Assembly (NCBI GenBank): GCA_016789725.1
Contig: JAEUQN010000002.1
Location: 24,035 to 88,034 of the forward strand
Direction: 5' to 3'
Length of the DNA: 64,000 bases
Source of the DNA: Blastocatellia bacterium
GTDB lineage: Bacteria; Acidobacteriota; Blastocatellia; RBC074
In this document: positions 1-64,000 of the stretch, piece after piece
Numbering within the stretch: the first letter of the stretch is position 1
Layout of the letters: each line of letters opens with the position of its first letter
Made by a program: the position numbers and the translations under genes
Notes under the pieces: generated by a model
What the model was told of the DNA's origin: nothing
What the model saw: only the letters and a program-made list of their open reading frames with translations
Databases searched by the model: none

Positions 1-1
1 G

Positions 2-361
2 GCGGTCATTGCCCTGGTGGTTGTTTTTCTTCGTCGTTTTTACCTCTCGCCTGCGCGGTTGTACAAAGCCGGACAGAAGGGCATCAACACCCTGCTCAGT
101 CAACTGTATCTTTGTTCGCTGATCGGTGCAGTGCTGGGCGACGTGGTCGGGATATTAGGCGTCGTGGCGAGTCTGGTGACGAGCAACCGCGAGTATAGTT
201 GGCGACTTGGCCTCGCGGCCTTGTTGATGATTGCGTACAGCTTCCCACGTCGCAATGAATGGTCGCGCGCAGTGGCTGGGATGGAATTGGAAAAGAACAA
301 CAGCGCAGGCGTCACGACAGCCGCAGAGCAAATCAAACTGGGGCTGAGCGAGCTTCAATAG
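2..361 (+). CDS. hypothetical membrane protein, 5' end outside window
   Basis: The frame is open from base 2 to TAG 359-361. It has two hydrophobic segments (LYLCSLIGAVLGDVVGILGVVASLV, LGLAALLMIAY). No family recognised. Confidence 0.4.
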   Translation, partial: AVIALVVVFLRRFYLSPARLYKAGQKGINTLLSQLYLCSLIGAVLGDVVGILGVVASLVTSNREYSWRLGLAALLMIAYSFPRRNEWSRAVAGMELEKNNSAGVTTAAEQIKLGLSELQ

Positions 362-425
362 CAGCAGGGTCGTTTTGTTATACCACACGTAAAATCCTTT
401 AGGTGATCTTGGGAGGAGCCGTCAA

Positions 426-2495
426 ATGAAATCAAACTGGAAACACTTCATCGCAATCACCAGCGTCAGCATGCTTTTTTCGTTGCCCACTGTCTGGGCC
501 GCGCAAGCTGCACCAACGCCCGTGACCACAGGTCAGACAGTTGCTGCTTCACCACAGGTCGAATCCGTTGAGGTAAAACAGAATCGAAAGCAGGCATATC
601 TGCGCTACATCGAAGCGCAAAGAATGAAGTCATTACGGACCACCAAACTGGGTGATCTGGTCACGATTTACAAAGAGATTATCCAGCTTGATCCCACCGC
701 CGCCGATCCTCATGCTGATTTGAGCGAGATTTATTTCTACTTACGACAAACTGACGCGATGGAACGCGAGGCCAAAGAAGCGATTCGCCTCGATCCCGAT
801 TGCCTGAACGGACACAAATGGCTGGCGCGGTTGTATATGATTACGGTGCGCTTTGAGAAAGAAGCGCAGCCCGCGCAGATTGATCGCGCTGTGCGGGCCT
901 ATGAACAAGTCGCGCGGATTGATCAGATCAATGCCGAAGCGTGGGCCTTTCTGGCCGATTTATACCAGATGAAAAATGATCCGGTGCGTCAGACGAAAGC
1001 CCTTGAAAAGCTCACGGCGATTGGTGCTCCGACAGAGACGGTATTTTATCGCCAAGTCATGAATACGGACATCTCGCCGGATCAAGCCTGGTATCAGCTT
1101 TCACAGCTTTACCTTTCACAAGGCAAGCATCCACAGGCTATCGAAGCCGCGCGCCGCGCGTTCGAGGGCGATCCTGACTCGGCTGTCAATGCGCGCAATC
1201 TGATGAATATGCTGCGCCTGTCAAGCAACGGTGAGGAGGAGTTGCAAACGTATTACCGTTTGCTAAAACGCTTCGATCTGCCAGTACTGCAAATTGGATA
1301 TAGCGCGGCGCTGGTGCGCGCTGGACGCTACAGTGAAGCGATTACGAAATTGCGCGAATTGCAAAAATCTGACCCGACCAATGTCGGCGTGATTGAATTG
1401 CTGGCGGTTGCCCAGCGCCGCTCTGGCAAGCGCGCAGAAGCTGTCGAAACGCTGAAACAAGGCATTGCCAGTCTGGAGCCGGGCGCACGCCAAAAGCTGA
1501 ATCTGCTTCTGGGCGAGACGTATGAAGAACTCGGACGCCCTGACGATGCAGTCGCGTATTACGAAGGTGTTTTTAACGAGCTTACGGCCAAAACCAAGCT
1601 GGATGCTTCCAGCACTGAAACGCTGACAACGGTAGTCGGACGGATTACGCGTACCTACAATCGGCAAGGCGATAAGAAAAAAGCCCAGGCTGTTTTCGCG
1701 CGCACACAACAGTTGCTGGGTGAAAATAATCCTATGCTCAGTTCATTGTTGATTGATGGATTGCGCGAGGACGGCAAATACCGCGAAGCGCTGGAAGCCA
1801 CTCGCGCCGCCATAAATCGTTACCCAACAGATCGCGCGCTGAAATTGACAGAAGCGATGATCCTTGGTGATCTGCGCAATTACAATGAAAGTTTGAATGC
1901 CTTGCGTGCAATGCTCAAAGAACAGACAGTGGGGGATACGACATTGTTGACCATCATGAGCAATATTCAATTACAAAGCGGGCAGCTCAAAGACGCTGAA
2001 GAGACGATTCGCAAAGCCTTAGAGATAGATCCGAATGACATGGATTTGCTGATTCAACTCGGTTCGATTCAGGATCGTGCCGGGCAACGCGCTGAAGCTG
2101 AAAAAACCTTGCGAATAGTTTTGCAACGCGAGCCTGACAACGCCACTGCATTGAATAATCTGGGGTATTACCTGGCAGAGCGTAATGCTCGCTATAACGA
2201 AGCGTTGCCCCTGATCGAAAAGGCCGTCAGCATTGAGCCATTGAATGGAAGTTTTCTTGATAGCCTGGGTTGGGTCCAGCACAAATTGGGGCGCTTACAG
2301 GAAGCGCGAGGTCATTTGGAAAAAGCGGCCTTGTATGCGCGCCGCAATGCAAACATCTACGAACATCTTGGTGATGTCTTGCGCGATCTAGGCCGAATGC
2401 AGGAAGCCCGGCGCAATTGGGAGGCTGCTTTGGAATACTCCATTGAGGCGGGTGTTATTGCGCGCCTGCGCGACAAAATCAAAGGGACACAATAG
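426..2495 (+). CDS. secreted tetratricopeptide (TPR) repeat protein
   Basis: Signal peptide MKSNWKHFIAITSVSMLFSLPTVWAAQA, followed by many degenerate 34-aa TPR units (e.g. AEAWAFLADLYQMKND, ATALNNLGYYLAERNARYNEALPLIEKAVSIEP). A GGGAGGAG RBS lies upstream of ATG 426. Confidence 0.85.
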   Translation: MKSNWKHFIAITSVSMLFSLPTVWAAQAAPTPVTTGQTVAASPQVESVEVKQNRKQAYLRYIEAQRMKSLRTTKLGDLVTIYKEIIQLDPTAADPHADLSEIYFYLRQTDAMEREAKEAIRLDPDCLNGHKWLARLYMITVRFEKEAQPAQIDRAVRAYEQVARIDQINAEAWAFLADLYQMKNDPVRQTKALEKLTAIGAPTETVFYRQVMNTDISPDQAWYQLSQLYLSQGKHPQAIEAARRAFEGDPDSAVNARNLMNMLRLSSNGEEELQTYYRLLKRFDLPVLQIGYSAALVRAGRYSEAITKLRELQKSDPTNVGVIELLAVAQRRSGKRAEAVETLKQGIASLEPGARQKLNLLLGETYEELGRPDDAVAYYEGVFNELTAKTKLDASSTETLTTVVGRITRTYNRQGDKKKAQAVFARTQQLLGENNPMLSSLLIDGLREDGKYREALEATRAAINRYPTDRALKLTEAMILGDLRNYNESLNALRAMLKEQTVGDTTLLTIMSNIQLQSGQLKDAEETIRKALEIDPNDMDLLIQLGSIQDRAGQRAEAEKTLRIVLQREPDNATALNNLGYYLAERNARYNEALPLIEKAVSIEPLNGSFLDSLGWVQHKLGRLQEARGHLEKAALYARRNANIYEHLGDVLRDLGRMQEARRNWEAALEYSIEAGVIARLRDKIKGTQ

Positions 2496-2726
2496 CAATA
2501 AATTTATTCAAAACTATTTGCGACTTGAGGGTTGCCAAATTTCTTTTCGTCAGGCATAATCCCGCCCGATTCGATGACTGAATAGCGGTCAGTCTTCACA
2601 ATCATCCTTTTCTGAAAAATAAAAAACGACAGATCAACTCACTTAGTTAGTACACCGAAAAATAATAGTTTTTGCGACTACCGGCCCCCGACCAATCCTT
2701 CGTCACATTTTGACAGGAGCTACGAG

Positions 2727-3254
2727 ATGTATCGCGTGATGTGTTTTGTTCTCTGTCTGGCGTCTGTTTTGTTGGCGTCTGACGTGATTACTTCCCCAAT
2801 TAAAGCGGTTGCGAATGAGTCGACTGCAACTGTCGTCCCCCTTGTTGCTACATCCGCCAGCATTGAAGAGCAAGTCTTTTCCGCGATCAATCACTTCCGT
2901 GAGGAACAGCATCTCTCGCCCCTGTCAATGGCGAAGGATTTAAGCAGTGTCGCCCGTTTTCACAGTCAGGATATGGCGACTCGCAGTTATTTCGATCATA
3001 TCAGCCCGGATGGAAATACCATGCGCAAGCGGGTACTCGGCTTCGGAATTACGAACTGGAATCGTCTGGCCGAAAACATCGCTATGAATTATGGACACAA
3101 CGATCCAGCTACCGTTGCCGTGAGAGGTTGGTTAAATAGCCCCGCTCACCGTCAGAATATTCTGGATCAGGACCTGACCGAAACAGGCATCGGCGTGGCA
3201 GTGGATGCCAAAGGCCGCATTTACCTGACACAGCTTTTCGCCCGTCGCAAGTAG
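2727..3254 (+). CDS. CAP/SCP/PR-1 (YkwD-like) domain secreted protein
   Basis: Hydrophobic N-terminus. The C-terminal ~120 aa carry CAP-domain landmarks (HSQDMA..YFDHISPDG, ENIA, GWLNSPAHRQNIL, TGIGVA). An AGGAG RBS precedes the ATG. Confidence 0.8.
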   Translation: MYRVMCFVLCLASVLLASDVITSPIKAVANESTATVVPLVATSASIEEQVFSAINHFREEQHLSPLSMAKDLSSVARFHSQDMATRSYFDHISPDGNTMRKRVLGFGITNWNRLAENIAMNYGHNDPATVAVRGWLNSPAHRQNILDQDLTETGIGVAVDAKGRIYLTQLFARRK

Positions 3255-3260
3255 CGCACT

Positions 3261-4232
3261 TTATTGCGCTAACGCCCTCGCTAAATCCAACAACGTTACA
3301 TCCAGCGCTTTTTCTTTCGACACGACTTCGCTCAAGGAGAGCGTAGTAATTTCTCCTTTTTGCAGTCCTACCAGCACTCCTTCTTCGCCGCGCAATAATG
3401 CCTCTACAGCGCCTGCGCCCAACCGGGTTGCCAGCATTCGATCAAACACACCCGGTGCTCCGCCGCGTTGCACATGCCCAAGCGTGGTGGCACGCAAATC
3501 AAAGCCGAGGCGTTCCTGATGCTCCTTGAAATATTTGACTAACTCTTCTGCATTATATTTCGCACCCTCGGCGACCACGACGATAGCGTGGGGCTTGCCG
3601 CGTTCGTACGCCTGGCGAATATCTTCGGCAATGACTTCAGGGTCCGTATCAATTTCAGGAATTACAATGGCTTCTGCGCCGCCCGCAATACCGGTCATCA
3701 ATGCGATGTAGCCGCAGTTGCGACCCATCGTTTCGATCAAAAAGGCGCGTTGATGTGAAGAGGCTGTGACTTTCAGACGATCAATCGCTTCGAGGGCAAT
3801 ATTCAGCGCCGTATCCACACCAATCGTAATTTCTGATCCATACAAATCGTTATCAATCGTCGAGGCGATTCCTACCACTGAAAAGCCAAGTTGCGACAAG
3901 GCATGCGCGCCCTGTTGCGAACCATTGCCGCCAATCACGACAAGCGCATCTACGGCGCGTTCTCGAAGCTGATGCAACGCCTTGAGCTGCCCTTCTTCAG
4001 TTTTCATCTCTGGACATCGCGCACTGCCCAACATGGTGCCGCCACGTTGAATGATGCCGCCAACATCTCGGCGTCCAAGCTGAATAAAATCACCGCCGAT
4101 CAAGCCTGCAAAACCGTGTCGAATGCCAAAGGTTTCCCATCCCTGATCAAGAGCGGTGCGGACAACCGCGCGAATGGCGGCGTTCATGCCGGGGGCGTCG
4201 CCACCACTGGTTAAGACTGCGATTCGGTTCAT
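3261..4232 (-). CDS. pfkA: ATP-dependent 6-phosphofructokinase
   Basis: Carries SGGDAPGMNAAIRAVV, RGGTMLGSAR, STIDNDL, ETMGR and HVQRGG motifs. The nucleotide loop reads GGNGS where E. coli PfkA has GGDGS. Confidence 0.93.
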   Translation of the reverse strand: MNRIAVLTSGGDAPGMNAAIRAVVRTALDQGWETFGIRHGFAGLIGGDFIQLGRRDVGGIIQRGGTMLGSARCPEMKTEEGQLKALHQLRERAVDALVVIGGNGSQQGAHALSQLGFSVVGIASTIDNDLYGSEITIGVDTALNIALEAIDRLKVTASSHQRAFLIETMGRNCGYIALMTGIAGGAEAIVIPEIDTDPEVIAEDIRQAYERGKPHAIVVVAEGAKYNAEELVKYFKEHQERLGFDLRATTLGHVQRGGAPGVFDRMLATRLGAGAVEALLRGEEGVLVGLQKGEITTLSLSEVVSKEKALDVTLLDLARALAQ

Positions 4233-4252
4233 CTGGTTTTCCTCGCTGTGAT

Positions 4253-4275
4253 AAGTAGCACGTTCAATGCTACTT
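4253..4275. promoter_or_regulatory. palindrome AAGTAGCA-N7-TGCTACTT in the pfkA/ackA divergent region
   Basis: Perfect 8-bp inverted arms (4253-4260 and 4268-4275) lie 21 nt upstream of the pfkA start and 94 nt upstream of ackA ATG 4369. The operator or 5'-UTR hairpin role is unproven. Confidence 0.3.
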
Positions 4276-4368
4276 GAACTCTTTAATGAAGGTGAAAAAT
4301 TTTACGCGACCAACGTCGAAGAAAAATGCCTTTTCGTGCTGGCCTTGTGCTTGCAGTATAGTTTGCCC

Positions 4369-5613
4369 ATGAACATTTTAGTTTTGAACTGTGGTAGTTC
4401 CACGATTAAATTTCAATTGATTGCAACAGACCTGAACGCAATTGAGCAAAACACAGATCGTCGATTGGCGCGCGGCGTCATTGAACGCATTGGCGGCGAA
4501 GCTGTTTTGACCTTGCAGGTCGAAGGACAGACTGTACAACGCGCAACCGCCTTGTTGCACGACATCCGTGCCGCCACAGATTACATTATTCGCTGGGCTT
4601 GTTCAGAAGCCTCTGGCCTGACAGAAATTCAGAGCGTTACCGATATTCAAGCCGTTGGGCATCGTGTGGTCCACGGCGGCGAACGATTTATTCAATCGGC
4701 CTTGATTACCGATGAGGTTCTGCGCGGGATCGAAGATTGTATTGACCTCGCACCATTGCACAATCCTGCCAATATCAAAGGCATTCTTGCGGTGCGCGAA
4801 TTGCTCGGTGCGGGGCTGCCACAGGTTGCCGTCTTCGATACGGCGTTTCATCAAACATTACCGGAACACGCCTATCTGTACGCGCTGCCCTATCAATTGT
4901 ATCGGCGGCATCGCATTCGACGCTACGGGTTTCACGGCACCTCGCATCGTTACATCGCGTATCGGTATCGTCATCTTCGCAATCTCAGCCGCGAAGATGT
5001 GAACATCATTACACTACACCTTGGCAATGGCTGTTCCGCCGCCGCAATTAAGGGCGGCAATTCGATAGATACTTCGATGGGGATGACGCCACTGGAAGGA
5101 CTTATGATGGGGACTCGGTCAGGCGACCTGGACCCGTCCATCGTGGATTTTGTCAGCCTGAAAGAGGGCTTATCCGCACGCGAAGTCGAAAGCTTGCTGA
5201 ACAAACAATCCGGGCTTTTGGGCATCTCTGGCCTGACACACGATATGCGCGATTTGTTGGACGAAGCGCACGAAAACAAAGATCGCCGCGCGTTGCTGGC
5301 AATCCAGATTTTTTGCTACCGTGTGCGCAAATACCTCGGCGCATATTTGGCGGCCATGAATGGCGCGGATGCGATAGTGTTTGCTGGGGGAATCGGCGAA
5401 AACTCCGCTGAGATCCGCGCACAAATTTGTGCCGGATTAGAGTGCTTCGGATTGCAATTAAGCGCTGAACGCAATGCAGAAATTGCATATCTCCGCGAGG
5501 GGCTAATTAGCACTGACGACTCTCGCCTCGCCGCCTACGTGATTCCCACCGACGAGGAATTATTGATTGCGCGCGATACAGTTCGCTGCGTTCAGCTCTC
5601 CAACCCAGCTTGA
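4369..5613 (+). CDS. ackA: acetate kinase
   Basis: The family-typical N-terminus [17 protein letters not shown] begins at ATG 4369, whereas the ORF track starts 34 codons earlier at 4267. Carries [31 protein letters not shown] and GGIGEN motifs. Confidence 0.93.
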
Positions 5614-6515
5614 GTTTCTACGGGTGAGGTTTTGCTTTCTGCTAAAACCAAGCTCGCGGCTTTCACGGGGCGCGCGATTAATACCGGGCACGAAGACTGC
5701 CGTAAAATCGGCTCAATGTGAGAGCTGGATTGCAATTCGCCACCCGTTCCGCTGACGCCCAGACAGATCAGATCAATTTCGTGTTCGTCGGCGTATTCTA
5801 AAATCTCTCGATACGGAACACCTTCACGCACCGTCGCATTGACCTCGCACCAAAGTTGCGCTTCTTCGGGAATGGCATTCTGCAATTCGAGCGCGATGGC
5901 TTCCAATTCACCACTGGAGGACAATCCCGCGTCACCGCTGGTCGGGATTACGTGGAGCAAATGTAGCGCAGCCTGATATTGCTCGGCGAACAGTAGCGCC
6001 AGGCTGAGCGCCAATTCCGAATCGTTCGTAAAATCATATGCCATCAAGATGTTTTTGAGCCGGATTTCTCCCGTATCCGCATTGACCCAATCGTGTTCAT
6101 AGGGATGTGTAATTAGCACTGGACACGGAGCGGAGCGGCTCACCGTTTCGGCAGTTGATCCCAGCAGAGTCGCCGCATAGGTTTGTCGCCGCGAGTGCAT
6201 CACGAGTAGGTCTGCGTGTTGTTCTGCGGCCAGGCGGGGAATGACCTCCGCCGCATCCCCACGCCCGATGATTGGTTCCCAATCCGGCACGCCCGGACGG
6301 CCTGAATCGTCTTGATAGCAATGCTGTTGCACTGCTTCTGTTAACCGAGCGCGCCACTCACCCATCATTTCGTCGGATAGTTCTTCAGCCTCCGCCACGT
6401 GGCACACATACAGTTTGGCTTCGTGATCTTTCGCTAATGCCAGGCCATAGCTCAGCGATTCATCGTGCGATGAATGTAAATCGGTAGGGCAAAAGATTTT
6501 CTCTAAAGTCATCAT
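5592..6515 (-). CDS. tandem-domain universal stress protein (UspA family)
   Basis: Two USP alpha/beta domains (AKLYVCHV ... [27 protein letters not shown]; AALHLLHV ... [20 protein letters not shown]). I placed the start at ATG 6515 (MMTLEKIF) because the longer ORF would run into the upstream gene. Confidence 0.8.
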
Positions 6516-6546
6516 AGGTGATCGCCTTGTTTGGAACGATGTCAGG

Positions 6547-7035
6547 TCAAACGGTTTCGCGGGCTTGTTCACCCGCGTGATAGGTGACATACACGAAGAT
6601 CGGAGTTTTCAAATCGCCTAAATGTTTTTTGACCAGCGGATACACGTCTTCCCAATTCAACCCTCCCACGCCGGTCGCCAGACGAGGCAGCGCGACGCTG
6701 GTAAATTCCTCTTTTTCGATCAAGTGCCGTAGTTCTTTGAGCGCGTGACTGACATTGTGAATGGACGCTTTGCCCGGATTTGCCTGATGGTTTTGCGGTG
6801 CTTCCTGTGTCAATAAATTGACCAGCCGTTTGCCGTCGGTGCCGCCCCAAACCCACGCGCTGCCGGGCTTGGGATGTGACACGTGGCAGTAGTGACGAAA
6901 GTCCTGATACATGGCCGGCCATTGTTCGCGTAACGCCAATGCCAAGCCCGAAGAAAAATGATCATTCGGCGCAATGCCGTGCGCGATGGCCTGTGCTGTA
7001 GTTAGTAAAATATCCCCGGTCACTTCTTGAATCAC
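6547..7035 (-). CDS. stand-alone macrodomain protein, TARG1/DarG-like subtype
   Basis: The N-terminus EVTGDILLTTAQAIAHGIAPNDHFSSGLALALREQWP resembles the GDLF..x..SLAHCIS.D..MGAGIA pattern of TARG1-type macrodomains. The distal ALPRLATGVGGL matches the macrodomain diphosphate-binding loop. Confidence 0.75.
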   Translation of the reverse strand: MIQEVTGDILLTTAQAIAHGIAPNDHFSSGLALALREQWPAMYQDFRHYCHVSHPKPGSAWVWGGTDGKRLVNLLTQEAPQNHQANPGKASIHNVSHALKELRHLIEKEEFTSVALPRLATGVGGLNWEDVYPLVKKHLGDLKTPIFVYVTYHAGEQARETV

Positions 7036-7064
7036 AATGATTGCTCCTTTAAAAAATAGTCATC

Positions 7065-7403
7065 TCAAGCCTGCGCTTTTTCAGCACAGGTTACACATCG
7101 GCTGGCGTGCGGTAAGGCTTCGAGCCGTTTGAGTGGAATCGGTTTCCCACAGCTTTCACAAACGCCATAGATTCCTTCATCCAAGCGTCGCAGGGTTAGT
7201 TGAATCTGTTCGATCTCGGTACGAATCGAATTGTCCAGCGCATCCAGCACTTCGTCGTTTTCGCGTTGAACCGCCTGCTCGGCAAAGTCCGCGTTTAGTG
7301 GTTCGTTGGCGTGTTGTACATCGCGCGAAATTTTTTGCAGGCGTGTTTGAATCGCTGCGAAACGCGAGGTTAATTGTTGTCGAATCGTGTCGTACTCTTG
7401 CAT
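7065..7403 (-). CDS. TraR/DksA family C4 zinc-finger protein
   Basis: Coiled-coil N-terminus followed by CESCGKPIPLKRLEALPHASRCVTCAEK (CxxC-N17-CxxC). ATG 7403 has GGAG 6 nt upstream. The ORF could also start at 7418. Confidence 0.8.
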   Translation of the reverse strand: MQEYDTIRQQLTSRFAAIQTRLQKISRDVQHANEPLNADFAEQAVQRENDEVLDALDNSIRTEIEQIQLTLRRLDEGIYGVCESCGKPIPLKRLEALPHASRCVTCAEKAQA

Positions 7404-7433
7404 AGCAATCTCCATCATTTGTCCTGTCGTCTG

Positions 7434-8372
7434 TTATTCGGCGGACGACCAAACGGGAATTTCCTGAAAGGAATTGGGGGGATTGTCGAGAGCGGGAACC
7501 GCTAACACCGGGCAATCAGCCGCGCGCACAATGCGCTCAGTCGTACTGCCGCGTAGCGCATCCAGGAACCCGTGATGGCCCTCCGTTGCCATCACAATCA
7601 AATCCGCGTTGCCATGTTCCGCCGCGCGCAAAACTTGTTCTTCGATGTCGCCATACTCCAACGAGGCTTCCCATTTCCAATGCTCGCCAGCGTAGGTTTT
7701 GATAGCCGGAAAACTTCTGGATGGCCCGATATGCAACACGGTAAACAAGACGTCCGTGCAGCCGAGCAATTCGGCAATTGAAGCTGCCGCGTTAATTGCG
7801 ATTTGTGGTTGTGGCGCATGATCCACCGGAATCAAAATGTGCTTCAGATTGACTGCGCCGTCCGCCAGTGAAACAAATCCTTCGACCCCCTCTGGGATGA
7901 ACAACGTCATTTCACCAGAACGCCGCGCGACAGATTCCGCAATCGTTTTATGCGTCAGGCGTTCCAATCCCCTGTATTGATGTGTTGCCAGTACAATCAG
8001 GTCGTGTGGATGTTTGTGCAGATAATGTAAGATAGATTCTTCTGTGTTTTTATGAGAGGCCGAAATTTTTTCGATCTTCAAGCCGATGTCGGCAAAAGCC
8101 TCTTTCGGCGCATTCGGCGGTAACATGTCCCATCTTTCCAGCGTCGTTCTGACGCGCGGAAATTCGCTCCAATGCCGATTACTTTGATCTGTCTCAGTGT
8201 GTAGGATCGTTAATTGCCCATGTTCCAATGTGGCAAATTTTAGGGCGTGGGCAAAGGCTACCGCACTGGTCTCTGAAAAATCTGTCGGATGAAAAATTCG
8301 ATTCCACGCTGGTTGCGACGGAATCACTTGATATTGTAGATGTGCGCTAAATGTTGTTTCGATGGAAACCAT
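7434..8372 (-). CDS. tandem-domain universal stress protein (UspA family)
   Basis: Two USP domains (GQLTILHT ... HDLIVLATHQYRGLERL..KTIAESVARRS; VLFTVLHI ... ADLIVMATEGHHGFLDALRGSTTERIVRAADCPVLAVP). Confidence 0.8.
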   Translation of the reverse strand: MVSIETTFSAHLQYQVIPSQPAWNRIFHPTDFSETSAVAFAHALKFATLEHGQLTILHTETDQSNRHWSEFPRVRTTLERWDMLPPNAPKEAFADIGLKIEKISASHKNTEESILHYLHKHPHDLIVLATHQYRGLERLTHKTIAESVARRSGEMTLFIPEGVEGFVSLADGAVNLKHILIPVDHAPQPQIAINAAASIAELLGCTDVLFTVLHIGPSRSFPAIKTYAGEHWKWEASLEYGDIEEQVLRAAEHGNADLIVMATEGHHGFLDALRGSTTERIVRAADCPVLAVPALDNPPNSFQEIPVWSSAE

Positions 8373-8474
8373 ATTGCTTTTCCTCTCTCAGGGCTAAAAC
8401 TAACTGTACTCTTATCCAGCAAGTGGTGTTCCTTACGATTTCACGGTCGCAAAAGTGGGATTTCCCCCGATGTT

Positions 8475-8490
8475 TGCGAAACTTTTCGCA
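8475..8490. promoter_or_regulatory. 16-bp palindrome TGCGAAACTTTTCGCA, candidate Crp/Fnr-family operator
   Basis: TGCGA-N6-TCGCA geometry, the same spacing as CRP TGTGA-N6-TCACA. It lies in the divergent USP-operon/cytochrome region. Its centre is 82.5 nt from ATG 8565. A near-identical copy lies at 13055-13070. Confidence 0.35.
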
Positions 8491-8564
8491 CAAAAGGCTG
8501 TGGCATTGACCTTGCTCAGATGGGAAAAAATTCTAACTGCCCCAAAGTCCCCAAAAGGAGTGTT

Positions 8565-9377
8565 ATGCGAAGAATTAAACTTGGATTAGTGATTGCCTTT
8601 AGTACGGTCAGTTTATTGTTGGTGGTGGCGGTCGCGCAAAAATCTTCCCGCCAGCCAAGTCGTACAGTGTCTGCGGTCTACCGCGAAAATAATTGCGTGA
8701 TTTGTCACGCAAGTTTGGTCGAACCGGTTGGGGTGAGCGCGCATTTTTACGAATGGCGAAACTCGAAGCATGAAAAACGTGGCGTTAGTTGCGAGAAATG
8801 TCATGGAGGCGATCCGACCTCGAAAAGTCTCACCACAGCGCACGAAGGGGTTCTTGCGCCGACCTTCGCACAAAGCAAATTGCATCCGAAGAATTTGGCG
8901 ACCACTTGTAGCGCCTGTCATCAGGATGTGGTCAACGCCTTTGTCAAAAGCACGCATTATCAAAAACTCCAGGAATCTAATGCCGCTCCCAGTTGCACCA
9001 ATTGCCACCATCACATGGCGACGTCCGTGATTACGTGGCCGCCGGATACGGCGGCGCTTTGTGCGAAATGTCATCAGGCGGGCGGCGTGGCTTCGCAATC
9101 CGCAAAAGTGCCAACCCGGGCCGGAGAAACGATTGCTGCTTTCAGTCGCGCTGATGGCATTGTCGAATGGGCCAGAGAATTGATCCGCGAAGGCAAACAG
9201 AAAAAACTCTCTTTCAAAGCAGAAGAAATTCAGTTGCAAAAATTTGAGAAGTCCCTGAAAGACGCGAAAACGCAATGGCACGCGTTCAACCTGACAGATT
9301 CACGCCAAACTGTAGATGAAGTCTTTCGTCAGGCGACCGTTGTAAAAGATGGCGTTTGGAAGAAATTACCTGAATAA
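8565..9377 (+). CDS. pentahaem c-type cytochrome, N-terminally membrane-anchored or secreted
   Basis: Five CxxCH motifs (CVICH, CEKCH, CSACH, CTNCH, CAKCH) within the first ~170 aa, then a ~100-aa helical tail. I placed the start at ATG 8565 (MRRIKLGLVIAFSTVSLLLVVAVA) behind AAAAGGAG. The ORF-track start at 8340 adds an implausible extension. Confidence 0.85.
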   Translation: MRRIKLGLVIAFSTVSLLLVVAVAQKSSRQPSRTVSAVYRENNCVICHASLVEPVGVSAHFYEWRNSKHEKRGVSCEKCHGGDPTSKSLTTAHEGVLAPTFAQSKLHPKNLATTCSACHQDVVNAFVKSTHYQKLQESNAAPSCTNCHHHMATSVITWPPDTAALCAKCHQAGGVASQSAKVPTRAGETIAAFSRADGIVEWARELIREGKQKKLSFKAEEIQLQKFEKSLKDAKTQWHAFNLTDSRQTVDEVFRQATVVKDGVWKKLPE

Positions 9378-9379
9378 GC

Positions 9380-9436
9380 ACGAGAGAGCCGCTGAGGAAG
9401 TTTGGTTGCTAAAGGCCCGGCTCTCTCGTCTTTCCT
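9380..9436 (+). terminator. stem-loop downstream of the first cytochrome gene
   Basis: Perfect 12-bp stem ACGAGAGAGCCG (9380-9391) / CGGCTCTCTCGT (9418-9429) followed by CTTTCC. The loop is large (26 nt) and the T-tract is weak. Confidence 0.45.
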
Positions 9437-9661
9437 GGAGACACTGCTCTTTAGACAGCAATCTGGATGCCAAAGCCTTTCGCCCTGATTTAAGGGGGAT
9501 TTATGCGTTTTGGCACCATCTAAACGCGTGATTTCCCACAACTAATGAGGAACTTTCCTCATTGCACCGCGAACTCTTCCCCCTTCAGCTTGAAAAGAGG
9601 TCCCCATTCAACTGGCATATCGGTTGCTCCCAAATGAGGTAAAAGGAGTGCTGTTGAAATT

Positions 9662-10480
9662 ATGAAGACCATTCGTCGGCTAAAGACAAGTTTTTGTATT
9701 CTGACATTCGCTGTATTTTCTGTGGTCTGGGCACAGAACAATCAGTCAACCGTTTCTCCGCAAAAGTGGGAAACCGATTATCGCAATAATAATTGCATCA
9801 CTTGCCACGCCCAGTTGACACAGCCAGTGGCCCTGAGTAATCGCTATTTCGAGTGGCATTCATCCGCCCACCGGGATGTCGGAGTGTCTTGCGAAAAATG
9901 TCATGGTGGCAATCCTGCGACTGCGGATAAGGCCAAAGCACACGTTGGAATCTATCCCTATGCCAATCCCGAGAGCCGGATTCATTTTCGGAATTTGCCT
10001 GTTACCTGTCAGTCGTGTCATCAGGGCATCGTCAACACCTTTGTCGAGAGCAAGCATTATCAAAATCTGAAAACGACCGGATTGGGGCCGAGTTGCTCGA
10101 ATTGTCATGCCCACATGGCTTCTGAGGTAGTGTTATCGCCGCAACAAATCTCTACGCTCTGTGCGTATTGCCACGACACTGTGAATGGTGCCTTACCGCC
10201 GCGCCCGGACATCCGCGAGAAAGCCGAGGCCGTGATGCAATCGCTGAACCGGGCGGATGTCGCTGTTTCCTGGGCATCAAGTTTGCTGCGCGAAGCTGAA
10301 CTGAAGCGATTGTCTATTGCGACCGAACGTCTACAGGTCTCAGCCGCTCAGGGCTTGCTCAAAGATGCCAAATTCAGTTGGCATTCCTTTGCCTTGGAAG
10401 CGACGCAAAAGAAAGCCGACGAGGCCTTTGCCCTGGCGATGAGGGCCAGAGAAGACTTGGGGAAAAAGGTCAATCATTGA
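9662..10480 (+). CDS. pentahaem c-type cytochrome, paralog of 8565-9377
   Basis: Signal peptide ending VWA|QN. Five CxxCH motifs (CITCH, CEKCH, CQSCH, CSNCH, CAYCH) are collinear with the upstream paralog. Both share YFEW..S.H...GVSCEKCHGG and a C-terminal WH(A/S)F motif. Confidence 0.85.
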   Translation: MKTIRRLKTSFCILTFAVFSVVWAQNNQSTVSPQKWETDYRNNNCITCHAQLTQPVALSNRYFEWHSSAHRDVGVSCEKCHGGNPATADKAKAHVGIYPYANPESRIHFRNLPVTCQSCHQGIVNTFVESKHYQNLKTTGLGPSCSNCHAHMASEVVLSPQQISTLCAYCHDTVNGALPPRPDIREKAEAVMQSLNRADVAVSWASSLLREAELKRLSIATERLQVSAAQGLLKDAKFSWHSFALEATQKKADEAFALAMRAREDLGKKVNH

Positions 10481-10490
10481 AGAGGAAGTT

Positions 10491-10868
10491 ATGAGCTATC
10501 CAAACACGCTGGCACTGGATTTGATAACTGTCTTGCGTTGGGCCGCGCGAGCCATGAGTGCGATCAGCATTGGGATCGTCGCGTTATTTTTTATTGGCGA
10601 AGGATTCAACCCGACCAAAATTTCGTTACAGGAATGGGCGTTATTTTTGTGTTTTCCCTTTACGGTTGTGGTTGGCCTGATGATGGCGTGGCGTAATGAA
10701 TGGCTGGGCGGAACCATCGCTATCGGCGGATTGCTGAGCTTTTATCTGGTTCACGCCTTGGTGGCGAACGGGCATTTGCCAACTGGCTGGGCGTTTGGGG
10801 CGTTTACTTCGCCGGCCTTGCTATTCTTGTTATATGCGGTGCTGGCGCGTGCGACGAAACCTCGCTGA
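10491..10868 (+). CDS. small integral membrane protein (about 4 TM), unknown family
   Basis: Starts 10 nt after the cytochrome stop, behind GAGGAAG. Four hydrophobic helices. No family recognised. Confidence 0.6.
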   Translation: MSYPNTLALDLITVLRWAARAMSAISIGIVALFFIGEGFNPTKISLQEWALFLCFPFTVVVGLMMAWRNEWLGGTIAIGGLLSFYLVHALVANGHLPTGWAFGAFTSPALLFLLYAVLARATKPR

Positions 10869-10938
10869 CCAAACGGTCAGGCTTGTGATGATGCTGTAAT
10901 CCGAGGACAATTGCGGCGAAATCTACTTGGAGGCACGC

Positions 10939-11883
10939 ATGAAAAAGACGACCCCGTTTGGCGCAATTGAAGTTTTGGATGCACACACCCATTTCTTTTC
11001 ACACCGATTTTTTCAAACTCTCATTAGTCAATCGCCTGCGTTGAGCAAAGAAGCGGATTCAATGGCGCGCGTGGGCGAAATCACGGGATGGACAATGCCA
11101 CCGAGGAATCCGGCGGAGCTGGCCGCGACGTGGCAGTCTGAGTTGGATCGGCATCAACTCTCTGCGGCGATGATGATGGCGAATGTGCCGAATGATGAAG
11201 AGTCCATTGCCACGGCTGTCGCCACATTTCCGAACCGTATCATTGGCGGTTTCTTTCTTGACCCTACCAAACCGGATGCTGAAACCCGTGCCAAACGGGC
11301 GTTTGATGAATTGCATCTGCGCGTGGCGTGCTTGTTTCCGGCAATGTTTCATTTCTCAATGGCGGAAAACGAAGGTGCGCGCGCGGTTGTTGCTTTGATC
11401 AGCGAGCGTCCCGGTACAGCGATTTTCGTGCATTGCGGTGCGCTTTCGGTAGGAGTACGCAAAAAGCTTGGTTTGCTGAGTAAATTTGATCTACGTTACT
11501 CAAACCCGTTGGAGATTTACAAACTCGCGGCAGAGTTTCCCCGCGCGAATTTCATTGTCCCGCATTTTGGTGGCGGGATGTTTCGAGAAGCGATGATGCT
11601 GGCGGATTTATGCCCGAACGTGTTTCTGGATACATCAAGTAGTAACAAGTGGATGCAGTATGAGCCGTCGCCAACGAACTTAGCGACCATCCTCCAACAA
11701 GCGTTACAAGTAGTGGGACACGAGCGATTGCTGTTTGGTTCAGATTCCTCGTTTTTCCCGCGTGGCTGGGTGTCGGACGTGTTTTATGCGCAGGTGGATG
11801 CGCTGCTCAAAATCGGCGTCAGCGAAGAACAGGCACAAGCTATTTTGGGAGGCAATCTGAAGCGATTGTTTGGCCTGCCGTAA
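10939..11883 (+). CDS. amidohydrolase-2 (TIM-barrel metal-dependent hydrolase) family protein
   Basis: N-terminal VLDAHTHFF (HxH metal motif), VHCG, and distal [14 protein letters not shown] 10939 sits 5 nt after GGAGG. The ORF-track TTG 10927 is less likely. Confidence 0.75.
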
Positions 11884-11891
11884 GTTACGCT

Positions 11892-12395
11892 TCAATGGTC
11901 ATTCTCTTTCTTTTTTTCCGACGACTTCTGACCTTCGGTGGTCATTGCTTCGCCTGCGGCGGTTGCGTTGGCACGAATTTCCGTGTGCCGAATTTGCCCA
12001 CCCAAATTGGCGGCATATCCCAGCAAACCTGTCGCTACCAATCCAAACACCAGCGTCATTGGAACCAACCATTTCGCCCGATGCTGAAACAACCAGGCTC
12101 CCAGGGCAATAAGGCCTGTTAATCCTGCGACAACCAGAGCGATTTTGGCAAAGTCTTCATGCCGTTCAATCAACGCGTGCGTGACGCCGGGCAAGTACTC
12201 TGCGACCTCTTCGGCGGGTTCGCCAGTGAGATAGGCTGGGATGGCAAAGGCGGCTGCGATGACCAAAACACCAAGGCTGGTTTTTTTGAGTTCCTCGCTG
12301 CTGCGCAGGACCGCCCACAGCAGCAATAACACTCCTATCATCATTCCAATTACAGGTACATGATTTAACAGCAAATGCCAGTGTGCTGGGTTCAT
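11892..12395 (-). CDS. integral membrane protein (about 4-5 TM), unknown family
   Basis: The N-terminus is MNPAHWHLLLNHVPVIGMMIGVLLLL, and further helices follow. Lies directly downstream of the hemerythrin gene (24-nt gap). ATG 12395 has AGGAG 7 nt upstream. Confidence 0.6.
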   Translation of the reverse strand: MNPAHWHLLLNHVPVIGMMIGVLLLLWAVLRSSEELKKTSLGVLVIAAAFAIPAYLTGEPAEEVAEYLPGVTHALIERHEDFAKIALVVAGLTGLIALGAWLFQHRAKWLVPMTLVFGLVATGLLGYAANLGGQIRHTEIRANATAAGEAMTTEGQKSSEKKKENDH

Positions 12396-12425
12396 ACTCA
12401 TTCTCCTTGCGGGATCGCTAGGCTT

Positions 12426-12980
12426 TTACACTGCCCACGTTTTTTCTAACTCCGCTGCTAAGTCTTCATAATGCTCGACGGACTTTTCACCTAAGCCATA
12501 CTCAGCTTTGGCAAAGGCATAATTGATCGCGGCCTTCGCTGGCTCATCCAGTATCTCTTCCGCCAGCATAAACAAAATCGAATCCTCGCGGCGCATGTGG
12601 CTCGACAGATGTCGGCTGTAAATGCGCGCATGGTCAATGATTCGATGTTTGGCCGCAGCATCTCCATTTCGGTAATCCGTAACCGCCGCACCAAGATCAA
12701 TCAATAATTGCCGTTCGACCTGATGTTCATGTTTGAGGAAGCCAAGGGGACCACCTTCGACCAGCATGCCACTTTGCTGGAGGGCTGGGAAAAGATACAT
12801 TTCTTCCTTTTCGTGATGAAATCGGTCTGCGTAAATTTGCACAAAATCCAGTGCCTGAACGAGCGCTTCGATGGGAACCTCTTCGTTCAGTTCCAGGCGC
12901 GTGCAAACGCCATCAAGAGCGCGTAACGCTTGTTCAATAATGCGATGTTCGTGTTTGAGCATATGTGTTGGTCGTGACAT
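12426..12980 (-). CDS. hemerythrin (HHE cation-binding) domain protein
   Basis: Repeated H/E ligand motifs: LKHEHRIIE, FHHEKEEMYLFP, LKHEHQVERQLL, HMRREDSILF. AGGAG lies 9 nt upstream of the ATG. Confidence 0.85.
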   Translation of the reverse strand: MSRPTHMLKHEHRIIEQALRALDGVCTRLELNEEVPIEALVQALDFVQIYADRFHHEKEEMYLFPALQQSGMLVEGGPLGFLKHEHQVERQLLIDLGAAVTDYRNGDAAAKHRIIDHARIYSRHLSSHMRREDSILFMLAEEILDEPAKAAINYAFAKAEYGLGEKSVEHYEDLAAELEKTWAV

Positions 12981-13054
12981 AGTTCGTATCTCCTTTTAGC
13001 TTCGCCGCCGTTACTTCATAGATAAAATTATTAGTGCCAAGGTGCATCAAAGGC

Positions 13055-13070
13055 TGCGAAAGCTTACGCA
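13055..13070. promoter_or_regulatory. 16-bp near-palindrome TGCGAAAGCTTACGCA, candidate Crp/Fnr-family operator
   Basis: Identical to the 8475-8490 element at 13 of 16 positions. Its centre is 82.5 nt from the hemerythrin start codon (12980), the same spacing as at the cytochrome gene. Confidence 0.35.
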
Positions 13071-13327
13071 ACACTTTCTGTACCATTCCAAATAATACCT
13101 GTTGCAATCCGCATGCCTGTGTCTGTTGAAAGACATTTGGGGAAAATTTTTGTGTCTTGAACAAAGGATCATTTGGGCTATTGGGGGAGTTTGCGCAGCA
13201 ACCGTGCAGAATCACTCTCTTAATCCGGTAATACTCATTTCCCAGGACCGATTCAGCCACGGCATATAGGTTGCCTTTATAAAAACTCAGTTGCCGATGG
13301 ATTAGTAATTCTTTGCTAAGTGACTTT

Positions 13328-14044
13328 ATGAATTTTGTCTACCATGCAGCAATCATCAAGCGTTGCCATAGTTGTAAAGGCTATTTCCCGCAATCTTTTT
13401 GTGCGATGTCGCCCGCGCCGCTTCAGGCCTTTGAGCAAATTGTTCATTCACATTTTTATCCCCAAGGAACGTTATTGTTTTTGGAAGGGCAACCCTCGCG
13501 CGGCGTGTTTATTCTTTGCAGTGGGCGCGCCAAACTCTCTTTTAGCTCAGGGAATGGAAAATCGCTGATGCGAGTGACGGATCCGGGGGAAATTCTCGGC
13601 TTAAGTGCGGTGATTTCAGGTGCACCGTATGAGGTTTCGGCGGAGATGCTCCACGATGGACAGGTGAAATTTGTTCAGCGGGAAGTGTTTCTGCAATTTT
13701 TACAGGAGCATGGCGAAGCCAGTTTGCACGTCGCCAAATTGTTGAGCCGTGCCTATTCTACCGTTTGCGATCAGGTGCGCTCGTTGGCGCTTTCGGATTC
13801 CGTCGGTGAAAAATTAGCCAAGTTATTACTCGACTGGTGTGCGAGTGAAGGGAAGGAAACAGAGCACGGAATTCATCTGAAGCTTTCGCTGACGCACGGA
13901 GAAATCGCGCAAATGATCGGCGCTTCACGCGAAACGGTCACACGACTCTTGGGCGATTTGCGTAACAAACGTGTGATTGGGCTGAACGGTTCCAGCCTCT
14001 ACATCCAAAATAAAGCGGCGTTGGAAAGCATTGTGAATTTTTGA
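13328..14044 (+). CDS. Crp/Fnr family transcriptional regulator with N-terminal Cys cluster
   Basis: cNMP-binding beta-roll ([24 protein letters not shown]), dimer helix, and a C-terminal HTH ([24 protein letters not shown]). The N-terminal [13 protein letters not shown] (CxxCx8C) is present only if the start is ATG 13328 or TTG 13313. ATG 13406 is an alternative start. Confidence 0.85.
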
Positions 14045-14186
14045 GCTGACCAAGCAAATTGCCTTATCCAGGGTCACCCCGATCTGTAGAGGCAGGGGAA
14101 AAAGTGAAAAAGAGTGGCGAGAGTTTGGATAAGACTTTTGATGTGAGAGTAAAATTGAATAAATGCCCGTAAGTTATTGAAAAGAT

Positions 14187-14262
<76 letters not shown>

Positions 14263-14575
14263 TTAATAGTATGCGATTTCGAAGAGATAGTAGCTATCTA
14301 GTGACACGTCACATATCAAGGACATTCAACTTTTCAGAAAACGCTCAACTAATGAGTGGAGAGTTATACTCAGAGAACGAAAAAAATGCAACCCTGTTCG
14401 AGATGTTTCTTTATGCATTAGCAATGGAAAAGCGTGGAATATTGAACGGCTCTTCAGATAGATTGCTAGGAGAAACCAGGGAATTTAGTCTGAGAAGATA
14501 TTTCTTGTACGCTTGGGTTATCGCACAGTTCCTACAAAATGAGCTACAGGCTCTGTCGGGTCACTTCTAAAAAAA

Positions 14576-15265
14576 TCACAACTGTGGCCAGATGCTTCCA
14601 TCGGCGTACTCAATTTTCTTGATTGAAACAGGCTCCTGCGGAAATTGTGATGGGTCCTGAAAGCTTTTACTGCATACCGATTCGAAGGTTTTCCCTTGGC
14701 TAATCGTCACTACTTTGCACCTCATTGCACCTCCTGGAAGCGGTTGCTTAAGGGTCTTTTTGCCGCCCGGTTTGATGTCCGTTTTGGTGCTTACCTCAAA
14801 GCGTAAAATCAACTTGTCATTTTCATAGCGGGGGAACGCGAAATCCCATTCGATGGACTTGATGCCTTTGTTTGAGAGGTTCTTAACTGAAACACTGATC
14901 CATTCTGCCAGGTCAATGACGCGAATTGTAGATTGCAATCGGCCTCGTGTGCGGCGGTCTTCGGGTGCAATCACTCCACGTGGCGTTGCTTGATTGTAGG
15001 TTGAGTTCCCACGAGTTGATTGAGCATTGCGACGCGCAACTTTCTCGGCTTCGGTTTGTGGGATTTCGACAGCTTCGGCAGAAAAGCTGGAGGGTTGACG
15101 ATCCAGCAACGGGTAATAATTGTTACCGATCTTGAAGCTGATTATTTCGACGGCAGGCTTGCTTGGCGCTGGCGTTGGCTGGGGAAAAGATTGAGACACC
15201 ACAGGGAACGAAAGACCCGCTACACAGGCTAAAATGAACAGCGATCTGGACAACAAACATCGCAT
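14576..15265 (-). CDS. secreted hypothetical protein
   Basis: Signal peptide MRCLLSRSLFILACVAGLSFPVVSQS. AGGA RBS. No family recognised. Confidence 0.6.
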   Translation of the reverse strand: MRCLLSRSLFILACVAGLSFPVVSQSFPQPTPAPSKPAVEIISFKIGNNYYPLLDRQPSSFSAEAVEIPQTEAEKVARRNAQSTRGNSTYNQATPRGVIAPEDRRTRGRLQSTIRVIDLAEWISVSVKNLSNKGIKSIEWDFAFPRYENDKLILRFEVSTKTDIKPGGKKTLKQPLPGGAMRCKVVTISQGKTFESVCSKSFQDPSQFPQEPVSIKKIEYADGSIWPQL

Positions 15266-15321
15266 AAGTTATTCCTTTCTGATGTGGAGAGATTCTGGAA
15301 ACCATCTTACTCCTGCTGACA

Positions 15322-15371
15322 AAGAAAGAAAAAAGAAAAGCTCGCCCAGTGAAAATACTGGACGAGCTTTT
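15322..15371 (-). terminator. rho-independent terminator after the TonB-dependent receptor gene
   Basis: 13-bp stem AAAGCTCGCCCAG (15337-15349) / CTGGACGAGCTTT (15358-15370) with one mismatch and an 8-nt loop. An A-run on the plus strand to the left gives a U-run for the minus transcript. Confidence 0.7.
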
Positions 15372-15393
15372 GAGTTGTTACTAAGCCGTAAGC

Positions 15394-18300
15394 CTAGAAC
15401 TGATAGCGCAACGCGAATTGTAATTGGCGTTCGCTGCTCTTGGTCTGAATCTTACCAAACGTTGGGCTGCGCGGATTGCCATCCGGGCCATCCCAGTTCG
15501 GATGATTCGGCCAGTTATAGGCCTCTGCGCGGAACTGAATCTTTTGGGATTCTGTAATGCGGAAGTCTTTGAAGAGCGTGAAATTGTGATTCTGGAATCC
15601 AGGCACATAAATAATCCCGCGTGATTTTTGCGTGGAAAATGTTCCTGGCGTCGGTTGCGTGTACAAGCAAGACGTCGGATCGTTTGTACCACCGCTGGTT
15701 GAGGTGCTGTTGGGGGTGCAGGTTTTACCTGGCAAGCTGACTTGGAACCAGTAGTTCGGATCCGCTGCATTGCTTGCGAATTGTTTCGTCAGATTGATTG
15801 GTCCATTAACGATCCAAAGCTGCGAACCACTACCCGGTCCAACGCCTGCAAAGTCGTCACCTGTGGCGATGGTGCCAGGGGTACCGCTCTGCCATTGCGA
15901 AATGGCGCTGATCGTCCACCCACCTAACAACTTGCCCTTCCAGTTCGAGGCATCTTTGAAAATCGGTAGCTGATACACCGCATTGACAACCATCACGTGA
16001 CGGCGGTCAAAGGTGGATGGGCCATACAGGTTGCTGACGTTGAAGGCATTCGGAACCACGTCGCGTTGGGCGGAGCCATCATCTTGTGATTTCGACAAGG
16101 TATAAGCCAAGCCAAACAAGAAGCCGTTGTTGAAGCGGCGATTGGCACCAAATTGCAATCCATGATACTGCGAATTTGCATCGTTATTGGTTACGCGAAT
16201 AATTCCATAACCCTTGAATGGACGCAGGAAGTCAGGGTTCACACCGGGATTCGCCTGTACTGTACCGGGTTGCAATTGATTGATGTTCCGTTCACGTTGT
16301 TGATGCAAGCCGCGACGTCCAACATAGCTGACTTCAACGATGGTATCGAACCCAACTTCGCGCTCAAACGTGGTATTCCAGGTCCACGCTTCAGGGTTTT
16401 TGAAGATCGGGTCTTGTGTCGTGACGACCAACGGGAAGACGCGTCCTGCCGTACCGCCTGGATTGTCAACGTTACCATTAGCAATCGAAACGGTCGGTTG
16501 CAGCGGCGGATTTCCACCGAGGAAGACGGAGTCGCTCACGCCTAAACGCGTGAAGAAACGTCCCACGCCTGCGCGCAGCACGGTTTTGTCGTTAAAGGCA
16601 TACGCCAAGCCAAAACGCGGTTGGAAGTTGTTCTTATGGATTTTTGAATATTCCTTACTGACACCACGGAAGAGGAAGTCGAACTCACCCGTTGTCGCAA
16701 TCGGAATACGACCCGGTCCTTTCGCTGCATCCGGCCAACCATCGCCTGGGATCACAAGACCGTTGTAGCGGGCTTGCAAATCATTCGGGTTGGACGTGAT
16801 GAAACCGGTTGCAGGATCCTGGGTAACAGCTCTGCTGGGATTGTAGAAGGTTGGATCAAAAACCGTCATGTTGCGCCACAGGCTGTAGTACGGCTGAATG
16901 ATGCTGTGCCGCAACCCTGCTTCGACGCGCAGCTTCGGCGTCATTTTCCACGAATCCTGTGCGAACCACTCAAACATGTGACCGCGATAGGGCGTGAATG
17001 AACGTTTGCCGATTTCGGCGTAGGTGTCGAATCTGCCAATCGCTACGTTGCCGATAGCTACACCGGTACCACCTGGCGTAGAGTTGTTGAACACGAAGCG
17101 ACCGTTTTGATTGTTTGTGCCGCCGGGCGTACCCGAAACGTTGATTTGGTCAAAGTCATTCTGTCCGGCGCGTTCAAAATAGCCACCGAATTTGATCGTA
17201 TGGTTGCCACGAATGTTCGTCCAGTTATTGCTGGCCTGATAAATCGGGCCGGTGGAGCTGGCCGGATATGGACCACCGTCTAAGCTGGCGAACTGGTCAA
17301 TACCATCCACGGTGGGGATTTTGTCCAGGATTTCTTTGTTATCCGGGAAGAGATAAGGATAGTTGATGCCGTAGTTGCTGCGTTTGAAGCGATCTCCGCG
17401 TGTGTCCACAGCAATGAACACCTGGTCGCGGCTGCCCGCCAGCAAGGTTTCACTGATCCAGGTCGAGGATAGAGACCACGTCCAGTTGATCGAAATCGTT
17501 TGGTTCGGACGATCAATGATCTGTGGTGCGCGGTCAGTACCTCCGCGATGGGCACTGACATCAACGAAGTGGTACAGGGACAAACGACCTTTGATTTGAT
17601 TTCTTTCGTTGGGATAGTAATCAATCGAAAGCGTGTCTTTCCGTTGATCGGTTTGCGTCGGGCGATCCTGGAAATAATTCTGACCACTGGAAGTATAGAA
17701 ACCAGCAATCGGGTCCGGGAAGGCTTTCAGCAAAGCCAATCCATTGGCGCTGAGACGGCTGGCGGGAATCTTGTTGACGATACCGCCATCACGGAAACAA
17801 GCCGTTTGATCGGTGGCGTTACAGTTCCCCGTCAGGAGCGGGTCTTTGATGAAACGAACCACACGCAGCGGGTTATTGGCATCCGTTAATTCGCTGAAGT
17901 CGCCAGTGCGCATCTTCGCCGTTGGCACGCGAATCGTGGTGTTGCCGGTTGCGCGTTGTTTCACCCATTCTTGTCCCCATAACCAGAAGAGTTTGCTGCG
18001 GTCTTTGTTGAATTCTGTGCCAGGAATAACCACCGGGCCACTCAAGCTGTACCCAAACTGGTTATAACGGAACGGATTTGGGCGGCAATGCGCAGCTTTC
18101 TCAAAAGCTGGATTGTCGCAGGGTTGATTCGCGGGCGTATTGCGGTTGCGTCCCCACGTATTGGTATTGAACGCCGCATTACGCATAAATTCATAGAACG
18201 TACCGTGAAAATCTTTGCTGCCTGATTTCGTCACGATGCGTACCTGACCACCAGCCGAACGACCATATTCGGCGTTATAATTTGCCGTCAGAATTTGGAC

Positions 18301-18972
18301 TTCTTGCGTAGCTTCCACGTCTGCTGCACCGATACTGGTGCCGTTGGAACGAGTACGCACACCGACTGCGCCGTCAAATGTGACGAGCGTGTCCTGGGTG
18401 CGCGCACCATTGATAACGAGTCCGCCTGTGGTTAAGCCGAAGCTATTACCGCCGAGGGCACCACCTTGCACGCCGGGTTTGAGTTGCGCCAGGAAGAGCG
18501 GATTGCGTCCGTTCATCTGGAGATACTCGACCTGTTTGGTTTCGACCAATTTGCCGACAGTGGCCGATTCCGTTTGGACTTGTGCGGTCGAGGCCGTCAC
18601 CGTCACGGTTTCTGTAACTGCGCCTGTTTGCAAATCGGCATCTACGCGGGCCGGGACGTTCGGATCAAGCTTTTTGCTGGTTTCTCTGTACAGCTTAAAT
18701 CCACTGGCCTCAATCGTCACCGTATAAATCCCGGAGGGGAGAGAGGTGATGACATAATAGCCATCAGAATTGGAAACGGTTGATCGCTCGAAGTCTCGCG
18801 TCTCGTTTTTGACGGTGACTTTCGCATTGGCGATAACCGCGCCGGATTGGTCTTTGACCGTACCGGAAAGTGTTGTGTTGTCGGATTGCGCAAAGGCGAG
18901 TAGCGAACTCAGCGCCAGGCACAACCCAATGCTCAACAGTTGCGTGAGCATTTTTGTTTTATGGGTCAACAT
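15394..18972 (-). CDS. TonB-dependent outer-membrane receptor with N-terminal carboxypeptidase-regulatory-like domain
   Basis: Signal peptide, then TLSGTVKDQSGAVIANAKVTVKNE..DGYYVITSLPSGIYTVTIEASGFK (CarboxypepD_reg). A plug-like LQMNGRNPLFLAQLKPGV follows, then a long beta-barrel ending LQFALRYQF. I chose ATG 18972 because GAGGAG lies 7 nt upstream. Confidence 0.9.
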   Translation of the reverse strand: MLTHKTKMLTQLLSIGLCLALSSLLAFAQSDNTTLSGTVKDQSGAVIANAKVTVKNETRDFERSTVSNSDGYYVITSLPSGIYTVTIEASGFKLYRETSKKLDPNVPARVDADLQTGAVTETVTVTASTAQVQTESATVGKLVETKQVEYLQMNGRNPLFLAQLKPGVQGGALGGNSFGLTTGGLVINGARTQDTLVTFDGAVGVRTRSNGTSIGAADVEATQEVQILTANYNAEYGRSAGGQVRIVTKSGSKDFHGTFYEFMRNAAFNTNTWGRNRNTPANQPCDNPAFEKAAHCRPNPFRYNQFGYSLSGPVVIPGTEFNKDRSKLFWLWGQEWVKQRATGNTTIRVPTAKMRTGDFSELTDANNPLRVVRFIKDPLLTGNCNATDQTACFRDGGIVNKIPASRLSANGLALLKAFPDPIAGFYTSSGQNYFQDRPTQTDQRKDTLSIDYYPNERNQIKGRLSLYHFVDVSAHRGGTDRAPQIIDRPNQTISINWTWSLSSTWISETLLAGSRDQVFIAVDTRGDRFKRSNYGINYPYLFPDNKEILDKIPTVDGIDQFASLDGGPYPASSTGPIYQASNNWTNIRGNHTIKFGGYFERAGQNDFDQINVSGTPGGTNNQNGRFVFNNSTPGGTGVAIGNVAIGRFDTYAEIGKRSFTPYRGHMFEWFAQDSWKMTPKLRVEAGLRHSIIQPYYSLWRNMTVFDPTFYNPSRAVTQDPATGFITSNPNDLQARYNGLVIPGDGWPDAAKGPGRIPIATTGEFDFLFRGVSKEYSKIHKNNFQPRFGLAYAFNDKTVLRAGVGRFFTRLGVSDSVFLGGNPPLQPTVSIANGNVDNPGGTAGRVFPLVVTTQDPIFKNPEAWTWNTTFEREVGFDTIVEVSYVGRRGLHQQRERNINQLQPGTVQANPGVNPDFLRPFKGYGIIRVTNNDANSQYHGLQFGANRRFNNGFLFGLAYTLSKSQDDGSAQRDVVPNAFNVSNLYGPSTFDRRHVMVVNAVYQLPIFKDASNWKGKLLGGWTISAISQWQSGTPGTIATGDDFAGVGPGSGSQLWIVNGPINLTKQFASNAADPNYWFQVSLPGKTCTPNSTSTSGGTNDPTSCLYTQPTPGTFSTQKSRGIIYVPGFQNHNFTLFKDFRITESQKIQFRAEAYNWPNHPNWDGPDGNPRSPTFGKIQTKSSERQLQFALRYQF

Positions 18973-19321
18973 TGATGTACTCCTCTGAGAATGACCGTAA
19001 CGCATTAGGTTACGGCGGAACTTACTGCGAAAATAAACCCTAGACCTAGACTGTCCAGAATACAGTTTCACAGCCTTTTCAAATTTGTAATAACAAGTTC
19101 GAGGATTGTATTTTCAGCCCAGCGGTGCCGACTGAGTCTGCCATCGTGTGGAATTTTAGGGTGATGGCAATTGTGATTCTTAATTGATCTCGTCAGCTTA
19201 CCGCGAATTATTGCCAGTGGTTTGACCAACTGTCAAGGGAGCGAGTATGCTTGCGGTCTTGGTGCCCTAGAATTTTACGTTTATTTAATCCATCACTTTT
19301 CACTCGCTTTCGGAGGACTTT

Positions 19322-20677
<1,356 letters not shown>

Positions 20678-20708
20678 CGATTGTTAGGTCCGCCTGTTTG
20701 CAAGAAAG

Positions 20709-20755
20709 AAAGCTCTTTGATGGCAAGTTGTCGTGCGGTCAAAGAGCTTTTTCCT
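20709..20755 (+). terminator. rho-independent terminator
   Basis: 12-bp perfect stem AAAGCTCTTTGA (20709-20720) / TCAAAGAGCTTT (20739-20750) followed by TT. Confidence 0.7.
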
Positions 20756-20832
20756 TTGCTTGCTTACTCCAACTTGCTACACTGCCTCGTCTAGTAACCT
20801 GAATCCCCTCGCCCCGATCCAGTTGAAGTCTT

Positions 20833-22119
20833 ATGCCTAGTCCAGTTGTAACTGCTATTCGCAGCGGCTCCGCGCCTGCGCCTGCAAAAATGGCAGCGGC
20901 GAGGGCTGCTTTACCCTTGCCGCCCGAAGATATGCTCGAAGTCCTCGTCGTGCTCGCTCAGGATGAAGATGCCGAACTCAGCGCGACCGCCACGAAGTCG
21001 CTCAACGAATTCGATACAGAGCGAATGAGACAGGTCGTGTCACTCAAAGAAACAGCGCGCGATGTCTTGCAACACCTTTGTACGTGGCGTGGCGGCAAGC
21101 GGGAAGTGTATGAGGCGTTGATCCTGAATGATGCGACCCCGGATCAAGGCATCACCGAACTGGGGCGTTGGAACAAGGATGGTTCAGTGCTGGAACTCAT
21201 TGCAATCAATCAGGAGCGCATGATTCGTTATCCCGACATCATCAGCGCGCTGATTGAAAACAAGGCCAGCACACCCGAAGCCGTGCGACGCGCGACCGAA
21301 GTCCGCGTTGAATTCTTCGAGAAAGAGCTTGGGGCAAAACGCATTGAAGAAGAACGTCGCGCCCGCGCCGCCGCCGCTTCCGCAGCCCTTGGTTTGCGCT
21401 ACGTCGAAGAATCATTGGTCGAGTTGATTGATGAAGATATTTCCGCCGAAGACTTAAAGCTGGAAACGGCTCTCGGCAAAGATGATGATCCGAAGATCGG
21501 GCCGGAATTTCTCAAAGCAATTCGGGATGAAGTTCAGCGCGTACAGGCCGAGCCGGAGCCTGTCAGAGAGTCGCCCGTGAGCGATCCAACCAATGCTGTG
21601 GCCGAAACGCCAACAGAACCAATGGCAGATGTTGATCTGCAAACTCAACAGGCCGTCAACGAAATTCTCAACCAGATGAAAGCCGATGGCGAAGAAGCGA
21701 CGCCGGAACGATTGACCATTATGCAAAAGATTGCGCGGATGACGACCAAAGCGCGCGTGCAATTGGCACTCAAAGGCAACCGCGAGGCCCGCAACATTCT
21801 GCGCCGCGATTCCAGCAAATCCGTGATCCTCGGCGTGCTGGGCAATTCGCGCATCACCGAGTCCGAGGTCGAAGCGATTTCGGCGATGAAGACCTTACCC
21901 GAAGAAGCCTTGCGTTTGATCGCGCTCAATCGCCAATGGATTCGCAATTACCCAATTGTCCACAACCTTGTGCGCAATGCGCGTACGCCTGTCGCAACGA
22001 GTTTGCCGCTTTTAAATCGCCTATTTCCGAAGGACCTCAAAGGCGTGGCTGGCAATCGCAATGTGCCGGAAGTTTTGCGTAAACAAGCCGACCGTTTGGC
22101 GAAGGCGAAGAAGATTTAG
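20833..22119 (+). CDS. conserved-looking hypothetical protein (alpha-helical, acidic central linker)
   Basis: A 428-aa ORF with good coding character. It has helical repeat-like termini (LEVLVVLAQDEDAELSATATKSLNEF; RITESEVEAISAMKTLPEEALRLIALNRQWIRNYPIVHNLVRNARTP). No family name recognised. Confidence 0.6.
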   Translation: MPSPVVTAIRSGSAPAPAKMAAARAALPLPPEDMLEVLVVLAQDEDAELSATATKSLNEFDTERMRQVVSLKETARDVLQHLCTWRGGKREVYEALILNDATPDQGITELGRWNKDGSVLELIAINQERMIRYPDIISALIENKASTPEAVRRATEVRVEFFEKELGAKRIEEERRARAAAASAALGLRYVEESLVELIDEDISAEDLKLETALGKDDDPKIGPEFLKAIRDEVQRVQAEPEPVRESPVSDPTNAVAETPTEPMADVDLQTQQAVNEILNQMKADGEEATPERLTIMQKIARMTTKARVQLALKGNREARNILRRDSSKSVILGVLGNSRITESEVEAISAMKTLPEEALRLIALNRQWIRNYPIVHNLVRNARTPVATSLPLLNRLFPKDLKGVAGNRNVPEVLRKQADRLAKAKKI

Positions 22120-22140
22120 AGGGGAAGTGGTAGCAGAATT

Positions 22141-24360
22141 TTAGCGGCGTGTTAGTGCTTGTAATTCGTTGAGAGCCGCTTCGAGGCGTTGAATATCGGC
22201 ATCGTTCAACTGTTTTGCGCCAAAGCGTACCTGTTGATAAAACGTCGTAATATCTATCACACTTGCCAATCCGACGTGTTGCGCAAATTCCTGAGGCGTT
22301 TGTTCGGGCGAACGCTGATGCCCGGCGCGCGCTAACGTATCCAGCATTTCCTGATAAAACGCAATTGCCGAAGCCACTGGTTCCTGTTTGATTCGTCGCC
22401 GCCACGATTGCGTGTGTTTGCGGTAAAAAACGAACCCAACGATCAACAATCCAAAAGCAAATAACGTCAGCATCGCCGGGTGCGTAAAAATTGTGGTCGC
22501 CCATCCGCTTGAACTGCGTGCTGGCAATTCCTCTCGTATGGTGTGCAGCAAATTCATCAATCGCAACTTCCAGTCAGCAATCTTGAGTGAAATCTCGCCT
22601 TGCGAATCGGACACCAGGCGCTGCATACGAAAGGCCATCGAAGCCTGTTCATTCGCGCTGAAGCCGATGACGTGTTCCAGCCAGAGCATTTCAATGGATT
22701 CGCTGAAATGTCTGAGCGTTGCTAACCAATTGTTCTCATATTGGCTTAATCCCGCCGCCGGTGTGGGATCAAACGCGAGCCAACCGTACTTTGGAAAATA
22801 CACTTCTACCCACGAATGCGCGTCGGATTGACGAACAGTATAGAAGTCGGAAATCTCGCTGTACTCGCCCATCTGAAAGCCGTTCACAAGGCGCGCGGGA
22901 ATGCCTTGTGTGCGTAACATCAACGTCATCGCCGAGGCAAAGTATTCGCAATGTCCCGCACGAACATTGAACAGAAAATCCGCAACTGGCTCGCCATCGT
23001 TGGTGCGTTTGAGGTTGAGCGTATAACTGTAATTGCTGCGCAAATGGCTTTCGATGCGGCGCGCGGCATCAATGGTCGCGGTTGCACCGTTGGTGATGCC
23101 TGCGGTTAATTGTCCGACGCGCGGATCGAAGCCTTTGGGCAATTGTGTGTAGCGCACGTGGATGTCCACTTCGTAGTCAGTGGAATTATTCTCGCGTATC
23201 TCTTTGTCGTTTGGTAAACGCGTGTCGGATTCAACCTGATAAACCAGACGATTCAGCGCGTGATTGCTCGTCCACAAGCCATCGCTTTCATCACGCCAGA
23301 GCGAGGGCAGCCCTTCCACCCATAATGGTTTGGGGGCGGCGAAGATGGTCGGTGTATCAAGCGGTTCGAGGTAAAACGTTTGCCGCGTGATTGTGGACAG
23401 GTGTTCGGCGCGCCGTGATTGGGCGGTTTCATCTACCCAAAACGTGTTGCCGCGTTTTGTGACGGGGCGCGCACCGAGTCGGCGGTTGCTGCGCAGGCTC
23501 AACGAATCGCGCCAACTGCTGCCGTCGTAAAAATCCAGCGTCACGCCGCGCCATCGCAAGCTGGAACGGTATTGATCTGGTGGTTGATTGACGCGCACAC
23601 GCATCACAAGCTTGGGATTTAATTTGAGTTGCCCGACATCGCCCAATCGAACCGTGTCGCTGAAGCCGGACAACGACGCGCCCTGCATCCAACCGGCCCC
23701 GGAGTTGCGTAGTGCCAAACGCGGCATCGCCAAAAACAGCGGCGTGGCAAGCAACAGAATGACAATGAGAGACACGGTGGCAAAGAGCGTGACACTGCGC
23801 CAACGTGGTTGCGCGAGCGGTTTTCTCAGTGTGGGTGTTTCGCGCCAAAATTCAAATTCGCTGATTTCCTGCGGTTGTTGTGATTCCTCCAGGACTTGCT
23901 GTGCGCGCCGCATTTCAAAACTCACGAGCGTCGAAATTGCGCTAAACAAGAACATGATCAAGAGCCCAAAGAAGGTCGTGTCAATCATCATGCCAGCGGC
24001 CAACAACATCTGGAAAAACGCGACAACGTACAGCCACAACCAATCCCGGCTGCGCTTGGCCTGAATCAACTTCATCCCGGAGGCAAAAAAAATGAAATGC
24101 ACCAACGCAACAATGGGCGGCGTTTGCAATACTAACCAATCAACAAACGGGAATGGCAAAAACACCAGCATCAACACGCTCACGAGCGTCGTTGGAAGTT
24201 GCCATTTGATCCTCCCAGCGTCTACTTGCCACCCAAATAACAACACGCCACTGAACAATAGAATCGAAGGCCAATCCAATTGTCGCGTCGCCACCAGCAT
24301 CAAAAAGCTGGTCGTTAGCAACGTGTACGAAGAAAGTCTGAAGTAGCGTTCGAGCGTCAT
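22141..24360 (-). CDS. transglutaminase-like membrane protein (TgpA-type architecture)
   Basis: Six or more N-terminal TM helices. Transglutaminase core with the Cys-His-Asp triad context (RAGHCEYFASAMTLMLR, DAHSWVEVYF, FDPTP). One further TM helix and a helical tail follow. Confidence 0.88.
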   Translation of the reverse strand: MTLERYFRLSSYTLLTTSFLMLVATRQLDWPSILLFSGVLLFGWQVDAGRIKWQLPTTLVSVLMLVFLPFPFVDWLVLQTPPIVALVHFIFFASGMKLIQAKRSRDWLWLYVVAFFQMLLAAGMMIDTTFFGLLIMFLFSAISTLVSFEMRRAQQVLEESQQPQEISEFEFWRETPTLRKPLAQPRWRSVTLFATVSLIVILLLATPLFLAMPRLALRNSGAGWMQGASLSGFSDTVRLGDVGQLKLNPKLVMRVRVNQPPDQYRSSLRWRGVTLDFYDGSSWRDSLSLRSNRRLGARPVTKRGNTFWVDETAQSRRAEHLSTITRQTFYLEPLDTPTIFAAPKPLWVEGLPSLWRDESDGLWTSNHALNRLVYQVESDTRLPNDKEIRENNSTDYEVDIHVRYTQLPKGFDPRVGQLTAGITNGATATIDAARRIESHLRSNYSYTLNLKRTNDGEPVADFLFNVRAGHCEYFASAMTLMLRTQGIPARLVNGFQMGEYSEISDFYTVRQSDAHSWVEVYFPKYGWLAFDPTPAAGLSQYENNWLATLRHFSESIEMLWLEHVIGFSANEQASMAFRMQRLVSDSQGEISLKIADWKLRLMNLLHTIREELPARSSSGWATTIFTHPAMLTLFAFGLLIVGFVFYRKHTQSWRRRIKQEPVASAIAFYQEMLDTLARAGHQRSPEQTPQEFAQHVGLASVIDITTFYQQVRFGAKQLNDADIQRLEAALNELQALTRR

Positions 24361-24505
24361 GTCTTACAAATCGAAACCAAGGGCAAAAGGGGCCCACATT
24401 CTACTGCAATTGCCAGGAAGGGATGAACAATTCCTGGGCAAAAAAACTTATGGCTCGCTGTTCATCTTCGTGGTCGGCGATGCGATGTGATGCGGATTAT
24501 TCGGC

Positions 24506-25117
24506 TCATCGTTTACGAACTGGGCGTTTGGCGGGAGCCGCTTGGGGTGGTGTTGGCTCCGGGTTTTTCATCTCGGCTTCAAGGGCTTTGGAAACGCTGG
24601 CAAACGCGGCTTCCAGATCGCCCGACAATAACAACCGCCAAGTGTCGCCGGATTTTTTCAGCGACATCACTTCTACTTTGGCGAAGGGGGCATCTGCCAG
24701 TTTGAGTTCTGTTCGATAAACGACGTGCATAATGTCGGGGGCTTCAGGGACTTTGCCAATCACGCTGGATTGTGCCTGACTGAGAATGTCTTTTATTTGC
24801 GGCGTCGAAGCCGTCAGCATCACAATCATCCGCTCAAATACAGCGGAGGGACTGAGCTGTTCGAACTCTGCGTTGTTTTTCAATCCAAAAAGCTGTTTGC
24901 CCGCTTCGTCTTTTTTGTCGAGTTTGAGGATTTCAGCAAAAGTCCGTTTGAGCGACCCCAACGCCTCAGGATGCAAATACGTTGCAGCTTTTGCCCAATC
25001 ACTGGCTTGCGACGCCGCGATATAGGCTTTGGCGATGGCTTCAGGCGTTTCTTCCTGCGCCATAACGGGCAGGCAGAAAGCAAAGAGAAGTAAAAAAATA
25101 GACGTTACTTTTCTCAT
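24506..25117 (-). CDS. secreted hypothetical protein
   Basis: I placed the start at ATG 25117 (MRKVTSIFLLLFAFCLPVMAQEE signal peptide), immediately after the stop of the upstream gene at 25119. No family recognised. Confidence 0.6.
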   Translation of the reverse strand: MRKVTSIFLLLFAFCLPVMAQEETPEAIAKAYIAASQASDWAKAATYLHPEALGSLKRTFAEILKLDKKDEAGKQLFGLKNNAEFEQLSPSAVFERMIVMLTASTPQIKDILSQAQSSVIGKVPEAPDIMHVVYRTELKLADAPFAKVEVMSLKKSGDTWRLLLSGDLEAAFASVSKALEAEMKNPEPTPPQAAPAKRPVRKR

Positions 25118-25118
25118 T

Positions 25119-26018
25119 TCAGATTTTCCCTTTTGATTCGTTGTTTGTTGGCAAGTGCGTGCTGATGAATTCCACAACCGTATCAAGGTAGCCGTTCTGG
25201 CTTGGCAACCAATGCGAGCCGTTTGGAACAATCAATAGTTTCTTCGGCTCGTTAGCAGCGGCAAAGACCTTATGGCCTTGTTCTGTCGGGATGATCTCAT
25301 CGGCGTCGCCGTGTGTGATGAGGACGGGGCAGTTCACGCTGGCGATTTTTTGCGCGGATTCAAAACGATTCTTGAGAATCCAGTGTAGTCGGCGCGGAAT
25401 GATCGGCAAGGTGGCTGCGGCCATATCGCTGGCAGAACTGAGAGGAGCTTCCAACACCAAAACGCCACAAGGCTTTCGTGCCGCCAAATCCGTTGACACG
25501 GTTGTGCCAAGCGACAACCCATAAATCGCCAGCTTCTCAATCTTCACACCGCGTGTCTTCGTCAAAAAGTCATACGCCGCATCAACGTCAGCGTAGAGTT
25601 CAGTTTCGCTTGGCGCAGAGCCTTCGCTGCGACCATAGCCACGATAGTCATAAACCAATACATCCATTCCGCGTTTGGCTAAATCCAGTGCGACGCCTTT
25701 GAAATAAGTGATATTGCCGCCGTTGCCGTGGGAATATAACACCGTGCTTTTGGCCGATGGTTGTTGTGCTCGTAAAAACCATCCGTGTAACTTCACGCCG
25801 TCCGTAGTTGTGAACCACACGTCTTCGGCGTTGGCGGGCAATGTCCATTCCGCGCTGCCGTCATAGCTGACCGGATGATGCGTCATCTTCCATTCCAGCA
25901 AACGAATCCAACCGAAGAACAACACGGGGAACAGCGGTAAATACACCGCTAATCGCACGGCGCGCGGGCGTGCAAAGAAGCCAGATTTTTTGGGAGACGG
26001 ATCGAAAAGCGTTTCCAT
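25119..26018 (-). CDS. alpha/beta hydrolase (serine hydrolase) with N-terminal membrane anchor
   Basis: Oxyanion HGNGGN, nucleophile elbow YGLSLG, and distal ITHGDADEIIP with NGSHW. The start is uncertain (26018, 26120 or 26132). Confidence 0.8.
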   Translation of the reverse strand: METLFDPSPKKSGFFARPRAVRLAVYLPLFPVLFFGWIRLLEWKMTHHPVSYDGSAEWTLPANAEDVWFTTTDGVKLHGWFLRAQQPSAKSTVLYSHGNGGNITYFKGVALDLAKRGMDVLVYDYRGYGRSEGSAPSETELYADVDAAYDFLTKTRGVKIEKLAIYGLSLGTTVSTDLAARKPCGVLVLEAPLSSASDMAAATLPIIPRRLHWILKNRFESAQKIASVNCPVLITHGDADEIIPTEQGHKVFAAANEPKKLLIVPNGSHWLPSQNGYLDTVVEFISTHLPTNNESKGKI

Positions 26019-26181
26019 AGCGGCTGCAAAATTCGGGGGGCGGGCAAGGCGAAGTATACGCCGAGCTGCGTGGTAAAGTAAATTCAAGGTGCGCCCTGCC
26101 CATTTGTTGCAGTCCTTCATTTGGGCGTACAATTACGCTGCTTTTGTACCCTTTATTCAACCATCAACAAGGAGCTATCAC

Positions 26182-27060
26182 ATGCCTGATTTGACTCGTA
26201 GAGACTGGAACAAACTCATGCTTGGCAGCGTCGCCGCGACTGTTTTGCCAAGCCATCATCTCTTCGCCGCTGCCAAGCCGAATTCAAGATTTATGGGCGT
26301 GCAAATCGGCGCGCAAAGTTACAGCTTTCGGGATCGGTCACTGGACGACGCGATCAAAGGCTATGTCGAAGTCGGCCTCAGCAGTTGCGAAATGTGGTCG
26401 GGCCACATTGAGCCAAAGGGCTTGAAACCAGATGACCTCCGCAAATGGCGCTTGAACGTTTCACTCGACGAATTTAAAGCCGTGCGCAAAAAATTCGATG
26501 TGGCGGGCATTCAGCTTTATGCCTTTAATTACAGCTTCCGCGAAAATTTTACTGACGAAGAAATCGAACGTGGCTTCAAAATCGCACAGGCAATGGGCGT
26601 GAAGGTTATCACCGCATCCTCCAATGTTTCGACTGCCAAGCGGGTTGATCCATTTGCAAAGAAATACAAAATCCGCGTCGGGATGCACAACCACTCAAGA
26701 ATTGTTGCGAACGAATTTGCGACGCCAGATGATTTTGCAAACGCGATGAGCGGGATGTCCGAATATATCTGCATCAACCTGGATATAGGTCATTTCACCG
26801 CTGCGAATTTCGACCCCGTTGATTATTTGGGCAAACATCACGACCGCATTGTGACCTTACACATCAAAGATCGTAAGAAAAACCAGGGCGATAACGTGGT
26901 TTTTGGCGAAGGTGACACTCCGATCAAACCTGTGCTGGAGCTACTTAAGAAAAACAAATGGAAAATTCCGGCCAACATCGAATACGAATACAAAGGTGCG
27001 GATACCGTTGCGGAAATGAAGAAATGTCTGGCTTATTGCAAGCAGGCATTGGGGGCCTAG
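26182..27060 (+). CDS. xylose-isomerase-like TIM-barrel protein (sugar phosphate isomerase/epimerase family) with TAT-type signal
   Basis: ATG 26182 sits behind AAGGAG. The N-terminus MPDLTRRDWNKLMLGSVAATVLP is TAT-like. The body has the family pattern (VGMHNH, NLDIGH, LHIKD). Confidence 0.8.
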   Translation: MPDLTRRDWNKLMLGSVAATVLPSHHLFAAAKPNSRFMGVQIGAQSYSFRDRSLDDAIKGYVEVGLSSCEMWSGHIEPKGLKPDDLRKWRLNVSLDEFKAVRKKFDVAGIQLYAFNYSFRENFTDEEIERGFKIAQAMGVKVITASSNVSTAKRVDPFAKKYKIRVGMHNHSRIVANEFATPDDFANAMSGMSEYICINLDIGHFTAANFDPVDYLGKHHDRIVTLHIKDRKKNQGDNVVFGEGDTPIKPVLELLKKNKWKIPANIEYEYKGADTVAEMKKCLAYCKQALGA

Positions 27061-27330
27061 CGTTCAGCCCTGATAAGCGCGATAAAAGAAAAGTCTTAAC
27101 GATCACAGTAGTTTAGGTGAAGTCGCTAAAGAAAAAAGAAGAAGTCAGCCAAGCTAATTGAGGATTTTAGGTGAAAAGCAGGCTGACTTCACTTTCTTTA
27201 TGTGGAAAACCTGTGGAAAACGCTGCGGATGGTTTCACGGCGACAAGAGCGATAAGTGGTTAAAATATTGATAGCAAGGGTTTTATCTTCGCTGCGGGTG
27301 ATTGGGCGAGGTTTTCCAAGCTGTGGAAAT

Positions 27331-28281
27331 TCAATTTTTATCGCCAACCTGTTTGCTTGTGATTTGAATCAGTGTTTGGGCATTGCGTCGTAACCCTGAA
27401 ACCTTTGCGCGCTTGATGGCGCTGCCGCGAAAGCGTGTGGAAAATTCTTCTTGCGACATTGTCAGAAGGTTTTGGAGATTGATTTCTATAATGCCGGGGC
27501 GAGGCGCAAAACGAGTCTCTTCGGTTGGTTTTGAGAATCGTGACCAGGGACAGACGTCCTGGCAAATATCACAACCAAAAACCCAGCCTTCTAATTTTTC
27601 GCGCATTGCTTCGGGCAATTCTTCGCTACGCAATTCAATGGTGCCGTAAGAAATGCAGCGCGTGGCGTCCAGTTTGTACGGCGCTACAATCGCCTGGGTC
27701 GGACAGGCATCAATACAGGCAGTGCATTTGCCACAGTGATCTTTTTCGATGAAGCTGTCATATTCCAACTCGACCGAAACCAATATTTCGCCTAAAAAGA
27801 CCCACGATCCAAATTCGCGCGTAATCACATTCGTATGTTTACCAAGCCAGCCAAGGCCGGCGCGCACGGCCCACGCTTTGTCCATGATTGGTGCCGTGTC
27901 TACGCAAATTTTGGCTTCAATGTCGGGCACTTGTTCCAGCATCCACGCGCGCAGAGATTTAAGCTTCTCCTGCAACACATCGTGATAATCATCTCCCCAG
28001 GCATACCGCGATATTTTGGCGGTTTCCGGCTGTTTTTCGGGACGATAATAATTCAACGCGACACAGATGATAGATTTGGCAGAGGGGAGAAGCAGGCGCG
28101 GGTCGCTACGTTTTTCGGGGTCCCGTGCAAGGTAGTGCATTGTCCCGTGAAAGTTTTGCGCCAGCCATTCCTGAAGTCGCGCGCCTTCTTCTGTCAGCGC
28201 GGTGGCGGGTACGATGCCAATTTTTGGGAAACCCAGGTCGCGCGCCTTTTGCTTGATGTCTTCAGATCGTAACAGGTTCAT
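27331..28281 (-). CDS. queG: tRNA epoxyqueuosine(34) reductase
   Basis: Two ferredoxin-type clusters (CGKCTACIDACP, CDICQDVCPWSRF). The N-terminal region is typical of QueG (KARDLGFPKIGIV, HGTMHYL). Confidence 0.9.
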   Translation of the reverse strand: MNLLRSEDIKQKARDLGFPKIGIVPATALTEEGARLQEWLAQNFHGTMHYLARDPEKRSDPRLLLPSAKSIICVALNYYRPEKQPETAKISRYAWGDDYHDVLQEKLKSLRAWMLEQVPDIEAKICVDTAPIMDKAWAVRAGLGWLGKHTNVITREFGSWVFLGEILVSVELEYDSFIEKDHCGKCTACIDACPTQAIVAPYKLDATRCISYGTIELRSEELPEAMREKLEGWVFGCDICQDVCPWSRFSKPTEETRFAPRPGIIEINLQNLLTMSQEEFSTRFRGSAIKRAKVSGLRRNAQTLIQITSKQVGDKN

Positions 28282-28320
28282 TGAGCGACATTCTTACCGC
28301 TCAGAAGCGTGCTCGCAAGG

Positions 28321-30339
28321 TCAATTGACAAAGACGTCATCTTTAGAGACAAACCCCACGGTGGTCCCTTTAAGATTGACGAGCATGATTCGTTGTGCGC
28401 CCTGTCCTTGTCCGTAAGTAAATATTTCTCGCAACTTCACTTTTTGTTCGCTCGCCGCTAGTTCCAGCCACTGTTGTGTCACCAGGCAAATCATCAAATC
28501 CTGATGGAGTTTGACCTCGGTGAAGAACGCTCCGTGTGGCATTTGGCTTCGATCCAGTCGAGTGACATCGGTATCGTCTTTAGCCTCTTGTTTACGGCTC
28601 CGCAAAAAATTTGTCCCAAGGGCGACGGCTAACAGGATAATGATGGCGACCACCAACCATTTCCGCAAATTGTTTTGAGAGCCAGGTTTCAGACGCCTGG
28701 TCTTTTCAGGTGTGAGCGGCGCTTCTTGTACGCGAGATGGGGAGGCGTGTATTTCTGTGGGCGCAACCGTGTCGGAGGCCTCAGTTGTCGTTCGCCGTAC
28801 GATAGCGGATTGCAGACGCAGCCGTACAGTCATGAGCTGGTTGTATACTTGCAGTAAGACCTCGTAGTTGGCGTTTTGCTCATGCTTGGCTGTAACCTTG
28901 ATATAGTCCCGCACTTTATCCGACAACTCTCCCAATTGATCGAAAAGTTTTTCTATACGGGCTTCGATATCTGCACTGGGATCACAATCTTTTCCCAACT
29001 CCATCTGGACGATTTGGTCAGCCTGGAAGATCAACCCCAGCGTTGCGCGCCGGATCTTTCCTTCACCCTCTAATTCTGTGTGATCGCCATCTGGCAGAGG
29101 GGAGAGAAAGCTGTGCAAATCCAGTTTGCGAGTTTCGGCAGAAGCGTGGAGATAGGCTGTCACCAGTAATTGATTTTCTGGATCGGCGGCGAGCGCCTGT
29201 AGTTGTTCGTCCATTTCGACAGCTACTTCTGGCTCCAGACTAACTACAGATTCTGGCAATGTCTCAGGCGATGGATGAAATCCGTTTGCAAATGGCACTA
29301 ATAATGAAGGGTTGGAAAGAGTTGCCTCTCTTTCAATGACTGGAGGAGAGATTTGCAGCAGGTGTGTAAGTCGTGAAACGCGTTCTTGCGCTAGGTTGTC
29401 ATTTTGCGCATGGGTTTGCAATTCGCGCAGGATTGAGGAAATTTCGTCCGGTTCGTTGGAGTAAGTGTCGCTGAAGGCGTTGGTCAGAGATTGCAATGAC
29501 GGCGAAGCCGCTTGCAGCTCCGCACTTTCAATTTCGAGCAGGGTCAAAAAGCGATTATTAATGATGACATTGGATTCAACCGATGCTGCTGTCACTTCGG
29601 GCAGATAGAGCAATGATCCAACCTGTGTTTTCAAATCACGGACGCGTTGAAAAAAAGTCCGGTTCACCAATTCCTCGAAGCGGTTAATTTGTTTCGCTTC
29701 GGCAATAAATTCGTCGAATTGCTGGATACTTTGGCTGATCCGATGGGCGTCCGCCGGATCACTCACAATTGTTTCCCCCCACGCCAAACACATTTCGGTT
29801 AATCGTTTGGCTAATTGTTCACGACTGATTCGAAGGTGACGATGGCGCGTGGAATGACCAGGGTCTATATTGCTGAACAGCCGTGTGACCACAAAATCGT
29901 ATTTGCCCCGATTGGCGTCAGTGTGCGGAAGTGCCCGATAAAAACTGGTGAGTGCCGCCAAAGCATTCAAATCCAGTGACGTTGTTTCCTCTTCACAGAA
30001 TCGCCGTAGATGATACGGCATAATCGCGGCATCGCGTGCAACCAGCACTTGAAACACGATTTCCATCTCCTGATTGACGATACATACTGCCTCTCGAATT
30101 TTGTCTTCGTCCACCCCCCGGAGGGCTATATTGAGGTCATTGATGGAGGCCACCAGCGGTGCGAAATCCAACTTGTCGGGGATACGGTTGAGCATCACAC
30201 GTTCGAGGCTGGACATCACGCGTTCGGCGGCCTGCAACGCTTTCATTTTTTCAATCGCGCGGCGCAAATAGGCCAATGCCTTTTGTGCTTGCGGTGCAAT
30301 GCTTTTGGTCGAAGCTGTAGAGGTTGCAGATGTTGTCAT
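28321..30339 (-). CDS. large hypothetical protein, single C-proximal TM helix
   Basis: A 672-aa ORF. It has about 570 aa of predicted helical cytoplasmic region, one TM helix (WLVVAIIILLAVALGTNFL), and a ~90-aa C-terminal domain. No family recognised. Confidence 0.6.
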   Translation of the reverse strand: MTTSATSTASTKSIAPQAQKALAYLRRAIEKMKALQAAERVMSSLERVMLNRIPDKLDFAPLVASINDLNIALRGVDEDKIREAVCIVNQEMEIVFQVLVARDAAIMPYHLRRFCEEETTSLDLNALAALTSFYRALPHTDANRGKYDFVVTRLFSNIDPGHSTRHRHLRISREQLAKRLTEMCLAWGETIVSDPADAHRISQSIQQFDEFIAEAKQINRFEELVNRTFFQRVRDLKTQVGSLLYLPEVTAASVESNVIINNRFLTLLEIESAELQAASPSLQSLTNAFSDTYSNEPDEISSILRELQTHAQNDNLAQERVSRLTHLLQISPPVIEREATLSNPSLLVPFANGFHPSPETLPESVVSLEPEVAVEMDEQLQALAADPENQLLVTAYLHASAETRKLDLHSFLSPLPDGDHTELEGEGKIRRATLGLIFQADQIVQMELGKDCDPSADIEARIEKLFDQLGELSDKVRDYIKVTAKHEQNANYEVLLQVYNQLMTVRLRLQSAIVRRTTTEASDTVAPTEIHASPSRVQEAPLTPEKTRRLKPGSQNNLRKWLVVAIIILLAVALGTNFLRSRKQEAKDDTDVTRLDRSQMPHGAFFTEVKLHQDLMICLVTQQWLELAASEQKVKLREIFTYGQGQGAQRIMLVNLKGTTVGFVSKDDVFVN

Positions 30340-30428
30340 ACCTTTATTCCTTCACTAAGCGCGAGGGGTTATTGGTTAGCGGGCCAGTTACAGTTGTGGT
30401 GCTTCCGTCGGCAGAAGGCGGGAACGCG

Positions 30429-30893
30429 TTAGTTGAATCGCACTAAATACCGAGATGAAGGCAACACTTCTTGCAACGAGCCATTTGCCACAACCATATA
30501 TTTGGCAGGTGAGCCATCGCTTGTATAACCGTCCGATTCAATTGTGAAGTTGGTTTGCAAACTGGTGGTACTGGGGGACAGCGGAACCATTTGGTAAGTG
30601 AACCCATTACTGAACAATGCTGTGGCAGAGGTCATTGCCCCCAAACCGCCCCCCTGAAATGAATTCAACTCAGTCAAATTCGCATACCGGGAATTTTGCA
30701 TGAAATAGTTATGTTCAGCGGTATACATCAAGCGCAGATTGGAAATGGCCGAGGCCTTTTTGGAAGCCACTCTTGCGTCGTGAAGCATGGGGGCCACGAC
30801 TGCCGCCAAAATGCCAATGATGGCGACGACGAGTAACAACTCAACTAAAGAAAATCCAGTTTGCGAACGTTGGTTATTCGATGAGAAAAGCAT
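30429..30893 (-). CDS. type IV pilin / pseudopilin-like protein (prepilin N-terminal methylation motif)
   Basis: Class III signal QTG|FSLVELLLVVAIIGILAAVVAP with Glu at +5. No other pilus genes lie nearby. Confidence 0.8.
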   Translation of the reverse strand: MLFSSNNQRSQTGFSLVELLLVVAIIGILAAVVAPMLHDARVASKKASAISNLRLMYTAEHNYFMQNSRYANLTELNSFQGGGLGAMTSATALFSNGFTYQMVPLSPSTTSLQTNFTIESDGYTSDGSPAKYMVVANGSLQEVLPSSRYLVRFN

Positions 30894-31026
30894 GTGAACT
30901 CCTAGTGATGTGGAGCCGAAAGGCTCGTTTCGCTCGGGTTGTTAGGGCTTTTCTCCAGGGATGATGGGGAAGTCTTGGTGGGCCAGCAAAAATTACGGGA
31001 TCATTATTTCTGGTTGCCGAATCTTG

Positions 31027-31860
31027 TCAACTATTTTCTTTAGTGCGAAAAATCTTTGGATAGGTGATTTGCTCCAGAAAGAGACCCGACGGTGGGGCCG
31101 TCAACGCAACGATCTTTCGTGATTCCCCACGCAATTGAGCCGCAAACTCTTCAACAGTCAAATTGTGCCGGCCCACTTCAACCAGCGTGCCGACAATGCG
31201 TCGCACCATATTCCATAAAAAATGAGAGGCTGTAATCCGAAACCGAATCAAGTGAGCATCGGTCGTAATTTCTGCGGATTTGACCACCACAATTGTGGAT
31301 TCATCCGGGCGACTCGGGTCCTGTTTGCTGAAGGCGGCAAAATCGTGACGACCCACTAATAATTCTGTACATTTTGCCATTGCTGCGACATCCAGCTTGT
31401 CTTTCACCCACCAGACCTGTTTTTTCGCAAAGGCTGTTTTGCGGGTCGAAATTTGATAGACGTAGGATCGCGTTCCTGCGTCGTGTCGCGCGTGAAAATT
31501 GGGATGCGCTTCCGCTACATCCAGCAAGCAAATATCCGCAGGCAACCGATCATTCAGTCCATACAGAATTTCTTTGGGGCGCAGGTTCATCTGTCCGCGT
31601 GGACGAAGTTTTAGGTGTGCAACTTGTGCCAGTGCATGAACGCCAGCGTCTGTGCGACCAGCCCCGCCGACCTCAACACGCGTGCCGAAAAAATCTTCAG
31701 CCGCTTTTTGCAATTCACCTTGGATGGTTTTGGCGTTCGTTTGTTCCTGCCACCCGTGATATTTCGTACCGTCGTACTCAAGCGTTAACTTCCAGCAAAA
31801 TGTAGTTGAGGGGCGATGATCGGTCATTGATGTTCGGTAGTTATTTTTTTGCCTGTTCAT
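31027..31860 (-). CDS. truA: tRNA pseudouridine(38-40) synthase
   Basis: KLTLEYDGTKYHGWQEQ and the catalytic GAGRTDAGVHA. The start could be 31827 instead. Confidence 0.92.
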   Translation of the reverse strand: MNRQKNNYRTSMTDHRPSTTFCWKLTLEYDGTKYHGWQEQTNAKTIQGELQKAAEDFFGTRVEVGGAGRTDAGVHALAQVAHLKLRPRGQMNLRPKEILYGLNDRLPADICLLDVAEAHPNFHARHDAGTRSYVYQISTRKTAFAKKQVWWVKDKLDVAAMAKCTELLVGRHDFAAFSKQDPSRPDESTIVVVKSAEITTDAHLIRFRITASHFLWNMVRRIVGTLVEVGRHNLTVEEFAAQLRGESRKIVALTAPPSGLFLEQITYPKIFRTKENS

Positions 31861-31885
31861 TTTTTCTGAAAATTATCGGTACGCC

Positions 31886-31907
31886 GAAACTGCAATGAAA
31901 CTGCAAT
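31886..31907. repeat. tandem duplication GAAACTGCAAT x2
   Basis: Two perfect 11-bp units, at 31886-31896 and 31897-31907. Confidence 0.9.
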
Positions 31908-31923
31908 CAGCAACCGTCATACT

Positions 31924-31965
31924 CCAAATCTCAAATCTCAAATTTCAAATTTCAAATCTCAAATT
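31924..31965. repeat. heptanucleotide tandem repeat (YCAAATY) x6
   Basis: Reads CCAAATC TCAAATC TCAAATT TCAAATT TCAAATC TCAAATT. It lies between the HerA stop (31993) and the truA start (31860). Confidence 0.9.
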
Positions 31966-31992
31966 GTCAGGTAGCCAGCACCGACCACCGTT

Positions 31993-33672
31993 TTATAAAT
32001 CCCACCCGTCTTTCATGTACGTGTCTTTCGGCTTCGGCTTCACCAGTTTTGCTTCTTCACGTTCGCGTGAGGCTTTGGCGCTTTTGGCAAAATACTTTTC
32101 CCATTCTGCCGGAGCATCAATCGTTTCGCCGCCGTGACGGGTGACGCGTGGGCGCACCTGTGCCAGCACAGGCGTGTTGATCGCCACGCCGGAAACAATC
32201 ACTTGCCCTTTTGTCAACGCTGGCAATTCGTCGAGCAGCCGTCGCCCCGCGCCTTCGACCGATGAAGCAATCGTTTGCTGATCTATCGGGTTCACAATGC
32301 GCATAATGAATTGCGTCATGCATTGCGACAGTACGTCCTGATCGAGTTTGCCGGGACGCTGCGTAATCAAGCCGATGCCGACGCCGAATTTGCGGCCTTC
32401 GGACAAAATCGTTTTCAGGATGTTGGTCGAAACGACTTGCGTTCCGGCGGGCGCGTACCGATGCGATTCTTCCAGCAGCACGAACACCGGATACGGTAAA
32501 TAACTCTCATCGCCTGTGTTTGCCTGCCCGCGCACTGTCGCCACGCGCGCTTTATTTAAGCGTCGAAGCAGTGTGCCAACGATGACTTGTTGTTCGCTTT
32601 CTTCAATGTCGGAAAGCTGCAACACCGTGCATTGACCGGGCTTCAGCATATCGGTCAATTCAATGTGTTCGTGATCCGAAAACGTTTTGCTTTGCTCGAA
32701 GCGTCGTCGCAAGCGCCATTCAAGGGCGTCAATCGTCGAAGAGTTGCCGCCGCCTTTGCCCTTCTCATCTTCGTACTTTTGCCCCAGCACCGCATCAAGC
32801 AAATCCAGAAAGCCCCACGTGCCGCGCTCGCCGTTCGGACTATTCATAATCGAACGATATGCGGGCGACAAAATGGATTTCATCTTTTCGGTCATTTCCG
32901 GCAACAGGTAGATAATGTCCGCTTCGGTCAACGAAGAAATCCGCACGCGAATTTTGTCCGGTGTGAAGATTTTGACTTCCGGTGCATAGCCGTCCGCGCC
33001 TTTAAAATCAGGGTGTTTGTGCAATTCCGTCAGCGTGTGATATTCGCCGTGCGGATCAACAATCAGCACCGCCGCGCGATTGTGCGGCATCATCAACTCT
33101 TCGATCAGCACGCTGGCCGTATAGCTTTTGCCCGCGCCCGTGCTCGCCAACACCGCCAAGTGCGTCGAAACCACGTCTTTGACCGAAAGCACAATCGGCA
33201 CTTCATCGCGTTTGCGCGTCAGCAGCGAGCCAATATGCGCGCCGCCGTATTGCCCTTTTTGTTTGGGCGACAACATCCGCGACAACATTTCGTTGGAAGC
33301 AACATACACGCCTTGCCCTGGCATCGGTGGAATGCGCGGATTGATGAAATCGCTCAGGCCTTCGTTGAAATAGCCAATCGCTTCGACAGTGATTTCGTAC
33401 AACTCGACATCTTCGTCCGGCAAGCCAATCAAGCTCGCAACCAATGACGGCGGCGTGTTCGGATCAGACAAAAAGCTGTCCGGCAAACTGCGCACGAGAG
33501 CGCGTTCGGTGATCGTGCCGACGATGTTGAGCTTGCCTTGGTCGTCGCCCGTGTCCGCAATGTAAAAGACAAATTCGCCGATGCGCGTGCGTTTGTTGTC
33601 GCTGGTGATGAACGTGTATTGATGCGGAAATTCGCCGGGGCCTTTGACTGTACCGATGAGTGTTTTTTGCAT
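31993..33672 (-). CDS. herA: HerA-family (DUF87) hexameric ATPase
   Basis: Walker A LASTGAGKSYTAS, Walker B LIVDPHGEY, LLEESHRYAP, and GRKFGVGIGLITQRPGKLDQDVLSQCMTQFIMRI. An N-terminal barrel-like region and a Lys-rich C-terminal tail are also present. Confidence 0.85.
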   Translation of the reverse strand: MQKTLIGTVKGPGEFPHQYTFITSDNKRTRIGEFVFYIADTGDDQGKLNIVGTITERALVRSLPDSFLSDPNTPPSLVASLIGLPDEDVELYEITVEAIGYFNEGLSDFINPRIPPMPGQGVYVASNEMLSRMLSPKQKGQYGGAHIGSLLTRKRDEVPIVLSVKDVVSTHLAVLASTGAGKSYTASVLIEELMMPHNRAAVLIVDPHGEYHTLTELHKHPDFKGADGYAPEVKIFTPDKIRVRISSLTEADIIYLLPEMTEKMKSILSPAYRSIMNSPNGERGTWGFLDLLDAVLGQKYEDEKGKGGGNSSTIDALEWRLRRRFEQSKTFSDHEHIELTDMLKPGQCTVLQLSDIEESEQQVIVGTLLRRLNKARVATVRGQANTGDESYLPYPVFVLLEESHRYAPAGTQVVSTNILKTILSEGRKFGVGIGLITQRPGKLDQDVLSQCMTQFIMRIVNPIDQQTIASSVEGAGRRLLDELPALTKGQVIVSGVAINTPVLAQVRPRVTRHGGETIDAPAEWEKYFAKSAKASREREEAKLVKPKPKDTYMKDGWDL

Positions 33673-33697
33673 GATTCTATTTCAACTAAATGTGCGA

Positions 33698-34339
33698 TTA
33701 CTCTGTGCGTGAGATGTCCGCTTGTAAAAATAATCGTTCTAGTTCGCGCAAGGGCAATGCCGCAGCCTTTTCGCCCATAACTGCTGTGAGGTACCCTCGC
33801 ACTTCATCCCGATTCACCAGGTTGGGTTGTTGCAGCAGCCACAGCAAATCAATCTGATCTTTGCCGCGCCCCGCGATGTATTTCAGAATCACCATCCATT
33901 CAGGGCTGACAACAAAAAGTCCTTCGTCGGTTTCGACAGCATCGCGCAAAGCCGCTTCGTAAAACTCGCGGAAAAAATCGTCGCGGACAATCCAATCCAA
34001 ATCAATCTCACGTTTGCCTGTCGAAGCGGGGTATGTTTCGCCGCCAAAGCTCAATTTATCTTTGGCTGCCCAGCCGAGCGGTTTGTCAGCAATGAAATCT
34101 ACATCTGTGGTCGCGCGCGTAAAGCCGTACAGGTGCATCGCTAAACCACCCGCCATCGCGCAGACGATACCTTGTTCGCGTGCCGCTTGGCCCGCTGCTT
34201 TTGCCACTTCCAACCCTTCTTCTGTCGAAATAGATTGCTTGTCGGGCGTGAGGTTGCGGCGCAATAAGGCTTGGATTTCTTCTTTGCTCATACCTTTCAG
34301 CGCGTGACTGTAGCACTCTAACCGCGAGAGCGAAACCAT
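33698..34339 (-). CDS. small nucleotidyltransferase-fold protein (AbiEii/MNT-like signature)
   Basis: Pol-beta NTase motif [20 protein letters not shown] (GG..x..DxD) and a distal [16 protein letters not shown] 34339 overlaps the epimerase 3' end by 22 nt. ATG 34291 is an alternative start. Confidence 0.55.
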
Positions 34340-35271
34340 TCCACAAATTTACTGATGCCGGTTTCAATCGTCGTCGTCGGCACATAGCCCAGCAACTGTT
34401 CAGCTTTGTTGATGTCGGCGTGCGTGCGTTCCAAATCGCCGGGATGCATGGGAAGCCGGTCAATATTGGCTTTGACGCCAAGTGCAGTTTCCAGCATTTC
34501 GACCAGACGTTTGAGAGGAACCATTTCTGAACAGCCAAGGTTGATCGCTTCAAATGGCGTTTGGTTGTACTGCAACGCGGCGATGATACCGCTCACGATG
34601 TCGCTGACGAAGGTGTAATCGCGTTCCGTTGTGCCGTCGCCGTAAAGCGGAATTGGTTTGCCTGCGGTCATCAGCCGCGCAAATTTGTGAATCGCTAAAT
34701 CGGGGCGCTGGCGCGGGCCGTATACGGTGAAAAAACGCAGGCAGACGGTTTGGATTTGATAGAGGTGGCTGTAGGTGTAGGCGAACATTTCGCCTGCGGC
34801 TTTGCTTGCAGCATAGGGTGAAATCGGCAGCGGCAAAAACTCTTCTTTGAAGGGCGCGTTCGGGTTTGCGCCGTAGATTGAACTCGACGAGCCGAAGACG
34901 AATTTCCTGATGCTAAATTCGCGCGCCAATTCCAGTAAATGCAGGGTTCCGGTGACGTTGGTTTGTTCGTAGTCAATGGCCTGTTCGAGCGAAGGCCGCA
35001 CGCCAGTGCAAGCGGCTAAATGCACAATCGCGTCGAACGGAGTTTCAGAAAAAATGGATCGCAACCGCTCGAACTCTCGAATGTCAGCTTCAATCAATTG
35101 GTAGCGCGGATTTTCCAGATGGGCGCGCACGTTCGCGCGTTTGATTTCGGGGGCATAAAAATCGCTGAAGTTGTCTACGACGACGACGCGGGCTTCCGTG
35201 GTTGCGAGCAAGCGATCAACGAGATGGCTGCCAATAAAGCCTGCTCCACCGGTCACAAGAATCGTTTTCAT
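34318..35271 (-). CDS. NAD-dependent nucleotide-sugar epimerase/dehydratase (SDR family)
   Basis: Rossmann motif [17 protein letters not shown], catalytic YAASKAAGE (YxxxK), and SSSSIYG. Confidence 0.9.
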
Positions 35272-35291
35272 TGGTCAGAAGTTTCCTCTCA

Positions 35292-37091
35292 TTAAAATGG
35301 TGACGCGCTCATCCGATCCTGCCAGAACATTTGATAATACTCCCCGCGTTGTTGGAGCAATTCGGCGTGTGTGCCTTGTTCGATGACGCGGCCATTGCGC
35401 AGCACTACAATCTGATCGTAGCGGTCCAAATCTGAAAAGTGATGTGCAATGACGAGCGTTGTTTTGCCTTCCCGCAACCGATCCACCGCTTTATGAATCA
35501 GCGCTGCAGATTCAGGATCAACCGCCGACGTTGGTTCGTCCAGAATCAGGATCGAAGGATGAGTAATAATCGCGCGCGCCAGACATAACCGTTGTCGCTG
35601 CCCGCCCGATAAGGTCGAACCGCGCTCGCCAATGATTGTGTCGTAACCGTGTGGAAACGCCGCGATAAAATCGTGCGCATAGGCTTGGCGGGCGGCGGCT
35701 TCGATTTCTGCTGTCGTTGCATCCGGCTTACCGTAAGCAATGTTTTCGCGGATCGAAGCGCCGAATAACAGCGAATCCTGAATCACAATCCCAATTTCGC
35801 GGCGCAACGTTTCGCGTTGATATTTTTCAATATTCACTCCGTCAATTGTGATGGTCCCTGCCTTCGCGTGATAGAACCGCAGAATCAAATTCGCAATCGT
35901 AGACTTGCCCGAACCTGACATGCCGACCAAGGCGACGTGATGGCCCGGCGCAACCTTGAATGACACGTCGTGCAGCACATCATTGCCGGTGCCGTAATCA
36001 AATGCGACACGGTCGAAAACGATTTCGCCTTTGAGCTGTGAAACGACAACAGCGGATTCGCTGTCCCACGTTTCCGGCTCAGTGTCGAGGATTTCGGCGA
36101 TACGCTGTTTGCTGACCGCCGCCCGCGAAAGCCGCGTCGAAATTTTGGCGAGGTTGCGCAGCGGTTTGTACATATCGTTCAAATACGCTGTAAACACCAG
36201 CACATCGCCCGGCGTCATCTGGTTTTTCAGCACGAGCAGCGCGCCGTACAGCACCGTGGCCCACATCCCGAACGCTTTGATAAGTTCGACCGTACGTGTT
36301 GCCGCTGCCGCCATTCGTTCGGTGCGAATGCCTTCCTCTAAGGTCTGCGCGCTTTCCTCATCGAAGCGTTCTTGTTCGTACTGTTCGCGTCCGAAGGCTT
36401 TGACGAGGGTGACAGACGACAGCACTTCGCTGACACGCGCGGCGATGCGGCCTTCGCGTTCCCGTTGCTGGCGCGTCGAAACTTTGATCTTGCGATAAAT
36501 GTACGCGAGCGCAAAAAACAGAATCGGCAAGGTCGCCAGCGCGATCAAACTCAGCTTCCAATTAAGCCAGATCAGCACCGTAAACATACCGATGATCGTC
36601 AGCACTTGTGCTACCGACGTCAGCACTGATTCGACGAATACATCCTTAAAAACCTCGGTTTCGCCCGTGACTTTCGTGAGCAATTCGCCTGTGCGCGCGC
36701 GGCTGTAATAGCTGAGCGAAAGCTGCTGCAAATGCGCGAATACCTCGCGGCGCAGCGTGTACACCAAACTATAGCCAATGCGCGAAAACAGAAAGTCCTG
36801 AAAGTACGAAAAGATGCTGCGCGCGCCTGAGATGAATAAAATCCCCAATGAAATCAGTACGACGGCGGTGATCTTGCCATTTGCCAGCCAACCGCTCATC
36901 CACGCTAGATTCGTCGGCAACGGTTTGTCGAGCAGCACATAGTCAAAAATGATTTTCAGCGGCCAGGGCGAAAGCAATTCCGTCAATGTCAGCACGAGCA
37001 TGCTCAGGAACGACAGCACAATGCTGCGCCGTTCCTGCCAAAGGTGGCCTTTGATAATGGCCTGAAAATCTGCTCGTTGCTGTTTTTTCAT
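35292..37091 (-). CDS. ABC exporter, fused permease/ATPase (MsbA-like)
   Basis: Six-TM N-terminal domain. Walker A GMSGSGKST, signature LSGGQRQR, Walker B ILILDEPTSAVD. Confidence 0.92.
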   Translation of the reverse strand: MKKQQRADFQAIIKGHLWQERRSIVLSFLSMLVLTLTELLSPWPLKIIFDYVLLDKPLPTNLAWMSGWLANGKITAVVLISLGILFISGARSIFSYFQDFLFSRIGYSLVYTLRREVFAHLQQLSLSYYSRARTGELLTKVTGETEVFKDVFVESVLTSVAQVLTIIGMFTVLIWLNWKLSLIALATLPILFFALAYIYRKIKVSTRQQREREGRIAARVSEVLSSVTLVKAFGREQYEQERFDEESAQTLEEGIRTERMAAAATRTVELIKAFGMWATVLYGALLVLKNQMTPGDVLVFTAYLNDMYKPLRNLAKISTRLSRAAVSKQRIAEILDTEPETWDSESAVVVSQLKGEIVFDRVAFDYGTGNDVLHDVSFKVAPGHHVALVGMSGSGKSTIANLILRFYHAKAGTITIDGVNIEKYQRETLRREIGIVIQDSLLFGASIRENIAYGKPDATTAEIEAAARQAYAHDFIAAFPHGYDTIIGERGSTLSGGQRQRLCLARAIITHPSILILDEPTSAVDPESAALIHKAVDRLREGKTTLVIAHHFSDLDRYDQIVVLRNGRVIEQGTHAELLQQRGEYYQMFWQDRMSASPF

Positions 37092-37143
37092 TTACCTAAG
37101 TTCTGCCTGCCAATCTGCAATAGATAAAATAGACAAGGCCGAT

Positions 37144-37860
37144 TTATAACAAGTTCCCGAAGGTATGAACGCGAGCGTTTGATGATTGTCGCAATGTTTC
37201 CAGCAATCGTTCTACAAACAAAAATGCTTCGTCGTTCATGACTTTGTGATGCAACATAATGCCAATGGGCTGTGATGACGTAAGCTGTTGTGAAATTGCT
37301 GACAGCAACTCTTCCTGGGGCTTTAGCGTGGCCCCATCTTTCCATCGAAACAAATCCAGCGTGACGGAAATTTCCTGAAATGAAAAGCCTGTGAGCGGGG
37401 ACGTGACGCTGTGTAATTGCGACAGCACGCGAAAGCCGAGTTGATCCAAGGCCTGATGCGTGTTTGCCGTGCAGCGATTCCAGGGCGGAATAAACGCGGG
37501 AAACCAATCGTGACCAAAGGCTTCGTGCATTTGTGCTTGCCCGCGAGCGATGTCTTTGAATTGTTCGTCAAAACTGCGACTGTGGCCGAATTCACATTTG
37601 CGCCCGGTCAATTCGTGATTCGCGTGTTGCCAGCCGTGCTGCACGATTTCGATGGAATCTGAAAATTTTGCGAGCAGGCTGACAGCTTCGTCGGTCAGCT
37701 TCGCCGGGATGACGCCTAAAATTACAGGTGCATTTTTCCCCGCAAAAAGATCAAGCAGGCGGCGCAATGTCGGTTCGTCTTCGTCCACATCATCATCGCG
37801 GAAAAACACTTCGACGGGTTTGCTGGCGGTTAATTGTTGTTGCAGTTCTAACCAATTCAT
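37144..37860 (-). CDS. polysaccharide-deacetylase-like protein (DUF2334-type pattern)
   Basis: FFRDDDVDE...APVILGVIPAKL...VQHGWQHANHE resembles the D-D / H-x-H layout of CE4-like and DUF2334 proteins. This assignment is from memory only. Confidence 0.5.
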   Translation of the reverse strand: MNWLELQQQLTASKPVEVFFRDDDVDEDEPTLRRLLDLFAGKNAPVILGVIPAKLTDEAVSLLAKFSDSIEIVQHGWQHANHELTGRKCEFGHSRSFDEQFKDIARGQAQMHEAFGHDWFPAFIPPWNRCTANTHQALDQLGFRVLSQLHSVTSPLTGFSFQEISVTLDLFRWKDGATLKPQEELLSAISQQLTSSQPIGIMLHHKVMNDEAFLFVERLLETLRQSSNARVHTFGNLL

Positions 37861-37866
37861 AAGGCT

Positions 37867-38991
37867 TCATAAAGTGGACAAAATGCGCGCGGTTGCGGCT
37901 GCGCCATTCATATCAATCGTTACAGGCGGCACGGGCGTTTGCAAACTTTGCGTGATTGCTTCGGCCAGTTGTGCCGGGTCAAGTTGTTGGATGAGGCGTA
38001 CCCGACCGAGTTGTTCCAGCTTGCGCGCGCGCATCGTTTGTTCCTGATTGTTATTGCCCGTGAACGGATACAAAATCGCGCGCACGCCTGCCGACAAAAT
38101 ATCCATGCACGTGTTGTAACCTGCCATACTAATGGATAAATCCGCCTGTTGCAGTAAGGCTGGAAAATCGGGCGTGAAGCGTTCGAGCGAGATCGTTGCT
38201 TGTTGTGCGATGCGTTGTTGTAATTGGGCGAAGATTTCATTCGGGCAGTGCGGGCCGGTCACGATGTGCAGGTGATGCCGTATGGTGAGCAACCCGCTCG
38301 CGGCAATCGCACAGTCAATCAACTCGTGACCGACGCGACCGCCACCAATGCTAACGAGCAGCGTTGGCACATCGTTTTGCTTTCGCTCGGAAAGCGGGCG
38401 CGATTGCACGACAAAGCCAGTGTAGAGCACCTTACACGTCAGATCAGGCACACGCGGAAACGTTTCCTCCAGTCGTTGAAAGTTGGGATCGGAATGAATC
38501 AGTAACAAATCAAAATACCGATTCATCAAGGTACAAGCTTCCTGCTCAAACTGTTCCTGCTGGCGTTTGCTAACAAGAATATCGCGCAGACTGCACACCA
38601 CTTTGGTTGGTGACTGAATCGCTTCCAGCAGCGGCAGCAACTCAAAATCGAATTTGCGCCGCCCGAATGGGAACAGCTCAATCACGACGACCTCCGGTTT
38701 GATTCGGTCGTAGGTCGCACGCAGTTGCTGCGTGCGTTGTGCTTTCACCTCGTCTAAATTGAAATCGCTTTTGCTCAATTGCAATTGCTGAAATTCGGCG
38801 TCAGATTTCAGCGCAGGCAGGTTGACGACTTCCACTTCCGATGGCATTTCCAACCCGCGCACAATCTCGCCGCCATTCACAAAACACACGTCGAAATCAC
38901 TGAGCGCCCGCACAATGGCGCGGCTGCGGATGTAATGCCCAATGCCTAAAACGGGCTGGCAATAAAACAAAAGTCGTTTCCTCATAGGCAT
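37867..38991 (-). CDS. glycosyltransferase, GT-B fold with MurG/GT28-like C-terminal domain
   Basis: N-terminal LLFYCQPVLGIGHYIRSRAI and C-terminal SMAGYNTCMDILSAGVRAILYPF. A paralog lies at 40264-41439. The start at 38991 or 38985 overlaps the upstream stop. Confidence 0.65.
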   Translation of the reverse strand: MPMRKRLLFYCQPVLGIGHYIRSRAIVRALSDFDVCFVNGGEIVRGLEMPSEVEVVNLPALKSDAEFQQLQLSKSDFNLDEVKAQRTQQLRATYDRIKPEVVVIELFPFGRRKFDFELLPLLEAIQSPTKVVCSLRDILVSKRQQEQFEQEACTLMNRYFDLLLIHSDPNFQRLEETFPRVPDLTCKVLYTGFVVQSRPLSERKQNDVPTLLVSIGGGRVGHELIDCAIAASGLLTIRHHLHIVTGPHCPNEIFAQLQQRIAQQATISLERFTPDFPALLQQADLSISMAGYNTCMDILSAGVRAILYPFTGNNNQEQTMRARKLEQLGRVRLIQQLDPAQLAEAITQSLQTPVPPVTIDMNGAAATARILSTL

Positions 38992-40259
38992 TTTTGCAAG
39001 AGTTGAAATAGTTCTACGACTGTCACCTCCGCGTCGAAAATACGGCAAATTTTCTCGCGGGCGGCTTTCCCCAATCGTTGTCGCAACGCCGCATCGTTCA
39101 GCAATTCTGCCAATGCCTTGGCCAACGCCTCCGCATTTTTTTGCGGCACTAACAGGCCATCAACTCGCTGATCTACCAACTCAGGGATGCCCGAAATATC
39201 GGTCGAAACAATCGGTAATTCCATTGCCATAGCTTCAGCCAAGACGTTTGGAATGCCGTCACGGTCGCCGCTTTCGATAATTTGACAGGCCAACGCAAAC
39301 ACCGTCGCGCTTTTATAGATGTGCCGTAGCTCTTCCTGTGTCACGGCGGAATGAATGATTACGGTGTCAGTGAGGTGCAATTGTTGGATGAGTGCTTTGG
39401 TTGGTTCGGCATCGCCGCCGCCAACGATGTGGCATTCAAATTTCAGCCCTTGTTCTCTCAGAACGCGACAGGCTTCGACCAAGTATTTGTACCCCTTTTT
39501 TTCGACGAAGCGGCCCACGGATAGCACGATAGGGATTGGTGCTGGCGTTGGTTCCAGCGGCGCAAATTGCTTTGTATCCAAGCCGTGATAGATCGTGTGA
39601 ATCGGTGCGCTGTGCGGCTCAACTTCGCGTAGGTGCTGTTCGTTTGCTTTCGTGCAAGTTGCAATAAACTTCGCGCGCCGCAGTTTGATATTGAGTAAAT
39701 CGCCGGGATTGAGTTCTGCCAAATAGATGTCTTTGGCGTGGGCGGTGAGGCTGAAAGGCAGACCGGAAAGCTGGCTCGCAAACATCGTGACGGTCGTGGA
39801 GGTGTGCGCAAAATGCGCGTGCAAATGACGAATGCGACCTGATGCCAAAGCCTTTTGCGCGATAAATCCGGCCTGCAAAAATTCCTTAATGAATTGTTTT
39901 TCCTGGTGTTTGAAACCAAGCTTGAGCGCGAACAAAAGCGTGTGCAGATAGGCGAATGGACGAGTTTTGAAGAGCACAGAATGCGTGGCGGAAAACTGTC
40001 CGAGATTGTTCTTGAGCCATTGCCACAAGCTCTCTTCGGTCAAGGATGAAAGCGGCGGAAGGTAGGTGACAGGTGCTTTGATGGCGTCTACCACCGCATG
40101 TCGTTTCTGCCCTTCCAGTTTAATGAGAGAGAAGATCGAAAGCTTCAGACCGAGTTTTTCCAGTAAGTAAATTTCATTCGTGATGAATGTTTCGGAGGTG
40201 CGGGCAAACCCTTTCAGGATGTATCCGATTTCGGACGCGGAAGAAGTAGTTTGAGACAT
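38982..40259 (-). CDS. glycosyltransferase family 4 (GT-B, group 1)
   Basis: C-terminal domain VGRFVEKKGYKYL ... ESGDRDGIPNVLAEAMAMELPIVSTDISGIPELV (E-x7-E region). ATG 40259 lies 4 nt after the upstream stop. Confidence 0.85.
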   Translation of the reverse strand: MSQTTSSASEIGYILKGFARTSETFITNEIYLLEKLGLKLSIFSLIKLEGQKRHAVVDAIKAPVTYLPPLSSLTEESLWQWLKNNLGQFSATHSVLFKTRPFAYLHTLLFALKLGFKHQEKQFIKEFLQAGFIAQKALASGRIRHLHAHFAHTSTTVTMFASQLSGLPFSLTAHAKDIYLAELNPGDLLNIKLRRAKFIATCTKANEQHLREVEPHSAPIHTIYHGLDTKQFAPLEPTPAPIPIVLSVGRFVEKKGYKYLVEACRVLREQGLKFECHIVGGGDAEPTKALIQQLHLTDTVIIHSAVTQEELRHIYKSATVFALACQIIESGDRDGIPNVLAEAMAMELPIVSTDISGIPELVDQRVDGLLVPQKNAEALAKALAELLNDAALRQRLGKAAREKICRIFDAEVTVVELFQLLQKCL

Positions 40260-40263
40260 GCGG

Positions 40264-41439
40264 TTATTCGGTAACAAGCAAAGTTGAAACCCACTGTGCA
40301 ATCGCTTGATGCGCGTTCAGATTGATCGCGGGGAAGGCGATGGGCACTTCACAATTGAGTTCCGCTTGCAGCTTTTGCATTAGGGTTTCAGCGGTTAGCG
40401 TGTCTGGGTGAAGATATTGAAAAAAGCCGCGTTGGCTCATTCGTTCCGCCCGAATCAATTGCTCCTGGACGGGGCGCACACGTGGGATGATGATGGCTTT
40501 TTTCTGGAGCGAAAGAATCTCTGAAATTGTATTGTAACCACCCATCGCAACGACCACCTCTGCCGCACCGAGGTAGCTCATCAGGTCATTGGTAAACTCC
40601 ATCATTGTGACGTGCGGTGAACTGGCTTGGAATAAGGCTTGTCGTTGGGATGCTGCCATTTCGGGGCCGGTAACAATCAGGCTATGAATGTTGTGATTCG
40701 TTGGCAATTGGGCGAGGCCTCGCAAATAGGTGGCGATTGATTGATACGCATCTTCGCCCCCGCCGAGCGTGACTACAACCAATCGTTCTTGATCGCTTAA
40801 TCCCAATTCCCGTCGCACGTCCTGGCGGCTTTTGTTTCCTGGCTCGCGGCGCAGATAACCGCAGAATTTTACTTTGTCGGCGACCGAAGCGGGGAATTGA
40901 TATTGGCTCCGGGGATCAAAAATTTCAGGAACGCCAAGGCTCAGCACCAGATCGTAAAATTCATCAATGACCTGAAAATAATCGTGCGCTTTCCAGACGT
41001 TTACCGTAGATTCAGGTGTGTCCAGGATGTCGCGCAGAATCAATGCGACTTTCAGATTCGGCGAAGCTTGTTTCAGGTATTCCAGCGTCGCTTTCAATTC
41101 GTTTTTGATGCCGAAGGGCTTTTTGTCGACAAGAAACAGATCGGGTTGGAAATTCGCGGCAGCCGCCAGCATCAAATCTGAACGCAACTTGATTCCCTCA
41201 ACAATACCCAGTCGCAATGATTTTACGGCGTAGCCATCGCGTTCCGTTCGCGTTAAGCAGGGAAGCTTGATGTAATCAAGTCCATCGGCGAGGCGAAAGC
41301 TTTGCACCATGGGCGAACCAGACAAGAGCAAAATCGAGAGATCAGGGATGGCGCGGCTCAGGGATTGGCAAATTGAAAGCATGCGCCGCAAATTGCCGAG
41401 TCCGTAGGTGTCATGCGAATAGACGAGAATTTTCTTCAT
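40264..41439 (-). CDS. glycosyltransferase, GT-B fold with MurG/GT28-like C-terminal domain
   Basis: N-terminal ILVYSHDTYGLGNLRRMLSI and C-terminal AMGGYNTISEILSLQKKAIIIPR. A paralog lies at 37867-38991. This is the first gene of the co-directional cluster. Confidence 0.65.
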   Translation of the reverse strand: MKKILVYSHDTYGLGNLRRMLSICQSLSRAIPDLSILLLSGSPMVQSFRLADGLDYIKLPCLTRTERDGYAVKSLRLGIVEGIKLRSDLMLAAAANFQPDLFLVDKKPFGIKNELKATLEYLKQASPNLKVALILRDILDTPESTVNVWKAHDYFQVIDEFYDLVLSLGVPEIFDPRSQYQFPASVADKVKFCGYLRREPGNKSRQDVRRELGLSDQERLVVVTLGGGEDAYQSIATYLRGLAQLPTNHNIHSLIVTGPEMAASQRQALFQASSPHVTMMEFTNDLMSYLGAAEVVVAMGGYNTISEILSLQKKAIIIPRVRPVQEQLIRAERMSQRGFFQYLHPDTLTAETLMQKLQAELNCEVPIAFPAINLNAHQAIAQWVSTLLVTE

Positions 41440-41554
41440 GCTTCCTTGTAGGTCATCCCATCAAAATGAAAGTCCTAATGGAAATATGCTCCCAGGTTAT
41501 GCTAAATTTCCTTTGGACAACCGAAATTCTAAGTTCTTTGGAGGTTTACATTAC

Positions 41555-41815
41555 ATGCCAATTTACGAGTATGCCTGCACGAAATGCGGACATCAACTGG
41601 AAGTAATGCAAAAAATAAGTGATAAACCGTTGAGCCGCTGCCCAGAATGCCGAGGCAAACTGGAAAAGCTTTTTTCGCAAACCAGCTTTCAACTCAAAGG
41701 AGCAGGGTGGTATGTGACAGATTACAGTAAGAGCGGTGGCGGCAAAGCGGACAAAAAAGCTGATTCGGGAACGGAAACGAAAACCGAAAAAAAAGCTGAA
41801 CCGGCTGCTGCCTGA
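41555..41815 (+). CDS. FmdB-family zinc-ribbon protein (CxxC_CxxC_SSSS type)
   Basis: MPIYEYACTKCGHQLEVMQKISDKPLSRCPECRGKLEKLFS, then a Lys/Gly-rich tail. ATG 41555 sits behind GGAGG. The ORF-track start at 41438 is an extension. Confidence 0.8.
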   Translation: MPIYEYACTKCGHQLEVMQKISDKPLSRCPECRGKLEKLFSQTSFQLKGAGWYVTDYSKSGGGKADKKADSGTETKTEKKAEPAAA

Positions 41816-41878
41816 ATGCCGCGATCAACCGCACGTGGTTCGTGCGGATATTGCGAATAATCGTGAGAGGATGTTGTT

Positions 41879-42865
41879 ATGAAGTCACTGCTTCGCACCG
41901 ATCAATACAAACCGACGATGGTTGGTTTTTGTCTAAGCGCGGCAGTGGCTTTAATCGTTTTAGTGCTGGGTAGCGTGGTGTGGGCACAAGCCGGGCGCAA
42001 TACATCCTCAGCGCGGCGCACAACGATTTTGCCGCTTTTCGTTCGCTTTAGCGAAGATACATCCAAGCCACCTCCGCTGTTGGGAACGCCAAAGCAAGAG
42101 GAAGTCGAAAAGATTTTGACGCGCGATAAAATCGAACTTTTTGATAATGGGGTTTTTCAAAAGATCGAATCGCTGGCACCTGATCCGAGTCCCGCGCGCA
42201 TTGTTGTAGTCCTCGACAATTCCGCTACTCTGCAAACAGATGTCAAAAAACTTGCTGCTATCCCTGCGGCCTTTGCGCCCGAAATTTATGAGGGCGATAA
42301 GGTGATGGTGGTGGGATATGATCTCAAACCGGAGATCATCACAGAATTCACCGACAAACCCGAAGATTTACAAAACACCCTGTCATTATTGCGCAAAACG
42401 GATTCACCGCACTTATTTGAGGCATTAGATGTGGTGATGGAAGATGTGATGCGCCCGTTGATTGGATATTCAAAGCGCATCATTGTTTTGGTGAGCGATG
42501 GCTTGGATCGAGACAGCAAGGTCAAGTTTGATCGCATTCTCAGCACGTTGCAGGATGAGAACATCACGGTTTATGCGATTCAGGTCAAAGACCGAACGCG
42601 CGGGGCGCTGCGCAAAGATGTTCCGAAGCCGGTGGACTGCCTGGAACAATTGACGGTCGGAACGGGCGGGAAAATTTATTCGATTGATGGCGACATCAAA
42701 CAAGCTGTCAAAGAAATCTGCGATGAGCAACGCAATGAACGTTATCAATTGACCTATTACCCGGAAGGTATCAATCCAATCAATAAGCGACATTTGCTGT
42801 TAACGTCTTACGATTCAAGTGTTGTCCTTCGTTTCAAGGGATCTCACCCCCCGCATCGCTATTAA
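41879..42865 (+). CDS. membrane-anchored von Willebrand factor A (VWA) domain protein
   Basis: N-terminal TM helix. MIDAS-like VVVLDNSAT, and distal [10 protein letters not shown]. Confidence 0.8.
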
Positions 42866-42915
42866 GAATCACGAATTATCCGACCACGAGATTTTACGTT
42901 TCGATCTCAGCCATT

Positions 42916-43305
42916 ATGGAAAATGAATCCCTGGAACTTAGAGACCCTGCCATCCGCGTCACGATGATGCCAAAAGATACAAATTATGCGGGTACGATAT
43001 TCGGCGGCGTGATCCTGAGCTACCTGGATTTGGCTGGCGCTGTTGAAGCGCGTAAGCATGGCAAAGATAAACTGTTTGTGACAGTGGCAATGCATGGCGT
43101 GGATTTTATCGCGCCCGTCTTTGTGGGCGATCTGGTCAGCTTTTATACCCGCACGCAAAAAATTGGTCGCACTTCGGTTACTGTAGATATTACTGTCGAA
43201 GCCGTTCGCCGCGAAGGTAGTGGCGAACGCGTCCGCGTGATGGAAGCGGACGTTGTATATGTCGCCGTAGATGAAAATCGTCGCCCCATCCCGATCAATA
43301 CTTGA
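42916..43305 (+). CDS. acyl-CoA thioesterase (hotdog fold, YciA-like)
   Basis: [25 protein letters not shown] ... [25 protein letters not shown]. Confidence 0.88.
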
Positions 43306-43376
43306 TCTCGAATTGCTCTCGCAGCGCGCTCCCCGAATCGCTGTTTTCTCAGAACCCTCTACCCTTGGAGAATTTC

Positions 43377-44585
43377 ATGAAAGTCTTTTCCTGTTGGACT
43401 CTCGCGCTGGCATTAATTTTTAGTTCATCCCTCACTCTCTCAAACACTGGAACGGGGACTGTTCACGCGAAGGCGAACGCTAAAAATATTTCTCTGGCGG
43501 AGAACTCCGTCTCAATTTTACCTAAATCAGATGTGGTGGCCGTACTGGATATTAGCCGCTTGGTAAATGATTTGTTGCCGAAGGCCAAACAAGCCTGGCC
43601 GGAGCAAATGGCGAAAGCTGAAAAGGAACTCAATGAGTTCATCAGCGAAGCGGCGAAAGATGGCGTTGATCTCTATAAGGTTAAATCTCTGACAATCGGC
43701 TTAAAAATGTTCGGCGACAAAGTTACCGGGGCCATGATTGTTGACGGGTTAACGGTCACGCCGGAAATGATGGCGAAGGAGAATAAGGACAGTAAGGCAG
43801 TTGAGTATAAAGGTAAAACTTTGTACATCGAAACGCCCAAACCGGAACCCAAAGTAGCAACCAAAACGCCCGCCAAACGGACGGGAAAAAGCACCGCCGC
43901 TGCTGGTTCCAAGTCGAAAACCGGCGCGAAAGCGAAACCTGCCAGCGCGAAGGCTAAGCCACAAGGCCCCGGCGGCATTCCAATGGGGAATATGACCGAC
44001 CTGGCAAGCAATATGAGCGCAGGATTCCTGAAAGGGAATACGGCGTTTGTTCAGCTTGACCCTGAGCGGATGGCGCTGGGTGATGAGGCCGAAGTCAAAG
44101 CAGTGATTGACGCCTTAACCGGAAGCCCTGACCCGACGATTAATATCGGCAGTGATTTGACCGCAGCGTTACAGGAAACCAAGTCCAGCGGATTGCTGCG
44201 GTTTGCGGTGAACATCCCCGACAGTGCGCGACAGGCAGCGCAGAGCGAGGATTTTCTTAGAAATCTGGCAGTGACCAAAATGGTGCTAGGCACGTTGGAT
44301 GTCACGGATGATATGAGTTTGTCCCTCGATACAAAATTACGGACGGCGTCTGCGGACGATGCCACAAAATTGCACGAATCGCTGGCGGCCTTACTGGGAT
44401 TAGGGAAAATGATGTTGGGTGGCAACCAGGACCCGATGATGCTGATGCTCAATAAAGTGCTGGAGCAAATTCGTCTCAGCCCGCAGGCGAATGATGTTTC
44501 ATTAGCTCTAACAATCCCACGCGAACTTTACGAGACATTCCTGAAATCCACTCCGCCAGCGACCCCAACGAAAAACGACAAATAG
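43377..44585 (+). CDS. secreted hypothetical protein with Lys/Ala-rich low-complexity linker
   Basis: ATG 43377 sits behind GGAGA. Signal peptide MKVFSCWTLALALIFSSSLTLSNTGTGTVHA. Linker KTPAKRTGKSTAAAGSKSKTGAKAKPASAKAKP. No family recognised. Confidence 0.6.
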   Translation: MKVFSCWTLALALIFSSSLTLSNTGTGTVHAKANAKNISLAENSVSILPKSDVVAVLDISRLVNDLLPKAKQAWPEQMAKAEKELNEFISEAAKDGVDLYKVKSLTIGLKMFGDKVTGAMIVDGLTVTPEMMAKENKDSKAVEYKGKTLYIETPKPEPKVATKTPAKRTGKSTAAAGSKSKTGAKAKPASAKAKPQGPGGIPMGNMTDLASNMSAGFLKGNTAFVQLDPERMALGDEAEVKAVIDALTGSPDPTINIGSDLTAALQETKSSGLLRFAVNIPDSARQAAQSEDFLRNLAVTKMVLGTLDVTDDMSLSLDTKLRTASADDATKLHESLAALLGLGKMMLGGNQDPMMLMLNKVLEQIRLSPQANDVSLALTIPRELYETFLKSTPPATPTKNDK

Positions 44586-44605
44586 TTTGACAGCGGTCTG
44601 CTTAT

Positions 44606-44641
44606 AAAGGCTGGAGGTCGTTCGCGTCTTCCAGCCTTTTT
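44606..44641 (+). terminator. rho-independent terminator
   Basis: 10-bp stem AAAGGCTGGA (44606-44615) / TCCAGCCTTT (44630-44639), followed by further T's running into TTTTTG. Confidence 0.75.
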
Positions 44642-44828
44642 GATTTTGTGAGCACGCCAGCTTTTGCTCTAAGGAGCGAAGGTCGTTCATCGTGTGGTAG
44701 GCCTTTCTGTTTGGTCACAAAAATATAATCACACGATGCTCTCTTGTCATCGTAAACTGCCCTTTTTCAAAGACCTATATCGTTTTATCTACTACAAAGC
44801 AATATACGAGTACCTTTGATTACGCCTG

Positions 44829-46496
44829 TTACGCCATCTTGATGGCTTGCGCATCTTCCAATCCCAATTCCTTCACACTCTCTTCACGCATCAGAAATTT
44901 CTGAATCTTGCCCGTCACGGTCATCGGAAACGATGCGACGAATTTCACGTAGCGCGGGATTTTGTGGTGCGCGATTTTGCCGCGACAGAAATCTTTGAGT
45001 TGGTCTTCGGTCAGCGTTTCGCCTTCGCGCAATTTGATCCACGCCATCACTTCTTCGCCGTATTTGAGGTCGGGGACGCCGATGACCTGGGCGTCTACGA
45101 TTGCCGGGTGCGTGTACAAAAATTCTTCGATTTCGCGCGGGTAGATGTTTTCGCCGCCGCGAATAATCAGGTCTTTGATGCGGCCTACGATGTTGACATA
45201 GCCTTCGGCGTCCATCACGGCCAAGTCGCCCGTGTGCATCCAACGTGCGGCGTCAATGCTCGTGCGTGTAGCTTCTTCGTTGTTCCAATAGCCGAGCATC
45301 ACGCTGTAGCCGCGCGTACAAAGCTCGCCTTTGGCACCGATGGGGACGATTTGGTTGGTGGCAGGGTCAATGATTTTGACTTCGACGTGCGGATGAATTT
45401 GGCCGACGGTGCTGACCCGTTTGTCGAAGGGCGCATCGGCGCGGGTTTGAAAACTGACGGGACTGGTTTCGGTCATGCCGTAGCAGATTTCGACTTCGCG
45501 CATGTGCATCAGCGAGTTCACTTTTTTCATGACTTCAACCGGACACGGCGCGCCCGCCATAATGCCCGTGCGCAAGCTGGTCAAATCGTATTTGGCAAAA
45601 TCGGGATGCGCGAGTTCGGCGATGAACATTGTCGGCACACCGTACAAAGCGGTTGCGCGTTCGGCCTCGACGGCTTCAAGCACAGCTTGCGGATCAAAAA
45701 TCGGACTTGGATAAATCATCGTCGCGCCGTGTGTCACACAACCGAGATTCGCCATCACCATTCCGAAGCAATGATAAAGCGGCACCGGAATCACCAAACG
45801 ATCTTTGTCGGTGAAGCGCATCAGTTCGGCGACGAAATAGCCGTTGTTCAGAATATTGTGATGACTGAGCGTCGCGCCTTTCGGACGGCCTGTGGTGCCG
45901 CTGGTGTATTGGATGTTGATTGGGTCATGGAATTGCAAGACGCTTTGCCGCGCAGTTAATTCATCGTCGCTGATGTCGTTGCCCAAAGCGAGTAATTCAT
46001 CCCACGTCTGAAAATCATGAAAACGTTCGGAGCCGAGGCCGATGATGAATTGCAGATCAGGAAGCTTCGGCGCGACTTCGGCGACCATCGCGGGATAATC
46101 CGATGTCTTGAACGGTGCGGACACCATCACGGCGCGACAGCCGGATTGTTCGAGCGCGTATTCGAGTTCGTGTGTGCGATAGTTCGGATTGAGGTTGACG
46201 AGGATGATACCGAGCTTGCTGGTGGCAAATTGCGTGATCGTCCATTCGGCACAGTTCGGCGACCAGATGCCGACGCGCTCGCCTTTTTGCAAGCCGAGTT
46301 TTATTAGGCCGCGCGCGCATTGATTGACTTGCTGTTGTAATTCTCGATACGTCAGGCGCAGGTTTTGGTGGCGCGAGACGAGGGCTTCGTTGTTGGGAAA
46401 TTGCGCAACGGTTTGATCGAATAGATCGCCGATGGTGATGCCGAGCAGTGGTTTGTCGCTCGTGCCGCTGACGTAGCTGAAACGCGGATCGGTCAT
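44829..46496 (-). CDS. AMP-forming acyl-CoA synthetase (fatty-acid--CoA ligase family)
   Basis: AMP-binding signature [18 protein letters not shown], plus [20 protein letters not shown] and [15 protein letters not shown] 46496 sits behind AGGAGG. Confidence 0.92.
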
Positions 46497-46618
46497 GAGA
46501 TTGCCTCCTATTTTTCTTTTTCCTGAAGATACACCAACTCTCGTCAATTGGCTTGTGTTGCGTATAATGTGCGCGGCAAATTCCTTTTTCCAATTCCATC
46601 ATCTCCAGGAGTGCTGTC

Positions 46619-48217
46619 GTGATTGTTCCGCTGAATGAATATGACTTTCTGAAACGCGCCGTAACCGTCTACGGCGATTGCGAAGCCGTCGTATGTGGCG
46701 AACATCGGTTCACGTATCGCCAATTCAATGGTCGCGTGAACCAATGGGCGAATTTGATGCGCAACTTCGGCGTCAAAAAAGGCGACCGTGTCGCGGTGCT
46801 TTCGCAAAATTGCCATCGCCTGCTCGAAGCGTTTTTTGGCACGCCGTTGCTTGGCGCAATCCTGATGCCGCTGAATTTTCGCCTGATCCCGGACGACTTC
46901 AATTACATCCTCAATCACGGCGAAGCGAAAGTTGTCATCGTCGAAGAAGGTCTGACGCATTTGATTGACGAGATTCGCGGGCATCTGCCGAGCGTCGAGC
47001 ATTTTCTGATTGCGGGCGATAATATCGCGGACGCACCGAACGGCTGGCAGGACTACGAAAAGATGATGGCGCAGCATTCGACGCACGCGCCAACGCCTGC
47101 CGAAATTGACGAGAACGAAGCTTCGGCGTTGCTCTACACGTCAGGCACAACGGGGCGACCGAAAGGCGTGATACTCACGCACCGTAATTTGTATTTGAAT
47201 GCGATGAATTCGGTGATTGAATTCGGTCTCACGCACGCCGACAACTATTTGCACACGCTGGCGATGTTTCATTGCAACGGTTGGGGCTTGCCGTATGCGG
47301 TCACGGGCGTCGGCGGCAAGCACGTCGTCGTCAAAAAATACGAACCGGGATCGTTCTTTGATTTGGCGTGCAAAGAGCAAATGACCTTCGCCTGTATGCC
47401 GCCGACGATGATCAACCTCGCACTGAATCATCCGACGAGTCACAACTTGCCTGACAATTTCCCACGCAATGCACGTGTAGGTACGGCTGGTTCTGCGCCC
47501 CCGATGGCGTTGATCAAAGGAATGCAGGAACGTTTGGGCTGGCAGGTGATTCAGATTTACGGTTTGACCGAAACCGCGCCGTTCCTGACCGTTTCCAAAG
47601 TCAAACCGCACATGCAGGATTGGCCTGTCGAAGAAAAATATCGGATGCAAACGCGCACGGGCTATCCAATGCTCGGCGTCGAATTGCGCGTCGTAGACGA
47701 ACACAACAACGATGTCCCGAACGATGGGCAATCTGTCGGCGAAGTCATCGCGCGCGGCAACGTCGTGATGGCAGGTTATTGGCGGCAACAGGACGCAACG
47801 GACGCTGTGATTGTAGATGGATGGTTCCACACGGGCGACATGGCAAACCACGATAGCGAAGGCACGATTGAAGTCGTAGACCGCAAGAAAGACCTCATTA
47901 TTTCCGGCGGCGAAAATGTGTCTTCTATTGAGATTGAGGGAATGCTCTACAAACATCCAAGCGTCTTGGAAGCCGCGTGTATTGCTGTCCCGGATGAAAA
48001 ATGGGGCGAAGCGCCGGGCGCGATTGTGGTGCTAAAACCGGGCGAAGCGGCTACGGAAGCAGACCTGATTGAATTCTGTCGCGCGCACATGGCGCATTTC
48101 AAATGTCCGCGTTCGATCTATTTTTCGGAAGCATTGCCGCGCACGGCGACCGGCAAGATTCAAAAAAACGTGTTGCGCGAACAGTTCTGGCAAGGGCGGA
48201 CGAAACGCGTGAATTGA
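46619..48217 (+). CDS. AMP-forming acyl-CoA synthetase (fatty-acid--CoA ligase family)
   Basis: [38 protein letters not shown] and DLIISGGENVSS. GTG start at 46619. Transcribed divergently from the paralog. Confidence 0.92.
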   Translation: MIVPLNEYDFLKRAVTVYGDCEAVVCGEHRFTYRQFNGRVNQWANLMRNFGVKKGDRVAVLSQNCHRLLEAFFGTPLLGAILMPLNFRLIPDDFNYILNHGEAKVVIVEEGLTHLIDEIRGHLPSVEHFLIAGDNIADAPNGWQDYEKMMAQHSTHAPTPAEIDENEASALLYTSGTTGRPKGVILTHRNLYLNAMNSVIEFGLTHADNYLHTLAMFHCNGWGLPYAVTGVGGKHVVVKKYEPGSFFDLACKEQMTFACMPPTMINLALNHPTSHNLPDNFPRNARVGTAGSAPPMALIKGMQERLGWQVIQIYGLTETAPFLTVSKVKPHMQDWPVEEKYRMQTRTGYPMLGVELRVVDEHNNDVPNDGQSVGEVIARGNVVMAGYWRQQDATDAVIVDGWFHTGDMANHDSEGTIEVVDRKKDLIISGGENVSSIEIEGMLYKHPSVLEAACIAVPDEKWGEAPGAIVVLKPGEAATEADLIEFCRAHMAHFKCPRSIYFSEALPRTATGKIQKNVLREQFWQGRTKRVN

Positions 48218-48235
48218 AATATGGATGAAGTACCT

Positions 48236-48295
48236 CAGCCGTCGAACGGCTGGTCTAATGGCCTGCTTTGCAGGAAAGCCCGATGAATCGGGCTG
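48236..48295 (+). repeat. REP-like multi-hairpin unit, copy A
   Basis: CAGCCGTCGAACGGCTGGTCTAATGGCCTGCTTTGCAGGAAAGCCCGATGAATCGGGCTG. Hairpins are CAGCCGT/ACGGCTG, CCTGC/GCAGG and AGCCCG/CGGGCT. Confidence 0.75.
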
Positions 48296-48397
48296 TACCG
48301 ATGACAACATTATTGCGATAAGGCAGGACACGCTATGGTGATAGACAAAGATCACGCCAAGAATTTTTTCAGCTTTTGAGATCAATTGCCCTGTACT

Positions 48398-48452
48398 AAC
48401 CCGATTCATCGGGTTTCCCGTCAGGGCCAATAGGCGAGCCGTTCGACGGCTG
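48398..48452 (-). repeat. REP-like multi-hairpin unit, copy B (inverted)
   Basis: The reverse complement CAGCCGTCGAACGGCTCGCCTATTGGCCCTGACGGGAAACCCGATGAATCGGGTT aligns with copies A and C. Confidence 0.75.
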
Positions 48453-48473
48453 GTAACACAAACGATGAATTAC

Positions 48474-48500
48474 GAAGGGCGTTTCAACGTCCTTCCCCAA
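48474..48500. repeat. inner inverted repeat, left (GAAGGGCGTTTCAACGTCCTTCCCCAA)
   Basis: The reverse complement of 48950-48975 is GGAGGGCGTTTCAACGTCCTTCCCAA, which is near-identical. Each copy is also an imperfect hairpin. Confidence 0.8.
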
Positions 48501-48512
48501 ACCGCTTGAGCA

Positions 48513-48941
48513 ATGCCCCGAAACGTTTATGCGGAAATCAATTTGCACATCACGTGGCATACGAAACAGAGCTTTCCTTCGCTGACAGAGCAAATTGAGA
48601 ATCGCCTTCACCACTATTTGCAGCATCGGGCGTTGGAAACAGCAGGTGTGGTTTTTCACGCCATTGGCGGCACGGAAAATCACGTTCACATCGCTGTCAG
48701 CGTTCCGCCGACCTTGCTCATCAGCGATTGGGTCGGCAAATTAAAAGGCGCGAGTTCGCATTACATTAATCACGAAATTGCGAATCGGAAAGTTTTGGAA
48801 TGGCAAACGGGCTATGGCGTCGTCAGTTTTGGAGCAAAGGATTTGGAATGGGTCGTGAGCTACATTCGCAATCAAAAAGAACATCATCGCAATGGTTCGA
48901 TTTATGACCGGTTGGAACGAATTGCGGTGGACGAATGCTAA
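48513..48941 (+). CDS. IS200/IS605-family Y1 (HUH) transposase, RAYT-like
   Basis: HUH motif NHVHIAVS. Catalytic Tyr context VVSYIRNQKEHH. WQTGYGVVSF. The 142-aa size is typical of this family. Confidence 0.88.
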   Translation: MPRNVYAEINLHITWHTKQSFPSLTEQIENRLHHYLQHRALETAGVVFHAIGGTENHVHIAVSVPPTLLISDWVGKLKGASSHYINHEIANRKVLEWQTGYGVVSFGAKDLEWVVSYIRNQKEHHRNGSIYDRLERIAVDEC

Positions 48942-48949
48942 AGCTGTTG

Positions 48950-48975
48950 TTGGGAAGGACGTTGAAACGCCCTCC
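48950..48975. repeat. inner inverted repeat, right (TTGGGAAGGACGTTGAAACGCCCTCC)
   Basis: Partner of 48474-48500. Begins 9 nt after the transposase stop. Confidence 0.8.
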
Positions 48976-48995
48976 CTGTTTTGTGTTTTGTGTCC

Positions 48996-49052
48996 CAGCC
49001 GTCGAACGGCTGGTCTAATCGCCCTTGCGGGAAAGCCCGATGAATCGGGCTG
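48996..49052 (+). repeat. REP-like multi-hairpin unit, copy C
   Basis: CAGCCGTCGAACGGCTGGTCTAATCGCCCTTGCGGGAAAGCCCGATGAATCGGGCTG. The first 24 nt are identical to copy A. Confidence 0.75.
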
Positions 49053-49074
49053 CTGAGGAAACAAAGGAAGAAAT

Positions 49075-50355
49075 ATGACTATCTTGAAAAAATCCATCAC
49101 CACAGCACTTGCAATCGCCATTGCAATTCTTCTTAACGCTTGTTCTTCGACCGGCACACAAACCGCTTCGACGTCCTCGCCGCAGGACTTCGCCAAGAGG
49201 TTGCAGGAAGACCTCATCAAAGCCAAGCCGGGCAGCGTGATTGAAATTCCAGCGGGCAAATTTCAATTCGATAAAACGCTCTCGCTGAACGTGTCTAAAG
49301 TCACGATTCGCGGCAAGGGCATGAAAGAAACCATTCTCTCGTTTACCGGACAAAAAGCGGGTTCTGCCGGATTGATGGTCAAGGCCGATGATTTTGTGAT
49401 CGAAGATTTGGCGATTGAAGATGCGGCGGGCGATGCGCTGAAAGTTGAAAATAGCAGCAATGTCACGATGCGGCGCGTGCGGGTCGAATGGACGGGCGGC
49501 CCCAAAGAAACCAATGGCCCATACGGTTTGTATCCGGTGACCTGCAAAAATGTGCTGATCGAAGATTGCGTGGCGATTGCGGCGTCAGACGCGGGCATCT
49601 ACGTCGGGCAATCCGACGGCGTGATTATGCGACGCAATCGCGCGGAAAAAAATGTCGCGGGCATCGAAATCGAAAACACCAAAAATGCCGATGTCTATGA
49701 AAACATCGCCACGAACAATACCGGCGGAATTATGGCCTTCAACCTGCCCGATTTGCCGGTGCAGGGCGGTACGAACGTGCGTATCTACAACAATAAAATT
49801 ATGGGCAACAACCTGCCGAATTTTGCGCCAACCAGCCAAATCGTAGCCGGGTTGCCAACCGGAACGGGCGTTCTGGTGATGTCCATCAAAAACGTTGAGG
49901 TTTTCAAAAACGTCATCCAGGATAACAACACGGCGAACATCAATATCTCTACGTTCAGTGGCAAAGAGGGCGAGCTGCCCGACCTCAGCAAATACAATCC
50001 GTTCGTCGCTTCAGTCTATATTCACGACAATGAAATTTCCGGCGGTGGCACGAAACCGGATGTGCGCTTGCCTAAGATTGCGGCGCTCGCCAAAGCAACG
50101 GGCGGCAAGTTCACCGACATTTTGTATGACGGCGTGATTGAGCCGATAGATGTATCCAATTACGGCAAGCCAGCCGAGGGAGCAGACGCGAAAATCTGCA
50201 TTGAAAATAACGGCGCGGCGACGTTTCTGAATTACGATGCGGGCAATGGCTCGAAGAAAATCGTGAAGGATGTGAACGCCTACAAATGCTCGTTGCCTGC
50301 GCTCGCGGCGATCAATTTGCCGAATGCGGGCGGCAAGAGCGGAGGCGGATTGTAA
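49075..50355 (+). CDS. parallel beta-helix repeat lipoprotein
   Basis: Lipobox LLNA|CSS. PbH1-type repeats (NVLIEDCVAIAASDAGIYVGQS, NVAGIEIENTKNADVYENIATNNTGGIMAFN, NVEVFKNVIQDNNTANI). Confidence 0.8.
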   Translation: MTILKKSITTALAIAIAILLNACSSTGTQTASTSSPQDFAKRLQEDLIKAKPGSVIEIPAGKFQFDKTLSLNVSKVTIRGKGMKETILSFTGQKAGSAGLMVKADDFVIEDLAIEDAAGDALKVENSSNVTMRRVRVEWTGGPKETNGPYGLYPVTCKNVLIEDCVAIAASDAGIYVGQSDGVIMRRNRAEKNVAGIEIENTKNADVYENIATNNTGGIMAFNLPDLPVQGGTNVRIYNNKIMGNNLPNFAPTSQIVAGLPTGTGVLVMSIKNVEVFKNVIQDNNTANINISTFSGKEGELPDLSKYNPFVASVYIHDNEISGGGTKPDVRLPKIAALAKATGGKFTDILYDGVIEPIDVSNYGKPAEGADAKICIENNGAATFLNYDAGNGSKKIVKDVNAYKCSLPALAAINLPNAGGKSGGGL

Positions 50356-51419
50356 TGACGCATCGTCGCCTCAAGCTTCTTGCGCTACTGATTGGCAGCG
50401 CGATTCTTTCGATGAGTTGTGGGCGGCTCTTTGGCTCCGGCGTGCGTTCGTTTGTGGCAGAGCCGTTTCCTGAAAGGCTTTCAGAGTGGCGATTATTTCT
50501 ATCTGGTCTTACGCCCAACAAAGGCGTCGTACCGTACGATCTGAACACGCCTTTATTTTCCGATTACGCCACGAAATACCGCACGATCTGGATGCCGGAA
50601 GGCACCGCGGCGACGTACAAAAATGATGACGTCTTCGATTTCCCGGTTGGAACGATTATCACCAAAACGTTTGCGTTTCCTGCTGCGGATGGCAAAGAAA
50701 AATTGATCGAAACGCGGGTGCTGGTGCATGCGCAGGATGGATGGAAGGCGCTGCCGTATGTTTGGAACGAGGCGCAAACGGAGGCGACATTAGAACTCGC
50801 CGCCAGCCCTGTACAAATTTCGTTCACGGATACCAAGGGGCAAAAGCGCGATTTCAGCTATGGCATTCCGAACGTCAATGAATGTACGCATTGCCACGAA
50901 AACAATAAGGTCATCACGCCCATTGGCCCGAAAGCCCGCAATCTCAACCGCGATTACAACTACGCTGATGGCAATGCAAACCAGCTCGCCTACCTTACAA
51001 AAATCGGGTACTTGAAAGGTGCGCCTGCGCCAGAACAAGCCCCGAAAATTCCTGTCTGGGATGATGCGAAGACGGGGTCATTGGAAGCGCGAGCGCGGGC
51101 ATATCTTGACAACAACTGTGCGCATTGCCATCGTGCGTCGGGCGTGGCGGGTTACACAGCATTTTTGCTGGACTATAATGAAACCGACCCCCGCAAATTA
51201 GGCTTTTGCAAATTGCCGAATTCTGCCGGGTTCACAGGTAATCGCCCATTTGATATTGTGCCGGGCAGCCCGCAGGAATCCATCTTGCTGTATCGAATGG
51301 AATCATTGCGCGCGAAAGAAATGATGCCGGAAATCGGGCGCAGCGTGTTGCACGAAGAAGGCATTGCATTGGTGCGCGAATGGCTGGCGTCGTTGAAAGG
51401 CGGATGTGCGCAACCATAA
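50355..51419 (+). CDS. lipoprotein with two CxxCH motifs, partner of the beta-helix protein
   Basis: ATG 50355 overlaps the upstream stop (TAATG). Lipobox LSMS|CG. Motifs CTHCHENN and CAHCHRASG. It resembles, from memory, the uncharacterised family reported adjacent to two-copy beta-helix proteins (TIGR03805/TIGR03806 pairing). Confidence 0.65.
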   Translation: MTHRRLKLLALLIGSAILSMSCGRLFGSGVRSFVAEPFPERLSEWRLFLSGLTPNKGVVPYDLNTPLFSDYATKYRTIWMPEGTAATYKNDDVFDFPVGTIITKTFAFPAADGKEKLIETRVLVHAQDGWKALPYVWNEAQTEATLELAASPVQISFTDTKGQKRDFSYGIPNVNECTHCHENNKVITPIGPKARNLNRDYNYADGNANQLAYLTKIGYLKGAPAPEQAPKIPVWDDAKTGSLEARARAYLDNNCAHCHRASGVAGYTAFLLDYNETDPRKLGFCKLPNSAGFTGNRPFDIVPGSPQESILLYRMESLRAKEMMPEIGRSVLHEEGIALVREWLASLKGGCAQP

Positions 51420-51547
51420 TGGCGGAGATCATTGGCGACCAACTTTTCTGGTGTTGAGGACATCTGAAGCGTCGTGATTGCAAGCGTTACGTTTGGCAGC
51501 GACGCATATATGCGATTGATCTCCCCCTTACATTTCAGGAGCTTACC

Positions 51548-52708
51548 ATGAGAAAACTACTTTTTACCTTCAGCACATTTATCTTCCTACTGGGAATATT
51601 TCAACTTGTCCAGGCGCAGTCTGTGAGCAACAGCGAGCGCCAACTCATCGAACGTGAATTGGAACGCAAAATTTCCAGCGACACAGGCGAAAACGTAACC
51701 GTTCGCATTCGTACGGCTGAATCATATTCTCTGGGCAACCGCGAAAACGGTGTGCGCGGGCAAGCCACAGTGCAAGGACGTCGCACGAGTCAACGGGAAA
51801 TTTCCTACGATGTCGTCATTGACACGCGGCGCAACCGAATCTCGACCGTGAATTGGAATGAAGGGTCATATCGTAATTATGACCAGAACACTCAGACGGG
51901 CGTTGCTTCCGGCCCGCTCAGCAATGGCATCTATGAAATCCAATTGGTCGCCACCAAACGAATGTTAGCCGCCGGGAACAATGGGCAAGTGGTGCAATCC
52001 AACTCCAACAACACACGCAATCAACAATGGGCTATCGAAGACGCAGGCAATGGATATTATTACGTTCGCCTGGCGAACACAGGCGAAATGATGACCTATG
52101 AAGGTGATGGTAGAAATGGCTCGACCGTTGTGCTGAGAAATCAGCGCGGCAATCAGGAGGAACAGCTTTGGGAAATCCGTACCGGGCCGGACAATGGCTA
52201 CTATTTTATCGCGCGCAATGGCAAGTCGCTGGATTCGCCGAGCAGTGCGCGTTATGACGGCGGGCGGATGCAACTTTACAATCGCAACGGCGAAGCGAAT
52301 CAGCGTTTTTGGCTGCGCCGCGTTGGTGATCTGAATAATTATCAATATGACAATCGGCGCGACCGCCGTCGTGACCGCAACAATGATCGCTACGATCAAC
52401 GCGGCGGCTTTGGTTCGGGTAGTCTCACTTGGAGCGGTCGCGTGGATGGCGAGATCGAATTGGAAATTCAGGGCAATCAGGTTTACGAGCGCGTGATTTC
52501 CGGCAGATCCGTCTCGTCTGTTCGTCGGAACTTCACCGCCTCCCTGCCCCGCCGCGATGTCAATGTCGAAGTGCAATTGTTAGATGGCCGAGGCAATGTT
52601 GAAGTCCTCCAACAACCGTCTTCTCGCAACAATTACCGGGCAGTCGTGCGCATCCGTGATTCACAGGGCGGAGCCGACGATTACGAAATAGAGGTTCGCT
52701 GGAACTAA
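51548..52708 (+). CDS. secreted ricin-type beta-trefoil lectin domain protein
   Basis: Signal peptide ending VQA|QS. Three QxW-type repeats (NQQWAIE, EQLWEIR, NQRFWLR). An Arg/Asp-rich linker (NRRDRRRDRNNDRYDQRGG). Flanking domains are unknown. Confidence 0.8.
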   Translation: MRKLLFTFSTFIFLLGIFQLVQAQSVSNSERQLIERELERKISSDTGENVTVRIRTAESYSLGNRENGVRGQATVQGRRTSQREISYDVVIDTRRNRISTVNWNEGSYRNYDQNTQTGVASGPLSNGIYEIQLVATKRMLAAGNNGQVVQSNSNNTRNQQWAIEDAGNGYYYVRLANTGEMMTYEGDGRNGSTVVLRNQRGNQEEQLWEIRTGPDNGYYFIARNGKSLDSPSSARYDGGRMQLYNRNGEANQRFWLRRVGDLNNYQYDNRRDRRRDRNNDRYDQRGGFGSGSLTWSGRVDGEIELEIQGNQVYERVISGRSVSSVRRNFTASLPRRDVNVEVQLLDGRGNVEVLQQPSSRNNYRAVVRIRDSQGGADDYEIEVRWN

Positions 52709-52732
52709 ACCGCCCGCGTCTGACGCAATGAT

Positions 52733-52799
52733 CGCCACAGATCGGCACAAGACTTCACGGATATTTCCAATCGGTGAAATTTGGTGCCGACCTGTGGCG
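52733..52799. repeat. long inverted repeat (16-bp arms, 35-nt spacer) in an intergenic region
   Basis: CGCCACAGATCGGCAC (52733-52748) pairs with GTGCCGACCTGTGGCG (52784-52799), 15 of 16 complementary. An inner TTCAC/GTGAA stem is present. It lies between the lectin gene and the cyclodeaminase gene. Confidence 0.8.
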
Positions 52800-52846
52800 A
52801 AATCATTTGAGTCTTTTCTCGAAAACTCCGTTGTATTTTGATAGCC

Positions 52847-53839
52847 ATGCGACTGCTTACCCGCTCCGACATTCAGCGCGCCATTTCGATGCGCGACACC
52901 CTTACCATTCTCAAACGCGCGTTTGCCGATCTTTCGACTGGACGTGCAACGGTGCCGCCGCGCATCGCCCTGCCAGAAGACAAACACGACGGCGTCACGC
53001 TGTTTATGCCCGCGTATTTATTGGCCGCGGAAGCCCTCGCCGTCAAAATCGTCTCGGTTCACCAGCACAATCCCGCACGTCATCTGCCGCTGATTCACGC
53101 ACTCCTTGTGCTCCTTGATCCGGCGACGGGCGAGCCGCTGGCAGCAATGGAAGGCGGTTATTTGACTGCCTTACGAACCGGCGCGGCAAGTGGTGTGGCG
53201 ACAGATTTGCTGGCGCGTGAGAACTCCCACGTCGCGGCGATTTTCGGCGCAGGTGCTCAGGCACGCACACAGTTGTTGGCGGTCGCAGCGGTGCGCCCGA
53301 TTACGCGCTGCTGGATTTACGCGCGGCACCCCGAAAACGTGCGACGATTTATCGCTGAGATGCAGCCGCAACTTGGCACAACCATTGAATTGATGGCAGC
53401 GACCTCGCCGACCCAAGCCGTGCGCGAGGCCCACATCATCTGCGCGGCGACCAGCTCCGGCACTCCCGTCTTCAATGGCGCAGAGCTGCAACCCGGCACA
53501 CATCTCAACGCGGTTGGCTCCTTCCGATCTGACTTACAGGAAATTGATACGACGACCTTGCAGCGCGCCGCAAAGATTGTGATTGACCAACGCGAAAGCG
53601 CGATGGCCGAAGCCGGCGACATCCTGATCGCGCTGGCACAAGGGGCAATTCAATTGACTGATATTTACGGTGAGCTTGGCGAAATTGCGGCAGGATTGAA
53701 ACCGGGCCGAGAGACCGAGGACGAAATCACATACTTCAAATCCGTTGGCAATGCCGTGCAGGATGCGGCGGTCGCACAGGCGATTTATCAGCACGCCCTC
53801 CGCGAAAATCTCGGCGTAGACTTTGATCTTTTGAGCTGA
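52847..53839 (+). CDS. ornithine cyclodeaminase / mu-crystallin family protein
   Basis: [17 protein letters not shown]. Also [20 protein letters not shown]. Rossmann motif [12 protein letters not shown]. Also NAVGSF. ATG 52847 is preferred over TTG 52838. Confidence 0.88.
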
Positions 53840-53851
53840 AGTCCCTCTCCC

Positions 53852-55768
53852 TTAGTTCTTTTTTCCCGGCCTGATTTGATATACGCGATAGCCAGCTTCA
53901 TCTATCACGGCTGAATACTTCTCGGCAAAATATCCTTCGTCCGCATTGAATTCAGTGTATTCGACTGGCCCAACGATGACGTAATCAATGCCGTATTGCT
54001 GAAACAATCGCTCTGCTGCGGCACCGCCTTGGTACATCGTTTTCACATCGCGCTCACGCTCACTGAATTGGATTCCGTGTGACCATAAATGCCCAGGATA
54101 CCCCATCACCATTTGCCTTCCCGACAAGGCCAGCACGGAATTATGAATGGGCGCACTCAGCACTAAGGCGCGAATGGGCAGCCGTTGCTTGATAAGTTCC
54201 GCCACTCGCAATTGTTCGGCGTCAAAGAGCCGCAGCTTTTCCACAGGCGACAAACCGCGCAAGACATCCAGCGCGCCCGCGAGCGTCAAGGCCAAAAACA
54301 ACAGTGTCGCCAACGGCCAGAGCCACTTACGAGACTGCACCAAACGAGCAATCAAGGCGGCAACGAGCGGGCAGGAAAGCAAATACCAATACAGCAAAAC
54401 CTTGATATTGTCCCACGGCCAGGGCGCGAGCAAAACGATATGCGGCACAATAAAACATAAGAGAAAAGGCGCATAAAACCGGCGTGTGCGCGCATTTTGA
54501 AAAAACCACGCGATGATCAGCATCAGCAAAAGCAAGCCAAAATTGAGCGCCAGAAATTTGGGGAAATCCTCGCCCGTCGCCCAGCCCCAATGTGGTTTGA
54601 AAAGAGAGCTTTTTGTACCTGTACCGCTGAGCCACACTGCCTGAGGCAATGCCAGCACACCGGCTGGGAAGAAAAACGCCAGCCAGTCCCAGGAGAAAAA
54701 TACGAATGCCATCACGACGCTTACCATCATCACGGAAAAGAACCCGTGCGCGTGCAGAAGAGGCATCAGCCCGGCCAGAACGCCCGCGAGCAAAAGATAT
54801 TTATTTTCACCGCCAAGGTGCAGAACCGCCGCCGAGTTGGGGGGAGTTTTTTGATCGCCCTCTGTGTCTCGGCGCTGAATCCACTGCCACCACAACAGCG
54901 CAATCATCGCAAACACTGGAATGCCAAATAAGAGTGATCGCTGCGGCACGATCAGCGTCGTCAGCATATTGCCCCATTGCAAGTCCAATTCGTCGTTTTT
55001 CGTGTAGCCGCGCGGCAAATGCCAAAGAAAATCCCACCACCCTAAATTCGATTGTCGCCAGTCTTGCATGCAATACACAAAACCTGCGCCCCCGCTCAGA
55101 AAAAACAACAACGGAGCAAGACGCGCGGCCAAGCGGTTTTGCGTAAGCTGTTCTGTCAGCAATTCAATCAGCCCCACCAGAGCTAAACTCAAAATTAGAT
55201 TGGGGAGGAAAAACGCCGTTGCCCAATCAGCCCCGGCCCGGTGCAAAAACGCGGCGAGGAAATCTATCAAAAATGGATAAGTGAATTTCAATCCCTGAAA
55301 GATCGGATTGTGCGGCGGGAAATTATTCGCCTCGGCAAACGAGGTGACAACGCTGAAATGAAACGCCAAATCGCCATAATTATTCGCAGGCGAAGTGGAT
55401 AAGCCGTCCGCTTCCACAACGATCACGCGACTGAAAAGCCAACTGAAAAAGGCGAACCAGCAACCGTAATACGCCACGGTGGAACCAGAAAAGACCAGGC
55501 GAGGAAACAAGCGTGCCGTTGGGCGAAGAAAAAAAATCGCTACTACAAAAATGGCGGCGGTGATTCCAATCGTGAGCCAATTCAGTCCGCCAGCCAGGGC
55601 CAGCAAAAAGCCGACCCAGGCAATTCCCGTTAAGCCGATCACAACGCCAAAACACAACCGTGTTTGCAGTTCGGCTTCGGTCAGAAGCCTCCCCATCAAC
55701 AACACACCAACTCCGCAGGCGAGGAGGGTAATCAGTAAGGAGGGCAACAAGGAAAACAGAAATTGCAT
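53852..55768 (-). CDS. large polytopic membrane protein (at least 12 TM) with C-terminal soluble domain; a GT-C-like glycosyltransferase is possible
   Basis: A 638-aa, highly hydrophobic ORF. The ~110-aa C-terminal domain is non-membrane. The architecture is reminiscent of ArnT/PMT-type enzymes, but I saw no diagnostic motif. Confidence 0.55.
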   Translation of the reverse strand: MQFLFSLLPSLLITLLACGVGVLLMGRLLTEAELQTRLCFGVVIGLTGIAWVGFLLALAGGLNWLTIGITAAIFVVAIFFLRPTARLFPRLVFSGSTVAYYGCWFAFFSWLFSRVIVVEADGLSTSPANNYGDLAFHFSVVTSFAEANNFPPHNPIFQGLKFTYPFLIDFLAAFLHRAGADWATAFFLPNLILSLALVGLIELLTEQLTQNRLAARLAPLLFFLSGGAGFVYCMQDWRQSNLGWWDFLWHLPRGYTKNDELDLQWGNMLTTLIVPQRSLLFGIPVFAMIALLWWQWIQRRDTEGDQKTPPNSAAVLHLGGENKYLLLAGVLAGLMPLLHAHGFFSVMMVSVVMAFVFFSWDWLAFFFPAGVLALPQAVWLSGTGTKSSLFKPHWGWATGEDFPKFLALNFGLLLLMLIIAWFFQNARTRRFYAPFLLCFIVPHIVLLAPWPWDNIKVLLYWYLLSCPLVAALIARLVQSRKWLWPLATLLFLALTLAGALDVLRGLSPVEKLRLFDAEQLRVAELIKQRLPIRALVLSAPIHNSVLALSGRQMVMGYPGHLWSHGIQFSERERDVKTMYQGGAAAERLFQQYGIDYVIVGPVEYTEFNADEGYFAEKYSAVIDEAGYRVYQIRPGKKN

Positions 55769-56009
55769 CTTCTACAGTGGAATTTGTTGGGGCGTGGAAT
55801 AAATTTACCGCTCTTTCTCATCTAATAGATTGACGTGGTCACGTATATCACAAGGTGGCAAGGCAAGCGAGTCGTGACGAGTTGTCCAAAGATTCGTGAA
55901 GACTTGAGGACGCAATCGGGCTAAGCTGCCTGCCTTGCATAATTCAAACGTGGCCGATATAGTCCCGAATGAATCCTATCGCAACATCGGTAATTAAAGG
56001 AGACTTAGA

Positions 56010-56651
56010 ATGAACCTTAACACTGCACAAGACCGAGCAACAGATAGCGTAACCGTGAAATTGGAAGCGGAAGCCAACTTACCTACCGAATTTGGGCCTT
56101 TCAAAATCGTCGGATTTCGCAGCACCAACAGTGACGAAGAATTCGTTGCTTTAGTCAAAGGAAAGATTGATGCCACCAAGGCAACGCTTGTTCGCATTCA
56201 TTCGCAATGTTTGACAGGCGATGTTTTTCATTCGCTGAAATGCGATTGTGGCCCGCAACTCAAACGGGCGATGGAATTGGTACAAGCCGAAGGCTCAGGC
56301 ATCATCGTCTATCAGCAACAGGAAGGGCGAGGCATTGGCATCGTCAATAAAATCCGCGCCTACGCCTTACAGGATCAGGGCGCAGATACCATCGAAGCCA
56401 ACGTTCAACTCGGCTTTGCGATTGATGCTCGTGAATACGATCAATGCGCGGAAATCATCAAACAACTCGGTGCGCGCCGCATCCGTTTGATGTCGAATAA
56501 TCCCGACAAAGTCCGCGCGCTACGTAAGGCCGGACTGGAAGTCGTTGAGCGCGTCCCGCTGGAAGTCAAAGCCAGCCCGCCAGCCTTTCGCTACTTAATG
56601 ACCAAGAAAGAGCAAATGGGACATTTGCTGCAATTGAATGGAATCTTTTGA
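56010..56651 (+). CDS. ribA: GTP cyclohydrolase II
   Basis: [23 protein letters not shown] (zinc Cys triad) and [35 protein letters not shown]. Confidence 0.92.
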
Positions 56652-56729
56652 TTTTGGATTTGCGATTTTGGATTTTGGCTTGGAACCTGATTCCAGCAAG
56701 CCAAAATCCAAAATCTAAAATCCAAAATC
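56650..56729. terminator. bidirectional hairpin with 33-bp arms built from GATTTTG heptamers
   Basis: Left arm GATTTTGGATTTGCGATTTTGGATTTTGGCTTG (56650-56682). Loop GAACCTGATTCCAG. Right arm CAAGCCAAAATCCAAAATCTAAAATCCAAAATC (56697-56729). There are 2 mismatches in 33. The structure starts inside the ribA stop codon and covers the last 5 maf codons. Confidence 0.8.
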
Positions 56730-57275
56730 ACCTAACATTCGATACACGGTCTCAATCGGTAATCCCACGACATTGGAATAACTGCCATCAATACGCTCGA
56801 TAAAGCGTGAAGCCAACCCTTGAATGGCGTATGCGCCCGCCTTGTCGTCTGGCTCGCCAGTGGTTGCATACCACTCAATCTCCGTCTTGGTCATCGCCAC
56901 AAATTTCACGCGCGTAACGGCGACTTCGGTTTTGACTTCGCCGTTGCGAGCCAGACTCACGCCCGTCAATACTTCGTGCCAATTGCCGCTCAACAAGCGG
57001 AGCATTCGTTTTGCATCTTCAATATCAACAGGTTTGCCAGCGATTTCGTCACCGACCACAACCGTGGTGTCTGCGCCCAAAACAATTTCACCAGGCTGCG
57101 CGACGGCCAGAGCCTTGGTGCCTGATAAACGAGCAACATACGAGTGCGGTGATTCGCCAGGCCAAAGCGTTTCGTCCACGTTCGGAACGCGAACAACGAA
57201 AGGGATTTCGGCGGCACGGAGCAGTTCCGAACGGCGCGGCGAAGCGGAGGCTAGAACAATAGTTGGAAGTGTCAT
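56715..57275 (-). CDS. maf: Maf-family nucleoside triphosphate pyrophosphatase
   Basis: [18 protein letters not shown] and GAYAIQG motifs. Confidence 0.9.
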
Positions 57276-57349
57276 AAAACTGTAGCTTGTGACAGTGTTG
57301 GTTTTTGTCTACACTTGCGAGCGCCCTATTCCAGCACAGAGGTTTCCAC

Positions 57350-58855
57350 ATGTCGAATCGGAAAAGAGCATTGTCATTATTCATTATTGGCGCATTCGTT
57401 TTATGCGTTGGAGCATTTTCCTCTTCCTTCAAAACAACACAGGCGCAACAACCGTCCCCGACGGCGCAGGATGATCGTGAGAAATTAGCCAAAACGCCAG
57501 CGACGACTGGCACGCTCAAAGATCGTTTAGGCAAAGACGATGGTTATGCGGCGACCTTATTTTTCTCGGCTGACATCGGTGGCAATTTGGAGGTTTGCGG
57601 CTGCCCGATTCGCCCGCTCGGCGGAATCGCACGTCGGCTTGGTTACATCAACGCCTTTCGGCAACGCAGCCCCGACGCGGCCACGATGATGGTGGATGCG
57701 GGGCATATCTTCAGCGATGAAACTGGCGAAAGCGGCGATCTCAATGCTGACGCCAAATTGATGAACGATTGGATTGTGCGGGCGAACGAACAAATGGAAT
57801 TAGCAGTTGTGAATGTTTCGCATCGGGATTTGAAATATGCACAACGATTGTTTGCTCCGAATGCGGCCTTGAAGCCGGAAAAAGCCACGCTGATTTCAGC
57901 CAATATTCAAGCGCCCAACATCAGTATCGCACCGTACACCATCAAAACGCTGACGGCGAAACGTTTGAAAAAAACTGTCCGCATCGCGTTTATCGGCTTG
58001 AGCGAATTGCCACCCGACAACAAAAAAGAAGTGATCGCCAAACAGGGCTTTACCTTTGCGGACCCGGTGGAAACCGCCAAAACAACGCTTGCCGAAGTGA
58101 AAAACAAAGCAGACATCAACATCATCGTTGGATATTTCAAACCCGGTACAGCAAACAAATTGGCAATGCAAAACAGCGATCTGGATTTGATTATTTCCTA
58201 TGACGAACGCGGCTTTGTACACGATCCCAAACAAGTGAACAATGCGCTAATCCTGTATGCATCGCGGCAATCGAAGTATTTAGGCGAACTGCGGTTTTAT
58301 GCCGATGCCAACGGCGAGATTGAACGCTTCACAAATCGCTACGTTGAATTGGACAGCGTGATTCCTGACGATCCGGCGATGCTGGAAACCACCAAAAAAG
58401 CCCGCGCGGAAATTGGGATCGTCCAACAACGAATGGCGGAAGAAATCGCGGCAGCACACGCTGCAAAGGGTAATCAGACGTCGTTGTATGTGACGTCTGA
58501 AACCTGCGCGAATTGTCATCAGGCGGAATACGATAAGTGGAAACAAACCCGCCACTCACACGCATTCACCATTCTGGAAACCAAGAATCGCGCCTTCGAT
58601 AATGCCTGTGTCGGATGTCACTCGGTCGGCTTCCAAAAACAAGGTTTCATCAATATCAAAGCCACGCCGCAACTGGCCCACGTGCAATGCGAATCGTGTC
58701 ACGGCCCCGGCGCAGAACACGCTGCGAAACCGCAAAAAGGCTTCTATAAAACGCCGTCCACGCCTTCCGCTTGTATTGCCTGTCATGACCGCGAAAACAG
58801 TCCTGACTTCGTCTTTGATAAATACTGGCCGGTCGTCGCACACGGCAAAAAATAA
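57350..58855 (+). CDS. secreted fusion protein: degenerate 5'-nucleotidase/metallophosphoesterase-like region plus C-terminal tetrahaem cytochrome c554-like module
   Basis: I placed the start at ATG 57350 (MSNRKRALSLFIIGAFVLCVGAF). Four CxxCH motifs (CANCHQAEYDKWKQTRHSHAF, CVGCH, CESCHGPGAEH, CIACH). The N-terminal FFSADIGGNLE...GGIARR...VDAGHIF resembles a metallophosphatase layout with ligand positions replaced. Confidence 0.8.
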   Translation: MSNRKRALSLFIIGAFVLCVGAFSSSFKTTQAQQPSPTAQDDREKLAKTPATTGTLKDRLGKDDGYAATLFFSADIGGNLEVCGCPIRPLGGIARRLGYINAFRQRSPDAATMMVDAGHIFSDETGESGDLNADAKLMNDWIVRANEQMELAVVNVSHRDLKYAQRLFAPNAALKPEKATLISANIQAPNISIAPYTIKTLTAKRLKKTVRIAFIGLSELPPDNKKEVIAKQGFTFADPVETAKTTLAEVKNKADINIIVGYFKPGTANKLAMQNSDLDLIISYDERGFVHDPKQVNNALILYASRQSKYLGELRFYADANGEIERFTNRYVELDSVIPDDPAMLETTKKARAEIGIVQQRMAEEIAAAHAAKGNQTSLYVTSETCANCHQAEYDKWKQTRHSHAFTILETKNRAFDNACVGCHSVGFQKQGFINIKATPQLAHVQCESCHGPGAEHAAKPQKGFYKTPSTPSACIACHDRENSPDFVFDKYWPVVAHGKK

Positions 58856-58858
58856 CCC

Positions 58859-59413
58859 ATGAATAACGAAGAAACTACCTTTGAACCTGTTGAAGCGGCG
58901 GATGATTTGTCCGCCGCATATCCCGAACTCGAAAAACTGAAAGCCGCGAATGAAGCTTTGCGCGAGAAGGGAAAAGAGTGGTTGCTGACTACGATTGAAA
59001 CCATCTGCGACGAAATCAATCAGGCAGCCGCGCCGCAAGCCACCAATCCCGACACGCCCGCCGCTGAAGCTCCGCTGCAAGTCGGCGGTCAGGATTGGCA
59101 ATTTGAAGTTGAGAATAATGTGATGGTCGGCGAGCGATTGGGGATTCGACATAAAGGACAAACACTACTTGTCGAGGTCGGCTGGCCCCGTTTGCCAGAA
59201 CACGGCGTTGTGCCGGATTTAGGTCTGGCCCGGGCGCGCGTCAGCTTCAGCCAGAACATCATGATTGATGCCAAATTGCTGGAGGAATTCTCTCTTCGGC
59301 GCAACAAAGGTGACGAGGGGGCAAGCTGGCATCTCATTACCGATCACAAAATTGGGGAACCGGTCGTAGCGGATCGGCTACGCAGCTATGTTCAACGCGT
59401 GCTGAGCGAATAG
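58859..59413 (+). CDS. hypothetical protein
   Basis: Starts 3 nt after the cytochrome stop. 184 aa with no signal peptide. No family recognised. Confidence 0.5.
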   Translation: MNNEETTFEPVEAADDLSAAYPELEKLKAANEALREKGKEWLLTTIETICDEINQAAAPQATNPDTPAAEAPLQVGGQDWQFEVENNVMVGERLGIRHKGQTLLVEVGWPRLPEHGVVPDLGLARARVSFSQNIMIDAKLLEEFSLRRNKGDEGASWHLITDHKIGEPVVADRLRSYVQRVLSE

Positions 59414-59651
59414 GCGAGCGGCGAAAGTCAGCTTGACACTGGCTATCCAATGGCGGAAAATCACGGCACTTACTTACTGAGCGACCTAACGACTGAGTAG
59501 AGACAATTGATAACAGGTGACGGTGCAAACGTCCTGATGTTATGCAGCATGAATTTCTGCAATCATTCCTTACGCAACCCCTTCTTGCGAAACGTGTAAT
59601 TTCCTTGCCGGTTGAAGTATACGACGGGCAGGTTCTTGGGGATTTAAGTTT

Positions 59652-61376
59652 ATGAGAAAAGCGGTCAGTTATTTCGTTGTTGGCTGCATGGTGAGCGCGT
59701 GGTTGTTGGCTCCGGCCACACAAAAGGCTGCCGAAGCGTCGGCTGCACTGGGGATCATTTCTGGCACAGTCAAAGATGACGCAGGCAAACCATTGGGCGG
59801 CGCAGTTGTCGCACTGTTCACAGCACAACCCGGCCAGATCATTGGCGGCAGCTTGCTCAAAAATTTGACCACCGATGCAGAAGGACGATTTAAAGCCAAC
59901 GTCGCACCGGGAATGTATAAATTGCGTGCGGCAGCCGACGGCTTTCGTCCGACCTTCACCCTAATCAACCTGGACGCAGCGAACAAACTTACACACAACT
60001 TTTCGCTCCGACGGGTTGGCACGCTAGTCGAGAAGCGCGGGGACAAAGGTGATTATCGCTGGATCGGTCGCAGCGTACCACGTAGCGTTTTGCACTACCA
60101 GGAAGAGGAAGATTACGTCGGAAGTAATACCGTTGCCGAAACCACAACGACGAAATCTGAATCCGCGTTGCACGGTGTGGTTCAATTTACGAGCATCCAT
60201 GCTGGCGACGTAAATTTCACTGGAGCCAACTTCGCCCTTTCCAGCTCCTTTGGCGATAATCTTGAATTCGCATTGGTTGGCCAGGGTGGTTTAGGCACAG
60301 CCGCGCCACAACGATTGGCTGCTATTGCTTCCTTGCGCCCGAAGGCCAATCATCAGGTCACAGCGATGGCGGGCTATGGTCAGGCCATGATTCGAGAACG
60401 CAATCAACTTCGCGCCCTGGATCAATTCTCCTTCGCGGCGATGGATTCGTGGCAGGTAGCGAAACCGCTGTTATTGATTTTAGGCTTTGATTACTCAACC
60501 TTCACCGGTTCGATAGGCAAAGGCAATGACAGTATTTTGCCGCGCGTGGCGGTGCAATTCACTCCCACGGCGCGCACACATATCAACGCTGCGCTGACGC
60601 CGGGAACAAGTGACTGGCGGCAGACCCAGGAAGGTCTGGAAACAGAAAATCTACAAACTCGCTTTGAATCCCAACCGGCGGACGTTGCCCTGGTCGGTGG
60701 CGCTCCCGTTGCAGATCGTAGCCGTCGCCTTGAAGTCGGATTTGAGCAAATTTTTGGCACAGAAGGTGATTCATCTGTCGAGGCGGCAGCTTTCTTTGAC
60801 ACCATTTCAGGTCGCGGAGTCGGCGTCTTATCTCTGCCGTTGGAAGCCTCACCCGAAACCCAAAAGGCATTTCAGGAAGTGGCTCGCCAAGTGGTCGCAA
60901 TGAATGGTATGGCGCGCGGAATGCGTGTGATGTATGCCAAGCGGTTTAATGAGTATTTCTCCGCTTCGGCTGGTTATAGTTTTGGACGCGGCGAACGCTT
61001 CAACGAAGCTTCGCTGGATCAGATTACCCCAGCGCGAATGTTTACCGGCAGCAATTTTCAAGTTGCCTCAGCCAAACTTGACTTCGATCTTACCCGACGC
61101 ACCGGAACTCGCGTTTCCACTGTGGTTCGGCTTTCTCCATCCGCTGTGGTATTTGCAATAGACCCATTCGCCGGACGGATGAGCGTCTATGACCCCAATG
61201 TAAGCATTTACGTGACGCAGACATTGCCCACGTTTGGACTACCGGTGAAATGTCAGGCCTTGGTGGATGTGCGTAATTTGCTGAATCAAACGATTGGAAT
61301 TGAAAGCGACACGACCCAACTGATTGCAGCGCGGTCGCAACGCAGTGTTCGCGGTGCGATCTCGTTTCAATGGTAG
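59652..61376 (+). CDS. outer-membrane protein candidate with N-terminal carboxypeptidase-regulatory-like domain
   Basis: Signal peptide (..ATQKAAEASA). CarboxypepD_reg pattern IISGTVKDDAGKPLGGAVVALF..EGRFKANVAPGMYKLRAAADGF. The C-terminus has alternating beta-strand character and ends in an aromatic residue (AISFQW). Confidence 0.65.
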   Translation: MRKAVSYFVVGCMVSAWLLAPATQKAAEASAALGIISGTVKDDAGKPLGGAVVALFTAQPGQIIGGSLLKNLTTDAEGRFKANVAPGMYKLRAAADGFRPTFTLINLDAANKLTHNFSLRRVGTLVEKRGDKGDYRWIGRSVPRSVLHYQEEEDYVGSNTVAETTTTKSESALHGVVQFTSIHAGDVNFTGANFALSSSFGDNLEFALVGQGGLGTAAPQRLAAIASLRPKANHQVTAMAGYGQAMIRERNQLRALDQFSFAAMDSWQVAKPLLLILGFDYSTFTGSIGKGNDSILPRVAVQFTPTARTHINAALTPGTSDWRQTQEGLETENLQTRFESQPADVALVGGAPVADRSRRLEVGFEQIFGTEGDSSVEAAAFFDTISGRGVGVLSLPLEASPETQKAFQEVARQVVAMNGMARGMRVMYAKRFNEYFSASAGYSFGRGERFNEASLDQITPARMFTGSNFQVASAKLDFDLTRRTGTRVSTVVRLSPSAVVFAIDPFAGRMSVYDPNVSIYVTQTLPTFGLPVKCQALVDVRNLLNQTIGIESDTTQLIAARSQRSVRGAISFQW

Positions 61377-61583
61377 GTCTTCCAAAATCTCGGACGCGGG
61401 TTCAGAAAAATGAAAATCCGCTCATTTAATATATAACGATCCGCCCTGAAAAGCAGTGTATTTACTGCAAAATCTAGCTGAGCTGGGATAAATCATAACT
61501 GGAATAAGAGTTGCCTCAAAGGTAAGGACTTAGTCTGACCAATTGGCAAGGTGACGGCACGCAAAGGAAGTACAATCGTGGGA

Positions 61584-64000
61584 ATGGCGTATACACAACC
61601 CGGCACAGTGCAATTTACGACGCGGACGATGCTCTTGCTCTTTGCCGCCGTGTTGGCTTTGATTGCCGGAGTGTTCAATCTGCGAGATCGGATTGTGCAG
61701 AAACCTGTTCCGACGGATGGTGTGGTTTGGGTGGATAAACCCGGCTTAGGCGTGGTGGCCGAAATCGTCACCCCCAACAGCCCAGCAGATTTAGCAGGCA
61801 TCTACCAAGGCGACGTGCTGATTGGCATTAATGCGAGTGGTGATTATCAGGAAGACCCTGAGGAAATAACAGAAGCTCGCTACGTTCAACTCATCCTCGA
61901 TCAGGTCAAAGATCACGTCAACGATGCGCACCCGCTCAGCTACTACATCGTTCGCAAAAATCAAACGGGCGAAGTCACCATTAAGGAAGGCATTGCGGAC
62001 ATTGATCGGTTGCAATCACGTCCGACACATTTGACGCGCGGGATTTACTTGGCCCTGATTGGGCTGATTTACCTCGGCATCGGAATTTATGTGTTGCTGC
62101 TGCAAGGACGGGCACCGTACGTGCGGCATTTCTTTGTGGTGTGTCTGTTGGCATTTATCGCACATTTTTACAGCCCGACCGAAGAAATGCGTGCGTCGTT
62201 CGACAAATTTATTGATCTGGCAGATACCTTTGCCTTGATTTTGCTAGGCCCGGCATTTGTTCATTTCGCGGCAATCTATCCGAAACGAACCCATCTGTTT
62301 CAGGAACGGCGATGGCTGGCATTTTTACTGTACGTCCCAAGCGTCCTCCTGATTTCGGTCGAGATGTGGCTGCACGTAGAAAAAATCCGAAACCTGATTC
62401 CCCACAGCGCAATTTCACTCAGCAATCTCAAATCGCTGCTCGAACGCGGAGAAGCTTTGACGTTTGCGGCGGCCATGCTTGTGAGTTGCGGGCTGATGAT
62501 TCGTACTTTCCGCAGCGCCCGCTCGACGACGATTCGGCAACAACTCAAATGGGTATTATGGGGACTGGGGATTGCGGCAGTTTCATTCACGGCTTTCTAT
62601 GTGCCGTCATTGATTGCGAATCGGATTGATAATTCCTCTGCCACGTCACTGTTCCAATCACTCGCCATCGCCCCCTTGATCCTGATCCCGATTACGTTGG
62701 GTTATTCGATAGTCCGCTACCGGCTGATGGATGTGGACGTCGTGATGCGACGGTCGGCAGCGTATCTGGTCACCTATCTTGCAATTGCTTTGTTGTTCGG
62801 TTCAGTCACGGCGGGAATTTATGAATTTCTGCGCCCGCAGCTCCCACCGGAAGCGACGCTCTTGATTGCCGCTATTTTGATGTCAGTGATTGCGATGCTT
62901 TTCACGCCCGTAAAAAATTGGATGCAGGAGCGGGTGGATCGCATGTTTTATGGCGAAAAATATGACTATCGGATGACGCTGCAAGATTTCGGGCGCACTC
63001 TTTCATCCACAACCGATTTGGATGAATTGCTCGACACCCTGGTGCAGCGGCTCAAAGCGGTGCTGACGGTGCAACGCCTTGCCATTTTTGTTGCGGCTCC
63101 CGGCTCCGCAACGGGCTTTAAGATTGTGCGAGCGGAAGGGATTGACCGTGAACATCATTTGCCCGCCGATGTGGCAGAACGCGTTCAGATAACTTCTGAC
63201 ATTATTCGCGCTGCGGAATTGGAGGCGGACGGCGAAGAAGCTGAAGAAACGGTGCGGCGCAGATTTTATTACTATGTGCCTTGCGCCGCGCGCTCGCGGG
63301 TGGTCGCCGTAATGGCGTTGGGTCGCACGGTGGATGGCGCACTGCTTTCCTCTGAAGATCTGGATTTACTGCATGCTATTTCTGGTTATGTGGCAGTGGC
63401 AATTGAAAACGCCATGCTGCTTGAAGAACGCGAGCGACGTGCGGATGAACTCGCGCAGCTCAAGGATTTCAACGAAAACATCATCGAATCCATCAATGTC
63501 GGTGTGATGACAGTGAATCTACAAGGCCGTATTACAAATTGGAATGGTGCATTGGAAGAGTTGTACGGCTTACCGCGCGAACAAGCGATTGGCAAGCGCA
63601 TCCCCGAAGTATTTCGCCCCAGCATTGTCAATGCACTCAGGCAATATACCGACCGCAGCGAAGTTGATGAGCCAATCACGGTTTACAAATTCCGCACGCA
63701 GGCATTGGACGAGCGTGAATTAACGCTGAACATCTCTTTGGCCCCACTCCACAACAAAACGGGTGAAGTCGAAGGCACGCTGATCGCCATTGAAGATGTC
63801 ACAGCGCGGATTGACCTTGAGCAACAGCTACAACAAACCGAAAAGCTTTCATCCATTGGATTACTCGCAGCCGGAGTTGCGCACGAAGTGAACACGCCGT
63901 TGACGGGGATTTCATCGTATGCACAAATGTTGTTGCAGCAGGTTCCTGAAAATGACCCGCGCCATCAACTACTGCAAAAGATTCATCGGCAAACGTCGCG
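61584..64000 (+). CDS. sensor histidine kinase (PDZ-like, polytopic membrane, GAF and PAS domains, HisKA), 3' end outside window
   Basis: Not in the supplied ORF track because no stop occurs before the window edge. I translated 61584 onward by hand without meeting a stop. PDZ-like [29 protein letters not shown]. About 7 TM helices. GAF-like region ([21 protein letters not shown]). PAS ([32 protein letters not shown]). H-box [15 protein letters not shown] 61578 is an alternative start. Confidence 0.85.

Follow-up and report, generated by a model that had tools for sequence, protein, structure and literature searches.

Two similar 16-bp palindromes, S1 and S2, in the window (the whole 64,000-nt stretch of DNA analysed) are putative enhancer (UAS) sites of a sigma-54 enhancer-binding protein (EBP), the likeliest being an NtrC/AtoC-type activator encoded elsewhere in the genome at C626. 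The same holds for the neighboring palindromes S0, S3 and S4 and for a pair before the cytochrome 2 gene, and we give this reading a probability of about 0.7. The palindromes most likely do not serve as operators for the neighboring Crp/Fnr regulator. Below, G000 is the genome carrying the window, and G001, G003–G006, G008, G009, G011, G031 and G037 are relatives.

The initial annotation had described the two palindromes, and their positions and sequences are borne out:

8475–8490: S1, TGCGAAACTTTTCGCA, between the divergent promoters P_usp and P_cyt1, PWM score 17.9.
13055–13070: S2, TGCGAAAGCTTACGCA, a conserved block in four genomes.

The center of each indeed lies 82.5 nt from the ATG that it faces (8565, +; 12980, −). 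The equal distance is coincidental, however, as in relatives it is 83.5, 76.5 and 133.5 nt for S2 and 72.5 nt for S1. The near-identity of S1 and S2 is not conserved either. G005 has TGCGCAACTTTGCGCA at S1, a symmetric change in both half-sites, and TGGGGAATCTTCCACA at S2. The S1 half-site, TGCGA in the window, reads TGCGC in its G005 orthologue; that of S2 is TGCGA or TGGGG, depending on the genome.

It can be argued that the likeness of S1 and S2 arose by chance and that the sites are functionless. The TGCGA-N6-TCGCA core is not enriched: the 7.77 Mb contain 5 exact copies where about 8 would be expected, and the window has 6 one-mismatch matches where 5.2 would be. Chance alone should yield about 0.5 matches of 13/16 to a given 16-mer per 64 kb, and the hemerythrin ORF contains a palindrome (12828–12843) that scores high yet is not conserved in relatives. 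Nevertheless, S1 and S2 are both conserved blocks within otherwise diverged intergenic DNA, they keep their spacing to promoter elements, matrix matches are enriched in intergenic DNA, and the palindrome-to-promoter gaps are strictly phased. Chance is extremely improbable as the explanation. The half-sites common to S1 and S2 comprise 7 bases, TGCGAAA. Only 3 sequences in the genome match TGCGAAANNTTTCGCA with at most one mismatch, two of which are S1 and S2, 4.6 kb apart; a second one would fall within 5 kb by chance with a probability of about 0.0014. The CRP-like 5-N6-5 geometry noted previously belongs to genuine conserved cis-regulatory palindromes.

S1 was also said to face the divergent USP operon, and S0 and S1 do lie between two sigma-54-type promoters:

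5592–8372 (−): operon of USP_b, DksA-like, macrodomain and USP_a genes.
8418–8433 (−): P_usp, sigma-54-type promoter of this operon, AGGAACACCACTTGCT.
8454–8469: S0, weak partner palindrome, AGTGGGATTTCCCCCG, centered 21 bp from the center of S1, PWM score 10.3.
8501–8516 (+): P_cyt1, sigma-54-type promoter of the cytochrome 1 gene, TGGCATTGACCTTGCT.
8565–9377 (+): cytochrome 1.

In G005 the S0 orthologue, TGTGGGATTTCTCGCG, forms a conserved block in the alignment. The GG and TTGC elements of P_usp and the TGGCAT and TTGCT elements of P_cyt1 are kept there with variable spacers. The gap from S1 to P_usp is 42, and that to the GG of P_cyt1 is 11, in both genomes.

Downstream of cytochrome 1, a tandem pair of palindromes precedes a second cytochrome gene:

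9458–9471 (−): sigma-54-like element, GGCATCCAGATTGC, pointing back to the 3′ end of cytochrome 1.
9525–9540: distal palindrome, CGCGTGATTTCCCACA, PWM score 12.9.
9546–9561: proximal palindrome, TGAGGAACTTTCCTCA, 21 bp from the distal one, PWM score 11.9.
9613–9628 (+): P_cyt2, sigma-54-type promoter of cytochrome 2, TGGCATATCGGTTGCT.
9662–10480 (+): cytochrome 2, ATG at 9662.
10491–10868 (+): DUF7670.
10927–11883 (+): amidohydrolase.

The gap to the GG of P_cyt2 is 52 for the proximal palindrome and, by coordinates, 73 for the distal one. The element at 9458–9471 may be an antisense promoter, or else left over from the duplicated bidirectional region.

The region around S2 contains two further divergent promoters:

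11892–12401 (−): membrane protein.
12426–12980 (−): hemerythrin.
13102–13118 (−): P_hem, sigma-54-type promoter of the hemerythrin/membrane-protein operon (11892–12980), AGGCATGCGGATTGCAA.
13182–13197: S3, palindrome, TGGGGGAGTTTGCGCA, PWM score 19.1.
13203–13218: S4, second tandem position 21 bp from S3, CGTGCAGAATCACTCT, degenerate here, PWM score 1.9.
13260–13274 (+): P_crp, sigma-54-type promoter of the Crp/Fnr-family gene, CGGCATATAGGTTGC.
13328–14044 (+): Crp/Fnr-family regulator, Pfam cNMP_binding and HTH_Crp_2.

The motif is not restricted to S1 and S2, since the window also has S0, S3 and the pair at 9525–9540 and 9546–9561. Phylogenetic footprinting found S2 and S3 conserved in four genomes and an S1 orthologue in G005; the cluster of genes that these promoters serve, 8565–12980, is syntenic in G005, G011 and G004. 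S3 is common to P_hem (gap 64) and P_crp (gap 63), with composite matches on both strands. The position of S4 is a good palindrome in relatives (CGCGCAGAATTGCGCT in G004, CGCGGAAATTCACGCG in G005, TGCGCAAATTAACGCT in G011). P_hem keeps GGCAT-N5-TTGC in all four genomes with a variable spacer, P_crp has an invariant GGCATAT.GGTTGC in the four and equivalents upstream of more distant orthologues, and all four promoters around S0/S1 and S3/S4 keep GG and TTGC while their spacers vary (2–4 genomes). S2 lies 33–35 bp downstream of the P_hem −12 element, its center falling near position +29 of the predicted transcript, and 126–128 bp, or 12 helical turns, from S3. Two positions are awkward for an enhancer reading: S1, whose center at about −44 is unusually close to the promoter, and S2, which lies downstream of its promoter.

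Both S1 and S2 follow a conserved 16-bp motif, TGnGnAA-N2-TTnCnCA. When the genome was scanned with a matrix built from orthologous sites, the intergenic share of matches climbed from 13% to 52–67% with rising score (p ~1e-5), so the motif is real. The regulon is not small and local, as initially supposed; G000 has about 15–20 sites spread over many contigs. The usual arrangement is a tandem pair, 21 bp apart, strictly phased on the helix upstream of −24/−12 promoters. The composite palindrome-N{47,77}-GGNA-N6-TTGC has 11 matches in G000 versus 0 in three controls, and a reversed-pattern control over 41 genomes gave about 0 matches. The 150 palindrome-to-promoter gaps show three sharp peaks, at 51–52, 62–64 and 73–74 (chi-square p = 1e-34), and shorter gaps peak near 10–11, 21 and 31, S1 at gap 11 being among them. 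On the promoter side, 65% of TGGCA[CT]-N5-TTGC[AT] matches in G000 are intergenic versus a 13% baseline, and the genome encodes rpoN and 44 EBP genes.

The module is found upstream of hemN, nrfHA, the cbb3-assembly ATPase, further USP genes and copper-related loci (a multicopper oxidase and neighboring genes). HemN, the FixI/CcoI ATPase, NrfH/NrfA, thioredoxin and the multicopper oxidase are confirmed by Pfam. Other predicted targets are ccoN with the FixI/CcoI ATPase, hemerythrin, multihaem cytochromes, an FNR-like regulator and an Hsp20-like small heat-shock gene, the last named from its sequence alone. Such a regulon is, as predicted from its genes, a low-oxygen and stress programme.

Alternatively, a dimer of the adjacent Crp/Fnr regulator may bind S1, S2 and perhaps S3 and run a local regulon, as initially proposed. 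Its gene does lie next to S2/S3, and in 10 of 12 orthologues the gene follows a conserved sigma-54 promoter with palindromes upstream of it. Near its N-terminus the protein carries C-x2-C-x8-C, and it also has another conserved Cys and the recognition helix SRETVTR. Orthologues keep both the Cys motif and the helix, and NCBIfam has no equivalog for the protein. The 5-N6-5 geometry is that of CRP sites. In E. coli CRP, R180 and E181 contact G5 and G7, of which G2 and G4, the best-conserved bases of each TGnGn half-site, are the counterparts; the RETVTR helix fits these contacts and occurs in only one of the four Crp-family proteins of G000, this one. Among activator-positive genomes, those with a Crp orthologue also have somewhat more modules (6.6 vs 4.0, p = 0.04). 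However, this surplus is largely the 1–2 matches from the Crp locus itself, and palindrome plus sigma-54 modules are plentiful in relatives without an orthologue (E <= 1e-20): 12 in G008, 6 in G001 and 5 each in G003 and G009. The hemN gene of Crp-less G031 still has TGGGGAAATTTCCCCA and a sigma-54 promoter. The promoters served are all of the sigma-54 type (−24/−12), not the class-II sigma-70 promoters envisaged earlier, and sigma-54-type promoters, as is well established, cannot be activated by a Crp-family protein; no conserved sigma-70 −10 element was found after S1 or S2 in the alignments. Crp/Fnr control of the sites is quite unlikely. What stands of the local regulon is the joining of cytochrome, hemerythrin and USP genes; control by Crp is not supported, the module being similarly frequent without the orthologue. 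The Crp/Fnr gene itself belongs among the predicted targets of the module, and its protein is no demonstrated binder. In a softer form of this proposal, the protein binds alongside the sigma-54 activator, for example at S2, and modulates the regulon; such additional binding could occur, since the RETVTR helix is CRP-like.

The candidate for the sigma-54 activator is unlinked to the window:

G000:C626:5363–6823: NtrC/AtoC-type response regulator, REC-AAA+-HTH, 486 aa.

Genomes with this activator (at least 68% identity) have 5.1 modules on average versus 0.33 in the rest (p = 7e-6, uncorrected for ancestry), and the 17 with the activator and without a Crp orthologue have a mean of 4.0. In G006 and G037 the activator is present and the strict composite pattern gives 0 matches; modules were seen there on direct inspection. 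The activator gene lies directly behind tandem palindromes and TGGCA[AG]-N5-ATTGC in 11 of 11 same-genus genomes; the G000 copy has TGCGGAATTCTCCCCG with AGGCACGTAACTTGCT at gap 21. Such an arrangement, taken as autoregulation, holds for the Crp/Fnr gene too. Neither the window nor the DNA within 10 kb of a Crp orthologue encodes an EBP. A point against the C626 activator is its loop, which reads GAFTDA versus the canonical GAFTGA. In G009 a Cys-rich PAS kinase follows the activator gene.

The palindromes may instead be enhancer sites of another EBP, or of several paralogous EBPs with overlapping specificities. Half-site positions 3, 5 and 6 would then discriminate, S1 and S2 (TGCGAAA) answering to one activator and S3 to another. 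G000 has its 44 EBPs to choose from, and positions 3 and 5 are degenerate, so several paralogous activators might share the motif. The targets are diverse, from the copper-related loci to hemN; Desulfovibrio EBP groups share similar TGT-N(9-12)-ACA motifs (PMC4641369); and a different EBP of equal phyletic distribution would fit equally well. On the other hand, only the C626 EBP among the 44 has a module within 6 kb of its gene, and the C-terminal HTH tails of the G000 EBPs are diverse rather than those of one expanded family. Fine specificity classes are disfavored, because the half-site variants change between orthologous sites, as seen at S1 and S2. We consider another EBP, or a set of them, unlikely.

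What the sequences show is the anatomy of sites and promoters, their conservation and phasing, the phyletic association and the module before the activator gene; the identity of the binder, the activation itself and the signal are inferred. Phosphorylated dimers of the C626 activator would bind the 16-bp dyads, usually two of them 21 bp apart on one helix face, and form an active ring that would use ATP to open closed complexes of sigma-54 holoenzyme at adjacent −24/−12 promoters. The S0+S1 pair would serve the USP operon and cytochrome 1 through their divergent promoters; S3, with S4, would do so for hemerythrin and the Crp/Fnr gene; and the pair at 9525–9561 would serve cytochrome 2. S2, in the hemerythrin leader, may most simply be an auxiliary downstream enhancer site aiding oligomer assembly.

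CRP operators have the form TGTGA-N6-TCACA and FNR operators TTGAT-N4-ATCAA. The sites here share the 16-bp dyad, the 5-N6-5 layout and a conserved G at the second and fourth base of each half-site. Next to S2/S3 stands the gene of a family member whose helix is CRP-like and whose Cys cluster is FNR-like, and the gene set recalls classical FNR/FixK regulons (hemN, cbb3, nrf, USP). In contrast to those operators, the sites here lie upstream of −24/−12 promoters rather than at −41.5 or −61.5 of sigma-70 promoters, and they occur also in genomes without the regulator. E. coli AtoC has two verified sites, GCTATGCAGAAATTTGCACA and GCTATGCAGAAAATTGCGCA, 21 bp apart upstream of the sigma-54 promoter of atoDAEB (PMC3118216). 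In our own comparison, their 16-bp cores, TGCAGAA-N2-TTGCRCA, agree with 15 of 16 constrained motif positions and score 13.7 and 15.1 by PWM. AtoC differs in controlling short-chain fatty-acid catabolism and in having its sites further upstream, at −184 to −144. AtoC is also the best NCBIfam match of the C626 activator, in an alignment that stops short of the C-terminal HTH. The activator is not AtoC itself, as 438.7 bits lie below the equivalog cut-off of 714.

Among described systems, the NmpR oxygen-utilisation regulon of Myxococcus xanthus (PMC11841059) comes closest. NmpR itself, an NtrC-like response regulator, uses tandem GCGCA-N5-TGCGC dyads at sigma-54 promoters (McAllister et al. 2025, PMC11841059). 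It binds the promoters of its own operon (mxan_4236) and of the nmpU kinase operon, giving feedback in the NmpRSTU system, and its hypoxia-induced regulon includes USP, a P-type ATPase with cbb3 oxidase, and hemN with hemerythrin (PMC11841059). Almost the same genes are predicted as targets here, namely USPs, the FixI/CcoI ATPase with ccoN, hemN and hemerythrin. The sites differ, with GCGCA-N4-TGCGC inside the 16-bp dyad here versus the N5 spacing in Myxococcus, and with tandem sites 5 bp apart edge to edge versus 14–15 bp. The regulon here adds multihaem cytochromes, nrfHA, the copper-related loci and an FNR-like regulator. Judged from sequence, the sites form one putative activator-driven set before low-oxygen and stress genes, distributed genome-wide, in soil Acidobacteria.

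The gene cluster on contig C222 of the 636-contig assembly, to which the window corresponds, contains two 16-bp palindromes, S1 and S2, whose sequences, positions and distances to the start codons in the initial annotation agree with the window itself. The genes and the palindromes are arranged as follows:

5592-8372, minus strand: operon of USP, DksA-like, macrodomain and USP genes
8475-8490: palindrome S1, TGCGAAACTTTTCGCA, centre 82.5 nt from ATG 8565 (multihaem cytochrome)
8565-11883, plus strand: two paralogous cytochromes, DUF7670 and amidohydrolase
11892-12980, minus strand: membrane protein and hemerythrin
13055-13070: palindrome S2, TGCGAAAGCTTACGCA, centre 82.5 nt from ATG 12980 on the minus strand (hemerythrin)
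13328-14044: Crp/Fnr-family gene

The pair of hemerythrin and Crp/Fnr genes is kept in three genomes of the same genus (G004, G005 and G011), and the whole cluster is kept in G005. An ackA gene (4267-5613) adjoins the USP operon in the window.

The 5-N6-5 core TGCGA-N6-TCGCA by itself is ruled out as the motif by its chance frequency: five exact copies occur in the 7.77-Mb genome against about eight expected, and six copies with one mismatch occur in the window against 5.2 expected. S1 and S2 have 7-base half-sites in common, and TGCGAAANNTTTCGCA with at most one mismatch is matched three times genome-wide, two of the matches being S1 and S2 themselves, 4.6 kb apart. The third (C636:42849) adjoins a start codon without promoter context and is judged to be chance. 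In alignments of both intergenic regions with relatives, S1 and S2 form conserved blocks and are therefore functional elements; footprinting thus bears out the proposed sites while the details of their sequence change. S1 in G005 reads TGCGCAACTTTGCGCA, with both half-sites changed symmetrically, and S2 in G004, G005 and G011 reads TGCGAAAGCTTGCCCA, TGCGGGATCTTCCACA or TGGGGAATCTTCCACA. The equal distance of 82.5 nt, which the annotation had pointed out, is not kept, as S2 lies 83.5, 76.5 or 133.5 nt from the ATG in relatives and S1 lies 72.5 nt from it. The near-identity of the two palindromes and their common distance are accordingly accidents of this genome. The observation stands in that the sites are real, and fails in the exact distance and in the claim of only two sites.

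S1 and S2 are members of a family of dyads of the form TGnGnAA-N2-TTnCnCA that lie beside promoters of the sigma-54 (-24/-12) type, built on GG-N10-GC. The further dyads and the promoters in the window are:

8433 to 8418, minus strand: promoter P_usp, AGGAACACCACTTGCT, facing the USP operon
8454-8469: dyad S0, 21 bp from S1
8501-8516: promoter P_cyt1, TGGCATTGACCTTGCT, facing cytochrome 1
9525-9540 and 9546-9561: dyad pair upstream of P_cyt2
9613-9628: P_cyt2, promoter for cytochrome 2
13118 to 13102, minus strand: promoter P_hem, AGGCATGCGGATTGCAA, facing hemerythrin
13182-13197: dyad S3, between P_hem and P_crp
21 bp beyond S3: dyad S4, degenerate in the window and a good dyad in relatives
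13260-13274: promoter P_crp, CGGCATATAGGTTGC, facing the Crp/Fnr gene

The motif is thus not confined to two sites, since S0, S3 and the cytochrome 2 pair occur in the window and many more occur genome-wide. Elements of the type TGGCAT-N5-TTGCT adjoin S0/S1, S3/S4 and the cytochrome 2 pair, and in alignments with relatives the GG and TTGC elements of P_usp, P_cyt1, P_hem and P_crp are invariant with a variable spacer. The gap from S1 to the promoter GG is 11 for P_cyt1 and 42 for P_usp, the same in both genomes compared, and across genomes the gap from S3 is 62-64 to P_hem and 52-63 to P_crp. S2 follows the -12 element of P_hem by 33-35 bp, on its downstream side, and is separated from S3 by 126-128 bp. 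The conserved quantity is the distance from dyad to promoter element, not that to the ATG. With respect to predicted starts, most modules (a dyad or dyads with a sigma-54 promoter) and S3 place the dyad at about -85 to -107, within the range of roughly 70-150 bp upstream for an enhancer site (UAS). S1 and S0 are centred at about -44 and -65 of the predicted P_cyt1 start, and S2 at about +29 of that of P_hem. The five promoters in the window have predicted starts near 8408 (-), 8527 (+), 9639 (+), 13092 (-) and 13286 (+).

Several other readings of these regions were discarded. A sigma-70 promoter for cytochrome 1 (TTGACC, 8506-8511) loses its hexamer in G005, where TGGCAT and TTGCT are kept. 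The candidate sigma-54 promoter TGGCAC-N5-ATTTT, which would lie between S2 and the hemerythrin start codon, has no GC at -12, does not keep the phase and is lost in G004. S2 is unlikely to act as an RNA hairpin in the leader, as by inspection its best stem has 4 bp and one mismatch, closed by a 2-nt loop. Within the hemerythrin reading frame, the dyad TGCGTAAATTTGCACA (12828-12843) scores 18.5, as high as S1 and S2, and is probably a chance match in coding sequence because it is not kept in the orthologous codons of G004, G005 and G011, which score 8-9. The spacer between the two cytochromes (9458-9628) mirrors the bidirectional layout upstream of cytochrome 1, with tandem dyads, the plus-strand P_cyt2 and a minus-strand sigma-54-like element, GGCATCCAGATTGC. 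This element is aimed into the 3' end of cytochrome 1; it is left over from the tandem duplication or else serves as an antisense promoter.

A matrix built from 23 orthologous sites extends the arrangement to the whole genome. The intergenic share of its matches rises from 13% at low scores to 52% at scores of at least 17 and 67% at scores of at least 18, and the best matches, which are spread over many contigs, precede sigma-54 promoters. The small local regulon initially envisaged does not survive this spread of matches and modules. The genome uses sigma-54 heavily: it encodes rpoN (C153) and 44 sigma-54 enhancer-binding protein (EBP) genes, and 65% of the matches to a strict sigma-54 promoter pattern are intergenic, against a baseline of 13%. 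The composite palindrome-N{47,77}-GGNA-N6-TTGC finds 11 matches in this genome, where three controls with the pattern scrambled or reversed find none. In each of 41 relatives it finds 0-13 matches, while the reversed control finds about 0. The 150 gaps listed fall in three narrow peaks, at 51-52, 62-64 and 73-74. A search for short gaps adds peaks near 10-11, 21 and 31, and therefore the proximal position of S1 is a recurrent variant. With peaks overall at about 11, 21, 32, 42, 52, 63 and 73, and with tandem dyads spaced 21-23 bp, all dyad positions face the same side of the helix. Several features expected of a UAS are found together here, namely an adjoining -24/-12 promoter, an encoded sigma-54, multiple phased dyads and a co-occurring candidate EBP.

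Alternatively, S1 and S2 could be operators of the adjacent Crp/Fnr regulator, as the initial annotation supposed. The motif TGnGn-N6-nCnCA, with invariant G2 and G4 and a 5-N6-5 geometry, is compatible with a recognition helix SRETVTR, presumably through a fit to the CRP contacts R180/E181/R185, and the protein carries this plausible helix together with an FNR-like C-x2-C-x8-C motif. However, the conserved promoter elements are of the -24/-12 type rather than sigma-70 elements with a site near -41.5 or -61.5, and no conserved -10 element is present downstream of S1 or S2 in the alignments with relatives. The module is also equally common in genomes without an orthologue of the regulator at E <= 1e-20 (12 in G008, 6 in G001 and 5 each in G003 and G009); 17 genomes without one still average 4.0 modules, and the hemN gene of G031, where the regulator is also absent, has a perfect TGGGGAATTTCCCCA-type dyad and a sigma-54 promoter in front. 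The Crp interpretation is thus largely unsupported. Another Crp paralogue as universal binder was rejected, as the remaining three in the genome carry different helices. Dyads and a sigma-54 promoter lie upstream of 10 of the 12 Crp/Fnr orthologues, and the gene is best read, from this placement, as a target of the module. A CRP-like palindrome beside a Crp/Fnr gene need not belong to that regulator.

The close orthologues of the regulator (L018-L029) all keep the N-terminal C-x2-C-x8-C, a beta-roll Cys (ILCSG) and the helix SRETVTR, a pattern indicating an Fe-S sensor of the FNR kind whose DNA-reading head is CRP-like. The protein itself has no fitting NCBIfam equivalog. There is an outside chance that this target of the sigma-54 regulon, probably an Fe-S-bearing protein, also recognises the dyads itself, with S2 as one candidate; its R-E-R helix of the CRP type is a fit for TGnGn-N6-nCnCA. 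Activator-driven sigma-54 promoters would then be gated or overridden by a Crp-family protein that is sensitive to O2 or NO, a two-sensor arrangement for which we are aware of no published precedent. The genome has a single perfect CRP-consensus palindrome, TGTGATCTGAATCACA (C16:7860-7875). It is intergenic, has a sigma-54-like promoter on either side, at gaps of 52 and 55, and shares its contig with ccoN and the FixI/CcoI ATPase. Since the central AA/TT of the main motif is missing from it, this palindrome could be a genuine operator of the Crp-like regulator.

Promoters of the sigma-54 type need an AAA+ activator. The 64-kb window contains no EBP gene, nor does the DNA up to 10 kb from the 12 Crp orthologues, and a large EBP subfamily with one common HTH was not seen in this genome. 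Among the 44 EBPs, only a REC-AAA+-HTH response regulator of the NtrC/AtoC type (C626:5363-6823) has the module near its own gene. Across the class, each genome has a single orthologue of this C626 activator, with identities of 65-91%. The mean number of modules is 5.1 in genomes with the activator at 68% identity or more and 0.33 in the rest (p = 7e-6, kinship ignored), and tandem dyads with a TGGCA[AG]-N5-ATTGC promoter stand immediately before its gene in 11 of 11 genomes of the same genus. It is probably this NtrC-type two-component activator that binds the enhancer dyad. The protein carries GAFTDA, a variant common to three or four of the 44 EBPs; the canonical sigma-54-contact loop is GAFTGA. 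In G006, of the same genus, the activator (88% identity) has tandem dyads and a sigma-54 promoter in front of its gene, and no match to the strict 47-77 composite pattern occurs outside that gene, which suggests a much smaller regulon. In G009 (L068, C27:1-20000) the next gene overlaps the end of the activator gene and encodes a 373-aa PAS histidine kinase with several Cys in the PAS region. The 20-kb island around them holds USP genes, ackA, a pyridoxamine-oxidase-like gene, a PAS response regulator and a P-type ATPase; several of its genes are preceded by a sigma-54 promoter, most of these with a dyad.

The best NCBIfam match of the activator is AtoC, but its NF008469 score of 438.7 bits is below the equivalog cut-off of 714, and it is therefore not an AtoC orthologue. 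The two verified AtoC sites are spaced 21 bp (PMC3118216), and in our own comparison their 16-bp cores fit the dyad motif at 15 of 16 constrained positions. In Myxococcus xanthus, the NtrC-like regulator NmpR uses tandem GCGCA-N5-TGCGC sites at sigma-54 promoters, and its hypoxia-induced regulon comprises USP, P-type ATPase with cbb3, hemN-hemerythrin and its own operons (PMC11841059). Judged by sites and gene content, the system described here appears to follow the same logic with nearly the same gene set, the activator's own gene included. The dyad spacing differs by 1 bp. The NmpR system includes the kinases NmpU, NmpS and NmpT; in G009 a PAS histidine kinase gene comes after the activator gene.

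In the proposed mechanism, activator dimers would bind the tandem dyads and assemble into an active oligomer, which would open the flanking sigma-54 closed complexes, so that a single enhancer may serve two divergent promoters. S2, 12 helical turns from S3 across P_hem, would most simply be an auxiliary downstream enhancer site, because NtrC sites can act from either side; a repressive or Crp-specific role for S2 is possible. We infer the binding, the activation and the signal alike. The mechanism itself is conventional, and the system is probably an EBP/sigma-54 low-oxygen regulon, a kind already known, with some unusual anatomy in the site at about -44, the site at about +29 and the FNR-like regulator nested as a target.

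Among the genes preceded by the module in this genome, Pfam confirms the identity of hemN, a FixI/CcoI-type ATPase beside ccoN, nrfH-nrfA, a thioredoxin, a response regulator with a PAS domain and a multicopper oxidase, and more USP genes and an Hsp20-like gene are read from translation alone. Three paralogous loci bear the module:

C111:156829-162823: module-bearing locus
C116:8909-13317: module-bearing locus
C257:380-3386: module-bearing locus

Each encodes a protein of 445-461 aa whose N-terminus resembles a signal peptide, together with a small His-rich protein (DHHDHGQEMK) and a longer one; C111 adds the multicopper oxidase. Their outer-membrane, small His-rich and fusion-type products, read from translation alone, look like Cus-type copper efflux sets, which suggests that copper handling belongs to the same programme.

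Acidobacteria are among the most abundant soil bacteria, and to our knowledge their regulation is almost unstudied; our literature search on Acidobacteria with sigma-54 and USP returned nothing relevant. The genes for hemN, cbb3 assembly, nrfHA, USPs and hemerythrin are classic FNR/FixK targets in Proteobacteria, and here they are wired to sigma-54 promoters via one phased enhancer dyad, in a layout that parallels the recently described Myxococcus NmpR system. The outcome is a directly testable motif with a candidate regulator, and a defined low-oxygen/stress regulon usable for annotating uncultured Acidobacteria.

Follow-up and report, generated by a model that had tools for sequence, protein, structure and literature searches.

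The locus lies in a 64-kb stretch of DNA of a Blastocatellia acidobacterium (below, the window means this whole stretch) and consists of two genes on the minus strand. The downstream gene (positions 31993-33672) encodes a HerA/DUF87 ATPase of 559 amino acids, a predicted hexameric translocase, and the upstream gene (33698-34291) a MenT1-like minimal nucleotidyltransferase (NTase) of the DUF1814/AbiEii family with 197 amino acids. A spacer of 25 nt (33673-33697, minus strand), in which the terminator scan was empty, separates the stop codon of the NTase from the first codon of HerA; since this spacer holds no terminator-like site, the sequence suggests that NTase and HerA are likely co-transcribed. 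Upstream on the same strand, a gene for an NAD-dependent sugar epimerase/dehydratase (34318-35271, Pfam Epimerase and GDP_Man_Dehyd) closes a glycan/ABC-exporter cluster and stops 26 nt before the NTase begins. On the other side lies truA (31027-31860, minus strand; tRNA pseudouridine synthase I, Pfam PseudoU_synth_1), which follows HerA as a conserved neighbour throughout Blastocatellia. The repeats that a preliminary description of this DNA had noted behind the pair were recovered as a tandem array of the heptamer CAAATCT (5.7 copies, 40 nt, 31925-31964; TRF and repeat search) and an 11-nt duplication, both within the 132-nt HerA-truA spacer. The same description had the pair inserted between the glycan operon and truA, which is not how the region presents itself: GC content is flat across it and the HerA-truA linkage is conserved backbone. 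A genomic-island origin of the pair was rejected on the flat GC and the conserved downstream synteny.

Pfam and PADLOC searches found no NurA, SIR2, DUF4297, AbiEi or HEPN gene adjacent to the pair, and the NurA HMM gave zero matches in the 64-kb window, in agreement with the local absences that had been reported earlier for NurA, SIR2, AbiEi and HEPN. As to regulatory RNA around the pair, Rfam returned just a tRNA at 14190-14262, and the numbers of predicted promoters and terminators were at the shuffle or chance level.

The assignment of the 559-aa protein to the HerA/DUF87 ATPases on four motifs, made in the preliminary description, is sound. DUF87 was detected with 148.1 bits against a gathering cut-off of 23.2 (E=5e-43), covering profile positions 2-220 of 220, and all motifs of the FtsK-HerA superfamily are present on the minus strand: Walker A (GxxGxGK[ST]) (STGAGKSY, aa 177-184, positions 33121-33144), the DPHGEY motif (VDPHGEY, aa 205-211, 33040-33060), Walker B (hhhhEE/DE) with EESH (LLEESHRY, aa 399-406, 32455-32478) and the QRP motif (ITQRPG, aa 436-441, 32350-32367). 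Among NCBIfam models the archaeal DSB-repair HerA NF040819 matches best, with a score far below the equivalog level of the DSB-repair models (219 vs. 970 bits; 148 vs. 800 bits for NF040937). The anti-phage HerA models NF042943 and NF042944 gave 93.5 bits against a cut-off of 800 and 88 bits against 850, respectively. Among solved structures the closest are HerA of T. kodakarensis (9x1l, 162 bits) and S. solfataricus (4d2i), whereas the SIR2-HerA structure 8wiv scored 99 bits. PADLOC HerA HMMs match as well (best E=5e-46), these profiles being generic for HerA. As the matches in Pfam, NCBIfam and the PDB all point to a NurA-type rather than an anti-phage HerA, the protein appears to be the Blastocatellia orthologue of NurA-associated HerA, closest to the archaeal HerA of the NurA type. 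At the loci compared HerA is 73-95% identical to the window protein, vs. 58-78% for TruA and 69-82% for QueG, and judged from such alignments it is a conserved, slowly evolving core gene of Blastocatellia under very strong purifying selection.

The mechanical open reading frame of the NTase runs to position 34339 (213 aa), but its homologues begin at MSKEEIQ and therefore the shorter gene of 197 aa was adopted, which does not overlap the epimerase gene. The gene was correctly described before as lying 25 nt upstream of HerA on the same strand, and its motifs I/II ([20 protein letters not shown], positions 34094-34153, minus strand) and III/IV (33833-33889, minus strand, the region of the distal motif [13 protein letters not shown]) are those quoted. 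DUF1814 proteins are defined by motifs I-II hG[GS]x9-15DhD with an Arg, III K...R and IV +DxxD (PMC3985639). All four are kept here as GG, R-x-T-x-D-x-D, K...R and KDxxD, with G48, G49, R59, T61, D65, K137, R142, K144, D145 and D148 invariant and D63 present in at least 90% of 17 sequences of 51-87% identity. The Pfam AbiEii match (PF08843) of the protein itself is marginal, with 24.6 bits against a gathering cut-off of 22.5, while the same family is assigned in precomputed annotation to many homologues; a DUF6036 match is weak (Pfam, E=0.004). By sequence the NTase profile retrieved 5uvd alone from the PDB, and weakly (E=0.18), so that a fold search was needed. With the AF2 model (pLDDT 91.5), the best Foldseek matches are 5uvd and MenT1 (8an4/8an5), with TM of about 0.55; for MenT1 the probability is 1.0, E is 8e-5 to 3e-4 and TM 0.53-0.57, at a sequence identity of only 14-18%. 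The MenT1 residues of reference are T39, D41 and K137 (PMC10435456, PMC11375011), and the conserved Thr of the NTase aligns with the MenT1 phosphoacceptor (PMC11375011). Motifs, Pfam match and predicted fold thus bear out the earlier AbiEii/DUF1814-type assignment: by sequence and model, the protein is a small pol-beta NTase of this type with a bilobed MenT-like fold. A phage or mobile origin of the NTase finds little support: a search of 2.9 million viral contigs (IMG/VR) gave one weak match, and PHROG had no matching family. It was also considered whether the NTase might be a diverged small protein of the NurA operon (DUF8166/c46); this was rejected at an hhalign probability of 0.3%.

The preliminary description had proposed that the two genes form a coupled module, to be recognised by conserved adjacency in other genomes. 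Anchoring a metagenome scan on HerA alone gave 48 loci, 47 of which are without the NTase; within the clade of at least 70% HerA identity the NTase occurs at one of 26 loci, and two further HerA loci also lack an adjacent NTase. In the commonest setting a SerRS gene points away from the co-directional genes for an FAD-oxidoreductase, HerA, TruA and QueG. At the NTase-less loci 4-264 nt lie between the end of the FAD-oxidoreductase gene and HerA, and the two further loci are arranged likewise. Downstream, the order HerA, truA, prepilin-like, 672-aa and queG is kept in relatives, and HerA-truA-queG synteny is found at most loci with HerA of at least 74% identity. Approached from the NTase orthologue, which where linked lies 0-4.3 kb upstream of HerA, the adjacency is broken or missing at about one third of loci. 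The genes between the two are then HNH (0.9 kb), an MmeI/Eco57I-type restriction-modification (RM) gene, or NACHT, UPF0158 and VapBC (about 4 kb), and at three NTase-orthologue loci (L007, L011, L012) HerA was not found downstream within the stretch examined, where glycan genes lie. In the phylogeny of HerA, NTase-bearing loci are interspersed with NTase-less ones. Together with the multi-copy nature of the NTase family and the NurA linkage of HerA relatives, both described below, this mostly contradicts the coupled module.

Several observations were counted against independence of the two genes. The adjacency is kept in at least 11 species-level genomes with gaps of about 8-145 nt, the gene upstream of the adjacent pair differs between them (epimerase, AlkZ-like glycosylase or SerRS), and the NTase orthologue is conserved at 70-89%, about as HerA. 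Moreover, at one locus (L040) a different, DUF6036-type NTase of 148 aa overlaps the HerA start by 4 nt. In L040 and L044 another NTase paralogue is found two genes downstream of HerA, at about 3.3 kb, behind SNF2-PLD. An AlkZ-like repair glycosylase adjoins the pair in L015, L016 and L176. The genes that change at the HerA junctions comprise RM, NACHT, VapBC, HNH, SNF2-PLD and DUF433/DUF5615.

The NTase family is multi-copy, with up to four paralogues per MAG in unrelated operons. At more than 60 loci with paralogues of at most 58% identity there is no HerA; these paralogues are found in MoxR/BatA, beta-oxidation, MacB, MFS and other operons, mostly with gaps of 0-30 nt to the neighbouring genes. 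Groups of paralogues show stable synteny across genomes, and they change about as slowly as the housekeeping genes beside them. All-vs-all clustering of the neighbours of these more than 60 paralogues revealed no recurrent small or antitoxin-like partner gene, and no AbiEi/COG5340, COG4861 or MenA-like gene lies beside them or beside the NTase of the window. DUF1814 genes without linked antitoxins are known (PMC3985639). What emerges is a Blastocatellia-specific expansion of antitoxin-less MenT1-like NTases, mostly unlinked to HerA.

A different partner of HerA came from its more distant relatives. At 50-60% identity, HerA relatives are encoded in NurA(PF09376)-DUF8166-HerA operons, and DUF8166 is apparently an undescribed, conserved third gene of the NurA operon in this bacterial lineage. 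HerA and NurA are not linked in any of the clades of at least 62% identity. Several Blastocatellia MAGs carry a NurA-DUF8166 locus without HerA in the fetched flanks (4-8 kb), and in a cyanobacterium NurA-DUF8166 is also found without adjacent HerA. A NurA-like gene as the conserved partner of HerA elsewhere in this genome was among the findings that, according to the preliminary description, would count against its module. NurA is seen as operon partner at 50-60% identity and as a separate locus in Blastocatellia MAGs; the Blastocatellia NurA and HerA loci compared came from different assemblies, none of which showed NurA and this HerA together.

We consider it likely that NTase and HerA are independent genes which share a transcription string by descent and probably form no dedicated system; their adjacency would then reflect an inherited gene order rather than a new two-gene system. 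By analogy with characterised relatives, HerA would be a hexameric FtsK/HerA-type dsDNA translocase through whose ring a broken DNA end is threaded. A dimer of the nuclease NurA, bound at the N-terminal HAS-barrel face of HerA, would receive the DNA, and the resulting 3' tails would serve recombination. In Blastocatellia the ancestral NurA-DUF8166-HerA operon has probably been split, with NurA-DUF8166 at another locus and HerA fixed in the neighbourhood of SerRS, FAD-oxidoreductase, TruA and QueG, so that the partnership with NurA would be maintained in trans. The NTase, with its catalytic motifs intact, may, to judge by its homologues, move NMPs to RNA 3' ends, most likely those of tRNA acceptor stems, as one of a family whose members are wedged co-directionally into many unrelated operons in the absence of an antitoxin gene. 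Its position beside HerA was probably ancestral to the clade with HerA of at least 70% identity, after which the NTase would have been lost repeatedly and HerA always kept.

Alternatively, the NTase could be accessory cargo of a variable hotspot beside HerA, i.e. an orphan DUF1814 toxin or defence gene that is controlled in trans or by autophosphorylation, and whose arrival or persistence there would have the same cause as that of the RM, NACHT, VapBC, HNH, SNF2-PLD and DUF433/DUF5615 genes at these junctions. This we regard as unlikely. In its favour, both HerA junctions hold varying defence or toxin-antitoxin (TA) type genes among genomes, the hallmark motifs and MenT1-like fold are intact, including the Thr at the phosphoacceptor position, and unlinked DUF1814 genes have the precedent cited above. 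The paralogues, however, are stably syntenic, evolve slowly and for the most part belong to ordinary metabolic operons instead of defence islands, and the single match among viral contigs, the absence of a PHROG family and the lack of a compositional anomaly likewise speak against mobile cargo.

A real partnership of NTase and HerA, in the form of a facultative pair in which the HerA ring scaffolds, activates or restrains the NTase as it does with SIR2 and DUF4297, appears improbable. Such a pair could act in anti-phage defence or abortive infection, or as a DNA-end-modifying accessory of repair, and it would be new, because a literature search gave no NTase/AbiEii-HerA pairing, in line with the earlier remark that no such pairing was known to be described. 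In its favour are the 25-nt co-directional spacing with no predicted terminator, the persistence of the adjacency through changes of the upstream flank, the similar conservation of both proteins, the distantly related DUF6036-type mini-NTase in the same slot, the adjoining AlkZ-like repair glycosylase and the matches to PADLOC HerA models. It is opposed by the 47 HerA-anchored loci without NTase, by its repeated apparent loss with HerA always retained, by the unrelated genes found between the two, and by the distance of most NTase family members from any HerA. Furthermore, this HerA belongs to the core genes, evolves slowly among syntenic housekeeping genes and falls far short of the anti-phage cut-off (93.5 vs. 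800 bits), and relatives of HerA have NurA-DUF8166 as partners.

Another possibility, which we find very doubtful, is that this HerA works without NurA and pumps or translocates DNA in some other process, like that suggested for some HerA-like ATPases of Thermus in DNA transfer, and that the split of the operon reflects functional divergence. The absence of NurA from the window, its uncoupling throughout the clades of at least 62% identity and the solitary cyanobacterial NurA-DUF8166 would fit, as would the deletion phenotypes of bacterial NurA and HerA, reported to be modest or controversial (PMC9960219), and the reported link of Thermus HerA-like ATPases to DNA donation (PMC5365140). Against this, several Blastocatellia MAGs retain NurA-DUF8166, the sequence is closest to NurA-partnered HerAs, and the very strong purifying selection fits the ancestral role. 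Finally, the occurrence of three NTase lineages near HerA (the upstream orthologue, the DUF6036-type protein of L040 and the downstream paralogue of L040 and L044) could indicate that some Blastocatellia have co-opted their conserved NurA-type HerA as a hub to which accessory enzymes encoded in cis attach, the MenT1-like NTase then being a HerA-associated effector or client of a new class. In a related reading the antitoxin-less operon-embedded family would be a new kind of resident translational regulator and not a toxin. Such readings we likewise hold to be quite improbable.

Were the module real, the NTase would join the short list of HerA-scaffolded effectors (NurA, SIR2 and DUF4297); under the preferred reading of two independent genes the main value of the result is that a false lead is removed. 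Three by-products of the analysis have some modest value. One is a bacterial HerA lineage whose NurA operon includes DUF8166 and is probably split in Blastocatellia. The operon-embedded, antitoxin-less MenT1-like NTases question the view of all DUF1814 proteins as TA toxins, and a small variable slot beside a core gene gathers RM, NACHT, TA and HNH genes.

Among known systems, the NurA-HerA complexes of DNA end resection (drNurA-HerA of D. radiodurans, PMC9960219; T. kodakarensis 9x1l, PMC12977600; S. solfataricus 4d2i) share the DUF87 core and motifs with the HerA described here. They provide its best NCBIfam and PDB matches, and its relatives at 50-60% identity are encoded in NurA operons. 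Unlike in these systems there is no adjacent NurA, the NurA of Blastocatellia being found elsewhere with DUF8166, and the score of 219 vs. 970 bits marks the distance; the NurA of this bacterial lineage is moreover accompanied by DUF8166 as a third component. In the SIR2-HerA and DUF4297-HerA anti-phage systems (PMC11472057, PMC11291478) the genes for HerA and a small enzyme lie directly side by side and co-directionally, as is the case here. However, the neighbours in the window are an AbiEii-like NTase and TruA instead of SIR2 or DUF4297, this HerA is no cargo of an island but a conserved core gene with syntenic housekeeping neighbours, and the neighbouring enzyme is missing at most orthologous loci.

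The NTase shares motifs I-IV with MenT1 of MenAT1 (Rv0078A/B; PMC10435456, PMC11375011) and with AbiE (PMC3985639), and its predicted fold and its size of about 190-200 aa with MenT1. Whereas their cognate antitoxins are encoded immediately adjacent, usually upstream, the NTase of the window has no antitoxin gene beside it and is flanked by the epimerase upstream and HerA downstream, and the multiple copies of its family are stably embedded in metabolic operons. To the MNT-HEPN systems and the DUF6036 NTases there is a likeness in the small stand-alone pol-beta fold, in the weak DUF6036 match and in the DUF6036-type NTase found at this position in L040. No adjacent HEPN gene came up when the neighbours were scanned with Pfam, and in contrast to classical MNT proteins the C-terminal K...R and KDxxD motifs place the NTase with DUF1814.

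The preliminary description of the window reported two ORFs, both of which are present on the minus strand together with every motif that it quoted, and its identification of their products as a HerA-type ATPase and an AbiEii-like nucleotidyltransferase (NTase) was right. The HerA ORF (31993-33672, minus strand, 559 amino acids) matches Pfam DUF87 with 148 bits, and the smaller protein matches AbiEii with 24.6 bits (cut-off 22.5) and DUF6036 weakly. Mechanical ORF calling placed the latter at 33698-34339 (minus strand); the real gene is 33698-34291 (minus strand, 197 amino acids), since all close homologs start at MSKEEIQ. As read from the sequence, 26 nt separate it from the stop codon of a preceding sugar epimerase gene, and its own end lies 25 nt ahead of the HerA start. 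The surrounding genes are all co-directional and encode two GT28-like and one GT1/GT4 glycosyltransferases, a deacetylase-like protein, an ABC exporter and the epimerase, followed by the NTase, HerA, TruA, a prepilin-like protein, a 672-residue protein lacking a Pfam match, and QueG. The genes for the prepilin-type N-terminal-methylation protein (30429-30893, minus strand, 154 amino acids) and the 672-residue protein that follows it (28321-30339, minus strand) are syntenic in the closest relatives, where they were seen together in loci L001/L126 and L004, and the proteins show low conservation, at 36-77% and 45-47% identity. By its best hits, the window belongs to Blastocatellia (Acidobacteriota). 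GC content is flat across the NTase-HerA region. A scan around the pair found promoter-like and terminator-like sites at the frequency of shuffled sequence and none in the NTase-HerA spacer. The repeats noticed earlier are a heptamer array (CAAATCT, 5.7 copies, 31925-31964) within the 132-nt HerA-truA spacer. Facing intergenic heptamer arrays (TTTGGAT, 4.7 copies, and CCAAAAT, 4.1 copies) lie near 56.7 kb (56646-56729), and within the 64 kb Rfam matched nothing but a single tRNA gene (14190-14262, minus strand).

The best curated model for HerA is NF040819 (archaeal DSB-repair HerA), whose 219 bits fall well short of its equivalog cut-off of 970 bits; scores with the anti-phage HerA models are 93.5 and 88 bits. 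The nearest solved structures are the HerA proteins of T. kodakarensis (9x1l, 162 bits), a NurA partner (PMC12977600), and S. solfataricus (4d2i), followed by the SIR2-HerA structure 8wiv (99 bits). In HerA relatives with 50-53% identity (L130-L134) or about 60% (L122-L125), the upstream neighbor is a protein of ca. 200 amino acids, c46, which is itself preceded by NurA (Pfam NurA, E=2e-33; L130:2661-7680, L134:4173-7656, L124:3503-7653). Annotated NurA homologs exist in Blastocatellia MAGs, where NurA is followed by a DUF8166 (PF26500) protein of 195-197 amino acids that the c46 HMM matches with E=1e-46 to 1e-49 (L161:8001-9917, L163:6922-8736, L166:4001-5784); HerA is absent from the fetched flanks of 4-8 kb. 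These two arrangements suggest that the ancestral unit of the lineage was NurA-DUF8166-HerA, which appears to have been split in Blastocatellia, and we infer that NurA and the window-type HerA occur together in one assembly. A Leptolyngbya genome likewise carries DUF8166-NurA with HerA not adjacent (L189:5410-7179), and in the Blastocatellia set L164 and L165 carry NurA without a DUF8166 neighbor. The DUF8166 protein (195-200 amino acids) is consistently paired with NurA and could represent a third, so far undescribed part of bacterial NurA-HerA; the literature searched does not mention DUF8166. That the NTase is a diverged DUF8166 protein was rejected (hhalign probability 0.3%).

Adjacency of NTase and HerA was checked from both sides. 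With the NTase as anchor in a genome collection (80 of 151 loci retained), orthologs of at least 70% identity lie immediately upstream of HerA at 9 distinct loci. An HNH gene intervenes in L015 (distance 0.9 kb), an MmeI/Eco57I-type RM gene in L005, and NACHT, UPF0158 and VapBC genes in L003 and L009, the distance in the last three being about 3.6-4.3 kb. Glycan genes follow the NTase in L007, L011 and L012, with no HerA found within 2.9-10 kb of downstream sequence. NTase copies of at most 58% identity (more than 60 loci) have no HerA nearby except in L040 and L044, where the paralog lies two genes downstream of HerA. With HerA as anchor in a metagenome collection, the adjacency proved not to be conserved: among 48 loci that extend 700 nt or more upstream, a single one, on the contig of L001, has any NTase homolog, and within the clade of at least 70% identity the figure is 1 of 26. 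The usual order, also seen in two further HerA look-ups, is a SerRS gene on the opposite strand, then FAD-oxidoreductase, HerA, small variable genes, TruA and QueG; the interval from the end of the FAD-oxidoreductase gene to HerA is 4-264 nt, too short for a gene to have been overlooked.

On a neighbor-joining tree of HerA, NTase-bearing loci are scattered among NTase-less ones within the clade of at least 70% identity, and NTase identity follows HerA identity. This pattern points to one ancestral FAD-NTase-HerA arrangement as the simplest history, after which the NTase would have been lost repeatedly and HerA always kept. HerA itself is very highly conserved, with over 120 clusters (90% clustering) at least 72% identical to it, and in shared loci better than its neighbors (73-95% identity to the window protein, as compared to 58-78% for TruA and 69-82% for QueG). 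HerA stays next to truA far more consistently than the NTase stays next to HerA. Since we know of no functional link between HerA and TruA, gene order at this depth is no evidence of coupling.

The proposal that the two genes form an undescribed module with a real functional tie is therefore improbable, given the single NTase-bearing locus among 48, and no such pairing is described in the literature searched. It draws on an NTase ortholog about as conserved as HerA, on a junction kept in three settings, in which the gene upstream encodes an epimerase, an AlkZ-like glycosylase or SerRS, and on L040, in which the start of HerA shares 4 nt with the gene for a different, DUF6036-type NTase of 148 amino acids whose motifs are laid out in the same way. 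However, the junctions on both sides of HerA are variable slots that gather assorted accessory genes, and repeated arrival of small genes there does not require a functional tie. Genes collected are NACHT, UPF0158 and VapBC, MmeI/Eco57I-type RM or HNH between NTase and HerA, a DUF433/DUF5615 pair or a 23S-rRNA-IVP protein between HerA and truA, and a SNF2-PLD helicase after HerA (L003:5816-9972, L005:4431-7799, L011:10691-14077, L015:10703-11362, L176:5705-6272, L086:5123-5533, L044:3629-6784). The L040 mini-NTase (L040:4513-4959) is distant kin of the window NTase (E=3e-10 against the profile of the latter; shared GxxA...RATGDIDL and GRDKDQGD motifs), and the HerA that it overlaps is 76% identical to that of the window. 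The AlkZ-like DNA glycosylase gene (PF06224) lies directly upstream of NTase-HerA in one sublineage (L015:8855-9997, L176:2151-3293), lending the locus a DNA-repair flavor there.

Most likely, the window holds a core NurA-type HerA with a split operon, beside a dispensable NTase from a MenT1-like family that has expanded in this lineage and lacks antitoxins. Paralogs 42-58% identical to the window NTase, of which a MAG has up to four, are squeezed into unrelated co-directional housekeeping operons, mostly with gaps of 0-30 nt: within a BatA/MoxR/DUF4159 cluster (L018-L022, L031, L038, L041, L043), between a FadB-like dehydrogenase and a thiolase (L026-L029, L035, L047), between MacB-type permease genes (L023-L024), after an MFS transporter and after a SNF2-PLD helicase. 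Their positions are stable between genomes, they evolve only slightly faster than the adjoining genes, and their neighbors include no recurrent antitoxin-like protein. Several GTDB records from binchicken co-assemblies bear 'uncultured Heliomicrobium', 'Heliobacteriaceae' or 'Clostridia' in their titles (L016, L021, L023, L024, L031, L041, L045, L047, L062, L063, L067, L073, L076, L079); these labels look unreliable, since the NTase and HerA loci are of Blastocatellia type in sequence and synteny.

The family is of modest size (1432 representatives at 50% clustering, E<=1e-3), consists mostly of stand-alone proteins of ca. 180-210 amino acids, and is essentially missing from the viral contigs and PHROGs searched. 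Alignment of 17 homologs (51-87% identical) showed that G48, G49, R59, T61, D65, K137, R142, K144, D145 and D148 are invariant and D63 nearly so; these residues correspond to the DUF1814 motifs I-IV defined for AbiEii (PMC3985639). The best PDB matches of the confident AF2 model (pLDDT 91.5) are the fungal NTase-like protein 5uvd and MenT1 (8an4/8an5, TM ~0.55), followed by ANT(2'')-Ia. By homology, the NTase would be expected to transfer NMP to RNA 3' ends, most likely those of tRNA. Its T-x-D-x-D motif is the counterpart of T39/D41/D43 of MenT1, and its K137 that of MenT1 K137 (PMC10435456, PMC11375011).

What the first reader, a model, noticed from the sequence alone, without database searches (positions are those of the whole stretch)
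48236..49052. RAYT-like Y1 transposase flanked by inverted REP-like triple-hairpin units and a second, inner pair of inverted hairpins
Three ~57-60-nt units share the terminal hairpins CAGCCGT-CGA-ACGGCTG and AGCCCG-ATGAAT-CGGGCT. Copies B (minus) and C (plus) bracket the 142-aa HUH/Tyr transposase in inverted orientation. That is the arrangement described for REP-associated tyrosine transposases. Copy A (plus) forms a BIME-like inverted pair with B about 100 bp away. Inside this bracket, a second pair of ~26-nt inverted repeats (48474-48500 and 48950-48975) hugs the gene, and each repeat is itself hairpin-forming. That pair is more like the subterminal hairpins of IS200. The nested two-tier structure makes the locus ambiguous between a domesticated RAYT and an IS200-like element that landed in a REP cluster.
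Basis: partly seen in the sequence, partly recalled or inferred. Interest (0 to 1): 0.6.

Follow-up and report, generated by a model that had tools for sequence, protein, structure and literature searches.

The report
IS200-like transposase inside hairpin-repeat arms
A single-copy gene for a small DNA-cutting enzyme sits exactly between two mirror-image arms of about 115 bases, each made of three DNA hairpins; the same arms without the gene are scattered through this genome and related ones (over 100 copies in some), so this is a REP/RAYT-like repeat system built on a transposase branch that the literature lists as having no such repeats.

Summary

The two "tiers" are one thing. Each side of the gene is a single inverted arm of about 115 nt: a 10-mer like GGCTWWAGCC, an inner hairpin, hp1, a CTA tag, and hp3.

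- **Conservation:** This plan recurs around orthologues in Acidobacteriota and Planctomycetota. The stems show compensatory changes.
- **Gene-less copies:** Arms without the gene occur here at two full loci plus partial ones. Genomes with one or two gene copies carry from 3 to at least 117 arms.
- **Protein family:** The protein is not a canonical RAYT. It carries the YIRNQKEHH signature of TnpA-Y1 subclass 1.2, on the IS200 side. Its predicted fold is closest to IS608 and ISDra2 TnpA.
- **Generality:** 58 of 85 homologous loci have inverted flanks, against 0 of 85 shuffled controls. The literature lists this subclass as having no REP.

My best reading is a REPtron-like system, not an IS200 that landed in a REP cluster.

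Two points remain unexplained. Strong arms persist in congeners that lack the gene. One arm subfamily has GTAAC…GTTAC ends and 8-bp target duplications, which classical Y1 transposition does not produce.

The parts
48236..48295 (+). Unit A: a solo outer unit with hp1 at 48236-48252, hp2 at 48262-48274 and hp3 at 48277-48294. It has no inner hairpin. It forms a tail-to-tail inverted pair with the outer part of the left arm.
   Evidence: D3, I3. Folds at -19.8 kcal/mol, z = -6.16. nhmmer finds a partial arm hit.
48296..48397 (.). Spacer of about 103 nt between unit A and the left arm. It is unique in the genome.
   Evidence: blastn finds only a self-hit.
48398..48512 (-). On the + strand it reads hp3' at 48398-48415, a TAG tag, hp1' at 48436-48453, the inner hairpin at 48474-48495, and a degenerate 10-mer CGCTTGAGCA at 48503-48512 that abuts the ATG.
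   Evidence: R1 gives 92.7 bits, but this arm is part of the model. nhmmer gives 8e-21.
48513..48941 (+). tnpA-like gene of 142 aa. The HUH motif is H57-V-H59, the W97-Q98 motif is present, the catalytic Tyr is Y117, and the Y motif reads YIRNQKEHH. It is single-copy in the assembly.
   Evidence: AF2 pLDDT is 90. The best structural match is IS608 TnpA 2vjv, E = 9e-9.
48936..49052 (+). It holds the 10-mer TGCTAAAGCT at 48936-48945, whose centre is the stop codon TAA. Then come the inner hairpin at 48952-48976, hp1 at 48995-49013, the CTA tag, hp2 at 49022-49031 and hp3 at 49034-49051.
   Evidence: Folds with z = -4.96 and -5.97. R1 gives 92.4 bits, but this arm is part of the model.
46619..48217 (+). 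Upstream neighbour, an AMP-binding acyl-CoA synthetase. This is context only and not part of the element.
   Evidence: Pfam AMP-binding E = 3e-81. Synteny with the downstream gene is conserved in 6 congeners.
49075..50355 (+). Downstream neighbour, a beta-helix lipoprotein. This is context only.
   Evidence: Pfam Beta_helix E = 4e-18. Orthologues at 83-87% identity are found in 8 congeners, and the adjacency to the upstream gene is read in 6 of them.

Best explanation
The locus is a REPtron-like unit built on the IS200 side of the Y1 HUH family. It holds one intact tnpA-like gene of TnpA-Y1 subclass 1.2 type at the exact centre of a long palindromic element.

**Arm anatomy.** Each arm is about 115 nt. 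Moving outward from the gene it holds:
- a 10-mer like GGCTWWAGCC, which abuts the ATG on the left and supplies the stop codon on the right;
- an inner hairpin with a 7-10 bp stem and a TGAA-type loop;
- a spacer of about 25 nt;
- hp1, with an 8-bp stem, followed by an invariant CTA;
- a small variable hairpin;
- hp3.

Gene-less versions are dispersed in intergenic DNA of this and related genomes. They are either two arms joined at the 10-mer or single arms.

**Inferred mechanism (not shown).** By analogy with IS608/ISDra2 TnpA and E. coli TnpA-REP, the enzyme binds these hairpins as single-stranded DNA. It probably uses the strand that reads toward the gene, where the inner stem closes with a G·T pair and hp1 is preceded by xTAG. 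It then cuts and rejoins nearby, and so acts in trans on the gene-less arms, as RAYTs are thought to act on REPs and REPINs.

**What is shown.** The anatomy, its conservation, stem covariation, copy numbers, insertion polymorphism, and the protein's family and fold.
For: **Protein**
- Pfam Y1_Tnp scores 80.9 bits and NCBIfam transpos_IS200 scores 73.3 bits against a cut-off of 55.
- H57, H59, W97, Q98 and Q121 are invariant, and Y117 is conserved in at least 90% of 61 homologues.
- The AF2 model has pLDDT 90. Its closest structures are IS608 and ISDra2 TnpA at E about 1e-8; RAYT 4ER8 ranks 30th.
- The Y motif YIRNQKEHH, the WQ motif and the 142-aa length fit subclass 1.2 in Table 1 of PMC6006769.

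**Single, non-duplicating gene**
- There is one copy here, plus three paralogues at 31-34% identity.
- Seven other genomes carry 1-2 copies. Where there are two, they are only 86% or 66% identical at the nucleotide level.

**Arms**
- The same plan surrounds orthologues in Pyrinomonadaceae, Bryobacterales and Planctomycetaceae.
- Stem covariation beats all 500 shuffles.

**Dispersal**
- R1 matches per genome are: G000 15, G011 25, G046 31, G042 57, G045 at least 89, G043 at least 117.
- In G045 the arms form gene-less pairs with the same alpha/beta asymmetry as the gene-bearing copy. In G043 they are singlets.
- G000 has gene-less pairs at C3:7419-7642 and C44:31679-31904.

**Mobility**
- Filled and empty sites differ between congeners, for example G011:C90 against G000 C55.
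- The G045 copies have no target duplication, as expected for HUH transposition.

**Generality**
- 58 of 85 homologous loci have inverted flanks of at least 30 bits, against 0 of 85 shuffled controls.
- Paralogues C95 and C37 show the same nested plan.
Against: - No biochemical or read-level evidence shows that this protein touches these arms.
- Strong arms at up to 94 bits are frequent in relatives with no close orthologue: G002 has 22, G025 has 25 and G014 has 19. None of them lies next to a Y1 gene.
- The G002 copies are old, at 73-86% identity, yet keep their hairpins at 93% against 62% in the spacers. That conservation may reflect a host-level role and not transposase recognition.
- The G000/G002/G011 gene-less subfamily has 9-nt GTAAC…GTTAC termini and 8-bp direct repeats. 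Classical Y1 transposition does not make these.
- Copy number in this genome is low: 6 full arms, one solo outer unit (A) and 7-8 partial arms, in a fragmented assembly that is 89% complete.
- The gene's closest relatives lie in another phylum (72% identity) and most congeners lack it. It is therefore not a vertically inherited 'domesticated' gene in the strict RAYT sense.
Confidence: 0.6

Rival explanations
1. This is an autonomous insertion sequence of the IS200/IS605 family. Gene plus arms move as one unit, and the gene-less copies are its MITE-like (PATE-like) deletion derivatives. It would then be a selfish element that spreads horizontally and not a RAYT-like resident.
For: - The clade mixes Acidobacteriota and Planctomycetota with 100/99 support.
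- Only 1 of 13 congeners has an orthologue. That orthologue is 69% identical, while neighbouring proteins are 82-94% identical, and it sits at a different site.
- Pseudogenised copies exist at L045 and L047.
- NCBIfam places the protein in its IS200/IS605 equivalog.
- The gene-less copies look like exact ORF deletions between the two 10-mers.
Against: - No identical or near-identical gene copies occur in any of 8 genomes.
- The ends are long inverted arms, unlike the same-strand subterminal hairpins of IS200/IS605. This contrast rests on established knowledge and on PMC6006769.
- There are tens to more than 100 arms per gene.
- PMC6006769 describes subclass 1.2 as lacking IS properties.
Confidence: 0.2
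2. The arms are miniature elements or structural repeats that something other than this protein moves or maintains. Candidates are a DDE-type transposase acting on the GTAAC…GTTAC ends, or host selection for terminator or mRNA-stabilising hairpins. The Y1 gene would then be a passenger in one of them, or would have another role.
For: - 8-bp direct repeats abut the termini. They match at a mean of 6.27 of 8 positions against 2.99 of 8 in mismatched pairs, and 0 of 20000 permutations reach this.
- Three filled/empty comparisons show one copy of the repeat at the empty site.
- Arms are abundant in G002, G014 and G025, which lack the gene.
- Hairpins are conserved at 93% against 62% for spacers in old copies within a gene-less genome.
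Against: - In the 13 clade loci whose arms were extracted and aligned, the gene sits between recognisable arms at unrelated sites in most cases. Exceptions are L043, and the left flanks of L032 and L003. L034, L041 and L044 were not extracted for that alignment.
- Flanking arms match the dispersed arms of the same genome.
- The TSD and terminus signature is confined to one subfamily. It is absent in G045 and G014.
- No IS66-type DDE gene is found in G002 or G011, and no IS with such ends is found in G000.
Confidence: 0.15
3. This is the reader's second option: an ordinary IS200 element, bounded by the inner hairpins, that landed by chance inside a pre-existing REP/BIME cluster formed by the outer units.
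For: The inner and outer repeats differ in sequence. Unit A shows that outer units can occur without an inner hairpin.
Against: - The same inner-plus-outer order and spacing recur in orthologues at unrelated loci in several phyla.
- The same order and spacing recur in gene-less copies.
- Paralogues show the same plan built from different sequences.
Confidence: 0.02

Closest known systems
TnpA-Y1 subclass 1.2 (Quentin, Siguier, Chandler, Fichant 2018, PMC6006769). [quoted passage not shown]
   Same: - The Y motif is Y---Q--HH (YIRNQKEHH here, YIKNQKEHH in the paper).
- The WQ motif is present and the protein is a core-only protein of about 145 aa.
- Each genome carries a few divergent copies at about 30-36% identity, with no duplicates.
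- The group is closer to IS200 than to RAYT.
- Bertels' Group 3 is flanked by abundant 16-mers.
   Different: - The paper lists subclass 1.2 as 'REP: no' and as mostly Cyanobacteria and Bacteroidetes. Here the genes lie in Acidobacteriota and Planctomycetota and are flanked by long multi-hairpin inverted arms that are dispersed repeats.
- HuH reads NHVH, not DH[IV]H.
- The window clade has a short tail (HHxxGxxxERLERI), unlike the SFQEEY…GVEYDERYLW tail of its paralogues.
REPtron and REPIN-RAYT systems: E. coli TnpA-REP/RayT (PDB 4ER8) and Pseudomonas RAYTs (Bertels & Rainey 2011, PMC3116915; PMC3479197; PMC8266576).
   Same: - A single-copy Y1 gene sits between inverted hairpin repeats.
- The same repeats are dispersed in extragenic DNA as inverted doublets or singlets.
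- Each paralogue has its own repeat family.
   Different: - The protein is not class 2. It has no Y---NP motif. BLASTP against RayT gives E = 0.57, and 4ER8 is not hit by sequence.
- The repeat unit is a three-hairpin arm of about 100 nt, not one 20-40 nt GT[AG]G-tagged palindrome.
- The gene's start and stop are embedded in the arms.
- Inheritance is patchy and crosses phyla.
IS200/IS605 family TnpA (IS608, ISDra2) and their non-autonomous derivatives.
   Same: - These are the best sequence and fold matches.
- The HUH and Tyr catalytic set is the same.
- Hairpin-bearing ends are present.
- Gene-less derivatives exist.
   Different: - The ends are inverted repeats of about 115 nt, not short same-strand subterminal hairpins.
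- There are no multiple identical copies and no tnpB.
- The ratio of gene-less to gene-bearing copies is far higher.
TIRtron/TIRYT (Di Nocera, De Gregorio, Rocco 2013, PMC3733652).
   Same: [quoted passage not shown]
- Moderately abundant repeat families are organised as singlets, dimers or clusters.
- Examples include Acidobacteria.
   Different: Per PMC6006769, 20 of 26 TIRYTs belong to subclass 2.1 and carry C-terminal HTH domains, and many share GGGGWSAS TIR motifs. The present protein is class 1 and core-only, and its arms have neither feature.

Membership tests
Y1 HUH transposase superfamily (Pfam PF01797 Y1_Tnp) | Profile match above the curated cut-off, with the HUH motif and the catalytic Tyr. 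| tested here: met
   80.9 bits against a cut-off of 23. H57-V-H59 and Y117 are conserved. Fold matches IS608 TnpA at TM 0.67-0.76.
TnpA-Y1 subclass 1.2 (PMC6006769) | Y motif Y---Q--HH (YIKNQKEHH). | tested here: met
   The motif is YIRNQKEHH at residues 117-125. Q121 and H125 are invariant in 61 homologues.
TnpA-Y1 subclass 1.2 (PMC6006769) | WQ motif, a length of about 148 aa with no extra domains, and HuH reading DH[IV]H. | tested here: inconclusive
   W97-Q98 is present and the length is 142 aa. However, HuH reads N-H-V-H, not D-H-[IV]-H.
TnpA-Y1 subclass 1.2 (PMC6006769) | Low copy number per genome, with copies that are divergent (about 36% identity) and not identical. | tested here: met
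   G000 has 4 Y1 genes at 31-34% identity to the window's gene. Relatives carry 1-11 each.
TnpA-Y1 subclass 1.2 (PMC6006769) | The subclass-specific conserved C-terminal domain (a 30-position HMM in the paper). | not testable with these tools
   The authors' HMM is not available. The window clade's tail differs from that of its paralogues.
IS200/IS605 insertion sequences (subclass 1.1) | Several near-identical copies per genome. | tested here: not met
   One copy here. Seven other genomes carry 1-2 copies each, at 66-86% nucleotide identity where there are two.
IS200/IS605 insertion sequences (subclass 1.1) | Short subterminal hairpins at both ends on the same strand, no terminal inverted repeats, and Y motif Y[IV]ENQ without HH. 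| tested here: not met
   The flanks are inverted arms of about 115 nt. The Y motif carries the HH extension. The NCBIfam IS200 equivalog is nevertheless passed at 73.3 bits against 55.
Canonical RAYT / TnpA-REP (class 2) | Y motif Y---NP and detectable similarity to RAYTs. | tested here: not met
   The motif is YIRNQ. BLASTP against E. coli RayT gives E = 0.57. 4ER8 is absent from sequence searches at E <= 1 and ranks 30th by fold.
Canonical RAYT / TnpA-REP (class 2) | Flanking REPs with a 5' GT[AG]G tetranucleotide at the hairpin foot. | tested here: not met
   hp1 is followed by an invariant CTA. On the other strand this reads xTAG, 1-2 nt from the foot, with x = T, C or A and not G.
REPtron / REPIN-RAYT way of life (a functional analogy, not a protein family) | A single-copy gene between inverted repeats that are dispersed gene-less in the same genome. 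| tested here: met
REPtron / REPIN-RAYT way of life (a functional analogy, not a protein family) | Predominantly vertical inheritance at a fixed locus. | tested here: not met
   Absent from 11 of 13 congeners. The G011 copy lies at another site and is only 69% identical. The clade crosses phyla.

The most novel reading that the evidence does not exclude
Subclass-1.2 Y1 enzymes may be a second lineage of repeat-mobilising HUH transposases on the IS200 side, caught in an intermediate state between an IS and a RAYT/REPIN system, with the gene still sitting at the exact centre of its own REPIN-like palindrome.

The boldest form concerns the subfamily with GTAAC…GTTAC ends and 8-bp target duplications. 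It would be moved as double-stranded DNA by staggered cuts made by the HUH enzyme itself. That would be a TIR/TSD mode of transposition unknown for Y1 transposases.
Probability: 0.08. Interest if true: 0.85.

Novelty: new variant of a known kind. Interest (0 to 1): 0.55.

Why it matters
**Current state of the literature.** REP/REPIN-RAYT systems are the textbook case of a transposase kept by bacteria together with a population of non-autonomous repeats. All characterised examples use class-2 RAYTs. The one systematic survey of the Y1 family lists subclass 1.2 as having no associated repeats.

**What this locus adds.**
- The IS200-side subclass is routinely embedded in long multi-hairpin inverted arms that are dispersed repeats. 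This holds for 58 of 85 homologous loci.
- The gene sits exactly where the two arms of the gene-less element meet. That is the configuration proposed for the origin of REPINs from IS200-like ends.
- It gives a concrete set of hairpins and a 10-mer for testing how such enzymes recognise and cut DNA.

**Open puzzle.** An arm subfamily with target-site duplications coexists with arms in genomes that lack the gene. It is therefore unclear who moves or maintains these repeats.

**Practical use.** The arms are a recognisable new repeat class for annotating Acidobacteriota and Planctomycetota genomes. They are also a likely cause of assembly breaks.

Tried and rejected
1. **Clean empty site for the window's own locus.** The synthetase-lipoprotein adjacency is conserved in 6 congeners. 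However, each spacer (105-190 nt) holds a different long inverted repeat, so no empty site exists.
2. **TSD around the window's element.** None is found next to B…C. An 8-mer GAAATATG lies on both sides of A…C, but its right copy lies beyond (downstream of) the RBS region (…AAAGGAA) that is conserved in relatives and overlaps the lipoprotein gene's ATG, so it does not abut the insert. I treat it as chance.
3. **IS66-type DDE transposase as mover of the GTAAC-ended subfamily.** From memory, IS66 has GTAA ends and an 8-bp TSD. PF03050 is absent from G002 and G011 and present once in G000. No IS in G000 carries such ends.
4. **A multi-copy IS end containing GTAATTAAC.** It really starts at TAGAGCCT, so the resemblance to the arm termini is coincidental.
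5. **TSDs in the G045 subfamily.** None: best repeats average 5.09 against 5.33 in controls.
6. **Recent gene duplication.** The two copies in G042 are 86% identical at the nucleotide level and those in G046 are 66%.
7. **Known RNA family.** Rfam returns nothing relevant.
9. **C44 site in congeners.** The element is absent there, but the right flank is not conserved, so this is not a clean filled/empty pair.
Full report
**1. The observation**

- Unit A lies at 48236-48295 (+), unit B at about 48398-48455 (-) and unit C at 48995-49052 (+). All three share the hairpins CAGCCGT-CGA-ACGGCTG and AGCCCGA-TGAA-TCGGGCT.
- B and C are inverted around the ORF 48513-48941.
- A and B are inverted and 103 nt apart.
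- The inner pair is real and longer than reported: 42 nt at 81% (48456-48497 against 48952-48993). It adjoins the outer inverted repeat (43 nt, 84%).
- Each flank is therefore one continuous arm of about 115 nt.
- As single-stranded DNA both arms fold into the predicted hairpins. z-scores are -5 to -6 for the right arm and for unit A, and -1.7 to -2.6 for the left arm.
- The strand that reads toward the gene closes the inner stem completely through a G·T pair.

The neighbours are an AMP-binding acyl-CoA synthetase and a beta-helix lipoprotein. There is no tnpB.

**2. The protein**

- *Family matches.* The 142-aa product matches Pfam Y1_Tnp (E = 1.1e-22). It passes NCBIfam's IS200/IS605 equivalog at 73.3 bits against a cut-off of 55.
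- *Solved structures.* By sequence it finds only IS200/IS605 TnpA entries. A single-sequence search gives 2a6m at 1.6e-6. A 61-sequence profile gives ISDra2 at 4.6e-19 and IS608 at 2.7e-18. It never finds E. coli RAYT 4ER8.
- *Direct comparison.* BLASTP against RayT gives E = 0.57.
- *Fold.* An AlphaFold model (pLDDT 90) is closest to IS608 and ISDra2 TnpA (E about 1e-8). 4ER8 ranks 30th.
- *Conserved residues.* H57, H59, K78, W97, Q98, Q121 and H125 are invariant and Y117 is nearly so.
- *Subclass.* The Y motif reads YIRNQKEHH. In the classification of Quentin et al. 2018 this Y---Q--HH signature defines subclass 1.2, together with WQ, a length of about 148 aa and a few divergent copies per genome. 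That subclass is close to IS200 but 'does not share IS properties' and is listed with 'REP: no'. Class-2 RAYTs have Y---NP.
- *Possible overlap.* Bertels et al. 2017 describe a 'RAYT-like IS200 Group 3' with no duplicates, none on plasmids, and abundant flanking 16-mers. This is plausibly the same group. I could not test the equivalence.
- *Differences from the published consensus.* HuH reads NHVH, not DH[IV]H. The window clade has a short C-terminal tail, unlike its paralogues.

**3. Copy number here**

- The assembly is 7.77 Mb in 636 contigs and 89% complete.
- The gene is single-copy, with three paralogues at 31-34% identity.
- hp1 occurs at 8 sites and the inner hairpin at 4 sites.
- A profile of the whole arm finds 6 full arms: the gene locus, C44:31679-31904 and C3:7419-7642. 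It also finds unit A and partial arms at C93, C233, C264, C32 and C44:36770.
- The two gene-less loci each consist of a left and a right arm joined at one palindromic 10-mer, GGCTTAAGCC or GGCTGAAGCC. They are the gene-bearing structure with the ORF exactly absent.

**4. The arm is a conserved unit**

- *Orthologues.* A scan of genome contigs found orthologues at 54-72% identity in Pyrinomonadaceae, Bryobacterales, other Acidobacteriota, Planctomycetaceae and Pirellulaceae. They form a 17-member clade with 100/99 support.
- *Shared plan.* Most orthologue flanks show the same plan. GGCTTTAGCC lies just before the ATG. GGC-TRA-AGCC supplies the stop codon. Then come the inner hairpin, a spacer of about 25 nt, hp1, CTA, a variable small hairpin, and hp3. 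Exceptions were L043, L034, L044, and the left flanks of L032 and L003.
- *Modules vary independently.* G011 keeps the window's outer hairpins but has a different inner stem. G034 keeps the inner hairpin but has a different hp1.
- *Covariation.* Across 17 arms, 94.1% of cells pair. 10 of 22 pairs change on both sides, in 44 cells. No shuffle out of 500 reaches this, and slid registers pair at 20-40%.
- *Paralogues.* C95 and C37 in this genome have the same nested plan built from unrelated sequences. C95 even has an extra upstream copy like unit A.
- *Family-wide pattern.* Of 85 homologous loci, nearly all with Y---Q--HH, 58 have a flank-to-flank inverted repeat of at least 30 bits. None of 85 shuffled controls does.

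**5. Dispersal elsewhere**

A covariance model of the arm (R1) was run on several genomes.

| Genome | Arms | Clade genes |
|---|---|---|
| G000 | 15 | 1 |
| G011 | 25 | 1 |
| G041 | 3 | 1 |
| G044 | 12 | 1 |
| G046 | 31 | 2 |
| G042 | 57 | 2 |
| G045 | at least 89 | 1 |
| G043 | at least 117 | 1 |

- Where there are two genes, they are 86% or 66% identical at the nucleotide level, so they are not recent duplicates.
- In G045 the arms form gene-less pairs of about 245 nt, with the same alpha/beta arm asymmetry as the gene-bearing copy.
- In G043, 11 of 11 sampled arms are singlets that still carry the inner hairpin, hp1 and hp3.
- The gene-flanking arms were in the model. The dispersed arms were not.

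**6. Mobility**

- Gene-less pairs are present or absent at orthologous sites of congeners.
- The cleanest case is G011:C90. About 245 nt are inserted between a stop codon and the next ATG, where G000 (C55) has a 9-nt spacer.
- The C44 element is absent at the same gene end in G002, G004 and G006.
- The window's own spacer is occupied by a different long inverted repeat in each of six congeners. This intergenic site therefore turns over repeat elements.

**7. What does not fit**

- *Arms without the gene.* High-scoring arms are frequent in relatives with no close orthologue: G002 has 22, G025 has 25 and G014 has 19. None lies beside a Y1 gene.
- *Old copies with intact hairpins.* The G002 copies are 73-86% identical. 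Their hairpins and the 10-mer are 93% identical against 62% for the spacers. Constraint therefore persists without the gene.
- *TSD-like repeats in one subfamily.* The G000/G002/G011 subfamily carries 9-nt outer termini (GTAAYTAGC…GCTAGTTAC) followed by 8-bp direct repeats.
  - Three pairs match at 8 of 8 positions. The mean is 6.27 of 8, against 2.99 of 8 for mismatched pairs, and 0 of 20000 permutations reach it.
  - I chose the register by eye in three cases.
  - The empty sites hold one copy of the repeat.
  - Classical Y1 'peel and paste' transposition makes no duplication. This rests on established knowledge of IS200/IS605.
- *Signature is confined.* It is absent in G045 and G014, and G025 arms sit in a longer repeat. 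It tracks the GTAAC ends, not the presence of the gene.
- *Tentative explanation.* The simplest explanation is that this subfamily was additionally mobilised by a TSD-forming transposase. I found no candidate: IS66-type DDE is absent from G002 and G011, and no IS with such ends exists in G000.

**8. Mechanism**

*Shown:*
- an intact HUH/Tyr enzyme of IS200-like fold;
- a conserved, covarying, strand-asymmetric three-hairpin arm on both sides in inverted orientation;
- gene-less copies in numbers far above gene copies;
- insertion polymorphism.

*Inferred by analogy with IS608/ISDra2 TnpA and E. coli TnpA-REP:*
- The enzyme recognises one or more of the hairpins as ssDNA on the strand reading toward the gene. 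On that strand the inner stem has a G·T pair and hp1 is preceded by xTAG, which recalls the GT[AG]G tag of canonical REPs.
- It cuts and rejoins nearby. The 10-mer at the arm's inner end is a candidate site. It is identical on one strand at both arms, delimits the ORF exactly, and is the junction in gene-less copies.
- It acts in trans on gene-less arms.

I put 0.6 on this REPtron-like reading, 0.2 on an autonomous IS with MITE derivatives, 0.15 on arms moved or maintained by something else, and 0.02 on the chance-landing reading.

**9. Comparison and novelty**

- The way of life matches REPtron/REPIN-RAYT systems. The protein fails the class-2 RAYT tests and the IS200/IS605 insertion-sequence tests, and fits subclass 1.2.
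- TIRtrons (Di Nocera 2013) are conceptually close but involve subclass 2.1 proteins.
- I found no paper that describes multi-hairpin arms or dispersed repeats for subclass 1.2.
That is agreement, not independent proof.
- I rate the finding a new variant of a known kind, of moderate interest.

Noticed in passing
G000 genome, e.g. C4:11455, C27:1889 and 1927, C28:13944 and 13983 (outside the window): A canonical GTAG/GTAA-tagged 'double-foot' REP family, GTAGCGCGATTTGGCAAATCGCGCTAC, occurs at least 44 times on 26 contigs, often in nearby pairs. A second GTAG-tagged family has the core CGCAAACTGTCAGTTTGCG. This genome therefore also carries classical REPs, at higher copy number than the arms studied here.
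   Followed up: partly
G000 contig ends, e.g. C7:24398, C95:15097, C131:11038, C318:9: An identical sequence, TAGAGCCTGTAATTAACTTTTAGTTGAGTAACTCAACTAGC…, ends 13 contigs. It is probably the terminus of a multi-copy insertion sequence that breaks the assembly.
   Followed up: partly
Orthologous spacer between the acyl-CoA synthetase and the lipoprotein gene in G002, G003, G004, G007, G008 and G010 (loci L014-L020); window 48218-49074: Each congener fills this 105-190 nt spacer with a different long perfect or near-perfect inverted repeat. Examples are GGTACGATAGGCGTCCCCGCCTGTCG…, TTTTCACCGCAGAGGCACAGAGG… and GGGTACGCAGGCATCCTGCCTGCG…. The site is a hotspot for several repeat families.
   Followed up: partly
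G000 C95:3076-4162, C37:15758-16847, C521:33892-34987: The three other Y1 paralogues each have their own flanking hairpin sets. They carry the long tail SFQEEY…GVEYDERYLW. C95 and C37 have inner plus outer inverted hairpins. C521 has direct flanking units plus a third inverted one.
   Followed up: partly
L037 / L122 (G045:C182:1900-2900): Beyond the right arm of the gene-bearing copy lie further tandem arm copies. Each begins with the last 20 nt or so of the ORF (…GGTTTAGTATCGATGGCTAAAGCC). The repeated unit therefore extends into the coding sequence.
   Followed up: no
L045 (Bryobacterales MAG) and L047 (Pyrinomonadaceae MAG): These orthologues are broken by a frameshift or stop, while their arms are still recognisable. 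The gene therefore decays in some lineages.
   Followed up: no
G025 loci L147-L155: Here the arms are embedded in a longer repeated unit, with conserved sequence of at least 45 nt outside hp3 on both sides.
   Followed up: no
G009:C82:5532-5631 next to the Y1 gene at 5668-6075 (L007): A sister-clade Y1 gene, 33% identical to the window's, is flanked by an arm that scores weakly on R1 (52.8 bits). That genome holds 59 such weak arms, so paralogous genes appear to have homologous arms.
   Followed up: no
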